Shown: piece after piece, positions 1 to 49,361 of the stretch | How positions within the stretch are numbered: position 1 is the first letter of the stretch | How the letters are laid out: the number at the start of each line of letters is the position of its first letter | Source: Lactobacillus sp. UBA5815 | GTDB taxonomy: Bacteria > Bacillota > Bacilli > Lactobacillales > Lactobacillaceae | NCBI GenBank assembly: GCA_002417825.1 | Contig: DICX01000058.1 | Coordinates: forward strand, 1-49,361 | Direction: 5' to 3' | DNA length: 49,361 nucleotides | Made by a program: the position numbers and the translations under genes | Notes under the pieces: generated by a model | What the model was told of the DNA's origin: nothing | Seen by the model: only the letters and a program-made list of their open reading frames with translations | Database searches by the model: none

Positions 1-2920
1 CACCACAAGCTTTCAAGATCTTATCACTTGGACGCCCATCAAGTTCACGATACCGCATCATCAAGAAAATACTGTAATCAACTCCCAAAGCAATCAGCAT
101 GATGAAACTGAAGAATGGTGTGTTCCATGTTAGCATGTCTTTGTGCATCAGCATCTTGACCAAGCCTTGGTTGATCGATAATGACCCAACATAAGCGATG
201 AGTAACGTTCCCAAAATGAAGAGCGGTTGCAAGACAGACCGTGTCACGAAGATCAGTGCGATTCCGATTCCGATCAGCATGATGGCTGCAGTCCGGACAA
301 AATCGGAACTAGCAGTCTTCTTCGTGTCATAAATCTTAGAAGACTCACCACCGACTGCGACTTGTGCATTCTTTAAACTCGTCCCCTTCAGCGTCTGCTT
401 TGCCATTTGACTGACTTGGTGAGCTTGACTCGTAGCAAGATCACCACTAGGGCTGGATTTAAAGACGACGATCAATTGTGCTGATTTTTTATCCGCACTT
501 AAATAGTTATTGATCGACTCTTGAAATTCATGATTTTGCAAAGCTTCCTTTGGAATGTAGAACTCATCCGCAGCTGAAGAATTTCCTAAAGCTTTTAAAT
601 AAGTGGATCCAGTACTCAACCCAGCGTTGACTTTGTCGATGCCCTTTGTCAAAGTCGGTGAACTCTCATAAAGTTGTGAAGCACCTTGATTTAACTGAAT
701 GACACCTGGCAAGCTTTGGTTGACAGCACCTTGAACTTGATTCAAGCCATTGCTCAATTGATTCAAAGCCTGAACTGCCCCTGGTAATGCAACGTTTGAA
801 GCAGATGCCAAGGTATTGACCTGTGCTTTCAAAGTTTGGACTTGACTCATCAATTGATTGAGGTTTTGTGCTGACCCAGAGACTTGTGTCATCGAACGGC
901 CTAGAGATTGATCAGCCGAACCAGCAGCTTGCAAGTTGCCAGCGACTTTCTTCAATTGTGCCGCTGTCGACGCTGTCTTCTGATCGGCTTGATTCTTAAC
1001 ACCTGACATGATCTGCGACATGGTTGCTTCCATGACTTGCTTTTGTGCTGGCGTCAATTGTGCTTTAGCTTCTGCTTGTTGATAAGCCTGCATGAGTTGT
1101 GCAACATCGATGTTCGTACTGCCGCTATTTTGCAACGCTTGCAGCGTTTGTCCGGCAGCAGTTAAATTGCCGCCGATGACTTGTGCTTGAACCCCAACGT
1201 TAGTCAAATTCTGCTTCAAAGCTGAAGTATCCACCCCAGCATTGGATTGCTGCAACGCACCATTCAATCTTTGAATACCAGAATTGATTTGAGGAATCCC
1301 GCTTTCGAGTTGTGCCAATTGGGTTGCATTAGAACCGCCGAGTTGACCAGATAATTGCGTACTCAACTGGTTCAACCCATTGACCAATTGTTGTGAACCT
1401 GATTGTAACTGTCCCAAACCATTCGTCATCTTGGACGAACCATCGCTCAATTTGGTTAAACCATTTTGAGCAGTCGCAACACCTGATGTCACAGTTTTCA
1501 TCTGTTGATTGACGTAAAGTTTTTTAACTTTTTCACCATAAGGCTGTGTCACTGACGTGGCAAAATCAACATCTTTAGATGCCTGCAATTTCCGTGTCAA
1601 TGAGTCGATTGCCTTAAGGTCTTTTTCATTATCTAAAGAATGATCGGCTTTGATGTATAAATAGGTCGGTTCTGCCAATCCTTTAGAAAAATGTTTTTGA
1701 ACGATTAATAATCCTGCCTTAGATGGCGTACTATCTGAAATTTCTTGCGTATCATCATAATTCAAATGATTCGAATACATCATGATAAATGGTATCGTCA
1801 CCACCGCAACGATCAACAGATAAGTAACTGGCCGTTTAAGCGTTCCAGCAGAAATATTGTGCCACAGCTTTGATGTCGTTTCGCCTTCAAATTTTTTGAC
1901 TGGCCAAAACATCTTTTTGCCCAATATCGCCATGAAAAATGGGTTCAACGTTAACAAGACGATCAATAGGACAGCGACACCAACAGCGACACCAACGGCA
2001 GACTGATAAACTGAAAAGTGAGCTAAACCTAAAGCAAAGAAACCGATCAAGATCGATGATCCTGAATAAAGAATCGTCTTCCCAGCTTTATGTTGGGCAT
2101 CTTTAGTTGCTTCCCACTTTTCCATACCCTTACCCAAGTTTTCTTTAAACTTGTCATAAAGCAAGATGTTATAGTCTGTCCCGATGCCGAACAGAACGAT
2201 CACCATGAAAACTTGTGTAAAGTTTGAGAATGGAAAATCAACTTTATCCACTAAATTCGTAACGATCGAAAAAGCAGTGATAAACGAAACACCCACCGTT
2301 AAAAGAGAAATCAGCGGAACGATCGGCGATTTGAAGACCAAGACTAAAACGATAAAGATGAAGATGATCGAAATGACTTCTGTCTTTTTGATCCCTTCCT
2401 GAACAGCTGCCGAGAAATCATCAGTTAGGATGTCAGCACCTGTAATATAGGTACGTAATCCCTTTGTCTTGATGGCTTTCGTCAATTGCTGATTGATCTG
2501 GCTGACACTGCCATGGCTTTTTGATACATAAAATTGTGCAACGACCGTCGTTTTGTCTTTTGCAATCAGCTTCTTTTTTGTCGCGATATTGTCATATGGG
2601 GCCAACATCGTTTTGATGCCAAGCTTTTTCTTGTTATCTTTCAAGTACTTAATCGTTGACTTGACGTTCTCACGATCTTCGGCAGTCATCTTACCATCTT
2701 TTTGATTAAAGACGGCCGCAATCTGATACGTGTTCTTTTGATGATGCCCCCATTGATTTTGAATATTATCTGCTAATGAACTTTCGACATCAGCAGGCAA
2801 TCTGATTTCAGAATGCTGTCTCGTCAAAGTATTGACGTCCGGCAACGTGAAAATCGCGATCAAGACGATCAGGATCCACGCGACCAAGGCGCCTACATGA
2901 TTTTTGATTAAGCGCTTCAT
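1..2920 (-). CDS. MMPL/RND-family transporter (3' end lies beyond the window start)
   Basis: Absent from the ORF track because its stop is outside the window. Manual translation from ATG at 2920 (SD GAGGAAGG upstream) gives MKRLIKNHVGALVAWILIV... with the MMPL motif VLFGIGTDYNILL, many TM segments and a central Gln/Gly/Leu coiled region. Confidence 0.9.
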   Translation of the reverse strand, partial: MKRLIKNHVGALVAWILIVLIAIFTLPDVNTLTRQHSEIRLPADVESSLADNIQNQWGHHQKNTYQIAAVFNQKDGKMTAEDRENVKSTIKYLKDNKKKLGIKTMLAPYDNIATKKKLIAKDKTTVVAQFYVSKSHGSVSQINQQLTKAIKTKGLRTYITGADILTDDFSAAVQEGIKKTEVISIIFIFIVLVLVFKSPIVPLISLLTVGVSFITAFSIVTNLVDKVDFPFSNFTQVFMVIVLFGIGTDYNILLYDKFKENLGKGMEKWEATKDAQHKAGKTILYSGSSILIGFFALGLAHFSVYQSAVGVAVGVAVLLIVLLTLNPFFMAILGKKMFWPVKKFEGETTSKLWHNISAGTLKRPVTYLLIVAVVTIPFIMMYSNHLNYDDTQEISDSTPSKAGLLIVQKHFSKGLAEPTYLYIKADHSLDNEKDLKAIDSLTRKLQASKDVDFATSVTQPYGEKVKKLYVNQQMKTVTSGVATAQNGLTKLSDGSSKMTNGLGQLQSGSQQLVNGLNQLSTQLSGQLGGSNATQLAQLESGIPQINSGIQRLNGALQQSNAGVDTSALKQNLTNVGVQAQVIGGNLTAAGQTLQALQNSGSTNIDVAQLMQAYQQAEAKAQLTPAQKQVMEATMSQIMSGVKNQADQKTASTAAQLKKVAGNLQAAGSADQSLGRSMTQVSGSAQNLNQLMSQVQTLKAQVNTLASASNVALPGAVQALNQLSNGLNQVQGAVNQSLPGVIQLNQGASQLYESSPTLTKGIDKVNAGLSTGSTYLKALGNSSAADEFYIPKEALQNHEFQESINNYLSADKKSAQLIVVFKSSPSGDLATSQAHQVSQMAKQTLKGTSLKNAQVAVGGESSKIYDTKKTASSDFVRTAAIMLIGIGIALIFVTRSVLQPLFILGTLLIAYVGSLSINQGLVKMLMHKDMLTWNTPFFSFIMLIALGVDYSIFLMMRYRELDGRPSDKILKACG

Positions 2921-2935
2921 TTTTTCATCCTTCCT

Positions 2936-3496
2936 CTATGATTCGCTTGTCTTAGGACTGACGAGACGCAACAACATTTCATGATAATTTTCACTAGCTT
3001 GTTGTGCATCTTCGTCTTTGAACATTTTTGAACGATCAAAAAAAACATACCCTAAAACTGCGCCAAGCAAAGCGTGGATTGAAATAACATGATCTTTGTT
3101 GACGTCGATCTTTTTCCCCAAATCAAGAATCTCCATCACTTTTTGTGCAATCGCTGCGTCGATCGTATATTCATTCAACGTAAAAAACGTGCTGGCGATC
3201 GCACGATCACTCAACAAAAAATCACGAATGATATCTGCAAATCGATAAACTGCTTCTTTACCAGACAAGCCGATGACCTCTTGCATCAACTTTTGACGTA
3301 AGAACTCTAAGCGACGAGCTGCTACTAAAGATAAAAGTTCATGTCGATTGGACACGTAATGATACAGTGACTGTGATCGAATTCCTAAGGCTTTAGCCAG
3401 TTTAGGCATCGTTACAGCAGCTAAGCCATCTTCATCAATCATTTGTGTCGCTTGATCGAGTACTTTGTTCAGATCGAGCGTCCTTTTTTTGACCAT
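2936..3496 (-). CDS. TetR/AcrR family transcriptional regulator
   Basis: N-terminal HTH (GLAAVTMPKLAKALGIRSQSLYHY). Start moved to ATG 3496, which follows SD GGAGGT. Directly upstream of and co-oriented with the MMPL gene. Confidence 0.9.
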   Translation of the reverse strand: MVKKRTLDLNKVLDQATQMIDEDGLAAVTMPKLAKALGIRSQSLYHYVSNRHELLSLVAARRLEFLRQKLMQEVIGLSGKEAVYRFADIIRDFLLSDRAIASTFFTLNEYTIDAAIAQKVMEILDLGKKIDVNKDHVISIHALLGAVLGYVFFDRSKMFKDEDAQQASENYHEMLLRLVSPKTSES

Positions 3497-3543
3497 TTTT
3501 ACCTCCACTTTTGTTGACAAGAGCTAATATAGCACTTCATTCC

Positions 3544-3571
3544 GTAGATTACAATCTACAAGTAGTAGATT
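3544..3571. promoter_or_regulatory. Putative TetR operator (three GTAGATT/AATCTAC half-sites)
   Basis: GTAGATT-ac-AATCTAC-aagta-GTAGATT just upstream of the tetR-MMPL operon. Confidence 0.55.
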
Positions 3572-3671
3572 CTTTAAATTTTACGACAAACATTATACGC
3601 AGAATTACATTTTAACAGTATTCGAAAGTGATAAAATATAAAATAGAAAAAGTAGAAAGCGTATTCATTAA

Positions 3672-3959
3672 ATGAAGAAATGGCTCTTAACGAATTTGAT
3701 TACAATCGTAACCTTTGGAATTGGATCACTTTATCTTTTGGAACTTGATTTTTCCGATACACCACTTGGCCAAGATGCAGGACGTATCTGCTTAGCATTC
3801 GTTCTGATCTGTCTTTTTGGAATGCTTGCGCAATTTCAAATTGCTTGGGGATTTTATGTTTTTGGCAAATTTGAAGAAAAAGTGATTCGCCATCTTCCCC
3901 GTGCTCAACGTGAAGCTGAAGCAAAAAAAAGAGCTTCTAAAAAAGTCAAATGGCTTTAA
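3672..3959 (+). CDS. Small hypothetical membrane protein (2 TM)
   Basis: 95 aa with two hydrophobic stretches and a basic C-terminus; fills the gap between neighbouring genes. Confidence 0.7.
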   Translation: MKKWLLTNLITIVTFGIGSLYLLELDFSDTPLGQDAGRICLAFVLICLFGMLAQFQIAWGFYVFGKFEEKVIRHLPRAQREAEAKKRASKKVKWL

Positions 3960-3989
3960 ATCCATCATGACTTTTTTAAAAGCTTGAAT

Positions 3990-4901
3990 TTATTTTGAAG
4001 CTAAAAAGAACTGATCGACGGCTTGACCAAGTGCAGGAAGCTTAGACCCTAATCCATCGCTCACCGCCGCTATCACAACGGTATGTTTGCCTATCGTGAT
4101 TAAAGCAGCTGAATTATGAGCGTCACTGATTTGCGCAATCGTGCCAGAAACATTTTGACTAATCTTACGAACCGGATATGATGCCAGCTGCGTCAACACT
4201 TGCCGATCCCAAGGATTACCAAGGCCTTTTCCCTGATAAAGTGCTTGAAGCGTGACGGATAAGTCTGTCGCAGTCGTCACGCCAACTTTTGATGCACCAA
4301 ACTTAGCGGTGATCTTGGTTTGAGATGCCCCATATTGTCGTGCAACACGATTAACACGATCCGGCGTAACCACCTTCAACATGATGTTGCTTGCAGTCAA
4401 ATCATTATGCAGCATCTGTGTAATGATATATTGATCGCCATATGTCGTGCCAACGCGTAAACTAGAACTGTGTCCAACAAGTTCAGCAGCAGTAACTTGA
4501 TGTGTTGCGTTGGCCTTGATAGCACCTGTCTTGACGGCTTGCTGATAAGCCAAAAGGACATACAGTTGTAAAATATTACCGACATTGAATGTTTTTTGCC
4601 CTGTATTCATGACTTGCGCAGATTTTCCCTTAGCAGAAATTTCATGAACATCAACGGCATAACGGGCCAGACCGGTACCAAATACAGATTTGATTTTCGC
4701 CGCCAGTTGACGATTGCTTTTAGCCGTGATTCGAACGCGGTGTGATTCTGGCAACTGACTTTGGGAACGTGAAGAAACGATCTTATTCGTGCCGTTTTCA
4801 ATAGTCAGCTTTGCGTTTGCTTGCTGATGAAGACTTGTCGAATAAAGCATCAATGCACAGAAAGAAGTGATAGCGGAGCCAATTAAAATATGATTTTTCA
4901 T
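3990..4901 (-). CDS. Secreted/anchored serine hydrolase, class A beta-lactamase-like fold, with degenerate active site
   Basis: N-terminal signal/anchor. NDLTASNIML and TTATDLSVTLQALYQG resemble beta-lactamase-2 family motifs; the SxxK position reads GNILQL. Confidence 0.7.
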   Translation of the reverse strand: MKNHILIGSAITSFCALMLYSTSLHQQANAKLTIENGTNKIVSSRSQSQLPESHRVRITAKSNRQLAAKIKSVFGTGLARYAVDVHEISAKGKSAQVMNTGQKTFNVGNILQLYVLLAYQQAVKTGAIKANATHQVTAAELVGHSSSLRVGTTYGDQYIITQMLHNDLTASNIMLKVVTPDRVNRVARQYGASQTKITAKFGASKVGVTTATDLSVTLQALYQGKGLGNPWDRQVLTQLASYPVRKISQNVSGTIAQISDAHNSAALITIGKHTVVIAAVSDGLGSKLPALGQAVDQFFLASK

Positions 4902-5069
4902 ACAAATTCCCTTTTCGATTCATCTTACTGTCACTCATTTTAACGCAATCAAAAAGTGACATTTTTTTCTTCAAGTGTCTTCACGAACTGTATTATAACG
5001 AAATCAACTCGTTTTAGCAGAATCACTGGTTCAGTTTACAGATTATTTTAACAAAAAGAGAGGAAACTC

Positions 5070-5960
5070 ATGACTTATAAAATTGGCGTCGATGCTGGTG
5101 GTACACATACCACTGCCATTGCTTACGACGATAACGGAAAAAAATCAGCCCAGAGCGAAAGCGGACAAGGTAATATCATAGTAGATTACGAAGGTGGCCT
5201 AAAAAACATCGTTTCTGCGATTCAAGCGGTTCAAGCCAAATTATCTGGGCGTTGTGAGAAAGTCTTAGTTGGTATCGCAGGACTCTCAATTTATGGACAT
5301 GAAGATCAAATCAGCCATCTCATCTCTGAGCAAGTCGATGCACCTGTTCGCGCAATCACAGATTCAGAGCTGGCTTTTTTGAATGGCTTAGAAGGTCATG
5401 ACGGCATGATCGTCATTGCGGGAACAGGCTCCGTCGTTAACGGTCGACAAAATGGTAAATGGCTCATCGTTGGCGGATATGGTCAAATCCTTGGTGATGA
5501 AGGCAGTGCTTACGCCATTGCCGTTGATGCCATGAAAGAGGCCCTGGCAAGCTGGGATAAACGTGAAGCAAACGATCTGATTCCTTTCTTTACTGAACGA
5601 TTCCACGTTGAAACGATGGCCGATTGCAATGCACCTTTTTACGAATTGAATCGGCCGCAAGTTGCCGCAATGGCAGAAAAAATCGCTGGACTCGCAGACA
5701 ACGGTTCTGAAGACGCTAAAAACGTCATCGCACACCAAGCACATTTGCTCGCACAACAAATCATTACTTGTTTTAATCGCTATGATGATCCAAAACCGAT
5801 GCGGGTTTCATTGACAGGCTCCGTCTTACTCAAAAACACGATGATGCGTGCCCTCATCGAAGATGAAGTCAAAAGTCATTTTGAAGCAGCAACTTTTAGC
5901 CTTGCACCTGTGGGCAATGCACGTGGTGTCCTTTTCGACAATGATTCGCCACAAAACTAA
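5070..5960 (+). CDS. BadF/BadG/BcrA/BcrD-family sugar kinase (GlcNAc/MurNAc kinase-like)
   Basis: GVDAGGTHT, IAGTGS and GGYGQILGDEGSAY motifs; SD GAGAGG. Confidence 0.85.
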   Translation: MTYKIGVDAGGTHTTAIAYDDNGKKSAQSESGQGNIIVDYEGGLKNIVSAIQAVQAKLSGRCEKVLVGIAGLSIYGHEDQISHLISEQVDAPVRAITDSELAFLNGLEGHDGMIVIAGTGSVVNGRQNGKWLIVGGYGQILGDEGSAYAIAVDAMKEALASWDKREANDLIPFFTERFHVETMADCNAPFYELNRPQVAAMAEKIAGLADNGSEDAKNVIAHQAHLLAQQIITCFNRYDDPKPMRVSLTGSVLLKNTMMRALIEDEVKSHFEAATFSLAPVGNARGVLFDNDSPQN

Positions 5961-5987
5961 AAAGCCTGCTTTTAGCAGGCTTTTTTT
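5959..5987. terminator. Bidirectional intrinsic terminator
   Basis: AAAAAGCCTGCT-ttt-AGCAGGCTTTTTTT between convergent genes. Confidence 0.85.
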
Positions 5988-5997
5988 ATGGCATTCG

Positions 5998-6681
5998 TCA
6001 AACACGAATCAAAGTTAATTGGCTAGCAGTGAGGTTTCCTGTTAAAATCAAAGTTTTATCCTGAGTTCCCTGTCGCTGACCATCAACTTGAACTTGACTA
6101 AAAGTCGTTGTCAGATCATCAGATGAGATGTTCCATTCAAGCGGCACATAAAGTTTGACCTCAGAGGCAAAAACACTAAGATTGATTTTAGCATCTGGCG
6201 CTGGTAATTCTGCATGTTCAAAAGAAACCGATACGGAGGACGCAAAAGTTTTGATGTTCAAACTTGTCAAAAGATCATCAAAATCAATCTTCTGATGTTG
6301 CATCGTTGCATGGACCGTTGTCGAATCTCTTGAAATCGTATCCCCAAAATAACTCGTAAACCGTTTTAAAGTCGGCTGATAAATCAGCGATGCACCAATG
6401 CTGATCAAAATACCTGCACCAAACAGTGTCCAATTCGAAACTCGGCTTAATCCCAAAACGGTTCGGTGCAGCATGATCAGAAAAGTCAACAACAGCGTGC
6501 TGCTCACGACTAATCGATATTTTACGGCATTCCACAATCCGATCAGCAGCAAAAAAGTTATCGCCAAGTGATCTGTCCATGGATTCGTCCACAGATGCAG
6601 ACCATCGATCACGAATAAAATGGCCAATAAGATCAAACAAATGCCCCAATTCAAAGATGTTTTTTTCAACTTATCCAGCAT
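5998..6681 (-). CDS. LiaF-like membrane protein (4 TM plus DUF2154-type C-terminal domain)
   Basis: Four N-terminal TM helices and a C-terminal beta-rich region (INLSVFASEVKLYVPLEWNI); SD GAGGAGG. Confidence 0.7.
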   Translation of the reverse strand: MLDKLKKTSLNWGICLILLAILFVIDGLHLWTNPWTDHLAITFLLLIGLWNAVKYRLVVSSTLLLTFLIMLHRTVLGLSRVSNWTLFGAGILISIGASLIYQPTLKRFTSYFGDTISRDSTTVHATMQHQKIDFDDLLTSLNIKTFASSVSVSFEHAELPAPDAKINLSVFASEVKLYVPLEWNISSDDLTTTFSQVQVDGQRQGTQDKTLILTGNLTASQLTLIRV

Positions 6682-6817
6682 CAAAACCCGCCTCCTCTTT
6701 TGATTTCTATTTTACACGATTATTCAAAATCAACGTGATAAAAAGGATGGACTGTACAAAAGCAGCCTTTATCCGTTAAGATAATCAAGACAAGATTTTA
6801 AATGGAGGCATTTTAAC

Positions 6818-7417
6818 GTGCATAAAAAACTTGAATTAAAAAAAGACGGAAAAACCGTAATGGGACAATTAGATGGTCCTGAACTCCCAGAAGGAAAAGT
6901 TGCACCCTTGATCATCTTTGATCAAATTGCACATCAAGCATCTCTTTCTAAAACGTATCGCGATCTCCTGACAAAGCAAGGTGCTTTAACTTTTACTTTC
7001 ACAGCTAAAAATATCGAAGACGCACAAGAAAAAATTGAGGTTGCTTTTGCATGTCTTCGCGAACGCTCTGAAGTATATGGTGAAATGATTTTATTGGCAG
7101 GCCAAGCACAGGGCGCAAGAGCTGCTATGCTGTCAGCAATCGATTTAGGCGCTAGCGTCAAAGGACTGATCCTGCTCAGTCCCAGTTTTCTCTCACAAGA
7201 TTTGAAACGATTAGGAAACTACCCTGGTCACGCATTGGTTACGGCAGCATCTCAAGATGACATTATACCTTTAGATCAAATCAAAAAAGCAACTCAGCTC
7301 ATGGCACACGGCGATTTTATCGAACTGCGCAAGGAAGGTCACGTTTATTCAGATGATGCCATCAACCGTGTCGCACATCTAATTCAGCTTTTTATCGTTA
7401 CGACACTCAATCATTAA
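6818..7417 (+). CDS. Alpha/beta-hydrolase-fold protein lacking the nucleophilic Ser
   Basis: Nucleophile elbow reads LAGQAQGA; VKGLILLSP, QDDII and EGHVY match the fold. GTG start with SD GGAGG. Confidence 0.7.
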   Translation: MHKKLELKKDGKTVMGQLDGPELPEGKVAPLIIFDQIAHQASLSKTYRDLLTKQGALTFTFTAKNIEDAQEKIEVAFACLRERSEVYGEMILLAGQAQGARAAMLSAIDLGASVKGLILLSPSFLSQDLKRLGNYPGHALVTAASQDDIIPLDQIKKATQLMAHGDFIELRKEGHVYSDDAINRVAHLIQLFIVTTLNH

Positions 7418-7427
7418 ATAACCACAC

Positions 7428-7462
7428 AAAAAAAGAGACAAGCGATGCTTGTCTCTTTTTTT
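7428..7462. terminator. Bidirectional intrinsic terminator
   Basis: AAAAAAAGAGACAAGC-gat-GCTTGTCTCTTTTTTT. Confidence 0.9.
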
Positions 7463-7473
7463 GCTATTTTCGT

Positions 7474-8772
7474 TTATTGTTTCCAAGAACTGTCAAATTT
7501 TGCTTTGCCAGCCGTGATGGCAGAATCCCAATTTCCTTTTTGAGCTTGTGCAAAGATTGTCTGCATGATCGTGTTCAATTGACCATAAGCGGCATTTGAA
7601 TCTTTTGTAACCGGAACAGAATATAGATGCTTAGTCGTCTTAGCTAATTGAGCAGGAACTTTGCTCGTCTTAGAAGACTTGTAAGCTGGTGCATTCATTG
7701 CAGCCTTTGTTACTGGAATATAACCAGTTTTGTTGGCCCACTTGATTTGTGAACTCTTTGAGACCAAGAACTTGATGTATTTAAAGGCTGCTGCCTTTTG
7801 CATTGCAGAAGCATGACTGAACATGTAAATGTCCGTTCCTTGCTGCATGTTATAAGTTGACGGACGTGGCGCAACACCATAAGTGAACTTAGAACCAACG
7901 CCCTTCTTCACAAAGCCTTCACCTGCAGAAGTTCCAATGAACATGGCAACTTTTTCATTGGCGAAAGGTCCTGAAAGATAGTTTTCTGAGCCTGCTGTTC
8001 TGAAGTACCCTGCTTTGATTCCTTTAGCGTAGTAGTTGATGACTGACTTAGAATCACTACCTGTAAAGTTGACTTTGCTTGATAAGTTGATTCCCTTGTC
8101 TTTCATCCCTAATACGTAGTAGTTGGACAGTGAGTCAAAGCCTGCACCAACGACTTTATGGTTGCTCTTCTTGTAAATTTCTTCTGAAGCGCTACGCAAC
8201 TCAGCCATTGTCTTAGGAACTTTAACGCCATATTTATCAAGAAGCGTCTTGTTGTAGACTAAGACTTCAACCGATTTGTTGAATGGAATCCCGTATTGCG
8301 TGCCGTTGATCGTTGCGCCAGAAAGCAGATCAGTGTTGATGTCACTTGCAGAGGCAGAACCCCAACCAACGTTCTTGTCATTGATATAAGGTTTCAAATC
8401 AACGAGCATCTTGCTCTTAGCTGCGTTCCAAAGCCAGCCGGGATAAGCTTGCGTGATCGTTGGCAAGTTGTTTGGCGACTGCAGCGTCGAATTGATCTTG
8501 GCTTGCAAATCTGTGTACTGACCTTGATATTGCAGCTTAACTGTTACATTCGGATTCTTTTTCTCAAAATCAGAAGTCAAACTTTTCAGCGTAGATTCCT
8601 GAGCTCTAGACATACCATGCCAAAAGACAACTGTCGTCTTTTTAGTGATCTTTGCTGGAATTTTTGACGAACTAGAACTTGATGACGAGCTGCCATTCTT
8701 TGAGCAAGCCGCTGTACCAAGCAATGCCAAGGCAGCAATCGCTGTCACAGCAATCTTTCTAGTAAACTTCAT
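7474..8772 (-). CDS. CUT1-family ABC transporter substrate-binding lipoprotein (UgpB-like)
   Basis: Likely start MKFTRKIAV at 8772 (SD GGGAGG). Lipobox TAAC, Ser linker, VVFWHGM and YGIPFNKS motifs. Confidence 0.88.
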   Translation of the reverse strand: MKFTRKIAVTAIAALALLGTAACSKNGSSSSSSSSSKIPAKITKKTTVVFWHGMSRAQESTLKSLTSDFEKKNPNVTVKLQYQGQYTDLQAKINSTLQSPNNLPTITQAYPGWLWNAAKSKMLVDLKPYINDKNVGWGSASASDINTDLLSGATINGTQYGIPFNKSVEVLVYNKTLLDKYGVKVPKTMAELRSASEEIYKKSNHKVVGAGFDSLSNYYVLGMKDKGINLSSKVNFTGSDSKSVINYYAKGIKAGYFRTAGSENYLSGPFANEKVAMFIGTSAGEGFVKKGVGSKFTYGVAPRPSTYNMQQGTDIYMFSHASAMQKAAAFKYIKFLVSKSSQIKWANKTGYIPVTKAAMNAPAYKSSKTSKVPAQLAKTTKHLYSVPVTKDSNAAYGQLNTIMQTIFAQAQKGNWDSAITAGKAKFDSSWKQ

Positions 8773-8821
8773 GTGGATGATCCTCCCAAAAAATAAAACG
8801 AAACAACAATTGATTGATTTT

Positions 8822-10123
8822 TTAACTAAGCGTGATTGGAACGCCACGCTTAGGCAAAATCCTTTGTCCATACGGGTTTTCTTCCAGCTCCGGGTGCAAT
8901 GTGTGCACGGGGGTCAAACAACGTGGCTGGATTCCCGAAATAATCGTTTTGAGTTCCGCAATATCGGCATGTCCCGAACAACGCAAAGGCACGAATTCGA
9001 TATCATGCTTTTGAAATTGTGTCACAAACGGCCGATAAGCCGGATCAAAATCACCTAATGGTTCTGCATTGCTGTGAATGTATAGACCACTTGACTGCAA
9101 CTGATCAAAATGTGCAACTGCCTGCCAAAAATATTCATGGTCATCAGCTAAGAGTTTGTCGTATGAAATTTCAAGCTCTGGCTTTAATATACTGATTTTT
9201 GACTCGTCTGGCAAGTAGTAAAATGGAATATCTTCGTTCAGTGCACGTTTGAGTAATGCTGCCCTTTTGGCATGCAAGACCACTTTGCGCGGTGAGTCAG
9301 AAACTAAACGAAGCAAACGTTCAACGTTCGTCAAATAAGTATTGAACGTCAATTGACGTTGCGGATTCTCAGTTTGATAAGCAACCATACGCTGAATCAG
9401 TTCAATTTCATTTTTAGGACCTGAAAATTCTTCTGAAGTGTCTTTTGCAGTTTCTTCCGGCCACGAATAAGCCGTTCCTTCTAAAATCAGCAGATCACAA
9501 TTTTTGGCTTGCGCCATAAAATCACGGACCCAATCAGGATGATACCCATGTAGCCGAATATCTCCCGTATAAGCGATCAGCTTGTCGGGCGTCTTGATCA
9601 ACAGACCAGTCGCACCATACGCATCATGATCACTGGGCCAGATCTGCAAAGTCAAATCACCGACTTGAATCTTCTTCTTGAGTGGTGCCGCGATGATTGG
9701 TCGCGTGTAGGCCTGATTATGCCCTGCTGCCGGCAATAAAAAAGTCCCCTCTTCATTGAGTGCCGGCAACAAATGTGCAGTGATCGGCCCAGCATAAAGC
9801 GGAATCTGCGGGGCTAAGAAATTCAACATCCGACTATGATCCAAGTGAACATGAGAAATGTAAGCAGCACTGTGCTTGAATCTGCTCTCATCCAATGGTT
9901 TGCCTGTAAGTTTTGGATCATACAAATTATCGACATCTGGGATGATTTGATTCTTCACCAACGTTGCCCAATTTTCATCGGGAAGATTCAATTCCGGCCG
10001 AAAAACCGTTCCCAAGTCGAAAAAGACATGGCTATCGCCATAAGCCACTTCGATCACGTTGCCGCCAATCGTGTTAAGCCCGTTATAATAAGTCACCGTC
10101 GTACGATCAAGCTTTAAGGTCAT
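8822..10123 (-). CDS. Metallo-beta-lactamase/beta-CASP (RNase J-like) hydrolase
   Basis: TIGGN, HVHLDH, SDHDAYG, YTGDIRLHG, LILEGT, SGHA and PVH motifs. Confidence 0.85.
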   Translation of the reverse strand: MTLKLDRTTVTYYNGLNTIGGNVIEVAYGDSHVFFDLGTVFRPELNLPDENWATLVKNQIIPDVDNLYDPKLTGKPLDESRFKHSAAYISHVHLDHSRMLNFLAPQIPLYAGPITAHLLPALNEEGTFLLPAAGHNQAYTRPIIAAPLKKKIQVGDLTLQIWPSDHDAYGATGLLIKTPDKLIAYTGDIRLHGYHPDWVRDFMAQAKNCDLLILEGTAYSWPEETAKDTSEEFSGPKNEIELIQRMVAYQTENPQRQLTFNTYLTNVERLLRLVSDSPRKVVLHAKRAALLKRALNEDIPFYYLPDESKISILKPELEISYDKLLADDHEYFWQAVAHFDQLQSSGLYIHSNAEPLGDFDPAYRPFVTQFQKHDIEFVPLRCSGHADIAELKTIISGIQPRCLTPVHTLHPELEENPYGQRILPKRGVPITLS

Positions 10124-10931
10124 TGCGTACCACCCCGCGAATAATTTGTTTTCTGAAGATAAAGTAAATGACTAATATTGGCAACACAGTCAATGTTGCA
10201 GCAGCCAATTGCAACTCTGTCTCACTTCCTGCATCAGAAGCAAAGGCGGATAGTCCATTGTTCAACAGCCGCATGCTGTCCTCATTCGTCACCAATAACG
10301 GCCATAGGAAAGAATTCCATCCTGAGATAAAACTGAGCAGGCCTACTGTGAACAAACCACCCTTCGACATTGGAACCAAGATACGCCAAACATATTCCCA
10401 ATCAGAAGCACCATCGATCATTGCTGCTTTGTAAATCGTTGGCGATATTGCGCCAAAATAAGTCATCAAATAGTACATATAGAAAATCGACGTCAAGAAC
10501 GGCAATACGAGCCCGATATAAGTGTTCAAAAGACCCATGCGTGCGATCGTGTTATAATTCGTGAAAATAATCGCTTCGCCAGGGACCATCAGCAATGAAA
10601 GCATGATGACTTTGACGACAGCTTTTCCTTTAAATCGCAAATTAGTCAATGCAAACGCACCTAAGATCGAATTGAACAACGAAACGATCGTCGTGACAGA
10701 TGCGGTGATCAGCGTATTCAAGAAATATTTAGCAAAAGGGGCTTCTGCAAAAACTTTGCCATAATTTCCCCACTGTAAATGATGGGGAAAGAATGTCGGC
10801 GGAATCGTCGTCGTTTCTTGAAAGCTCATCAATCCGCCTAAAATCATATAAATAAATGGGAAAACGGTGATGATCGCAAAGATTCCAACAAAAAGATAGA
10901 CCAAGAGCAGTCCAAAATTTATTTTTTTCAT
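10107..10931 (-). CDS. Carbohydrate ABC transporter permease (UgpE/MalG-like)
   Basis: EAA loop KAAMIDGAS and WNSFLWPL; start at ATG 10931. Confidence 0.9.
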   Translation of the reverse strand: MKKINFGLLLVYLFVGIFAIITVFPFIYMILGGLMSFQETTTIPPTFFPHHLQWGNYGKVFAEAPFAKYFLNTLITASVTTIVSLFNSILGAFALTNLRFKGKAVVKVIMLSLLMVPGEAIIFTNYNTIARMGLLNTYIGLVLPFLTSIFYMYYLMTYFGAISPTIYKAAMIDGASDWEYVWRILVPMSKGGLFTVGLLSFISGWNSFLWPLLVTNEDSMRLLNNGLSAFASDAGSETELQLAAATLTVLPILVIYFIFRKQIIRGVVRNDLKA

Positions 10932-10932
10932 G

Positions 10933-11796
10933 TTACCGTCCAATCCGCTTCATCATTTTACGCTGTAAAAACGTCACGACTAAAATAATCAAGAACAAGA
11001 CCACTGTAGCTGCCATGGCAACGCCTGGCGTTCCGACCATTTGGAATTTATTATAAATATAGTAAACCGCCGTCGTCGCAGAATTACCGATACCAGCTTG
11101 TCCGTTGAACAATGCATAAACCTCTGTATAAATCTTGAACGCACCAATGATGTTCATCGTCAAAAGGAAGGCAATCGTTGGAACGAGTTGTGGCATCGTG
11201 ATCCGCCAAAATTTTTCATTTCCAGACGCGCCGTACATATCTGCCAATGTGTAGTAATTGGGGTCGATGTTGCGCAAAGCGCCCATCAGGATCACGATAT
11301 TGAAAGCTAAACTCGTCCAAATTCCAAACAAGATCAAGGTCGTCATGTTCATGCTGGGATCATCCAACCAGTTTGGTGCCGGGAAGTGAATCAACCGCAA
11401 TAAAAAATTCAGCATCCCATAATCGCCATTGAAGATATAGCGAAAAACGATTCCGATTGCGATGGTCGATGTCACATATGGCATGAAAAACATCGTCTCA
11501 AAAAAAGATTGGTGACGGATCTTTGAAAAAATCGACCAAGCCAGAAAGATCGAGATGACTAACGCAGACGGAACTGCGATCACGGCATAAAGCAGTGTGT
11601 TCTTCAATGCCCGCCAAAACTCAGGATCCGTAAAGATATATTGATAGTTGCTGACCCCTGTCCATTGCAGGTTGATCAGGGGACCACTTTGAAAACTCAT
11701 CCCCAACGCACGTAAAATCGGAAAGATACTGAATAAACTGACAAAAATAATCGTTGGTAGTAAATACAGCCAAGCTTTTTTGTTATTCGTTTTCAT
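10933..11796 (-). CDS. Carbohydrate ABC transporter permease (UgpA/MalF-like)
   Basis: EAA-like LADMYGAS and FWRITMPQL; ATG overlaps the upstream TGA (TGATG). Confidence 0.9.
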   Translation of the reverse strand: MKTNNKKAWLYLLPTIIFVSLFSIFPILRALGMSFQSGPLINLQWTGVSNYQYIFTDPEFWRALKNTLLYAVIAVPSALVISIFLAWSIFSKIRHQSFFETMFFMPYVTSTIAIGIVFRYIFNGDYGMLNFLLRLIHFPAPNWLDDPSMNMTTLILFGIWTSLAFNIVILMGALRNIDPNYYTLADMYGASGNEKFWRITMPQLVPTIAFLLTMNIIGAFKIYTEVYALFNGQAGIGNSATTAVYYIYNKFQMVGTPGVAMAATVVLFLIILVVTFLQRKMMKRIGR

Positions 11797-12893
11797 CAAT
11801 AAACGCGCTCCCCATTTGGCTTAAAAATAAAGACACGGTCAAGAGCCATTTTCAAATGAATGACATCACCATGATGAAGTTCCCTATCGCCTAAGCCGAT
11901 CAGAGACCGCGCTTGATGACCATCATGTGTAAATTTCAAGATACATTCACGACCGATCAACTCAACATCGTCGATCGTTTCCGTGAGCTGTCCATCTTCT
12001 TCGTCAACTGGCAGGATGTTTTCCGGACGGACCGATAACATATATTGACCGTCTTCAAGCGGCGACTTGAAACGATCTTCTGACAACAAGTTTTGATCAA
12101 ACGCAAAATCACTGCCTTTAACCGTTCCACCTTCAACCGTCACTTCAAAATTATCGATTACCGGATTGCCGATGAAATTGGCAACGAATTGATTGTTAGG
12201 CTCCAAATAAAAACGCTGACCGATGTCATCTTGTTGAACGATACCATTATTGAATAAGATGATCTTATCCCCGATGGAAAGCGCCTCTTCTTGATCATGT
12301 GTCACAAAAAGCGTCGTTATCCCGACTTTTTTGACTAAAGCTCGGATTTCTTCACGAATCTGAAGGCGAAGACGTGCATCCAAATTACTGAGCGGTTCAT
12401 CCATCAGTAGAATCTTTGGCTCTTGTACGAGTGCACGTGCAATCGCGACACGCTGCTGCTGCCCACCAGACAATCGTACAGGTCTTTGATCCGAAAAACG
12501 CATGATATCCGTCAATTTCATGTACCGCTCTGCAATCTCTTGCGCTTCCCGTTTATTCTTTTTATGCTCACCGACCGTCAACGGAAACATCACGTTTTGC
12601 AAGACAGTCATGTGCGGGTACAGCGCATAATTTTGAAAAACGTACCCGATATTGCGGTCTTTAGGTTCCGTATTGATAATTGACTTGCCGTCGAAACGGA
12701 TATCACCACTCGTCGGCTTCAATAAACCAGCAACCATGTTCAAAATCGTCGTCTTGCCACAACCACTTGGGCCAAGCAAACAAACCAGGTCACCCTTTTT
12801 AACGTTAAAAGAAACGGATTTAATAGCTTGGTAGCCGTTATCTTCGTAAACTTTCTGAAGATTATCGACTTCGATAAATTTTTCTTCGTTCAT
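11796..12893 (-). CDS. ABC transporter ATP-binding protein (MalK/UgpC-like)
   Basis: Walker A GPSGCGKT, signature LSGGQQQR, Walker B LLMDEP; start MNEEK at 12893. Confidence 0.93.
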   Translation of the reverse strand: MNEEKFIEVDNLQKVYEDNGYQAIKSVSFNVKKGDLVCLLGPSGCGKTTILNMVAGLLKPTSGDIRFDGKSIINTEPKDRNIGYVFQNYALYPHMTVLQNVMFPLTVGEHKKNKREAQEIAERYMKLTDIMRFSDQRPVRLSGGQQQRVAIARALVQEPKILLMDEPLSNLDARLRLQIREEIRALVKKVGITTLFVTHDQEEALSIGDKIILFNNGIVQQDDIGQRFYLEPNNQFVANFIGNPVIDNFEVTVEGGTVKGSDFAFDQNLLSEDRFKSPLEDGQYMLSVRPENILPVDEEDGQLTETIDDVELIGRECILKFTHDGHQARSLIGLGDRELHHGDVIHLKMALDRVFIFKPNGERVY

Positions 12894-13049
12894 TTGCCTC
12901 TCACCACAATACCTTGAAATCAGGACACACATCTTTTCAATAAAATTTTAGGCTATCCGACATGAAATCACAAATATAATTTTTCAATCCTTCTCGAAGA
13001 AAGCGCTAAAAAAGGTCTGATCAAAGAAATTTGGTCAGACCTTTTAAAA

Positions 13050-14483
13050 TCATAAATTATCACCACGCTCAAATTGATACTTCGAATTCATCAGCGTTTG
13101 CCGAACGAGATCGCTCATCAAGTGATCCGTTTGATCCAAGACCCATGAGGCGATTCGGTCGTTTTCCCGCGTCAAATAAGCCGTTAATTCAGCGGTTGAT
13201 TTTTCACCAGCTTGTGCATCGCACTGATCAACATGCTGGATGGCATGGCTTTGGCACAGTTCACGATAAGCATTCACCTGATTGATGAACTCATGATAAC
13301 GTGGCTCAACGAGGACTTGAAGCGTTTTGAAGCGCCAATAAGCACTTGCCTGCGGATCGACATAGTGATCTGCAACTTGATACGGTTGTGGCGTTTTCTC
13401 AATATTCGTATAAAAAGGCACGTATGGGCTGTAAGCATAAAAGCCAAAGTTCAGCCATTGAATCGCAGCAAATGATTCAGGGACATCATGGCGAATCTGC
13501 AAAATACAGCTGGACTGATTCCGGTCAAGCGCAATCGAACGGAATTTTTTTTGTTGCTTATCATCCCCAGAAGCATAAGTCCCAAAGGGATCATAAACCG
13601 TACCGTTATAGTGACTGCTCAAAAAGAACTGGACGTCTTCAATGGCCAATTTCTTTTCTGGATATTGAATAAAAGGAATATTTTGACTCGTTGGTGATTG
13701 CGAGACGCTCGGCGTGAACAACTTTTGACCATACCAAGAACGCGGTGTGTTGTAGTAGGCATCTGCTTCATCTTGTGTTCCGAAAATATTGCGGAAATTG
13801 AATCCTTTTAGATTGTTGTTCAAATGATGGTGAGATACGAAATCACGAAGCGTCGACGCAAACATAAAATGATCTGGATCATCAAAATCGATTTCTTCGA
13901 TACACATGATATTGGGTGCGATCGCATAGGCTTCATCAGGGATTCGTTGTGCGACCCATTGGTGACCAGCGCCAGTTTCAAGATACCAAACCTCATCGTG
14001 ATCACTAAAAGCGATTCCGTTTGATTCGCCTGTCCCATATTTTTCGATGAGTGCGCCTAACCGCTTGACACCTTCCCTAGCGGTCTTCACGAATGGCAAA
14101 ACCAAATAAAGCATGGCATCTTCATCAACACCATCTTTTACGAGAGGGTCATGTCCTAAACACCGTGCATTCGTCATTTCCGTCTCTGTCGCGCTCATCG
14201 CCACGTTGAATTCATTGATCCCTTGCTCGTCCCAACGCCCTTGACTGCGGTCAGCAGTAGGCGTTGACGTCCATCGACAGCCTTTTTCATGCAACGGGAC
14301 ACGAAGACCGTTATACTTTGAAACAAAAATTTCATCATAGGTCTTTGCAAGATGAACTAAAAACTGCTTTTCATTGATACCGTCATACCCATCTTCGTCT
14401 CTAGCGATGATCGTCGAGCCATCCAAAGTTGCTTTTTTCCCGATTAAAATCGCTGTACATGATGATAACCGCTTCTTCATCAT
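13050..14483 (-). CDS. pepD: C69-family dipeptidase
   Basis: N-terminal SCTAILIGKKATLDGSTIIARDED, plus GINEFNVAMSATET and YNTPRSW. Confidence 0.9.
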   Translation of the reverse strand: MMKKRLSSCTAILIGKKATLDGSTIIARDEDGYDGINEKQFLVHLAKTYDEIFVSKYNGLRVPLHEKGCRWTSTPTADRSQGRWDEQGINEFNVAMSATETEMTNARCLGHDPLVKDGVDEDAMLYLVLPFVKTAREGVKRLGALIEKYGTGESNGIAFSDHDEVWYLETGAGHQWVAQRIPDEAYAIAPNIMCIEEIDFDDPDHFMFASTLRDFVSHHHLNNNLKGFNFRNIFGTQDEADAYYNTPRSWYGQKLFTPSVSQSPTSQNIPFIQYPEKKLAIEDVQFFLSSHYNGTVYDPFGTYASGDDKQQKKFRSIALDRNQSSCILQIRHDVPESFAAIQWLNFGFYAYSPYVPFYTNIEKTPQPYQVADHYVDPQASAYWRFKTLQVLVEPRYHEFINQVNAYRELCQSHAIQHVDQCDAQAGEKSTAELTAYLTRENDRIASWVLDQTDHLMSDLVRQTLMNSKYQFERGDNL

Positions 14484-14503
14484 TTTCCCTCCATTAATAT
14501 ACT

Positions 14504-15442
14504 TTAATATGATACTTGAAAATTACGATCGACCCCAGCACGTCCAGTCGCATAATCGAATTGATACCCAGGTTGAACGTTGAACAAATAAACATTGAAA
14601 TCCAAACTGCCATCCGTTGAAATAGCTTGCAAATTGATGCCTCTCGCCATCAACTCGCTACCTCTAAAAATCGGTGTCGCTTGATAAATGATTTTTTTGT
14701 CTTCTCGCAAAGCCTGACGCACTTTTGCCTCAAATATCGTCTGAATCCGCTGATTCGAAAAAGCCGTTTGCGTGAATAAGTTTTTCATGTTGTTCTGATC
14801 TCCAGAAGGGTTGTTCGGATTGTATCGACCATCCTGATCGATCCCTGCTGAAACAGAATAAGCGATCATATGTCCACGATTATAGAGCTGTGTGCCATTA
14901 CGATGATTATAATGCCAACCCGTTGGTTCGATAGTCTGTCGAACACGAAGTTCATCGTTGGCAAGATTTCTGGCTTCTAAAAATGCAGTGTTGCTGCTGG
15001 AAGTTCGGTTCAATCGATCCAGATTGGAATAGATCACCCGATTGACCGTCCAAGCATTTCTGATCAGTGTCGAATGATCTTGATTAACCACGGTGTAAGC
15101 CGCGCCACCTGATTGAAACGTCAAGTTAGCCAAATATTGATAAGTGGTTTGATTCAAGCCACCATATGGCGTCGAAGCTGCTGGTGCTGATGCCGCTGCT
15201 TTTTGACTGCTGCTCTGCGACGATTTTGACGCACTAGTGGAAACTACTGATTTCGATGAAGCACGCGATTTGACTTGCAAATGTGAACGTGTCGATTCAT
15301 GCGATGCAGTTTTTGAATCATGGCCACCGCCACCACTGAATAAACTAAATATCCAAATAACTGCAACAAGACTCAACAGAAGGCTGAAACACCCTGAATT
15401 TTGTTTTGCGCGACGCTTTTGTCCTCGCGCCATTTCATCCAT
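14504..15442 (-). CDS. Membrane-anchored DNA/RNA non-specific endonuclease (EndA-like)
   Basis: N-terminal TM, Ser/Ala linker, NRGHMIAY (DRGH-type motif), NLFTQTAFSN and FNVYLFNVQPG. Confidence 0.85.
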   Translation of the reverse strand: MDEMARGQKRRAKQNSGCFSLLLSLVAVIWIFSLFSGGGGHDSKTASHESTRSHLQVKSRASSKSVVSTSASKSSQSSSQKAAASAPAASTPYGGLNQTTYQYLANLTFQSGGAAYTVVNQDHSTLIRNAWTVNRVIYSNLDRLNRTSSSNTAFLEARNLANDELRVRQTIEPTGWHYNHRNGTQLYNRGHMIAYSVSAGIDQDGRYNPNNPSGDQNNMKNLFTQTAFSNQRIQTIFEAKVRQALREDKKIIYQATPIFRGSELMARGINLQAISTDGSLDFNVYLFNVQPGYQFDYATGRAGVDRNFQVSY

Positions 15443-15554
15443 CTTCTTCCTAATGATCGTAATATCATTTTTTATTATACCGTGACAAAGACGTCATTGC
15501 CCAACTCAATCTTCAAATGCGGTATAGTTAATTTGAATTTACGAAGGAGGTTAA

Positions 15555-16382
15555 GTGATGAAAACAATACAACTCAACGATGGCAACACGATCCCGGCTT
15601 TAGGCTTCGGGACTTATAGTCTCAATGGATCAAACGGTGTCAACGCGATCACTGGTGCCTTGAACACAGGTTACCGTCTCATCGATTCTGCAGTCAACTA
15701 TGAAAATGAAGGTGCCGTCGGTGAAGCAATTCGGCGCAGCGGCCTTAAACGTAGCGAAATTTTTGTCACGTCCAAATTACCTGGACGTCATCATCACTAC
15801 GAGGAAGCAATCAATCAAATTCAAGAATCTCTCTACCGTACTGGTCTAGACTATTTTGATCTTTATTTGATCCATTGGCCAAATCCAAAAAGACAACTCT
15901 TTACGCAAGCTTGGCAAGCATTAGTCGATGCCAAAAAATTTGGTCTCGTGCGTTCGATCGGTGTTTCGAATTTTGAACCGGAACATATCGAAAAAATCGT
16001 AGATGCTACGGGTGTATGGCCAGCAGTCAACCAAGTCGAACTTCATCCATACTTTTCTAATGCACGGGTTCGCGCGTTTGATGATGAACACCAAGTCGTG
16101 ACGCAGGCATGGAGTCCACTAGGTCGTGGCGGTGAGATCTTTAAAGAACCGCTTCTTCAGCAATTGGCTGAAAAATATCACAAATCTGCAGCACAAGTTA
16201 TTTTGCGTTGGGAACTTCAACTAGGCGTCGGTGCGATTCCAAAAGCCAACTCATATGCACATCAAATCGGTAATCTTGATATTTTCGATTTTGAATTGAC
16301 GAATGATGAAGTTGCTTCACTAACCGCTTTGGATCGACCACGTAATGAAAGATTCAATCCATTGACACACGAAGAATTTTAA
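15555..16382 (+). CDS. Aldo/keto reductase (2,5-DKG reductase-like)
   Basis: GYRLIDSAVNYENE, DLYLIHWP, IGVSNF, NQVELHP and IPK motifs. Confidence 0.93.
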   Translation: MMKTIQLNDGNTIPALGFGTYSLNGSNGVNAITGALNTGYRLIDSAVNYENEGAVGEAIRRSGLKRSEIFVTSKLPGRHHHYEEAINQIQESLYRTGLDYFDLYLIHWPNPKRQLFTQAWQALVDAKKFGLVRSIGVSNFEPEHIEKIVDATGVWPAVNQVELHPYFSNARVRAFDDEHQVVTQAWSPLGRGGEIFKEPLLQQLAEKYHKSAAQVILRWELQLGVGAIPKANSYAHQIGNLDIFDFELTNDEVASLTALDRPRNERFNPLTHEEF

Positions 16383-16402
16383 AAATAACCATTTAAAGTT
16401 AT

Positions 16403-16433
16403 AAAAAAAGACGACATCATGTCGTCTTTTTTT
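16403..16433. terminator. Bidirectional intrinsic terminator
   Basis: AAAAAAAGACGACA-tca-TGTCGTCTTTTTTT. Confidence 0.85.
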
Positions 16434-17412
16434 AGTGCCTTGCCCACTCATCCAAGCGATTTAGGAAAAAACTTTGTGACCAGCAACGAACCCTTTGACC
16501 CTCTCGTTGCCTTTTTCTGACTTCAGTCAAAATCGGTGTACGGCGATCTGCAAAAAGTACGTCAGACAGCAAAACGAGATCCGTCTGATTGGTCAATTCA
16601 GGCTGAACCGTCGCACCCAAATGTGACAAAATCGTTTTGAATTCAAACTCAGGACAATAAAACGTTCCTTCAAAAACAACGCTTTTTCGCGCAACCGGAT
16701 CAAAAGCAAGTGCTGACACAGGTAACTCATCAGTCAACAGATCGACGTTTTTCAGGCTGTGCTGAATTTGCACCAGTTGTGCGCGATTCAGATGATTTTG
16801 CAGATAATCGTATACTTTTTTGGTGTCCAAACAGTCATCTAAACCGCGATGCTCTTGGCTTTCTGCAATATCCATACGCTTCATGCAATCGATAAGCCGG
16901 TTATGCCGTTCTTGCGGATAAAAGGCACGTGCCAACCGCAAAATATCAACATAATCGTTCGTCAGACGTGGCTGATGATAGGCTTCAGTCAAGTCATAAA
17001 CAAAATTCAAATCGAAATCGACGTTATAGCCAATGATGACATCTGCACCAATAAATGATCGAAAATCATGAATCGCACGATCGACAGGGACACCATCGGC
17101 TAATATTTTAGCAGCATCGATTCCGTTTAATCTCGTCAAAAAAGCTGGAACTTCATTTTTCCCGGGAAATTTCACCAACTCACTATACGTTGCGACCACT
17201 TCACCACCACGGACCTTCAAGCCTCCGAGTTCAGTGATACGGTCTCGAGAAGCAGACAAGCCAGTCGTTTCAACATCGATCAACGTATAATCAGTCAAAA
17301 AATCAGGTCGCTCAGTTCCCTTCGCCCGAATGCATGCCGCAACTTGTTCAGGCAAGTGAAGCACGCCATCTACGATCTTCATTGTCATTTGTCCTCCTAA
17401 TTGATAAAACAA
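16432..17412 (-). CDS. DEDDh 3'-5' exonuclease (DnaQ-like) with C-terminal BRCT-like domain
   Basis: DVETTG, GYNVDFD and HRGLDD motifs; C-terminal SVVFEG...LGATVQPELTNQTDLVL is BRCT-like. The true start is probably about 17388 (SD AGGAGG). Confidence 0.85.
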   Translation of the reverse strand: MFYQLGGQMTMKIVDGVLHLPEQVAACIRAKGTERPDFLTDYTLIDVETTGLSASRDRITELGGLKVRGGEVVATYSELVKFPGKNEVPAFLTRLNGIDAAKILADGVPVDRAIHDFRSFIGADVIIGYNVDFDLNFVYDLTEAYHQPRLTNDYVDILRLARAFYPQERHNRLIDCMKRMDIAESQEHRGLDDCLDTKKVYDYLQNHLNRAQLVQIQHSLKNVDLLTDELPVSALAFDPVARKSVVFEGTFYCPEFEFKTILSHLGATVQPELTNQTDLVLLSDVLFADRRTPILTEVRKRQREGQRVRCWSQSFFLNRLDEWARH

Positions 17413-17471
17413 AACAATATTTTAGCTTATCAAAAACAACTCAATTTTAACATTGCCATGACTGTCTCTTC

Positions 17472-18284
17472 TTATGACAAACGTGGCAACAATTCAGCTG
17501 GATCTATACGATCAAGTCTCATAGAACGAGCTTGAATCGATTCTGGGAGCGGATTCGCATCAAAAGTCACGTAATGCCACGACTTAAACTGTGAAACAAG
17601 ACCAGTGATTGGATCACGAAGCTGTGAGCCATTTTCATCTAGACCTAATGACAAAACCACGACACGTTTATCCTCATTTGCAGTTAAAAACCAGCGCAGT
17701 GCCATGTTGGTTTCACGGTCGGGCATGAAGCGCTCGTTTAATGCGACTCGAAGTTCCATCGGTTTTTGACAAACTGGACATTTAGGAATCAAATCCGCTG
17801 ACCGGTCTTTTGTTGCCTTGGCTAAAGCATGCGCGGCGGGAAGACTCGATTGAATGCCATGATTGATCCCGCTGCTACATTGCATCTGCGTCAAATCACC
17901 ACATAGATTGAACACATGAGCCGGATCGAATCCAGCATTTTCAAAAAAATGACCAAACGTATTCGTCATCACGAAATACGGTCGATGTGCGGTCAGTTTT
18001 TTCAATGCAGATAACGCAATTGGCGATTTTGCAGTTTGTGTTTTCAAAATCACGTCTCCCCAAAATCGCCACTTTTCAAAATGATCAGGAAATTTATAGG
18101 TCAACGCGTCTGCAAGCGTTTTGAAAGGATAGCGTTGTGACCATTCATGGTAATTTTGGGCAAACGCTCGTTGGTCAAAAAGGGCACCTTCTTGTGGTGC
18201 CACGCCGTTTCCAGCTGTGATCAACAAAGCATCTGCTTGGTTCAGCCAATGACGGACATCGCTCAATTCTGACATAAAAAACAA
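17472..18284 (-). CDS. Sir2/sirtuin-like protein with degenerate motifs
   Basis: ADALLITAGNG, YFVMTN, GDLTQMQCS and PKCPVC (Zn site). The layout resembles class M sirtuins. Confidence 0.7.
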   Translation of the reverse strand: MFFMSELSDVRHWLNQADALLITAGNGVAPQEGALFDQRAFAQNYHEWSQRYPFKTLADALTYKFPDHFEKWRFWGDVILKTQTAKSPIALSALKKLTAHRPYFVMTNTFGHFFENAGFDPAHVFNLCGDLTQMQCSSGINHGIQSSLPAAHALAKATKDRSADLIPKCPVCQKPMELRVALNERFMPDRETNMALRWFLTANEDKRVVVLSLGLDENGSQLRDPITGLVSQFKSWHYVTFDANPLPESIQARSMRLDRIDPAELLPRLS

Positions 18285-18296
18285 CCTCGATTCTTT

Positions 18297-19577
18297 CTAA
18301 CGATGCAGTGGGGTTTGATCCCGATTTTTACCATTTTTGGCATGGACACTTGCAATCGTGATCAGCGTTTTAGCTAGGAGCATCATATTTTCAACCGTGA
18401 CATATTCATAAGGACCGTGAAAATTGGCACCGCCATTGAACAAGTTAGGCGTTGGAATGCCCTTTTCAGTAATGAAATCACCATCAGTCCCACCACGAAA
18501 TGGCACGATACGCGGCTTGAGGCCTATCTGATGATAAGCTTCAAGGACTAAATTAACGACATAAGGCTTTTTGATTAAAGCTTCGCGTGGTGAATGATAT
18601 TGATCTCGGATCTTGAGTGAAACACGATCTTCACCCAATTCTTCATTGAGCTTCATGACGGCGTTATGAAGCAAAGCTTTCTTTTGGAGAAAACCTGCTG
18701 TATCGAAATCACGGATGATCAAGTCAACACGCGCATGATCCACGTTTCCTTGAACCGAAGTGACCAGCAAAAAGCCATCATATTCGCGGCTTTTTTCAGG
18801 GACTTCATCTTTGGGCAGCTGGTCCAAAAAACGATTGGCGATCATCGCAGCATTGACCATCAGACCATAAGCTTCTCCAGGATGAACGACGGTACCCTTG
18901 AACGTCACCGTTGCTTCCGCGGCATTGAAGGTTTCATAGGCGATGTCTCCCGGATCACCATTATCCAGCGTATACGCAAATTCAACAGGAAACCGTGCAG
19001 CTTTGAGGCGTGCTGCCCCTTTTCCAATCTCTTCATCAGGACCAAAAGCTACCCAAATATCACCATGCTGGTATTCAGGATGCTGAACCAAGCCGCGCAG
19101 CATCCCTAAAAGCCCAGCGATGCCTGCTTTGTCATCCGCTCCCAGAAGCGTGTCGCCTGAAGCTGTGATGACGGTTTGACCGATCACTTTTTTTAAAGAA
19201 GGAAACTGTCGTGGCGACAGAATGAAATTCTTTTCCGAATTCAGAACAAGATCTCGGCCATCATAGTTTGGAAAAACACGCGGAACGACATGCTGACTGG
19301 GAAAATCAGCCGTATCCACATGAGCGACAAAGCCGATCGGTGTCGTTTCTGAATCGCTTTCTGGAAGATTGGCAGGCAATTTCCCCACGACGTAAGCATC
19401 TTCAGTATCGTAACTCACTTGTTCCAATCCCAAGCGATCCAATTCTTGTTCGATCTGCTTCAATAAAACAACTTGACCTGACGAAGTCGGGACTTCGTCA
19501 CTTTCAGCGAAACTGTGCGTGTTAATTCGACAGTATGCTAAAAATTTTTCTGTGATATATTGACGATCCGTAATCAT
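18297..19577 (-). CDS. pepT: Peptidase T (M20B tripeptidase)
   Basis: AHVDT, LGADDKAG, PDEEIG, RGGTDG and NFHGPYE motifs. Confidence 0.93.
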   Translation of the reverse strand: MITDRQYITEKFLAYCRINTHSFAESDEVPTSSGQVVLLKQIEQELDRLGLEQVSYDTEDAYVVGKLPANLPESDSETTPIGFVAHVDTADFPSQHVVPRVFPNYDGRDLVLNSEKNFILSPRQFPSLKKVIGQTVITASGDTLLGADDKAGIAGLLGMLRGLVQHPEYQHGDIWVAFGPDEEIGKGAARLKAARFPVEFAYTLDNGDPGDIAYETFNAAEATVTFKGTVVHPGEAYGLMVNAAMIANRFLDQLPKDEVPEKSREYDGFLLVTSVQGNVDHARVDLIIRDFDTAGFLQKKALLHNAVMKLNEELGEDRVSLKIRDQYHSPREALIKKPYVVNLVLEAYHQIGLKPRIVPFRGGTDGDFITEKGIPTPNLFNGGANFHGPYEYVTVENMMLLAKTLITIASVHAKNGKNRDQTPLHR

Positions 19578-19644
19578 AAAACAGCCTCCTCTACAGGCAG
19601 AATCAAGCCTTGATCTATTTGATTATACGCTTGTCTGCAGGATG

Positions 19645-19684
19645 AAAAAAAGCTTTGACGTTTTCAATATGCGTCAAAGCTTTT
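19645..19684 (-). terminator. Intrinsic terminator after the disulfide oxidoreductase gene
   Basis: AAAAGCTTTGACG...CGTCAAAGCTTTT with an A-run on the + strand. Confidence 0.75.
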
Positions 19685-19742
19685 GTTTATTTTGTTTAGT
19701 ATATTTGGTGTTTCAAAAGTACCAAACTAAGAATCAAGCGAC

Positions 19743-21074
19743 TTACAGCTTGCCTAAGATCGAATGCTGCAAAGTTGGGAAGAGATAAATCAGTTGATTG
19801 ATCTGATCTTTCGTCATCTTGAACTGGATCAACGGCAAAAGTTGGTTGACAATGTCTTCTGCGCGGTCACTGACATTGACGACACCTGTCAAATGATGCT
19901 CATGATCAAAAATCAATGTGTTCTTGGCAATCTTTTCACGATCTACTTGCCAATACCAATCTTTCGTCAAGTCTTCTTCTGAAATCAAATCATGATTTTC
20001 TTGAGCTTCCTTTTTAGTGACGCCAACTTGAGCAATTCGTGGCGATGTGAAAACAACTTTTGGCATCACTGGATAGACGATTGGCGCTTGCGTTTCACCA
20101 ATGAAAGACTTCGTTAAATAATTTGATTCAAATGCAGCGGCTGGTGTCGATTGTGGCGCGGATTTTTTCAAAACGTCGCCACTTGCATAAATACCAGCAA
20201 CACTCGTTTGCAAGTGATCATCAACGATGATGCCATGTGCATCGTACTTGACCCCAATTTTTTCCAAACCGATGCCTTCTGTATTTGGAATACGTCCACT
20301 TGCATCAAGAACCCAATCTGTCGTCAGCGTCTTACCATCGGCATAATGAACGAGCGTTTCATCACCCTCCTGGCTCAACGAAGCGACACGTGCATTGGCA
20401 ACGAACGTCACGCCTCTATCTTCCAAATCTTTGACGACGATGTCAACTGCTTGCGGATCAAATTGACGCAAGGCACGATCGCCATGCATCAAGATCGTCA
20501 CGTCAGCACCTGCGGCATTAGCCATCGTGGCGAATTCCATACTGATGTATCCAGCACCAATGATCGCGATCCGTTCAGGCAGCGTTTGAAGTGCCATAAA
20601 ATCTCTGCTGTCATGTGCAAGCTCATCCCCTGGGATATTGAGACGATGCGGACGCAAGCCGGTTGCAATCACGATTTTTGCGGCCGTTTTAGGTTTTCCA
20701 TCAACGAGAATCGTATGGGCATCCTGAAATTCACCTTTACCATGAATCAAATCGATGCCTGCATCCTTCATCGTCGCCCCGATCATTTGCGGCAATGCTT
20801 CAATGACTTCTTGCTTATGCAAGTAATTTTGATGCCAATCGATCTTTGCCTCACCTGGAACGATAGCACTCAACCGTTCTTGCAGTCTTTGCAAAACGAC
20901 TGGTGCATCGAGCGTGATCTTGGCGTTACAGCCATAATTCGGGCAAGTGCCTCCAATCATATCTGCTTCGATGACACCAACGCGCTGACCACTTTTTGCC
21001 AATGGGATCGCACCATCAAAAGTACCATGTCCACTACCTAAATATAAAACATCATAGTCATATGCTGCTGCCAT
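19743..21074 (-). CDS. Class I pyridine nucleotide-disulfide oxidoreductase (glutathione reductase-like)
   Basis: GSGHG, redox motif GGTCPNYGC, GAGYISME and ASGDV; start MAAAY at 21074 (SD AAGGAG). Confidence 0.88.
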   Translation of the reverse strand: MAAAYDYDVLYLGSGHGTFDGAIPLAKSGQRVGVIEADMIGGTCPNYGCNAKITLDAPVVLQRLQERLSAIVPGEAKIDWHQNYLHKQEVIEALPQMIGATMKDAGIDLIHGKGEFQDAHTILVDGKPKTAAKIVIATGLRPHRLNIPGDELAHDSRDFMALQTLPERIAIIGAGYISMEFATMANAAGADVTILMHGDRALRQFDPQAVDIVVKDLEDRGVTFVANARVASLSQEGDETLVHYADGKTLTTDWVLDASGRIPNTEGIGLEKIGVKYDAHGIIVDDHLQTSVAGIYASGDVLKKSAPQSTPAAAFESNYLTKSFIGETQAPIVYPVMPKVVFTSPRIAQVGVTKKEAQENHDLISEEDLTKDWYWQVDREKIAKNTLIFDHEHHLTGVVNVSDRAEDIVNQLLPLIQFKMTKDQINQLIYLFPTLQHSILGKL

Positions 21075-21307
21075 ATTTGTTCTCCTTTTTTTATGAATCA
21101 GGATCAATCCTGCTAATTTTTAGTATACAGAACGCTTTACGTAAAATGAAATTTTTGGCTTATGGTGCTCGGCATCACTTATTTAGTGAAAAAGTTAATT
21201 CAAAGCAGACAAAGTGGCACTCTCCTAGTTTTAAAAATCGCGCCGTATGAACCGATTTACGTTACAATAAATGTATCGAATTTAAGGAATGAAAAGAAGG
21301 TATCGAA

Positions 21308-22231
21308 ATGAAACAAGGAACGACGATCATCACTTTGAATAATGGTTATCACCTTTGGACAAACACGCAAGGACAAGGCGATATTCACCTGCTGTGCCTG
21401 CACGGTGGACCTGGCGGTAATCATGAATATTGGGAAGACACGGCTGATCAGCTTGAAAAGCAGGGGCTTCACGTTCAAGTCCACATGTACGATCAATTAG
21501 GATCGCTTTATTCTGACCAACCTGATTATTCTGATCCTGATATCGCTAAAAAATATTTGACATATGACTATTTCTTGGAAGAGGTCGAAGAAGTCCGTCA
21601 AAAATTAGGGCTCGATCATTTCTATTTGATCGGTCAAAGCTGGGGCGGCTTGCTGGTCCAAGAATATGCGGTCAAATACGGCCAACACTTGAAAGGCGCC
21701 ATCATCTCTTCAATGGTCGATGAAATCGATGAATATGTTGCCAGCGTCAATGCACGCCGAAATGAAGTCCTCTCTTCTGAAGAAGTGGCTTTCATGAAAG
21801 ATTGCGAAGCACACAACGATTACGACAATGCACGCTATCAAAAAGACGTTCAAGTTTTGAACGTCAATTTCGTTGATCGTAAGCAACCTTCCAAACTGTA
21901 TCACTTGAAAGACATTGGTGGTTCCCAAGTCTATCATGCGTTCCAAGGTGACAATGAATTCGTGATCACTGGCAAACTCAAAAACTGGCATTTTCGCTCT
22001 CAACTGCCTAAGATCAAAGTCCCAACGCTATTGACGTTTGGCGAACACGAAACGATGCCGTTAGCCACCGCAAAAACAATGGCCGGCTTGATTCCAAACG
22101 CCAAATTGGTCACGACACCTGAAGGCGGTCATCACCATATGGTTGATAATCCAGATGTTTATTATCATCACTTGGCAGACTTCATTCGTGAAGTCGAAGC
22201 TGGAACTTTCAATTCACAGCCAACAAAATGA
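21308..22231 (+). CDS. pepR: Prolinase / proline-specific peptidase (S33)
   Basis: HGGPGG, GQSWGG and GGHHHM motifs; N-terminus typical of lactobacillus PepR. Confidence 0.9.
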   Translation: MKQGTTIITLNNGYHLWTNTQGQGDIHLLCLHGGPGGNHEYWEDTADQLEKQGLHVQVHMYDQLGSLYSDQPDYSDPDIAKKYLTYDYFLEEVEEVRQKLGLDHFYLIGQSWGGLLVQEYAVKYGQHLKGAIISSMVDEIDEYVASVNARRNEVLSSEEVAFMKDCEAHNDYDNARYQKDVQVLNVNFVDRKQPSKLYHLKDIGGSQVYHAFQGDNEFVITGKLKNWHFRSQLPKIKVPTLLTFGEHETMPLATAKTMAGLIPNAKLVTTPEGGHHHMVDNPDVYYHHLADFIREVEAGTFNSQPTK

Positions 22232-22235
22232 TGAT

Positions 22236-22273
22236 AAAAAAAGCTTTATGGCGTTTTGCCATAAAGCTTTTTT
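22236..22273. terminator. Bidirectional intrinsic terminator (pepR/efp)
   Basis: AAAAAAAGCTTTATGGC-gttt-TGCCATAAAGCTTTTTT. Confidence 0.9.
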
Positions 22274-22283
22274 GCTTGTCACT

Positions 22284-22844
22284 TTAAGCTCTTGATTTGT
22301 AAGTGCCCTCTGCCGTATTGATGATCAAAGTATCCCCGACATTAATGAAGTCAGGAACGGTCACGACCAATCCTGTCTCCATCGTTGCGGGCTTGCCACC
22401 ACCTGCTGCCGTCGCACCCTTGATCTCTGGCTGCGTTTGGGTGACTTTCATCGTCACCGTTGCAGGCAATTCGATACCGATCAATTCCCCATCATCTGTA
22501 AATTCCAATTGAACTTCGATGTTAGGAATCAAATAATTCCGTTCATCTTCAATTTGGTCACGGCTGACTTCATATTGTTCATAAGTCGTGGTGTCCATGA
22601 AATAATAAGTTTCATTTTCGTTATACAGATACTGAGCTTCTTTTTTAGCGACATCGACCAGATCGACTTTTTCACTTGGACGCATCGTCTTGTGAACGAC
22701 AGCGCCGCTACGAACGTCACGTAAATCCATCTGCATCACTGTGTTGCCTTTGCCAGGCTTGTGATGATTAGACGCTAAAACGCGGATCAACTTACCGTCT
22801 TGTGTGAAAATCATACCTTTTTTCAAATCTATTGCTTGTACCAT
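22284..22844 (-). CDS. efp: Translation elongation factor P
   Basis: HKPGKG loop, YFMDTTTYEQ and KPATMETGLVVTVPDFI. Confidence 0.95.
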   Translation of the reverse strand: MVQAIDLKKGMIFTQDGKLIRVLASNHHKPGKGNTVMQMDLRDVRSGAVVHKTMRPSEKVDLVDVAKKEAQYLYNENETYYFMDTTTYEQYEVSRDQIEDERNYLIPNIEVQLEFTDDGELIGIELPATVTMKVTQTQPEIKGATAAGGGKPATMETGLVVTVPDFINVGDTLIINTAEGTYKSRA

Positions 22845-22848
22845 GCCA

Positions 22849-22935
22849 TCAACCTCTTCTTTTTTTGTTTATTTCGACCAACTCATCAACAACAAAAAAA
22901 GATGGTGGCAGTGCGAACCCTCTGACCAAAATCAT
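22849..22935 (-). CDS. Putative efp leader peptide containing Pro-Pro (28 aa, MILVRGFALPPSFFVVDELVEINKKRRG)
   Basis: SD AAAGGAG 6 nt before ATG 22935. CCA CCA at 22908-22903. Its last codons overlap the efp SD, and its stop ends 4 nt before the efp ATG. Confidence 0.7.
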   Translation of the reverse strand: MILVRGFALPPSFFVVDELVEINKKRRG

Positions 22936-22961
22936 GTCGTTCTCCTTTACACATCGTTTCA

Positions 22962-22990
22962 AGTATACCGAAAAACTAGTCGCGACGCAA
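22962..22990 (-). promoter_or_regulatory. Sigma-A promoter for leader-efp
   Basis: TTGCGT-N17-TATACT on the minus strand, overlapping the coaA 3' end. Confidence 0.55.
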
Positions 22991-23896
22991 AGCGATCGCA
23001 TCGACATGATGATTTTGGGCTTTATGCAAGATCAGATTGGCACGTGATTTCGTCGGTGCGATGTTCTCACGCAAGTTGACCAAATTTGTCATTTGCCACG
23101 TCTCCCGAGCCAAGCGTAAAGCGTGTTCACGTGGCCCGTTTGCCCACTCATAGTAAAAATTATCCGGATGGTTTTTATTTAGATCAAGCAGCTTTTCGAA
23201 ACGGTGCATGAACCACGTTTCAATCAAATCTTCATCTGCATCCAAATAGATCGAAAAATCAAAGAAATCGGAAGCGATGACATCGTGTTTAGCCGAAAGT
23301 TGCAACACATTGATCCCTTCGATGATCAGCAGATCAGGTCTTTCAACATGCCCATAAGCATTCGGAACGATATCTGACAAGGCTTGCGAATACAATGGAT
23401 AAACGACGTCCGGCTTGCCACGCTTGACATCTGTCAAAAATGAAGCTAAAAGTGACATGTCATACGATTCAGGAAATCCTTTGCGATCCATGAGGCGCTG
23501 CCGCTTCAATTCTCGATTTGGATATAAAAAACCATCCGTCGTCATCAGTGCGACCTTCAAATCCGGGTAAGCCCGTTGCAACAGCAGTTGAAGCAATCGT
23601 GCTGTCGTCGATTTTCCGACCGCGACAGACCCCGTGATACTGATGATGAACGGCGCAGGTGATTCCTGAGTCTTATGCAGAAAAGCAGCTTGCTTTTGCT
23701 GAAGTTCACGTTTCTGATGAAACGAGAGCATCAAATAACGGACGAGCGGTGCATAGACTTCGCGGACATCGTCTAAATCCACACGATCGCCTAATGATGC
23801 GACCTTTTGGAGCTCATCTGCCATGATTTCGGGCTGATCTGCGGTCAGCTTTGCCCATTCAACACGTTTGATCGTTTTAAAAAGCGTCATTTGCAT
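22976..23896 (-). CDS. coaA: Type I pantothenate kinase
   Basis: GSVAVGKSTTAR, TTDGFL, RKGFPESYD and IIEGINVLQ. Confidence 0.95.
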   Translation of the reverse strand: MQMTLFKTIKRVEWAKLTADQPEIMADELQKVASLGDRVDLDDVREVYAPLVRYLMLSFHQKRELQQKQAAFLHKTQESPAPFIISITGSVAVGKSTTARLLQLLLQRAYPDLKVALMTTDGFLYPNRELKRQRLMDRKGFPESYDMSLLASFLTDVKRGKPDVVYPLYSQALSDIVPNAYGHVERPDLLIIEGINVLQLSAKHDVIASDFFDFSIYLDADEDLIETWFMHRFEKLLDLNKNHPDNFYYEWANGPREHALRLARETWQMTNLVNLRENIAPTKSRANLILHKAQNHHVDAIALRRD

Positions 23897-24007
23897 TCCT
23901 TCAATCTACTCTCACTAATTTCACTTCTCGTTTTGTTCCCTGTGTTCTGGCTTGACGTCTTACATGATTCAAGACTATTCTTAACGATTAAGAAAGGATG
24001 ATCGATT

Positions 24008-24562
24008 ATGACGAACATTATATTATTCGGCGATTCGATTTTAGCCGGTTATCGATCTGGACACGAAACCGCTTTGATCACCAACGCCTGCAATAAAACT
24101 GGATTAGGTCATTTTGTAAATGCTTCTTTGCCTGGTGCAACGACGCTAGAAGCATTGGACCTTTGGCAAAAACGTGTCACTTCACAGGCAGACTGTGTCA
24201 TCGTCGCTTTCGGAACAAATGATTGCAGCGCAATCTATGGCATTCCTCCTGAAGCCTACACACACAATCTGACTTCATTAGTTCAACAAATCGGCTGTCA
24301 GCGCGTCCGTTTGATCGGTCCATCAGCAGTCGATCCTAAGCGTGCGCCAGATCACACTTGGGAAAGAACTCATCGATTCAATGAGATTGCGAAAAAAGTG
24401 GCTTATGACAATAAGCTGCCTTTTCTAGATCTTATCGCAAAAATGCCGATTGCCAAATTAGACCTGCTCCTGCAAAATGACGGCATTCACTATACGGATG
24501 TAGGAAATGCACTTTTAGTCAAAAATTTAAGTGATTTGGTCCAGCAAAACCGTCCAGCTTAA
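24008..24562 (+). CDS. SGNH/GDSL hydrolase
   Basis: FGDSI, PGATT, FGTND and DGIH blocks. Confidence 0.88.
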   Translation: MTNIILFGDSILAGYRSGHETALITNACNKTGLGHFVNASLPGATTLEALDLWQKRVTSQADCVIVAFGTNDCSAIYGIPPEAYTHNLTSLVQQIGCQRVRLIGPSAVDPKRAPDHTWERTHRFNEIAKKVAYDNKLPFLDLIAKMPIAKLDLLLQNDGIHYTDVGNALLVKNLSDLVQQNRPA

Positions 24563-25185
24563 CTGATTCGACGCAACAGACGTTTAAGCGGCAGGACGAT
24601 GATGGGCGTCAAGATTGCCGTAAAGATGGCCTCGCTCACTCCGTTGAGACCTAATGCTGCCATCAAGATCAAAATCAATGGCTGACCCGCAGAAAAATGG
24701 CCAAGATGAGAAGCCAACGTCGCAGAATTCCTTGCAAAAAAAAGACTCGTCAGCACGATGACTAAAATCGTATTGCTCAAGCTGGCGCTCAATCCAGAGA
24801 GCAACCAAACCCAGCTGGGATGATTTTGACGATGGCTGAACGCTTGCGAGATGAGTCCTGGGAAAAAGCCTGCAGCGATACGCGGAACTAGACAAATAAC
24901 AGGATTTTGGAACAGCATCAAACTAACGATATCTCCTGGTTGTGTATAAGCCATGAATAAACTCGTCAGCCCCCAGAGCAGCCCGAATCCTGCACCTGGT
25001 TTAGCTCCCATCAAAGCGCCATAAACCGCGACGGTTAATGGAATCGTCGTGATTGCAGGCAATGTCGGAAGGATTTGAACATAGCCAATGTTCGGGATAA
25101 AACTTTGAAGTAGTAAAATCGCAAAAAAGATTGCAGTGATCGTTAATCGGCGAGTTTTGGTCGCCACATTCGTTTCAGGTGTCAT
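24559..25185 (-). CDS. ECF transporter S component, probably pantothenate (PanT-like)
   Basis: IPNIGY..., NPVICLVPRI and SNTILV motifs typical of PanT-like S components; close to coaA. Start MTPET at 25185. Confidence 0.75.
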   Translation of the reverse strand: MTPETNVATKTRRLTITAIFFAILLLQSFIPNIGYVQILPTLPAITTIPLTVAVYGALMGAKPGAGFGLLWGLTSLFMAYTQPGDIVSLMLFQNPVICLVPRIAAGFFPGLISQAFSHRQNHPSWVWLLSGLSASLSNTILVIVLTSLFFARNSATLASHLGHFSAGQPLILILMAALGLNGVSEAIFTAILTPIIVLPLKRLLRRIS

Positions 25186-25383
25186 AAAAATCCTCTTGAT
25201 CAAAATATTAAATTTTATAAAACGTTCAGGGCAAAGCTTAATCAAGTACCAATACCCTTTTCAGGCCCTTATTATAGCAGATTATGAAAATAACCACAAC
25301 TTAAAAGTGAATCGCTGCCATTTTTTCTTATCTTAAATAAAAGTTTGAATTCAGTATTTGAATATTTTATTCATACTCACAAT

Positions 25384-25421
25384 AAAACACCCTTATCACA
25401 ACTTCGTGATAAGGGTGTTTT
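25384..25421 (-). terminator. Intrinsic terminator after helD
   Basis: AAAACACCCTTATCAC-aacttc-GTGATAAGGGTGTTTT. Confidence 0.85.
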
Positions 25422-25437
25422 ACTTTAGTCCGATCGA

Positions 25438-27750
25438 TCAAAAAGTTTTGGCCTCATAAGTTTTCGGTTTCAAACGTAATAATGGGCTTAACTGATCAGT
25501 ATAAACAAGATCTAATCGGTACATCGCACGTGAAGCAATCGTATACATCAACTGTGTCTCATCTTGACGATGATAGGTTGCTGCATTCGTTTCCCATAAA
25601 ATAACCGCATCGAATTCCAATCCTTTGGCTAAATAAGACGGCAAGATCAAATCACCTTCGACGAGCCGTTGATTGGCGCTTCCGATCAGTGTCGTCTTAA
25701 CACCTTGCTGTTTCAAATCTGCAAAAAGACGTTTGGCACTTGCTAAATCTTTCGTGATGATGGCACTTGTCAAATGCGCCGCATCATTACGCTGCAGCAA
25801 ATGGCGAACACCATCGCGTTCATGCGCCTCATCTTGACAAGCATAAATACCTGGCAAAGGACCTGGACGATCAAAGGCTTCGATCTTCTCGCCTTGCCGT
25901 AGGATCTGTTTCGTGAAAGCAGTGATCGGCTTCGTTGACCGATAAGATTTCGTGAGTTGGACAACGTCCGTTTTATCTGGGTCGAATAAAGTTGAAATCT
26001 GATTAAGCAGCGTCTTGCTTTGATCTTTCGTGAAGATTGCCTGATTCAAATCTCCCAGCATCGTGAATTTTGCTCGTGGGAAATTGTATTTAAGATAAGC
26101 CAATTGGTATGGCGTATAGTCTTGAATCTCATCGATGAACGCGTACCGCATCTCCCACTCTGTCCGGCGTCCTGTGACTAAGTCATAAAGATAAAGATAT
26201 GGCGAAACATCTGACATCTTGATCTGACGGGCTTTGAATCCTTCTTTGACACGTGCTGTGTCAGCTTCCCAAGAAGTGTCATCGATCCCCCACTTGGATA
26301 GATCGATCATCTGCGGTACAGCTTGAAGAAAGCGAAGGTATTGCAGCCGCGTGTTCAAGAACTGATGCTGGTTGATGCGCCGATTGATCGGTTTCAATGC
26401 CTTGACGACGAGCTTTCGTGACAAGAAATGTGTTTCTTTATCGCTAGATTCAAATTCTTGATCTGGTCGATCGTACAATTTCAGCAAGTCTTCCTGACTC
26501 AAAGATTCAAGTTCACGACTCACCCATGCTTTCCGCGTCTCAGGCTCGATTTTATGATTGAGCCACGTGATCAAACTTTCTTTTGTCGCGGACATCCGAT
26601 TCGCTAAATCATAATTTTGATTGAAACTATAGTAAAGGTCATGAATCTTGGACTTGCTCAAGAATGGTTTTTTAGCCTCTTTGAAGTAGAGGTCTTTGAA
26701 CGCAACACCACTTTGATTAAGGTGAGCAGCATAGCGTGAGGTCAATTTAAAAAATGCCAATGAATTTTTGAATGTTGCGACCGCATCATCGACGTCTGGA
26801 TCCTCAAACTGCTCGAAAAGCGTTTGAACCCTTAATCCAGGAACACGCCGTGCCACGAATTGCCAATAAGTCATTTGAACCATGTTCTGCTCGCCCATTT
26901 CAGGCAAGACGTTCTCAACGTAATCGTTGAATAACTGGTTGGGACTGAACATGATCACGTTTCCCGAAGTCAAGTTGCCACGGTAGCGATACAACAAATA
27001 AGCGATTCGTTGCAGAATCGCACTCGTCTTACCAGATCCGGCAGCGCCTTGAACGAAAAGCAATTCCGATTTTGTGTTGCGGATGATCTTGTTTTGTTCC
27101 CGCTGAATCGTTGCGACGATCGTTTTCATCTGTGTCGAAGCATGCTCATTCAAAACTTGAACCAGCATTTGATCGCCAATCGACTCATTCGTGTCGAACA
27201 TGTTTACGATTTTGCCGCTTTCGATAACGAACTGGCGTTTTTTCGTCATGTCAACGGTCTGAATACCGTCCGGTGCATTGTAAGAAACCTTGCCCAACTT
27301 ACCATCGTAATAAATGGATGAAATCGGAGCCCGCCAATCATAGATCAAGAAATGATCATTTTGATCTGCAAATGACCCCAATCCGATATAAATCGTTTCT
27401 GGTGCATCTTCATTTGGGTCTCTAAAATCCACTCGTGCAAAATATGGTTTCTTGACGAGTCGATTCAGCGTCTGCCACGCTTTTGCCCGATGCTGCCAAG
27501 CATTTTGCCGTTCGGCTAAAAGTTGCTGCTGCTGCCGGATTGAAAGTGCTGTTTCCATCGAAGTCGCATAATCATCGTAATCCAATTTGACGTCATCAAA
27601 GAAATGCGCATTCAGCGCTTTGGCTTCATGCCGCGTTGTTTTGATCGACTGCTTCAAAGTCGTCATCTGCGTTTTGATCTTATCGATCACAAACGTCAAA
27701 TGCTGCTGTTCTTTTTGTTTTTCAGATAATTTTTTGACCAAACGAAACAC
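25438..27750 (-). CDS. helD: RNA polymerase recycling motor ATPase HelD
   Basis: KPYFARVDF, DWRAPISSIYY, QGAAGSGKT, DEIQD and KGLEFD. A TTG start at 27741 (SD AGGTG) is plausible. Confidence 0.92.
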   Translation of the reverse strand: MFRLVKKLSEKQKEQQHLTFVIDKIKTQMTTLKQSIKTTRHEAKALNAHFFDDVKLDYDDYATSMETALSIRQQQQLLAERQNAWQHRAKAWQTLNRLVKKPYFARVDFRDPNEDAPETIYIGLGSFADQNDHFLIYDWRAPISSIYYDGKLGKVSYNAPDGIQTVDMTKKRQFVIESGKIVNMFDTNESIGDQMLVQVLNEHASTQMKTIVATIQREQNKIIRNTKSELLFVQGAAGSGKTSAILQRIAYLLYRYRGNLTSGNVIMFSPNQLFNDYVENVLPEMGEQNMVQMTYWQFVARRVPGLRVQTLFEQFEDPDVDDAVATFKNSLAFFKLTSRYAAHLNQSGVAFKDLYFKEAKKPFLSKSKIHDLYYSFNQNYDLANRMSATKESLITWLNHKIEPETRKAWVSRELESLSQEDLLKLYDRPDQEFESSDKETHFLSRKLVVKALKPINRRINQHQFLNTRLQYLRFLQAVPQMIDLSKWGIDDTSWEADTARVKEGFKARQIKMSDVSPYLYLYDLVTGRRTEWEMRYAFIDEIQDYTPYQLAYLKYNFPRAKFTMLGDLNQAIFTKDQSKTLLNQISTLFDPDKTDVVQLTKSYRSTKPITAFTKQILRQGEKIEAFDRPGPLPGIYACQDEAHERDGVRHLLQRNDAAHLTSAIITKDLASAKRLFADLKQQGVKTTLIGSANQRLVEGDLILPSYLAKGLEFDAVILWETNAATYHRQDETQLMYTIASRAMYRLDLVYTDQLSPLLRLKPKTYEAKTF

Positions 27751-27838
27751 CTATTTCTATTTTCGTACCCTAAAAGCTTTTTAATATTTTATCACGAAAT
27801 GACTTTCAGTTCGACTTAAGTGCTCCTAAATCATAAAA

Positions 27839-27997
27839 TCAACGGTGAAAATGACGACGCAAAACGGGCAGCCAGAAAACCATGAGATAACCAACGCCCA
27901 TACCAACGAAAGTCCACACCATGATGTTTTTGAGAATCAAGCCGATCACCAATCCTAAAAGTGTCCAAAGGCCTAGTCGTATCGAACGTTTAGACAT
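27839..27997 (-). CDS. Small membrane protein, 52 aa (MSKRSIRLGLWTLLGLVIGLILKNIMVWTFVGMGVGYLMVFWLPVLRRHFHR)
   Basis: Below the ORF-track cut-off. SD GAAAGGA, two Gly-rich hydrophobic helices, basic ends. Confidence 0.7.
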   Translation of the reverse strand: MSKRSIRLGLWTLLGLVIGLILKNIMVWTFVGMGVGYLMVFWLPVLRRHFHR

Positions 27998-28084
27998 CGC
28001 TTTCTTCCTTTCAAAATCCTTTATTCACGTTTCTTTTTACTCTATCATAGAGTATGTTGAAATAAAAACGAAGGGACAACTGAA

Positions 28085-28741
28085 ATGAAAGAAATCTATC
28101 TCGTCCGTCATGGCAGAACTTATATCAACCGTTACAATAAAATGCAAGGCTGGTGTGACACGCCACTGACACAAGAAGGCATCGATGGGGCTAAAAAAGT
28201 CGCTGAAGCTTTAAAAGACGTTCCATTCGACATTGCAATCTCAAGCGATACGAAACGTGCCAGTGACACATGTGAGATCATCATGGCAAAAAATCGCTGT
28301 CATCAAGAACTTCAACATATCACGTCGCCTTTTTTCCGCGAACAATTTTATGGCTTTTTCGAAGGGATGAATTCGGACGAGGCATGGCGAATGATCGCAG
28401 GCCCGCATGGCTGCCAGGGACTAAAAGACCTTCTTGACCATTACACGATCAATGAGATCAAGGACATGATCCATGAATCAGATCCCTTTCATCAAGCCGA
28501 AGATGCCAAAACTTATTGGCAACGGCTCGATCGCGGTCTCGATATGATCGCCCAACTCGATGGTGCGGACAAAGTTCTTCTCGTGACACATGGGTTCACG
28601 ATTCGCAGTTTAGTAGCTCGTTTCGGAAAAGATAAATTCGACGTCAAGACGAGTCCGCGAAATGCTTCGATCACAATGATGCAGATGAGCGGTAAATCAA
28701 TCACGATCAAAGCTTATAATCAATTGACACTCACAGATTAA
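28085..28741 (+). CDS. Histidine phosphatase family protein
   Basis: LVRHGRT, SSDTKRA, REQFYG and VTHG motifs. Confidence 0.9.
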   Translation: MKEIYLVRHGRTYINRYNKMQGWCDTPLTQEGIDGAKKVAEALKDVPFDIAISSDTKRASDTCEIIMAKNRCHQELQHITSPFFREQFYGFFEGMNSDEAWRMIAGPHGCQGLKDLLDHYTINEIKDMIHESDPFHQAEDAKTYWQRLDRGLDMIAQLDGADKVLLVTHGFTIRSLVARFGKDKFDVKTSPRNASITMMQMSGKSITIKAYNQLTLTD

Positions 28742-28770
28742 AAAAGCTTCTCTAAAAGAGAAGCTTTTTT
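28740..28770. terminator. Bidirectional intrinsic terminator
   Basis: AAAAAAGCTTCTC-taaaa-GAGAAGCTTTTT. Confidence 0.85.
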
Positions 28771-28782
28771 AGTCCGATCATT

Positions 28783-30579
28783 TCATGACTTGATCACGAG
28801 ATGATCATACAATTTGATGGTGATGAGATAATAACCTCCGTAAAGTAAGATGAAGATCAAGAAGGGAATCCAAATCTCATGGTACGGCTGCGGAATCAGC
28901 GATTTGAAGAACTGAAGACCAAATAAGACATGGACGACACCCAGTAATCCTGGAAGCAGGAACAAAAGTCCGATTTCCTGGTACATCGAACGACGCAAAA
29001 GCGAACGCCGAGCGCCGATTTTGCTGAGCATCTGATAACGGATCTTGTCACTGGGTGCACCGCTTAACACTTTGAACATCAGCATTGAAGCCAGCATCAT
29101 CATAAAAGCGAGCCCTAAGAAGATTCCCATGAACGTAAACCCACTTTCAATGTTCAGCCCCAACTGATAGACCACCGGTTTGGTAAACGTATAAAAATCC
29201 GTTTGACTTGGATCAGCACGTTGTTGTTTCAACATGATTTTTTTCAAAACCGGATAGTCCTGATCAAAATCATGAACTTGCAGATACGTCACATTTTTGA
29301 TCGGTGCCTTTAATCGTTCAAATTGCGCAGCCGGGACGACATGACTCGAGGTGACCACCAATCCTTCTGGAAAAAGAAACTTGAATTCTTCTGAAGACTG
29401 GCCCTTTTTTGATTCGTAATTGATTTTAGCGGTTCGATAAGACTGCACACCGTTTTTCAGATAAAAGATCTGTGTTTTTGGCGGATTGGCAGCCAAAGTT
29501 TGTTCATTCACGTAAAGTTGATGTGAGACCACCTTGTATTGATAATCGATCTTCTTTTTAAGATGCAGCTTAGATAGTTCTTTGTGCAGATCGACTTTTG
29601 AAGTCGTGATCACCCCATCATAATAAGTTGACGCCTTAGCTTGTTCCTTCAACGTATTGAAATTGATGCCAACGGTGATCGCACCTAAAGCCAACGCAAA
29701 CAAGATCGACACACACGTCAAGATCCGCGTGTAATCACGCAAACGAAACTTCAATTGGCCTAGCGTAAACGGGCGTAAGCGATGATACAGGATCTGATGA
29801 CGATGGCGAAGCCAATCGATGACACTGATGAGCAGTGAATCAAACAAGAAGAAAGATCCCACGACGATCGTCACTAACGCGATCGGAATCGACCAAAGCA
29901 TTAGTTTTTGAAAAGCAGCCATTGCCCAATAACCGATAGCAAGTAAAACGAGTCCTAAGATGGCTTCGATTGCGGTCAAAACTGGATGTTTTTTCAAAGA
30001 AATCGGTTTTTGCTGTTCATTCAGCAATTTGATAACAGGGGATTGCGCCAATTTGTGTGAATTCCACGCACCCGCCAGCAAAAACAGACAAATAAAGAAT
30101 ACAAAAGTCCACAAAACGGCTGGCAGATAAATCGCGTTGAAATTTGTGATCGTCAATCCCAACTGTTTCACGATCATCTTAGCGACGAGCCACGTCACGC
30201 CAAATCCTAAGATAACACCTGCCAGCGTTCCAATGATCCCAATGATCAGTGTCTCTAAAAAGATCAAAAGTGCGATTCGGCTGTTGCGTGCACCTAGCAT
30301 CATGAACATGCCATAATCGCGTTGACGCATGCTGAGCAGAAAACGATTCGCATAAATCATATAGATGAACGTGATGATCGCCAACAAAACGATGCCGAAG
30401 CCAAAAATAACGGAGGTATAATGATAACCCAAATTGACGTTCGATTTAAGAAATTGCGGATTCGTGGCCAAATCCAAGAACATGTAGAAACTCAAGCTGG
30501 CAGCCATCAATCCTGAAAACAGGACAAAGTAATCTTTGAAACGGCTTTTGATGCCGGTCAGTGCTAATTTAAAAAGCAT
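28783..30579 (-). CDS. BceB-type (FtsX-like) ABC permease for antimicrobial peptide resistance
   Basis: About 10 TM with a large extracellular loop; RQRDYGMFMMLGA and RYQMLSKIGA. Confidence 0.85.
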   Translation of the reverse strand: MLFKLALTGIKSRFKDYFVLFSGLMAASLSFYMFLDLATNPQFLKSNVNLGYHYTSVIFGFGIVLLAIITFIYMIYANRFLLSMRQRDYGMFMMLGARNSRIALLIFLETLIIGIIGTLAGVILGFGVTWLVAKMIVKQLGLTITNFNAIYLPAVLWTFVFFICLFLLAGAWNSHKLAQSPVIKLLNEQQKPISLKKHPVLTAIEAILGLVLLAIGYWAMAAFQKLMLWSIPIALVTIVVGSFFLFDSLLISVIDWLRHRHQILYHRLRPFTLGQLKFRLRDYTRILTCVSILFALALGAITVGINFNTLKEQAKASTYYDGVITTSKVDLHKELSKLHLKKKIDYQYKVVSHQLYVNEQTLAANPPKTQIFYLKNGVQSYRTAKINYESKKGQSSEEFKFLFPEGLVVTSSHVVPAAQFERLKAPIKNVTYLQVHDFDQDYPVLKKIMLKQQRADPSQTDFYTFTKPVVYQLGLNIESGFTFMGIFLGLAFMMMLASMLMFKVLSGAPSDKIRYQMLSKIGARRSLLRRSMYQEIGLLFLLPGLLGVVHVLFGLQFFKSLIPQPYHEIWIPFLIFILLYGGYYLITIKLYDHLVIKS

Positions 30580-30597
30580 CGTGAAACTTCCCTCCCT

Positions 30598-31350
30598 TTA
30601 ATCTGATGTCGTGCCAAGCGCATCTAGCAATTCGCGATAAAAGAAGCGCCGTGTTTGGTTCCCCTTCACGATCTGATGACTGATCTTGCCGTCTTTGATG
30701 AACAAAATACGGTCGGCATACGATGCCGAAAAAGGATCATGCGTCACCATCAAGACACAGACATGCTCATCTTGATTCAATTTTGCCATAGTCTGCAGCA
30801 ATTCCCGTGCACTGTTTGAATCCAGAGCCCCGGTTGGCTCATCTGCCAGCAGGATCGATGGCTCATGTACCAGCGCCCTTGCAGCTGCGACACGCTGCTT
30901 TTGACCACCCGAGATCGACACCGGATACTGATCCAAGATTCCCATGATGTCGAGTTTTGTCGCGATTTGTGTCACGAGCGGATCGATTCGTTTGGCAGAA
31001 ATTCCCCGCAACGTCAGCGGCAACGCGATGTTTTCACGTGCAGTCAGATTATCCAAAAGGTTGAACTCTTGAAAGATGAAGCCGATCTCACGACCACGAA
31101 AATCTGCCATTTGGTTCTTTCGCAACTGCGTGATATCTTTACGATTGATTTCGACACGCCCGCTAGTCGGCCGGTCCAACGTTGACAAAATATTCAACAG
31201 TGTGCTTTTGCCAGATCCTGAAGCACCCATCACGGCAACGAATTCACCTCTTTGAACTTGAAACGACACACCTTTTAGTGCTTGATACTGTTTCTCGCCT
31301 TTTTTGCCATAGGTTTTCGTGATTTCTTCAACGTTCATGACTGGATTCAT
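30598..31350 (-). CDS. BceA-type ABC ATP-binding protein
   Basis: GASGSGKST, ISGGQKQR, LADEPTGALD and VTHDPFSASY. Confidence 0.9.
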   Translation of the reverse strand: MNPVMNVEEITKTYGKKGEKQYQALKGVSFQVQRGEFVAVMGASGSGKSTLLNILSTLDRPTSGRVEINRKDITQLRKNQMADFRGREIGFIFQEFNLLDNLTARENIALPLTLRGISAKRIDPLVTQIATKLDIMGILDQYPVSISGGQKQRVAAARALVHEPSILLADEPTGALDSNSARELLQTMAKLNQDEHVCVLMVTHDPFSASYADRILFIKDGKISHQIVKGNQTRRFFYRELLDALGTTSD

Positions 31351-31545
31351 TTTGTTTTCCCCTTCCAGGTAATCTAGTGTACTACTAATCTATTACAATA
31401 AAATAGTACAACGCAAACTTCCTTTTTGCAATCGCAAAATTGCTTTTTTTGTCATGTAAGCGAATTTATTCTGATTTTTTTAAGTTGTCAGCGAATTGTT
31501 TTGTATAATAAAGCGAATACTTTAAAGGAGGAACAGCAAAATCTT

Positions 31546-32988
31546 ATGATCGATGAAGCTGGAAAACGAAAATATATTAGTTGGCCCGTGATCGCCCTGA
31601 TGGACTTTGTCACGGTCATCGGCTTCGACGACATCATCTACAATTTTCAGAACCAGGGATTAGCCGTCGTGACTGACTGGATCATGTTGTTAGTCTTGTT
31701 CGTCATTCCGTACGAAATGATGGTGGGCCATTTAGGCGCCGTCTTTTCAAAAGAAGGTGGTGGCCTGTCATCATGGATCCGCCACACCTCTGGTGACAAA
31801 ATGGGATACATCGCGGCTTGGAGTTATTGGGTCGTCTCGCTTCCCTATTTAGTCGATGTCGCCAATTCAACGGTCGTCGCACTGGGCTGGCTGATCAATG
31901 GCAACAATTCGATGCAAAACAAGATGAGTAACCAAATGTTTGCCTTAACGACTGCTCTCATTTTCGTCATCTTTATCTTCTTTCAGCATCGATTCGCCAA
32001 TTCGCTGCAATGGCTTTCGATCCTCGGCGGTGGTGCCATGTTCGTAATGACCATCTTGTTCGTCATCATGACATGTGCTTATTTGGGACAAGGTCGTGCA
32101 ATCGCAACGACGCCGTTCCATTTCAAGAACTTCCTGCCGACTTTCAACATGAAATTTTTGATGTCGTTAGGTTTATTGATCTTTGCCATGAACGGTAGCG
32201 AGTTCATTGCACCTTACGTTAATGAAATGAAAAATGGACCGCGTGATTTTCCTAAAGCCATGTATCTTTTAGCCATCATGACAGGTTTCTTGACGATATT
32301 CGGTTCGTTTTCACTAGGCGTCTTCTTCAATGCGCATCATCTTCCAAACGATTTGAAGATGAACGGTTCCTATTATGCGTTCCAAGCGATGGGAACGAAG
32401 TTCGGCATGGGGAAATTCTTCCTGTATGCATTCATCATCACACAAGCCATTTACATGTTGGCGCAATTAGCCGTCTTAGTCGATGGTGGCGCACGGATCT
32501 TCTTGTCTGATACTGCAAAGAAATATTTACCCAAACAATTGACGAAAACCGATAAAAACGGGTTGCCAATCAATGGCTATTGGCTAACGACGTTCATCTG
32601 TACGGTGATCCTGGTCTTAAGTGCAACGCTGCCACAAATGAACGATATCTTTAATCAATTATTGAATTTGAACGGGATCATCTCACCGTATGTGACAGGA
32701 CTTCTGTTCTGGGCCTTCATCAAGGTCCGTCAAAATCAAGAAAAATTTCCATCAAAATACGTTTACATCAAAAACCGTAAATTTGCGATGGTCGTTGGTT
32801 GGTGGTGCTTGATCTTGACTGTCACCGCCGCAACGTTCGGTATCATCCCGATCGATGCGAAATTTGGTTCGCACGTTTGGTGGCAAATGCTGATTTTGAA
32901 CATCGTGGAGCCATTATTCATGATCGGTCTTGGTATCATTTTGCCAATGATCGCCAAATGGCAACGCAAACGCGACACTGCTCGCTGA
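31546..32988 (+). CDS. APC-family amino acid permease/antiporter
   Basis: About 12 TM; start MIDEAG at 31546 after SD AAGGAGG; NGSEFIAPY and DFPKAM. Confidence 0.85.
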   Translation: MIDEAGKRKYISWPVIALMDFVTVIGFDDIIYNFQNQGLAVVTDWIMLLVLFVIPYEMMVGHLGAVFSKEGGGLSSWIRHTSGDKMGYIAAWSYWVVSLPYLVDVANSTVVALGWLINGNNSMQNKMSNQMFALTTALIFVIFIFFQHRFANSLQWLSILGGGAMFVMTILFVIMTCAYLGQGRAIATTPFHFKNFLPTFNMKFLMSLGLLIFAMNGSEFIAPYVNEMKNGPRDFPKAMYLLAIMTGFLTIFGSFSLGVFFNAHHLPNDLKMNGSYYAFQAMGTKFGMGKFFLYAFIITQAIYMLAQLAVLVDGGARIFLSDTAKKYLPKQLTKTDKNGLPINGYWLTTFICTVILVLSATLPQMNDIFNQLLNLNGIISPYVTGLLFWAFIKVRQNQEKFPSKYVYIKNRKFAMVVGWWCLILTVTAATFGIIPIDAKFGSHVWWQMLILNIVEPLFMIGLGIILPMIAKWQRKRDTAR

Positions 32989-32991
32989 TTC

Positions 32992-33021
32992 AAAAGCCTC
33001 TCGATTACGAGAGGCTTTTTT
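32992..33021 (+). terminator. Intrinsic terminator
   Basis: AAAAGCCTCTCG-atta-CGAGAGGCTTTTTT. Confidence 0.85.
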
Positions 33022-33068
33022 GATCGATGATTTCTTAAAAGATGGTATAATAAACTAAAGTATTTTTA

Positions 33069-34367
33069 ATGAAAGTAGGTGATCATTTGATCAAAACCCA
33101 ACCTTTCCAACACCGCGCTGTCATTGCGGGTGTTAATTTAAATGAACCAGCCTTTCCTTACGAAATGACTGAATTGGCTCATTTAGCTGAGGCAGACCAG
33201 CTCAAAGTCGTTGGTCAAGCCCAGCAAAATGCGGATCAACTTTCTGCTGCTACCTATTTCGGCTTAGGTAAAGTCAATGAAATCAAGGCACTCGCACAAG
33301 GCCTGAAAGCTGATCGACTCGTCGTCAACGATGAATTGAGCCCCACTCAGATTCGAAACTTGGAGGCAATCACGAAACTCCAAGTGCTCGATCACACCGA
33401 ATTGATCTTAGAGATCTTCTCCAGTCGTGCTAAAACGAAACAAGCCAAGCTTCAAGTCAAATTGGCACGTTTGCAATATGAACTGCCACGTCTTCATCCA
33501 TCTGAACGCACGCTTGACCAGCAGCACGGCTCTGGCGGTAGCACTGGTGGATTCGCAAACCGTGGTTCCGGTGAAACCAAGCTTGAATTGAACCGGCGGA
33601 CTTTGGACCAGCAGATCAGTCAGATCAAAAAAGAACTCGATGCGATCACGAGTCAAGAAGAAGTCAAAGCAAAACGCCGTCAACGTTCTCGACTGCCTAA
33701 AGTCGCACTCGTCGGCTATACCAACTCTGGAAAATCGACGACGATGAATGCACTTTTAGAGGCTTTTGAAATGCCGAGCAGACCCGTTTTCGTGAAAAAC
33801 ATGCTTTTCGCGACACTAGATACGTCAGTTCGTCGAATCGATCTGGACGACCATTTGAGCTTCATCCTGTCAGACACGGTCGGTTTCATTTCAAAGCTGC
33901 CGCATCACTTGGTCGAAGCATTCAAAGCCACGCTGCAGGAAGCTAAAGAAGCTGATCTGATCGTAAACGTCGTCGATGCAAGCGATCCCAACATGATGAC
34001 GATGATGAAAACAACGCTGAACGTTTTGCATGAGATCGGCGTTCAAGACGTTCCGATCATCACGGCTTACAACAAAGCAGACTTGACTGAACGTGCTTAC
34101 CCGCAAGCCGAAGGCAATGATTTGATCTACAGTGCACATGACGCAAAATCAGTTAAGGTTTTAGCACGTACGATCACCTCAAAAATCTTCCAAGGTTACG
34201 AACGCTATCAATTGATTTTGCCCTTGTCTGATGGCAAGACTTTAAATTATCTTTACGATCATGCCTCAGTTGAACAGGAAGCTTTCCGTGACGATGGCGT
34301 TCACCTTGTAGCAAGGATTGCACCACAAGATCAGGCACGTTTCAAACCATACTTGACCGCACGCTGA
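33069..34367 (+). CDS. hflX: Ribosome-splitting GTPase HflX
   Basis: RGSGETKLE, GYTNSGKST, FATLDT, DTVGF and NKAD. Confidence 0.95.
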   Translation: MKVGDHLIKTQPFQHRAVIAGVNLNEPAFPYEMTELAHLAEADQLKVVGQAQQNADQLSAATYFGLGKVNEIKALAQGLKADRLVVNDELSPTQIRNLEAITKLQVLDHTELILEIFSSRAKTKQAKLQVKLARLQYELPRLHPSERTLDQQHGSGGSTGGFANRGSGETKLELNRRTLDQQISQIKKELDAITSQEEVKAKRRQRSRLPKVALVGYTNSGKSTTMNALLEAFEMPSRPVFVKNMLFATLDTSVRRIDLDDHLSFILSDTVGFISKLPHHLVEAFKATLQEAKEADLIVNVVDASDPNMMTMMKTTLNVLHEIGVQDVPIITAYNKADLTERAYPQAEGNDLIYSAHDAKSVKVLARTITSKIFQGYERYQLILPLSDGKTLNYLYDHASVEQEAFRDDGVHLVARIAPQDQARFKPYLTAR

Positions 34368-34378
34368 TTGACACCAAT

Positions 34379-34408
34379 AAAAAAGCCGCTTCATACGAAG
34401 CGGTTTTT
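34379..34408. terminator. Bidirectional intrinsic terminator
   Basis: AAAAAAGCCGCTTC-atac-GAAGCGGTTTTT. Confidence 0.8.
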
Positions 34409-34416
34409 GTGTGCCT

Positions 34417-35820
34417 TCAAACACGTTTTTGCAATTTTGAGTGATGAATACCATAAGTCAAATAAATCAACAGGCCTAATAAAAGCCAACTGCCAACTGA
34501 AATTTTCGTCATCGTCGGCAGCATCAAGATAAAGTACAAGCTTGCGCATCCCGCTAAAATCGGTAAGAAAGGATACCATGGCATCTTGAAACCAGGATTG
34601 ACCAGATCAGAACGACGGCGCAAACGTAAGATACCGAACGAAATGAATGTGAATGCGATCAACGTCCCGGCATTGATCAAAGCCGCTAATTGCGTCAACG
34701 GCACTAGCCCTGCAAAAACGGCTTGAACGAGCGTCGCAATCAAAATTGCGTTTCGTGGAACTGCATGTTTTTGATGGATCTTGCCTATCCCAGTTGGCAA
34801 AAGGCCATCTCGTCCTAATGCATAGATCAATCGTGAACCGCCAAAGAACATCGTTAACATCGACGTGAAGATGCCGATCAAAGCTCCTAACGTGATGAGC
34901 TTGTTCCAAGTCTGCAGATGGATCCGGTTGAGTGCATAAGCAGCAGGATCATCCACGTTGAGATAACGATAATTGACGATCCCTGTCAAAACAAGCGAAA
35001 ACGCAACGTACAGGAAAACGGAAACGAGGACCGTTCCCAAGATCCCTTTCACGACGTTTTTCTCAGGCTCGATCGTTTCTGCTGAATTGGCAGCTAGCGC
35101 ATCGAATCCGATGAAGGCAAAAAAGACAGTCGCTGCCGCAGTCGAGATACCGCCGATTCCCAAAGGTGGCGTTTGAAACTGCTTAGGATAAAACGGCACA
35201 TAATTTTTCGTCTTGATATAGAAACTGCCAACGACGATAAAAATCAAAATAATCGCAACTTTGATGACTACCGCGACGTTTTCAACACGTTTAGACAGAT
35301 TTGCACCATGAAGCAGGATAAAAGCAATAAGAAGCACGATCACGACAGCCGACAGGTTCACCACGCCGCCTTCCATCGGTCCGACACGCAGCGCTTTGGG
35401 CAACGCGATACCGAAAGCCCCCAATAAATTATCGTTGAAGTAAGCGGCAAAGCCTGTTGCTTCAGCTGAAACCGCCAGAAAGTATTCCAAAATCAAAGCC
35501 CAGCCTAAGAGCCAGCCGATGATCTCGCCATAGACTACCGTTCCAAATGAATAAGCAGAGCCTGCTACCGGCATGACCGATGAAAATTCCGCATAGGCCA
35601 TCCCCACGATTCCTGAGACCAAAGCTGCCAGTAAAAAAGCAACGGCGACTGCAGGCCCCGCATGAAGTGCCGCTTCATGGCCAGGAAGGATGAAGATTCC
35701 TGTTCCGACGACTGCACCAATCCCTAAAGCCACGAGATCATGTGCTTTCAAAGTGCGATCGAGCCCAGCATCCGCGGCTAAATACGTTTGCACAGATTCT
35801 TTTTTGAAGATGTTTTTCAT
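34417..35820 (-). CDS. APC-family (CAT-like) amino acid permease
   Basis: LGIGAVVGTGIF, YAEFSSVMPVAGSAY, FAFIGFD and GRDGLLP. Confidence 0.9.
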   Translation of the reverse strand: MKNIFKKESVQTYLAADAGLDRTLKAHDLVALGIGAVVGTGIFILPGHEAALHAGPAVAVAFLLAALVSGIVGMAYAEFSSVMPVAGSAYSFGTVVYGEIIGWLLGWALILEYFLAVSAEATGFAAYFNDNLLGAFGIALPKALRVGPMEGGVVNLSAVVIVLLIAFILLHGANLSKRVENVAVVIKVAIILIFIVVGSFYIKTKNYVPFYPKQFQTPPLGIGGISTAAATVFFAFIGFDALAANSAETIEPEKNVVKGILGTVLVSVFLYVAFSLVLTGIVNYRYLNVDDPAAYALNRIHLQTWNKLITLGALIGIFTSMLTMFFGGSRLIYALGRDGLLPTGIGKIHQKHAVPRNAILIATLVQAVFAGLVPLTQLAALINAGTLIAFTFISFGILRLRRRSDLVNPGFKMPWYPFLPILAGCASLYFILMLPTMTKISVGSWLLLGLLIYLTYGIHHSKLQKRV

Positions 35821-36013
35821 AGCGGCTCCTAAAGACGATTCGTATCCTTCATTGAAAATAATACCGTTTAATTTTACCCTATTGCATCATCTTTTTTGAT
35901 TAAATTTAAAAGAAATATTTGTATTTTTATGCCTCTCCAAACGATCACAACGACTAAAATAAAACATGGTGTCTTTCACGAACAAAACTTGGTTCAAGAA
36001 AAGAAGCACAAAA

Positions 36014-36952
36014 ATGAAAATTTTTTTATCGAGTCTTTCTGGCGTTTTAGAAATTTTGCTGTTGATGGTCTTAGGGGCTTTTTTGACCGAAAAAGGCTGG
36101 TTTGGTGAGCAAACTAGCAAGCGATTGGCTAGGATCGTAACACAAATCGCGCTGCCTGCGGACATGATCGTTACGATCTCACAAAAATTCACCGCAGCGA
36201 CATTACTTAAAACACTACCAGATTTGTTTTTTCCAATCATCTCGATGCTGTTGCTGATGATTTTATCTTTCGGTGTCAGCAAGCTGATTCACGTGCCAAT
36301 TTCTCATCGTGGCACGTTTCAATCACTGTTCTTCAATTCCAATACGATTTTTATCGGATTACCCGTCGACATGGCATTATTCGGCGTCAAAAGTTTACCT
36401 TATCTGCTAGTCTATTACATGGCAAACACGACGATCTTTTGGACGATCGGGACTTATCTAATTCAAAAAGACGGCAACACCGCAGTACGATTCGATTGGA
36501 AGCAAACCTTGCGCAAAGTCTTTTCGCCACCGTTATTGGGATTCCTCTTCGGCATCTTCATGGTCCTCGTCGATTTGCGACTGCCCAACTTTTTGATGGC
36601 TGACTTGGCCTATTTGGGTAATCTCACGATTCCTGGGGCAATGATCTTCATCGGCATCACGATCGCACATATCGGCATCAAACAGTTGAAGATGGACCGG
36701 GACGTCTTTGCCATCTTCATCGGCCGTTTTCTGATCGCACCATTGCTGATGACAGCATTGATCATTTGGACGCCATTACCCATGATGATGAAAAAAGTAT
36801 TCATTCTGCAAGCAGCGATGCCAGCGATGACCAACGCACCTGTCGTCGCGAAACTCTATGGGGCTGATGACCGTTTTGCTGCCAGAGTCGTGGCTGAAAC
36901 GACTTTGGCTTCGATCATCGTCATTCCGGTCGTTATGACTTGTCTGCAGTGA
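36014..36952 (+). CDS. AEC-family transporter (malate permease-like)
   Basis: NSNTIFIGLP and QAAMPAMTN motifs, about 10 TM; start MKIFL is likely. Confidence 0.82.
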   Translation: MKIFLSSLSGVLEILLLMVLGAFLTEKGWFGEQTSKRLARIVTQIALPADMIVTISQKFTAATLLKTLPDLFFPIISMLLLMILSFGVSKLIHVPISHRGTFQSLFFNSNTIFIGLPVDMALFGVKSLPYLLVYYMANTTIFWTIGTYLIQKDGNTAVRFDWKQTLRKVFSPPLLGFLFGIFMVLVDLRLPNFLMADLAYLGNLTIPGAMIFIGITIAHIGIKQLKMDRDVFAIFIGRFLIAPLLMTALIIWTPLPMMMKKVFILQAAMPAMTNAPVVAKLYGADDRFAARVVAETTLASIIVIPVVMTCLQ

Positions 36953-37093
36953 TCAAAAAAGACTTCACGCTTTTATTCATTGGTGAAGTCTTTTTTGGTG
37001 TTCATTTTTAACCCAGCAGTAACGAATCATCAGACAAGGTGGTGTCCTGAGTCTCTTTGAAACGTGCCATCAGATCAGGAACCGTGAGATGCT
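36948..37093 (+). repeat. Left copy of a 146-bp direct repeat (terminator plus orphan 3' end of the ABC ATPase gene)
   Basis: Aligns without gaps to 38401-38546 with 11 mismatches (manual count). On the minus strand it encodes HLTVPDLMARFKETQDTTLSDDSLLLG*. Confidence 0.95.
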
Positions 37094-38400
37094 TATTAAG
37101 CATTAATACTTTAAGCTTTTTTTCTTAATTCCATTTATATGAATTTCTTTAAGTGCTTTTATGCTAATATTTAATAAGGATATTTCAAAATTGGGAGTAT
37201 TTAATGCCTTCAAGACTTTGCTCAAATCATAGAGGTATTAAAATCTTGGAATGTAATAAATTTTGGGGAGGAATGTTTCAACATGAAAACAACTAAATTA
37301 GTTGTAGGCATTTTAATGTCTATTTTGTCGGTATACATAATCTTTCAATCTATGATTGCGGGTTTTGGAGAAGCTCTGATAAATAGTAATGGAACGAGTG
37401 AAGAATCAGGGTTAATATTTGCCGTTCTTTTTTTAGCATCAGGAATTGTCTACATCGTTAATAAATCAAAAAAAGCTCTTGGAAGCGATATAGCCTGTCT
37501 GATCATGCTTTTAATCGCATGGTTAATCGGAATCACTACGGCAGGTATCTATCGTGATTTAATCGTTTGGAGTTGGCTTGCATTTATAATTGGGATTGGC
37601 TTTTTTGTTTGGCATTTGATATCAAACAAGAAAAATCCAGTTTCTGGCAAAATCCCCGCTCCTAACGTAAGCAACCAAAATCCAAAATCTAATAAACCGT
37701 TTTACAAAAAATGGTGGGTATGGGTATTGGCAGCTGTTGTCGTAATCGTTTTAATTGTTTTAATCGGCACGAATAATAGTTCTGGCAATTCCGCATCTGA
37801 TAGTAATACTAGCCAGGATAGCGTAACAGATTCTTCTAGTGACTCAAGCGCAACTTCTGGTCATTCTACAACATCTAAAGAAAAAGGAAACAGCACTTCT
37901 TCTGATAAAATAACGGTAAATTATCAAGACTATGAAATTTTGCACAGTAAATCCTATCCAGCAAACTACCAAAATACAGCATGGAACGCAGCAGCAGTCA
38001 AAGTTACAAAGATAGTTGCATACACACTCGTCAACCCGACTAAATACAAATCTGCCAATGATGGTACTTTCCAAGCAACTGGTTTTGTGAGAATTTATTT
38101 CAATGTAAAAGCTAATCGAGATATCAGTATCTATCCAACGCAAGGTACCTATATTTTTAATAATACTGAACAACATGAAGCTGATGGCGATGAAACATGG
38201 GATGGTGACATCAGTAACGGTGTCATTAAGAATGGTAGTGTTACAGTGCCTATTAAAGATGTTTCGAATTTAAAAACGGTACGAATCAAATTTGATGCTG
38301 ATTATGATACAGATGACATCGATGATGATAATTCGAATTATACGTATGATTTCACTTTAAATTTATAAATTGCAAAATAATATTTCGATTCTATTATATT
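37094..38400. mobile_element. AT-rich single-gene cassette between direct repeats (no recombinase gene)
   Basis: Visibly more AT-rich than the flanks, with AT-ending codons, and bounded by the 146-bp repeats. Confidence 0.6.
37283..38368 (+). CDS. Hypothetical membrane protein: 4 TM, KPFYKKWWVW-TM, Ser linker, extracellular beta domain
   Basis: 361 aa, SD GGGGAGG. Architecture resembles prophage-associated surface/immunity proteins; no family confirmed. Confidence 0.75.
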   Translation: MKTTKLVVGILMSILSVYIIFQSMIAGFGEALINSNGTSEESGLIFAVLFLASGIVYIVNKSKKALGSDIACLIMLLIAWLIGITTAGIYRDLIVWSWLAFIIGIGFFVWHLISNKKNPVSGKIPAPNVSNQNPKSNKPFYKKWWVWVLAAVVVIVLIVLIGTNNSSGNSASDSNTSQDSVTDSSSDSSATSGHSTTSKEKGNSTSSDKITVNYQDYEILHSKSYPANYQNTAWNAAAVKVTKIVAYTLVNPTKYKSANDGTFQATGFVRIYFNVKANRDISIYPTQGTYIFNNTEQHEADGDETWDGDISNGVIKNGSVTVPIKDVSNLKTVRIKFDADYDTDDIDDDNSNYTYDFTLNL

Positions 38401-38546
38401 AGTGATCAAAAAAGACCTCATCTTTTCATTCATCGGTGAAGTCTTTTTTGGTGTTCATTTTTAACTCAGCAGCAACGAATCATCAGACAAGGTGGTTCCC
38501 TGAGTCTCTTTGAAACGCGCCATCAGATCAGGAACCGTGAGATGCT
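38401..38546 (+). repeat. Right copy of the 146-bp direct repeat (functional ATPase 3' end plus terminator)
   Basis: See the left copy; this copy encodes ...QGTTLSDDSLLLS*. Confidence 0.95.
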
Positions 38547-39264
38547 GTTTCGCCTCTTGATCGAGATCGAGAACGATCTTACCGTGCGATAGCATGAGCA
38601 GCCGATTACCATAACGGATCGCATCTTGCATATTGTGCGTGACCATTAAAGCTGTGAGATGATTGCGTTCAACGATTCGTGAAGTCAGCGACATGACTGT
38701 CGCACTGGTTTTAGGATCTAGTGCTGCCGTATGCTCATCCAGTAAAAGCAATCGTGGCGTTTCCAGCGTGGCCATCAAAAGCGTGATGGCCTGTCGCTGA
38801 CCGCCAGAGAGCAAGCCCATCTCATCTTTCAACCGATTCTCCAAGCCAAGATGAAGTTGCGCCAAAGATGTCTCTAACTTTTCATGATCCTGCTTTCTAA
38901 CGCCCATCCGCCAAAATCGTCTTGTAGTACCACGTTGCAACGCCAAAGCCAGATTTTCTTCAATCGTCAAATGAGAAGCGGTTCCTGAACGTGGATCTTG
39001 AAAAACTCGACTGATCATTTTTGCCCTTTGCGCAACATTTTGTGTGGTGACATCTTGCCCATCAAGGCTGATTTTTCCTGACGATACTGGCAGAAAACCA
39101 GCAACACTATTGAGCAGCGTTGATTTCCCCGCCCCATTGCCACCGATGACTGTAACAAAATCACCTTGTTCGAGTGCTAGATTCAAGTCACGAAGCGCAT
39201 AAGTTTCGGTCGGCGTGTTTCGCCCAAAAATTTGATTTAGATGTTCGATCCTCAAAACGGTCAT
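38461..39264 (-). CDS. ABC ATP-binding protein (aromatic amino acid uptake, TrpXYZ-type)
   Basis: GGNGAGKST, RVFQDP, LSGGQRQA and LLDEHTAALDP. Confidence 0.9.
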   Translation of the reverse strand: MTVLRIEHLNQIFGRNTPTETYALRDLNLALEQGDFVTVIGGNGAGKSTLLNSVAGFLPVSSGKISLDGQDVTTQNVAQRAKMISRVFQDPRSGTASHLTIEENLALALQRGTTRRFWRMGVRKQDHEKLETSLAQLHLGLENRLKDEMGLLSGGQRQAITLLMATLETPRLLLLDEHTAALDPKTSATVMSLTSRIVERNHLTALMVTHNMQDAIRYGNRLLMLSHGKIVLDLDQEAKQHLTVPDLMARFKETQGTTLSDDSLLLS

Positions 39265-40160
39265 TTTGATACCTCTTCTTTTTTAAACCATGATCGAAAA
39301 AAACGTGCCAATCGACGATCAAGACGTGGTATAGAAAGAAACAAAACCAACATGACCGCATAAAACAGTCGCAATAAATTAGGATCGACGCCGAGTTCCA
39401 AAACACCGGCAATCAGCCAACGATAAACGATTGCACCACCAACGATCGTCAAAAAGCGTTTCCCCAAACTTGACTTGTGAAACACCATCTCCGCCATGAT
39501 GATGGCAGAAAGTGCGATGACCAAGGTGCCGATTCCCATACTGACGTCTGCGTACCCGTTAGTCTGCGCCATCAAACTACCTGAAAGTGCAATAAAACTG
39601 TTGGAAATCATATAAACGATGATCTTCATCCGATCTGTGTTGATGCCATTCGCGGCACTCATCAATGGATTATCGCCGACTGCACGTGCGGCTAGCCCTA
39701 CCTCGGTTCTGAAAAAGAGAACCAAGCTTGTGATCAGCACGAGGACGAGCCCACTTGAAAAAATAATCGTTCCTCCTAATGAAGACATGGCAGAAACTGA
39801 ATTGAACACAGTTTTGACGTGACCTAAAAATGAGATGTTCGCGGCTTTCATGATCAAAAGATTCACTGAATAAAGGCCCGTCATCGTTAAAATACCTGTC
39901 AATAGATCAGGGATCTTCAGTTTCGTGTTCAACCAGCCGGAGATCACCCCCGCTAACGCACCGCCAGCAGCTCCTGCCAGCGTTGCGACGATCGGATTGC
40001 TTCCCGAAACGATCAGACGCGCACTGATCGCTGCCCCCAATGGAAAACTGCCTTCGGCAGTCATATCTGCAATATTCAAAACTCGAAACGTCAGGTAAAC
40101 GCCAATCGCCATGATTGCCCATAAAAGGCCTTGCGCAACGTTCGTCAACATGATCATCAT
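39261..40160 (-). CDS. ABC permease (TrpXYZ-type)
   Basis: DMTAEGSFPLG, GLYSVNL and GYADVSMGIG motifs; start at one of the clustered ATGs near 40160. Confidence 0.88.
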   Translation of the reverse strand: MMIMLTNVAQGLLWAIMAIGVYLTFRVLNIADMTAEGSFPLGAAISARLIVSGSNPIVATLAGAAGGALAGVISGWLNTKLKIPDLLTGILTMTGLYSVNLLIMKAANISFLGHVKTVFNSVSAMSSLGGTIIFSSGLVLVLITSLVLFFRTEVGLAARAVGDNPLMSAANGINTDRMKIIVYMISNSFIALSGSLMAQTNGYADVSMGIGTLVIALSAIIMAEMVFHKSSLGKRFLTIVGGAIVYRWLIAGVLELGVDPNLLRLFYAVMLVLFLSIPRLDRRLARFFRSWFKKEEVSK

Positions 40161-40174
40161 GATCGATACTCCCT

Positions 40175-41158
40175 TCACTTTCCACGAACTGCTTTGGCAG
40201 CACGACGTGCTTGCGCGGCAGTCACGTGAAATTGCTTCATCCGTGAGGCATTCATCTTCAAATGCAGTTTGGCCGGTGATTCAAGTGGTAATGATCTTGG
40301 CTTTTTACCCTTTAAAAGGGCAATCGCCATCTTGGCAGTTTGCCGCCCAAGGTCTTCATAGTCGACGCCTACAGTCGCAACTCCCGCATATTTGATCATC
40401 GTTGCATCTGCATTCACGACAGGTGTTTTCGTCGCAGCCGACACTTTTCCGATCGTTGGCATTGCAGCTGCCGCAACGTTGTCGGTTGGAACGTAGATCA
40501 CGTCTGCTTTTTGACTCAAAGCTTGTGCAGCCTGTTCGACATCATTAGTCGTTGCTGCCGTCTTGACGACGACTTTCAGTTTCAGCCGTTTAAGTTCTTT
40601 TTCTGCCAATTTGATCTGGTAGACTGAATTGGGTTCAGCAGCGTTGTACAAAAGGCCAACTGTCTTTGCTTTTGGAAACAAGCGATGTGTGAAATCAATC
40701 TGACCTTTGACGTTGACGAGATCTGTCACGCCAGTCGCATTTCGATCTGGACGTTTTGTATCTGTCATCAAACCAGCTGATTTTGGGTCTGTGATCGCCG
40801 TGAACAACAAAGGCGTTTTAGGAGCCGCTTTATGTAAAGCCTGTGCAGCTGGCGTTGCGATCGCCAAGTTCAATGTGTTATGGTCTTGCGCTAAGCGTGC
40901 GCTCATTGCAGTCAAATTGCTTTGATCGCCATTTGCATTCAAGAAATCGATCTTAAGCTTTGACCCGTGATAGCCTTTTTGTGCCAATTCTTCTGTAAAA
41001 CCACGCTTAGCCGCATTCAAAGCTTTTTGATCGATCAATTGCAAGATTCCGATTTTGATCGTACCATTCGAACGCGATTGCTTTTGACAACCTGTGATAA
41101 CGACCATTGCAGTGGCTGCCAAAAAAGTGATACCCCATTTTTTCCATTTCGATTTCAT
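40175..41158 (-). CDS. ABC substrate-binding lipoprotein (TrpX-like); tyrosine specificity inferred from the leader
   Basis: Start MKSKW at 41158. Lipobox ITGC; NANGDQSN, IATPAAQ, AITDP and VPTDN. Confidence 0.85.
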   Translation of the reverse strand: MKSKWKKWGITFLAATAMVVITGCQKQSRSNGTIKIGILQLIDQKALNAAKRGFTEELAQKGYHGSKLKIDFLNANGDQSNLTAMSARLAQDHNTLNLAIATPAAQALHKAAPKTPLLFTAITDPKSAGLMTDTKRPDRNATGVTDLVNVKGQIDFTHRLFPKAKTVGLLYNAAEPNSVYQIKLAEKELKRLKLKVVVKTAATTNDVEQAAQALSQKADVIYVPTDNVAAAAMPTIGKVSAATKTPVVNADATMIKYAGVATVGVDYEDLGRQTAKMAIALLKGKKPRSLPLESPAKLHLKMNASRMKQFHVTAAQARRAAKAVRGK

Positions 41159-41194
41159 TTCTAAAAACCTTTCTTCTGATAAACACACACGAAA

Positions 41195-41375
41195 GAAAAG
41201 AAAAACGCCGGTCACTCGTTCTCCAAGTGACTGGCGTTTATTTCCGGAAATAAAAACACCACATAGAGAACGATGTTCATCCATGTGGCTTTAATTGAGC
41301 TCGACTTAAAAGACTATGCCGTCATGGATGCAAACCTGCGTGTGCGGCTTGCATCCCTAAAGACTCAAACCGCTA
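41195..41375 (-). promoter_or_regulatory. Attenuator RNA with alternative hairpins and two intrinsic terminators
   Basis: Hairpin 41326-41356; terminator 1 41259-41288 plus U-tract; terminator 2 41201-41239 plus U-tract; CATCCATG/CATGGATG antiterminator pairing. Confidence 0.8.
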
Positions 41376-41432
41376 ACCATAATAGCTATAGTCATAAATA
41401 TGATTAAAATGTTTTCTTTTCAGCTCACTCAT
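41373..41432 (-). CDS. Tyr-rich leader peptide (19 aa, MSELKRKHFNHIYDYSYYG)
   Basis: SD AAGGAG 8 nt before the ATG; four TAT codons in the last seven sense codons; followed by the attenuator hairpins. Confidence 0.8.
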   Translation of the reverse strand: MSELKRKHFNHIYDYSYYG

Positions 41433-41474
41433 TCGTGCAACTCCTTAAAAAACATAATTTGATGAGTTAACGTG

Positions 41475-41503
41475 AGTTTAATGCTTCATGTTTAACTTGT
41501 CAA
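41475..41503 (-). promoter_or_regulatory. Sigma-A promoter
   Basis: TTGACA-N17-TAAACT. Confidence 0.75.
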
Positions 41504-41525
41504 GTCATCGAAAAAATAGATTTAT

Positions 41526-41554
41526 TTGACAAACTTCTTTTTAATTAGTAGAAT
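41526..41554 (+). promoter_or_regulatory. Sigma-A promoter
   Basis: TTGACA-N17-TAGAAT. Confidence 0.8.
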
Positions 41555-41603
41555 GATTTCTGTTGTCATTAGTGAACTTTGATGCTTGATTAAGGAGACT
41601 CAA

Positions 41604-41702
41604 ATGTTTTTCAATCGTATCTTTCGTGAATGTCTTTGTGCAATGAGACCGAACAGTTCGTTTTCACTGCATTTTTGGCGTTCATTGAATTGGACGCGTT
41701 GA
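41604..41702 (+). CDS. Putative Cys-containing leader peptide (32 aa, MFFNRIFRECLCAMRPNSSFSLHFWRSLNWTR)
   Basis: SD AAGGAG 6 nt before the ATG; TGT codons at positions 10 and 12, just before the antiterminator arm. Confidence 0.7.
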   Translation: MFFNRIFRECLCAMRPNSSFSLHFWRSLNWTR

Positions 41703-41726
41703 ATCTTTAATCAAGTGCAAAAAGTG

Positions 41727-41772
41727 AAAACCCTGTTTTGGTCGGACGACGATCAAACAGGGTTTTTTCTTT
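41727..41772 (+). terminator. Attenuator terminator in the 5' leader of the cystine-type ABC operon
   Basis: AAAACCCTGTTTTGGTCG-gacga-CGATCAAACAGGGTTTTTTCTTT, located between the promoter and the first gene. Confidence 0.85.
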
Positions 41773-41812
41773 TGACCAAAGTGGAGCAAAAGAAAGGATT
41801 GGAAAATAAAAA

Positions 41813-42511
41813 GTGTGGTCAATCATCATCAAAGCTCTTCCGCAACTGATCGCTGCCGGAATCAAATACACGCTGCCCATGGCCGTGATCGCGTTCATCT
41901 TCGGCCTCATCTTGGCCCTGATCACGGCTTTGGTACGCCTATCGCCGCGCGGAGGTGCTTTTAACATCATAAAAGTGATTTTTCGCTTTTATGTCTGGCT
42001 GTTCAGAAGTACGCCCTTGCTGGTCCAGTTGTTTATCGTTTATTTTGGATTGCCCTATTTGAGATGGGCTCCCCTGTGGCCAAACGGTATCAAGCTAGGG
42101 GCGCTCACTGCCGGCATCATCACGTTTTCCTTGAATACTGGGGCTTATGCTTCCGAAACGATCCGCGCGGCGATTGCTTCGCTGCCACGGGGACAATGGG
42201 AAGCCGCTTATGCACTTGGAATGACAAAGCGCAAAGTCTTGCAGCGGATCATCCTGCCACAAGCACTTCGTGTCGCCTTACCACCATTAGCAAACAGTTT
42301 CATCGGCCTCGTGAAAGACACGTCGCTGGCAGCTTCGATCACGATCGTGGAAATGTTCGAGGTCAGCCAGCAGATCGCAGCTGAGAATTATCAGCCATTG
42401 CTGATGTATTCCCTAGTCGCACTGCTCTATGCTGTTGTCTGCAGCCTATTGTCTTGGCTACAAGGGCATCTGGAAAAAATCACGTCACGTTACGTGTTGA
42501 AACGGCCTTAG
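41813..42511 (+). CDS. Polar amino acid ABC permease (cystine TcyB-like)
   Basis: FRSTPLLVQLF, GAYASETIRAAI, GQWEAA and VKDTSLA. Confidence 0.9.
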   Translation: MWSIIIKALPQLIAAGIKYTLPMAVIAFIFGLILALITALVRLSPRGGAFNIIKVIFRFYVWLFRSTPLLVQLFIVYFGLPYLRWAPLWPNGIKLGALTAGIITFSLNTGAYASETIRAAIASLPRGQWEAAYALGMTKRKVLQRIILPQALRVALPPLANSFIGLVKDTSLAASITIVEMFEVSQQIAAENYQPLLMYSLVALLYAVVCSLLSWLQGHLEKITSRYVLKRP

Positions 42512-42524
42512 AAAGGAGCATCGC

Positions 42525-43271
42525 ATGTTAAAAGTACAACAGCTGACGAAAAGTTTCGGCAAAAACGAAGTTTTGCATCAGATCAGTGTGGACTTCCCTG
42601 AACATGAAACGACAGTCGTCTTAGGCCCTTCCGGATCAGGGAAATCAACACTGCTGCGTTCACTGAATCTTTTGGAACACCCAGAAAGTGGCCAATATGC
42701 CTTCGATAATCGGCATTTTGATTTTGCCAAAGGCATCACGGCTAAAGACACGCTTATGATTCGGCGGCAAACCGAGATGGTTTTTCAAGACTATAACTTG
42801 TTTCCACATCTAACTGTCTTGAAAAACGTGATGGAGGGGCAGATTCAAGTACTGGGATTGCCTAAAAAAGAGGCTGAAGCCAAAAGTTGGGAACTGCTGA
42901 AAAAAGTCGGCGTTGCCAGCCGCGCTCAAGCTTATCCGAGCCAGCTTTCTGGCGGTCAAGCTCAGCGCGTCGCGATCGCACGTTCGTTGGCAATGCAACC
43001 CAAATACATTTTGTTGGACGAACCAACGAGTGCATTGGATCCAGAAGCCGAACTCGAAGTTCTTAAGGTGCTCAAACAGCTTCACGAAGAAAACCGTTCC
43101 TTAGTGATCGTGACGCATAATCTGGCTTTTGCACAGCAAGTTGCTGATAAAATCGTGTTCTTAGAAGATGGCCAGATCTTGTTCAATGGTACCCAAGAAG
43201 CCTTCTTCAGTCCAAAACAAACATCAAGGATCAAGACTTTCATCCAAGCCATGACCTTTGCTCAAATTTAA
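42525..43271 (+). CDS. Polar amino acid ABC ATP-binding protein (TcyC-like)
   Basis: GPSGSGKST, LSGGQAQR and DEPTSALDPE. Confidence 0.92.
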   Translation: MLKVQQLTKSFGKNEVLHQISVDFPEHETTVVLGPSGSGKSTLLRSLNLLEHPESGQYAFDNRHFDFAKGITAKDTLMIRRQTEMVFQDYNLFPHLTVLKNVMEGQIQVLGLPKKEAEAKSWELLKKVGVASRAQAYPSQLSGGQAQRVAIARSLAMQPKYILLDEPTSALDPEAELEVLKVLKQLHEENRSLVIVTHNLAFAQQVADKIVFLEDGQILFNGTQEAFFSPKQTSRIKTFIQAMTFAQI

Positions 43272-43289
43272 TCGCTTAAAAGGAGAAAA

Positions 43290-44099
43290 ATGAAAATGAA
43301 AAAGTTGAATAAAAAATGGTTCGCTATGTTGATTCCGTTGCTCGCCCTGATCACATTGAGCGCTTGCGCAACGAAAAAGACGAGCGATTCAACGTCTTCC
43401 CTACATTTGACGCAAGCCAAGACATTGACGATCGGCTTAGAGGGCGATTACGCCCCTTATTCTTTCCGCAGTAAAAACGGTCATTTGACTGGATTTGAAG
43501 TTGAATTAGGCCGCCGCTTAGCCAAGAAGCTTGGCTTGAAACCAAAGTTCGTTTTGACGAAATGGGATGGCTTGATCGCTGGTTTGGGAACGAACAAATA
43601 TGACGTCGTCTTAAATAACATTGGAAAAACGCCACAACGTGCCAAAAATTTCCAAGTCACAGTCCCTTATATCTATTCACATTCGATCTTGATCACCCGC
43701 GATACTGAGAAAAAGATGACCAGCTTAAAGGCCATCAAAGGTAAGAAATTTGCAGAAGGTACCGGCACCAATAACGAATTGATCGCCAAAAAATTTGGTG
43801 CGACAGTGCTGCCATCACCTAGTTTCACGACAACACTGGATTTGATCAAACAAGGTCGTGCCGATGGTGCCATCAACTCTAGAGAAGCATGGCTCGCTTA
43901 TAAGCAGCAAAATTCAACCAAAGGCTTGAAAATGAAAGATGTTTCAGACGAACAAGCACCAGGTGAAATCGTCGGTCTGTTGAACCGTCGTTCAAACACG
44001 CTTAAAGGAAAATTGAACCGTGCTCTGAAACAATTGCGTCAAGAAGGCGAATTGAAGCGTTTGTCAGTCAAATATTTTCATAGTGACATCACGAAATAA
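43290..44099 (+). CDS. Amino acid ABC substrate-binding lipoprotein (cystine TcyA/FliY-like)
   Basis: Lipobox LSAC; GLEGDYAPYS, LTGFEVE and KWDGLIAGL. Confidence 0.85.
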   Translation: MKMKKLNKKWFAMLIPLLALITLSACATKKTSDSTSSLHLTQAKTLTIGLEGDYAPYSFRSKNGHLTGFEVELGRRLAKKLGLKPKFVLTKWDGLIAGLGTNKYDVVLNNIGKTPQRAKNFQVTVPYIYSHSILITRDTEKKMTSLKAIKGKKFAEGTGTNNELIAKKFGATVLPSPSFTTTLDLIKQGRADGAINSREAWLAYKQQNSTKGLKMKDVSDEQAPGEIVGLLNRRSNTLKGKLNRALKQLRQEGELKRLSVKYFHSDITK

Positions 44100-44123
44100 T
44101 GGGATCACTTGATGATTAAATTT

Positions 44124-44161
44124 AAAAAAGCACTCAGGTCAAATCTCTGAGTGCTTTTTTT
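44124..44161. terminator. Bidirectional intrinsic terminator
   Basis: AAAAAAGCACTCAG...CTGAGTGCTTTTTT. Confidence 0.85.
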
Positions 44162-44202
44162 GAAGCTCTGAATCATTAAAATTGAAAAAATCTACCTTTT
44201 GC

Positions 44203-45099
44203 TCACTCAGAGGTCATCGCCCATGGTCCTTCTTGAGCGGTCAAATAAAACAGCTGAGTCTCGGTTTCAAAACCATTATGCTGATAAATTTTTATTGCAG
44301 CAATATTGTCACTATCCACACCAAGCTTAAAAGGATACTGATTAGCCGTCTTGACCATTAGATCATGAACGAAACGTGTTCCTAGTCCCTGACCGCGATA
44401 TTTTTCGGCAATGAACAAACCGAACAGATAATTATAATCGCCAAAATCAACCGCGCTGTAGCCGATCGTTTCGCCATCAAGCAAGGCCACGTAACCGTTT
44501 TGCTTTCGAACCGCTGTTTTTAAATAACGTGCTGATCCAGATCCATCAGTTTCATCAAAAGCTGCCATGTAAACTGGCAGCAAGTTCGGAATATCTTGTT
44601 CTGTGATTAAACGGACTTGAAGTGGATCAGTCGAAATTTGGCTTTTTTTAGGCGTCGATGGTGCAACCAGTTGAAATTCACTGATTTCATCTGGTTGCAA
44701 TTTTGTTTTCGTAAGAAAATTGGGATTCTGTTTCAAAAATGCGTGTTCACTTAAAAACTCAGCATGTTCATAACCATATCTTTTCAAGGTTCGTTTTGCA
44801 TCACGCCACAGGTGTTGCGCAATCTTACGGCGTCTGAATTCAGGAAGTACGTTGATCGTCACATCGACTTCCCCATCTTGAGGACTTTCATCGGCATATA
44901 ACGTCAACAAGCCGACGAGACGTGGGCCATAAAATGCTAAGAAAAACGCCGGCATTTCTTTAAATGTATTGAAATCATTATTTAAATAAGGATCTCTACG
45001 ACTGCCATCGTTTTGATGGACTCGTGAGATCAGTTTTTTAGCTGCTGCTTCATGTGCCTGGGTCAGGCACGGTTCAGCCAAAAATCGAATCGTCGTCAT
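44203..45099 (-). CDS. Tandem GNAT-family N-acetyltransferase
   Basis: Two acetyl-CoA motifs (VLPEFRRRKIA and YRGQGLG) and NIAAIKIYQHNGF. Confidence 0.85.
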   Translation of the reverse strand: MTTIRFLAEPCLTQAHEAAAKKLISRVHQNDGSRRDPYLNNDFNTFKEMPAFFLAFYGPRLVGLLTLYADESPQDGEVDVTINVLPEFRRRKIAQHLWRDAKRTLKRYGYEHAEFLSEHAFLKQNPNFLTKTKLQPDEISEFQLVAPSTPKKSQISTDPLQVRLITEQDIPNLLPVYMAAFDETDGSGSARYLKTAVRKQNGYVALLDGETIGYSAVDFGDYNYLFGLFIAEKYRGQGLGTRFVHDLMVKTANQYPFKLGVDSDNIAAIKIYQHNGFETETQLFYLTAQEGPWAMTSE

Positions 45100-45153
45100 T
45101 TGATGCCATTCTTTCTGACAAAAAGATGACTTTCAAGTCATCGAAAACAAAGT

Positions 45154-45687
45154 TTAAAATCGCCCATGATGGCGGAGCCGCTTCAATCCCCAACAACAAA
45201 TCGGCAATAAGATCGCCAAAAAAATCGCATTGGCAACGGCTGCTGTCAAACTGAACAGCGCTGCTGTCATGGCGGTTGAAAGCGCCGTTCCGATCATCAA
45301 GCTTTCGACGACGCCAACAAGATATGACGTGATGATCTTCGTGATGCCACCGCAGATTCCCACGACGACATCATTTCCACGCGTCATCCGATCGACCAAC
45401 GTCAAAACAGCCGCAAAAATAATCGCTTCGATCATCGTCAGCCAAGAAGTTGCGGCATAGCCATTCAGCAGATCAAAACCGCCCAACCCGATGACACCAG
45501 CGACCGCGCCGGCACGAAATCCAAGCATCAAAACTGCTAATGCCGTCAGCAAGTTTCCAAAGTGGATGAATGGCCTGCCAACGATCGCCGGTAGTGGAAA
45601 GCGTAAACTAAAAACGCCCACGTAGATCAAGGCTGCAAAAAGGCCTGTAACGGCTATTTTTTGTAAACGGGTCAAATTTAATCGCAT
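45154..45687 (-). CDS. ECF transporter S component, probably vitamin B6
   Basis: PFIHFGN and GGFDLLNGY motifs; start MRLNL (SD GGAGGA); overlaps the pyridoxal kinase gene. Confidence 0.78.
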   Translation of the reverse strand: MRLNLTRLQKIAVTGLFAALIYVGVFSLRFPLPAIVGRPFIHFGNLLTALAVLMLGFRAGAVAGVIGLGGFDLLNGYAATSWLTMIEAIIFAAVLTLVDRMTRGNDVVVGICGGITKIITSYLVGVVESLMIGTALSTAMTAALFSLTAAVANAIFLAILLPICCWGLKRLRHHGRF

Positions 45688-46538
45688 TCGTTGTTCCTCC
45701 ATGTTGCCAGTTTTTGACAAAACGTTAAAAGTGCTTCGTTGTAAATCGGTCCCAGGCGCGAATCACGCGATGAAGCTTGACTGGTTTCCTGCAACATCTG
45801 CGTGATTGCAGACATCGCTTCAGGAATCAGTACTGGCAAAGGGACCTCATAATAACGCCCTGCCATGATCAAACTCGCAAAAACATCTCCTGTTCCCATA
45901 AAATTGCCTGGAACGCGCGAAGCATGCCACACTTTAGGCGACGTCTGGTCAGAAAAAAGGCCCAAAACGACGATGTCCTCCCCCTCGGACACTCCGGTCA
46001 GCAGCCACGACACAGATGGGAACTTTTCTTGCAGATCGCTGATCAATCGCTTGGCTGCCGGCAGATCAAGCTTGGCAACCAATGGACGGTCAAGCAGTAA
46101 GCACGCTTCCGTCACGTTTGGCGTCACCAGATCAGCTTGTGTGACTAACTCACGCATCTTGATCGCATAACGCAGATCAAAGCCACGATAAAATCGGCCA
46201 TTATCGGCCATTGCCGGATCTAACAAGAGCTGATGCTTTTTTGAAAAAACGCGAGGCAACTCTTTTATGACGACGTCGATGGCTTCTTGTCCCAAATAGC
46301 CTAAATAGATTTGGTCGAATTCTAATGGGATATGCTGCCAATGTGAAATGATCGCAGTCATCATGCTGCTAAGATCGAAACGAGCTGGTGTGCCAAATCC
46401 GCCAGTATGGGTCGAAAGCAACGTCGTCGGCAGGCAAGTTGGTTCACACCCGCTTGCTCCTAAAATCGACAAGCCGACACTGAGCGAGACTTGTCCTGCA
46501 CAAGAAAGATCTTCAGCGAGCAGCAGCTGATGTTTCAT
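45678..46538 (-). CDS. pdxK: Pyridoxal/pyridoxamine kinase (PfkB family)
   Basis: DLSCAGQVSL, LSTHTGGF, DPAMADNG, TPNVTEA and GTGDVFAS. Confidence 0.8.
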   Translation of the reverse strand: MKHQLLLAEDLSCAGQVSLSVGLSILGASGCEPTCLPTTLLSTHTGGFGTPARFDLSSMMTAIISHWQHIPLEFDQIYLGYLGQEAIDVVIKELPRVFSKKHQLLLDPAMADNGRFYRGFDLRYAIKMRELVTQADLVTPNVTEACLLLDRPLVAKLDLPAAKRLISDLQEKFPSVSWLLTGVSEGEDIVVLGLFSDQTSPKVWHASRVPGNFMGTGDVFASLIMAGRYYEVPLPVLIPEAMSAITQMLQETSQASSRDSRLGPIYNEALLTFCQKLATWRNNECD

Positions 46539-46598
46539 TTGAACCCTCCTTTTATCGTAAAAATGACGATCGTGAACTTGAAATCTAGTTTAATTTGA

Positions 46599-47735
46599 TC
46601 ATTTTACTGATTTAAAAGCAAACGATTTTTTGAGCCAAGCTTCAAATTTAAGTGAAATGAATGCAGAAGCAAACGAGATGAACCAAGTCAGCACATAAAT
46701 GACGAAAAGACCCCAAACGGGATGTGTCGTGATGATTTTTCGGCCAAACGCCAACCAGAGGCATTGTGCCCAAAAGACATGAGACAGATAAGCTTGATAG
46801 GCCAGTCCTGCTAAACAGTGCACGATAAGCGTCAGTTTTGATCGGCGCATGAGCTGCTTTTGTGCCCATGACACGATCGAAAAAATCACCATCAAATCAT
46901 AAAAGATCATGCTGAAGCTGACATAAGGCGAATGGTTCAAGTCAACTGGAAAACCATAGGAAAGCAAACTTTTCACGTTCCAGAAGAAGTCTATAAAACT
47001 TAAAATGCCCCAAAGCCACCATGATTTTTCAAACGAAGGCAGCAGCCAGTGATGATATTGCCAAGTCAGCATCCCTAAGACGCCAAAGCACAAAAAGCTG
47101 ATGAACAGCCGATCGCACCAGTACCAATCGCTCGAATGCGGGCCAACAAGAACGTTGTACTCATAAAACAAAATCCAAATAATCTGAACGAGAAGCGTTG
47201 CAACGACGCTCACAACTCCTCGATCACGATCATGTCCACACCAGCGCCCCAATTTCCAAAACGCTGGCATCAACAAGATGAATTGAATCATCATGGTGTT
47301 ATACCAAAGGTGAGGCGCGGCATTGCCATTGATGAACTGCCACAAAAAACTAGGTATATCATGATAGGCACTGACTTGCTGCAACCATGGCATCATGGTC
47401 AAATAAATGATCGTCCAAAAAAAGGTCGGAAAAAACGTGGTCAGACAAGCTTGTTTCAAATAACGCCGATACATTGGCGGATCAGTGATCTTTTGCCGCG
47501 TCGTCGTATAGAGGATTCCGAAAATAAAAGCCGGTGCCGTGAACTTGACCAGCTCGTAAACGATACCGATTCCTGTTTGGATGTCATGATCCGTCCTCGC
47601 CGCCAACGTCCAGCTGAGCAAGCTCTGCAGCATCACTGCCGTACATGCCATGACTTTTAAATAATCGCCGATGTCAGCTTGAGGATTTTTTATAGAATTT
47701 AGTTTCATTTTCTCAGATAAAACGCCTCTCTTCAA
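46599..47735 (-). CDS. Acyltransferase-3 family membrane O-acyltransferase
   Basis: KFTAPAFIFG, APHLWY and AYLSHVF, about 10 TM; the start may be ATG 47708. Confidence 0.8.
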   Translation of the reverse strand: MKRGVLSEKMKLNSIKNPQADIGDYLKVMACTAVMLQSLLSWTLAARTDHDIQTGIGIVYELVKFTAPAFIFGILYTTTRQKITDPPMYRRYLKQACLTTFFPTFFWTIIYLTMMPWLQQVSAYHDIPSFLWQFINGNAAPHLWYNTMMIQFILLMPAFWKLGRWCGHDRDRGVVSVVATLLVQIIWILFYEYNVLVGPHSSDWYWCDRLFISFLCFGVLGMLTWQYHHWLLPSFEKSWWLWGILSFIDFFWNVKSLLSYGFPVDLNHSPYVSFSMIFYDLMVIFSIVSWAQKQLMRRSKLTLIVHCLAGLAYQAYLSHVFWAQCLWLAFGRKIITTHPVWGLFVIYVLTWFISFASAFISLKFEAWLKKSFAFKSVK

Positions 47736-47806
47736 TTCTTTGTGGCAGTTTCTGAGACCTTCTTAATCGACATCATGTTCAAACTCAAAATCAAACCGCT
47801 TCAAAT

Positions 47807-49048
47807 TTATCTTCCTGTCGCAAACCATTGACGCAACAGCTTTTTTTGATCGATCACGACAGGAATCAAGCATAAGATTGCAAGCAGGCCACAAGCCGGA
47901 AAGCCCCAGATGCCAGACGTCACATCCATGATCGCACCGACGTATAAACTGCCAAGCGGTGTCGTTCCCTGATTCAACAAGACATAAACGCTCATGATCC
48001 TGCCGCGTAATTCATTAGGAACAGAATATTGGAACGATGCGTTCGACTGGTTGAGAAAGATCATGTTGCAAAAGCCGATGATGATCATCATCACAAGTGC
48101 CATGACGTACGTATGAACGAAAATCATCAGTGACTGGGCGATCACGGTCCCCAAAGTCACGATCAAGTAAAGCTTGCGACTGATTCCATCTTTTGACCGA
48201 TAACTCATCGTAAACGCCGCTGCTAAAGATCCGATCCCAACTGCTGACATCAAATTAGCGAACGTCTGCGCGCCAGAGTGCAAAACAGTTTTGGCATATA
48301 CCGGAATGATCACACTGTTGTTGAATTCTAGCGTGCAGACGATCAGCATCAATTCCGCGCTCAAACGAACGGCTGGCGTGTGGATCACATAGTGTAGTCC
48401 TTCTTTCATGTCACGGATGACGTTTTTATGTGCTGTCCGAATCGTTGCTGGGACGTTTTGGACAAAAAACAAGCCGATCAAGACCGCAACGTAACTGCAA
48501 GTATCGATCAGGAAACAAGCGGCAATACTAAATTTTGCCATCAAAATTCCCGCGATTGATGGGCCAACGATCTTGGCAAGGTTAAAAACGGACGAATTCA
48601 ATGAAATACCGTTAAGCAGATCTTTGGGGCCAACCAATTCGAAAACGAACGACTGTCGAGCCGGCGTGTCGAAACTTTGAAAGATACCATAACCGATCGC
48701 AATCAGTAAGATCTCCCAATAACGAACGACACGAAAGTAAACGAGTGCCGTCATGATTGCCCCTAAGACTAAGAATCCACTTTGTGTCAAAAGCAGGATG
48801 TTACGTTTGGGAAAACGATCGATGATCGTCCCTGCAATCAACGTCAAAAACAAGATTGGCACGAATTGACATGCTGACAAGATACCAACTAGAAGTGCGG
48901 ATCCCGTCATCTTGTAAACGAGCCATGTTTGCGCTGTTCGTTGGATCCACGTCCCAATCACTGAAAGACATTGGCCAAACCAAAAATTTCTAAAATTTTT
49001 CGACCTCCGCTGAGAAGAAAACATATTAGAAAAGAAATCACTGATCAT
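47807..49048 (-). CDS. MFS transporter
   Basis: FWFGQCLSVIGTW, GTIIDRFPKR, FDTPARQS and RGRIMS; 12 TM. Confidence 0.9.
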   Translation of the reverse strand: MISDFFSNMFSSQRRSKNFRNFWFGQCLSVIGTWIQRTAQTWLVYKMTGSALLVGILSACQFVPILFLTLIAGTIIDRFPKRNILLLTQSGFLVLGAIMTALVYFRVVRYWEILLIAIGYGIFQSFDTPARQSFVFELVGPKDLLNGISLNSSVFNLAKIVGPSIAGILMAKFSIAACFLIDTCSYVAVLIGLFFVQNVPATIRTAHKNVIRDMKEGLHYVIHTPAVRLSAELMLIVCTLEFNNSVIIPVYAKTVLHSGAQTFANLMSAVGIGSLAAAFTMSYRSKDGISRKLYLIVTLGTVIAQSLMIFVHTYVMALVMMIIIGFCNMIFLNQSNASFQYSVPNELRGRIMSVYVLLNQGTTPLGSLYVGAIMDVTSGIWGFPACGLLAILCLIPVVIDQKKLLRQWFATGR

Positions 49049-49096
49049 GTTTCAAACTTCCTTTCCAATCGATGAAAGTAAAAATGTCCATAGCAA

Positions 49097-49110
49097 TGTT
49101 AGCGCTATCA
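49097..49110. promoter_or_regulatory. cre-like / LacI-family operator
   Basis: Near-palindromic TGTTAGCGCTATCA about 50 nt upstream of the MFS start. Confidence 0.55.
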
Positions 49111-49361
49111 AACACAACTATAGTCAACCTGACATAAGATATTTTTTATTATAACATTGGATTTTCTCATTTTTTAAAAAATCATGAAAAATGGGCGCTA
49201 CTAAGCAAGTCAAGACTTTTATTTAATGCATTCATTAATGAAAGCAGGCTCTTTTTATATTCAGTTAGCAAATCGGCCATAATATTTTCACGATCGTTAT
49301 TCAAGACTGAAAGTTGAAAGACCTGTTCCAAATCAAAAAACGTGCTGTGATCACAGCACGT

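Follow-up and report, generated by a model that had tools for sequence, protein, structure and literature searches.

An efp gene preceded by a short open reading frame with two adjacent proline codons raises the question of whether a ribosome translating this uORF controls the gene behind it and what such a control would sense. We analyzed this locus in the window, the whole stretch of 49,361 nucleotides of contig DICX01000058.1 from Lactobacillus sp. UBA5815, and in its relatives. The answer that we prefer, with a probability of roughly two in three, is that the Pro-Pro (PP) leader is a translational attenuator, in which low EF-P activity would cause a pause at PP, the pause would free the RBS, and a spare efp gene (efp2) would be turned on.

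The leader in the window

The preliminary description of this DNA had placed on the minus strand a promoter, a Shine-Dalgarno (SD) sequence, a 28-codon ORF containing CCA-CCA, and a gap of 4 nt between the stop of this ORF and the efp ATG (22844), and all of them are found there base for base. It had overlooked that the efp gene of the window is the second of two and that there is an out-of-frame ATG at 22954. The features of the region are the following:

22962..22990, minus strand: candidate sigma-A promoter, from sequence (-35 TTGCGT at 22990-22985, N17, -10 TATACT at 22967-22962)
22942..22948, minus strand: Shine-Dalgarno AAAGGAG of the uORF, from sequence
22849..22935, minus strand: leader uORF of 28 codons, MILVRGFALPPSFFVVDELVEINKKRRG (ATG at 22935, TGA at 22851-22849), conserved only as far as PP
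22903..22917, minus strand: core F-A-L-P-P, with CCA-CCA (22908-22903) as the predicted pause site
22891..22902, minus strand: 5' arm of a 12-bp stem, within the footprint of a ribosome at PP
22858..22869, minus strand: 3' arm of this stem, immediately next to the efp SD
22853..22857, minus strand: Shine-Dalgarno AGAGG of efp, predicted to be partly paired when the switch is off
22284..22844, minus strand: efp2, coding for an HHKPGKGN-type EF-P of 186 aa (TIGR00038, 221 bits versus a cut-off of 185.8)
22886..22954, minus strand: out-of-frame ORF of 22 codons, no PP, with its stop inside the hairpin
22236..22275, minus strand: hairpin with A- and T-tracts located 3' of efp, seen in the sequence and absent from the scan listing
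22976..23896, minus strand: coaA (type I pantothenate kinase, TIGR00554 over the cut-off), upstream neighbor
21308-22231, plus strand: proline iminopeptidase-family gene, convergent with efp2

The candidate promoter matches the consensus at only 8 of 12 positions and stays under the threshold of the promoter/terminator scan; its -35 box overlaps the 3' end of coaA, as well as a weak terminator-like scan match at 23000-22981. The leader itself is a hybrid, with an SD-led start and RGFAL head as in Ligilactobacillus and a short LPP tail as in Lactobacillus. The ATG of the out-of-frame ORF (22954) is located 7 nt past the -10 box, where relatives have their leaderless start. If the ribosome slipped by -1 on the U-run that follows PP (22900-22894), it would enter the frame of this second ORF and end at its stop, an arrangement that is not kept in relatives. 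A contig from a second study spans 22799-22997 with one differing letter and no gaps (run X4, depth 2), which rules out an assembly artefact as the source of the leader; two other runs, X5 and X6, gave no coverage of it. No Rfam covariance-model match was found over 22842-22990 (scan of 22000-24000, E up to 5). The hairpin downstream from efp2 is likely a bidirectional terminator common to this gene and the convergent proline iminopeptidase gene. A peptidase gene adjoins both EF-P genes of this genome, as efp1 also follows one.

Distribution and coding conservation of the Pro-Pro uORF

We fetched 233 loci, of which 181 were distinct (duplicates and L097, with masked bases, were dropped before counting), and considered as a PP uORF any ATG-led ORF with adjacent Pro codons located 40 to 115 nt before the efp start. 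Loci and genomes are designated below by L and G numbers, and some genera by code labels (g19, g25, g35, etc.). A PP uORF was found upstream of the HHKPGKGN-type efp in 77 of the 181 distinct loci versus about 3 expected from dinucleotide shuffles, counts that overstate the case because kin are not independent. It is mostly located 52 to 70 nt before the efp2 start, and 76 of the 77 belong to six genera of Lactobacillaceae. Conservation of the uORF and of its prolines had been proposed beforehand as a refuting test; both are conserved, and under coding selection, in these six genera. The frequency of the leader is uneven, from 34 of 72 loci in Lactobacillus (FALPP) and 5 of 11 in g19 (mostly FSIPPN) to 15 of 19 in g25 (PLPPP, LPPPW) and all of the loci in Liquorilactobacillus (13/13) and g37 (3/3), both with FAL-xxx-PP. 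In Ligilactobacillus, where SD-like starts also precede the leaders, it was found in 6 of 8 loci, or 8 of 8 with two longer leaders beyond the range of the rule. Genera with efp2 as the sole copy showed it in 1 of 16 loci (g35) and 0 of 3 (g26), and there were no PP uORFs in the loci of g22, g26, g28, g41, g47, and g48.

As a background, 8 of the 549 genes of the window's genome, efp2 included, have a PP uORF under this rule. The leader is restricted to the second efp. Before efp1, the strict rule detected none in 20 loci and a looser rule detected 2; 36 efp2 loci of other families contained no ATG-led PP uORF at -115 to -40, with 3 scattered matches in 30 loci under the looser rule. The uORF peptides are unannotated, as none of the four tested was present in a collection of 15 billion proteins.

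Having two efp copies does not require a leader, because many two-copy genomes are without it (38 of the 72 Lactobacillus loci all loci of g22, g28, g41, g47, and g48, and, under the strict rule, all 30 loci from other families). Among the 38 leaderless Lactobacillus loci, 20 have a -10 box and a short UTR, and the other 18 lack a -10 box within 70 nt, with coaA mostly abutting efp. In the johnsonii/iners group (L010, L016-L024, and L084-L095 in part), the efp2 SD overlaps the stop codon of coaA, neither a promoter nor a leader separates the two genes, and we read efp2 there as joined to the coaA operon. In an unrooted FastTree tree of EF-P2, g35 is nested in the leader-bearing clade, and the leader label changes 17 times.

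Several single loci depart from these patterns. L139 (G271), from a single-efp genome, carries an unrelated GPPG uORF that begins 102 nt before efp, shortly after a -10 box, and ends 12 nt before it, and in its sister L140 the PP is missing. In L066 (Lactobacillus bombicola), the leader has decayed, with an early stop, a change from PP to PL, and a TTG start for efp. Some g19 loci (L198 and L200-L203) have an SD-led uORF coding for MSPGPA or MSPGA, with no adjacent prolines and some 75 to 80 nt before efp2, possibly a variant in which the pause is caused by something other than PP. L080, on a contig titled Faecalicatena absiana, is a Lactobacillus-type coaA-efp2 locus and probably reflects contamination or mislabelling.

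The pattern of substitutions indicates that the leader uORF is under purifying selection at the codon level. In-frame pN/pS was 0.099/0.592 for the Lactobacillus leaders and 0.119/0.751 for the FAL-xxx-PP group, i.e., 0.16 to 0.17, compared with 0.63 to 6 in the shifted frames and 0.077/0.712 for efp itself. The residues A, L, P, and P are invariant in the 34 same-genus leaders, with free third codon positions. Same-genus leaders have a TATA[A/C]T hexamer at the corresponding position (33 of 33), and in all 33 the uORF ATG is located only 6 to 7 nt after this -10 box, which points to a leaderless mRNA in these relatives. Beyond PP, the peptide is unconserved, and the stop lies anywhere from 4 to 97 nt before efp.

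In Lactobacillus, peptide conservation extends 11 codons upstream of PP, which could also be explained if FAL(xxx)PP were an arrest peptide, either ligand dependent or refractory to EF-P (responding to Mg2+, a polyamine, an antibiotic, or ribosome stress), that opens the efp2 RBS. There are precedents in the published accounts of RAPP/RGPP arrest, described as refractory to EF-P (PMC12992588), and of MgtL, described as responding to Mg2+ (PMC12856214). However, the RAPP/RGPP motif is absent from all 77 leader peptides, the position preceding PP is occupied by L, A, S, I, V, G, or P, and at least four peptide types have only PP in common, so that we consider this explanation very unlikely.

The presence of a third or fourth Pro in several leader types (FALPQAPP, PLPPP) bears on the main rival to our reading, namely, the same switch with another input, in which the leader would sense a shortage of prolyl-tRNA (proline starvation) more than EF-P. 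The halt of a starved ribosome would fall on the same codons, with the same opening of the RNA, the leader of Salmonella mgtA is reported to stall under proline limitation (PMC5021804), and the convergent neighbor in the window is a proline iminopeptidase gene. We nevertheless regard it as unlikely: the regulated gene codes for EF-P and is not a proline supply gene, the conserved F-A-L suggests nascent-peptide context over codon counting, and genomes with efp2 as the sole copy hardly ever carry the leader. The Pro codons are also adjacent in 77 of 77 leaders, although adjacency was required by the search.

Predicted pairing at the efp2 RBS

The preliminary description had proposed a 12-bp stem abutting the efp SD that the Pro codons could extend over the SD and start. 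The arms, 22902-22891 and 22869-22858, are indeed complementary at 12 of 12 positions, the stem is present in both MFE and centroid folds, and the Leu-Pro-Pro codons extend it by pairing over AGAGG and the efp AUG. The efp SD of the window pairs to the footprint region with a probability of 0.49. The whole 151-nt region folds no better than its shuffles (z of -0.17); the stem region alone reached z values of -2.2 and -2.9 (7 and 2 of 200 shuffles), for regions that were picked post hoc.

We defined the opening cost of the RBS as the energy to unpair positions -16 to +12 around the efp AUG, and a 27-nt mask stood for a ribosome whose P site holds the first Pro. For the window, this cost went from 13.6 kcal/mol unmasked to 3.4 kcal/mol with the PP mask, and sliding the mask along the uORF gave the lowest cost with the P site on codons 8 to 14, around P10-P11. 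The median drop was 3.6 kcal/mol for the 77 leaders versus 0.07 for a mock mask in the 104 leaderless loci. It exceeded 1 kcal/mol in 28 of 34 Lactobacillus loci (the other 6 dropped by 1 kcal/mol or less), 6 of 6 Ligilactobacillus, 13 of 13 Liquorilactobacillus, and 3 of 3 g37, but in only 4 of 15 g25 and 3 of 5 g19 loci. In single-sequence folds of the window and of most g1, g37, g40, and g46 leaders, but mostly not in those of g25, the pairing predicted to hide the RBS overlaps the PP footprint.

Since the CC of Pro codons pairs with the GG of any SD, the matched null kept the PP codons and the SD-start region fixed, and the rest was shuffled (14 times for each leader and 40 for the window). 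The real value was larger than the null mean in 38 of 42 leaders, hand-chosen from the 77, and in 26 no more than 10% of the shuffles reached the real value. For the window, it was 6.9 versus 1.6 ± 3.0 in the null, with 2 of 40 shuffles reaching 6.9. Synonymous resampling, a weak discriminator, left the real value above the null mean in 31 of 45 leaders, and 16% of 25 draws reached that of the window. In folding with and without a footprint, as suggested in the preliminary description, a mask at PP lowers the predicted opening cost beyond matched nulls in most leaders of four genera. The folding model predicts that codons around and after PP bury the SD and start and that a footprint at this place releases them.

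What did not hold up was a conserved, covarying stem. RNAalifold runs on 28 and 22 leaders gave no consensus structure, and no compensatory pair was found among five close g46 leaders, so a conserved RNA motif was rejected; L002 and L035 differ by one compensatory pair. The 12-bp stem of the window is species specific, and the Ligilactobacillus leaders L092, L098, L101, and L102 have long stems of unrelated sequence that run from PP to the SD (z of -2.2 to -5.6). Given that there is no consensus and yet most leaders bury the RBS, what recurs is the position and effect of the pairing and not its sequence. We gave less weight to the idea that F-A-L is conserved merely to pair with efp codons 3 to 5 (mean probability of about 0.5 in g1): the third codon positions are free to vary, and three loci have L in place of F with no matching change.

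The position of the stop codon is relevant for translational coupling, which had been offered as an alternative. Here, ribosomes finishing the uORF would melt the stem and restart on efp, and the PP pause would lower efp2 expression (a positive feedback), or the uORF would set a basal level. The window fits this picture well, with its stop 4 nt from the efp AUG, a uORF SD stronger than that of efp, and masks on the last codons that cover the RBS. This near-abutting stop is, however, a peculiarity of the window locus: a stop within 5 nt of efp was found in only 2 of 76 leaders, and the remaining 74 end 13 to 97 nt upstream, at sites that are not conserved. This excludes coupling as the conserved function, and its chances as a general explanation are slim. 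In the window itself, the uORF crosses the SD and ends 4 nt before the efp AUG, so some coupled basal expression is probable. In the folding model, a footprint at the stop of the out-of-frame ORF also opens the window RBS (from 11.7 to 3.8 kcal/mol), and coupling and this ORF together may keep efp2 of the window on regardless or blur the switch.

The leaders of g25 mostly do not fit RBS release. L175, L178, and L181-L191 share a longer conserved leader, MFIFF...HAL(I/V)(M/V)PLPPP, whose folding misfits this model, and a two-ribosome mask does not rescue the g25 leaders. Such misfits would be accommodated if the pause acted on transcription or mRNA stability (by terminator choice, Rho access, or cleavage near stalled ribosomes) and not on initiation. 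The mgtA and mgtC leaders are described as working through transcription (PMC5021804), and Rae1 is reported to cut upstream of PP-stalled ribosomes in Bacillus subtilis without EF-P (10.1101/2025.06.04.657793). On the other hand, a terminator-like site was present in 1 of 77 leaders, rho was not found in 3 of 5 leader genomes (including both from Lactobacillus), and the U-run of the window is the 5' arm of the stem, with no strong hairpin before it. The scarcity of terminator-like sites and of rho, both of them sequence tests, disfavors transcription attenuation, and we see RNA-level control as a whole as highly improbable.

Two EF-P types and a possible role for the leader

The genome of the window has two efp genes whose products are 49% identical. 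The other one (efp1, G000:C78:13175-13738) codes for an EF-P with the loop QHVKPGKGSAF versus HHKPGKGNT in the EF-P of the window (EF-P2), and it follows a peptidase gene, apparently in what we take to be the usual pepQ-efp-asp23-nusB order. Of 401 genomes of the family, 140 were found to have the HHKPGKGN type, spread over 13 of 40 genera, and the nearest named relatives of the window locus belong to Lactobacillus, followed by Ligilactobacillus and Liquorilactobacillus. EF-P2 is the only EF-P in the g35 (9/9) and g26 (3/3) genomes tested, and this type also occurs alone in many of the streptococcal- and enterococcal-like genomes searched. The coexistence of two EF-P-like factors, one of them supporting, recalls the EF-P and EfpL pair of Gammaproteobacteria. 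Unlike EfpL (YeiP), EF-P2 has Lys and not Arg at the loop tip, scores below the cut-off of the EfpL model (144 versus 264 for TIGR02178), and is found alone in many genomes. Its loop also ends in PGKGN versus the P-G-K-G-P of the unmodified PGKGP-type EF-P, as defined in PMC11388002.

The two types differ in their association with YmfI, described as the enzyme of the final step of 5-aminopentanolylation in B. subtilis (PMC5885033). In a set of 80 genomes, YmfI matches over the cut-off were present in 43 of the 45 with both types, including that of the window (C65; G000:C65:1447-2157), in 1 of 4 with only efp1, and in 0 of 31 with only efp2; of the other two genomes with both types, one has a match just under the cut-off and one has none. 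YmfI is thus linked to EF-P1, and EF-P2 fails the co-occurrence expected of an EF-P of the Lysine-YmfI (5-aminopentanolylated) type. Because YmfI tracks the EF-P1 type and is missing from all 31 efp2-only genomes, we infer from gene content that it acts for EF-P1 and is dispensable for EF-P2. EF-P2 would then work without YmfI-type 5-aminopentanolylation and could cover for an under-modified EF-P1.

Along these lines, the attenuator would work as follows. With plentiful EF-P, the ribosome on the leader would pass PP fast and the RBS would refold shut. If EF-P were short, the ribosome would pause at PP and hold the 5' strand of the stem, allowing repeated initiation on efp2, and the product, which has no PP in its own sequence, would relieve the pause and close the loop. 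Translation of the uORF, an EF-P-relieved pause at L-P-P-S, and induction of efp2 are steps that we infer from the established function of EF-P. The negative feedback by EF-P proposed in the preliminary description is supported as a reading, although not as simple self-regulation of an only efp: since the target is the second paralog, the loop would track the overall activity of EF-P and turn on the spare copy. More tentatively, and at somewhat less than even odds, the leader may be part of an EF-P homeostat, in which the capacity to translate polyproline is sensed on PP and the YmfI-independent second EF-P is induced when the 5-aminopentanol-modified one is short. Such a device of the Lactobacillaceae would have been rebuilt on unrelated stems and on four or more types of peptide, and given up in the lineage that lost the modified EF-P and YmfI.

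Elements of this design are found in well-known systems. The prfB gene is autoregulated by a frameshift inside the gene, so that the activity of a translation factor is read on its own mRNA, and the eukaryotic AZIN1 PPW uORF is read through eIF5A, although it controls polyamine synthesis and not the factor. Both are similar to the PP leader in that the activity of a factor is read on an mRNA element on which the factor acts. ErmCL is, like SecM and MifM, a leader-peptide translational attenuator, and MifM turns on a spare paralog if the main one runs short, the same logic as proposed here. In the descriptions of SecM-SecA of Escherichia coli (PMC12856214) and of MifM, which controls YidC2 in B. 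subtilis (PMC4423224), a stalled leader ribosome exposes the downstream RBS as in our proposal. In contrast to both, the PP leader has no signal or membrane segment, involves no pulling force, and is only 10 to 30 codons long, and EF-P would be both the release factor and the target. The Salmonella leaders MgtP (mgtCBR) and MgtL (mgtA) are short Pro-containing uORFs too, and low EF-P is reported to cause stalling at the consecutive Pro codons of mgtP and to turn on the downstream gene (PMC5021804, citing Nam et al.). Their target is the transcription of genes for Mg2+ transport and virulence (through Rho or the choice between stem-loops), whereas the predicted output of the PP leader is translation initiation of efp. 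The RAPP/RGPP peptides (ApdA, ApdP, CruR, and kin) are uORFs with a C-terminal di-proline that control the next gene; they are described as needing Arg-Ala/Gly before PP, resisting EF-P, and mostly carrying localisation signals (PMC12992588). By analogy, the best reading is that the PP leader works as an attenuator of the SecM/MifM type with an MgtP-like input and EF-P as its target.

The presence of two efp copies in some lactobacilli was noted by Sieber et al. in 2024, who speculated that the second is transcriptionally regulated by need (PMC11611912). In the main text of the mostly open-access literature searched (including PMC13602936, PMC13041419, PMC10987492, PMC12931083, and 10.1101/2023.09.18.558224), we found no leader on efp and no feedback control of this gene by ribosome pausing, in agreement with the preliminary description, which was aware of no such case for efp. 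Two reviews from 2026 gave no match to Lactobacill- in their body text and none to an efp leader. Material relevant to this novelty may be present in the supplements of PMC12992588 (uORF lists) and in the EF-P tables of PMC11611912 and PMC11388002. The leader makes the reason for having two lactobacillar EF-Ps directly testable and, if the proposal is true, would offer a natural sensor with which to follow EF-P activity in living Gram-positive cells. The analysis also points to an uncharacterised and widespread EF-P type that seems not to need YmfI. As for individual genomes, the most divergent efp1 (G018:C11:105042-105587) comes from a two-type genome with no YmfI match and may be decaying, G492 has three efp matches, and G606 carries two identical efp2 copies with identical upstream sequence on C1 and C2 (L256 and L283).
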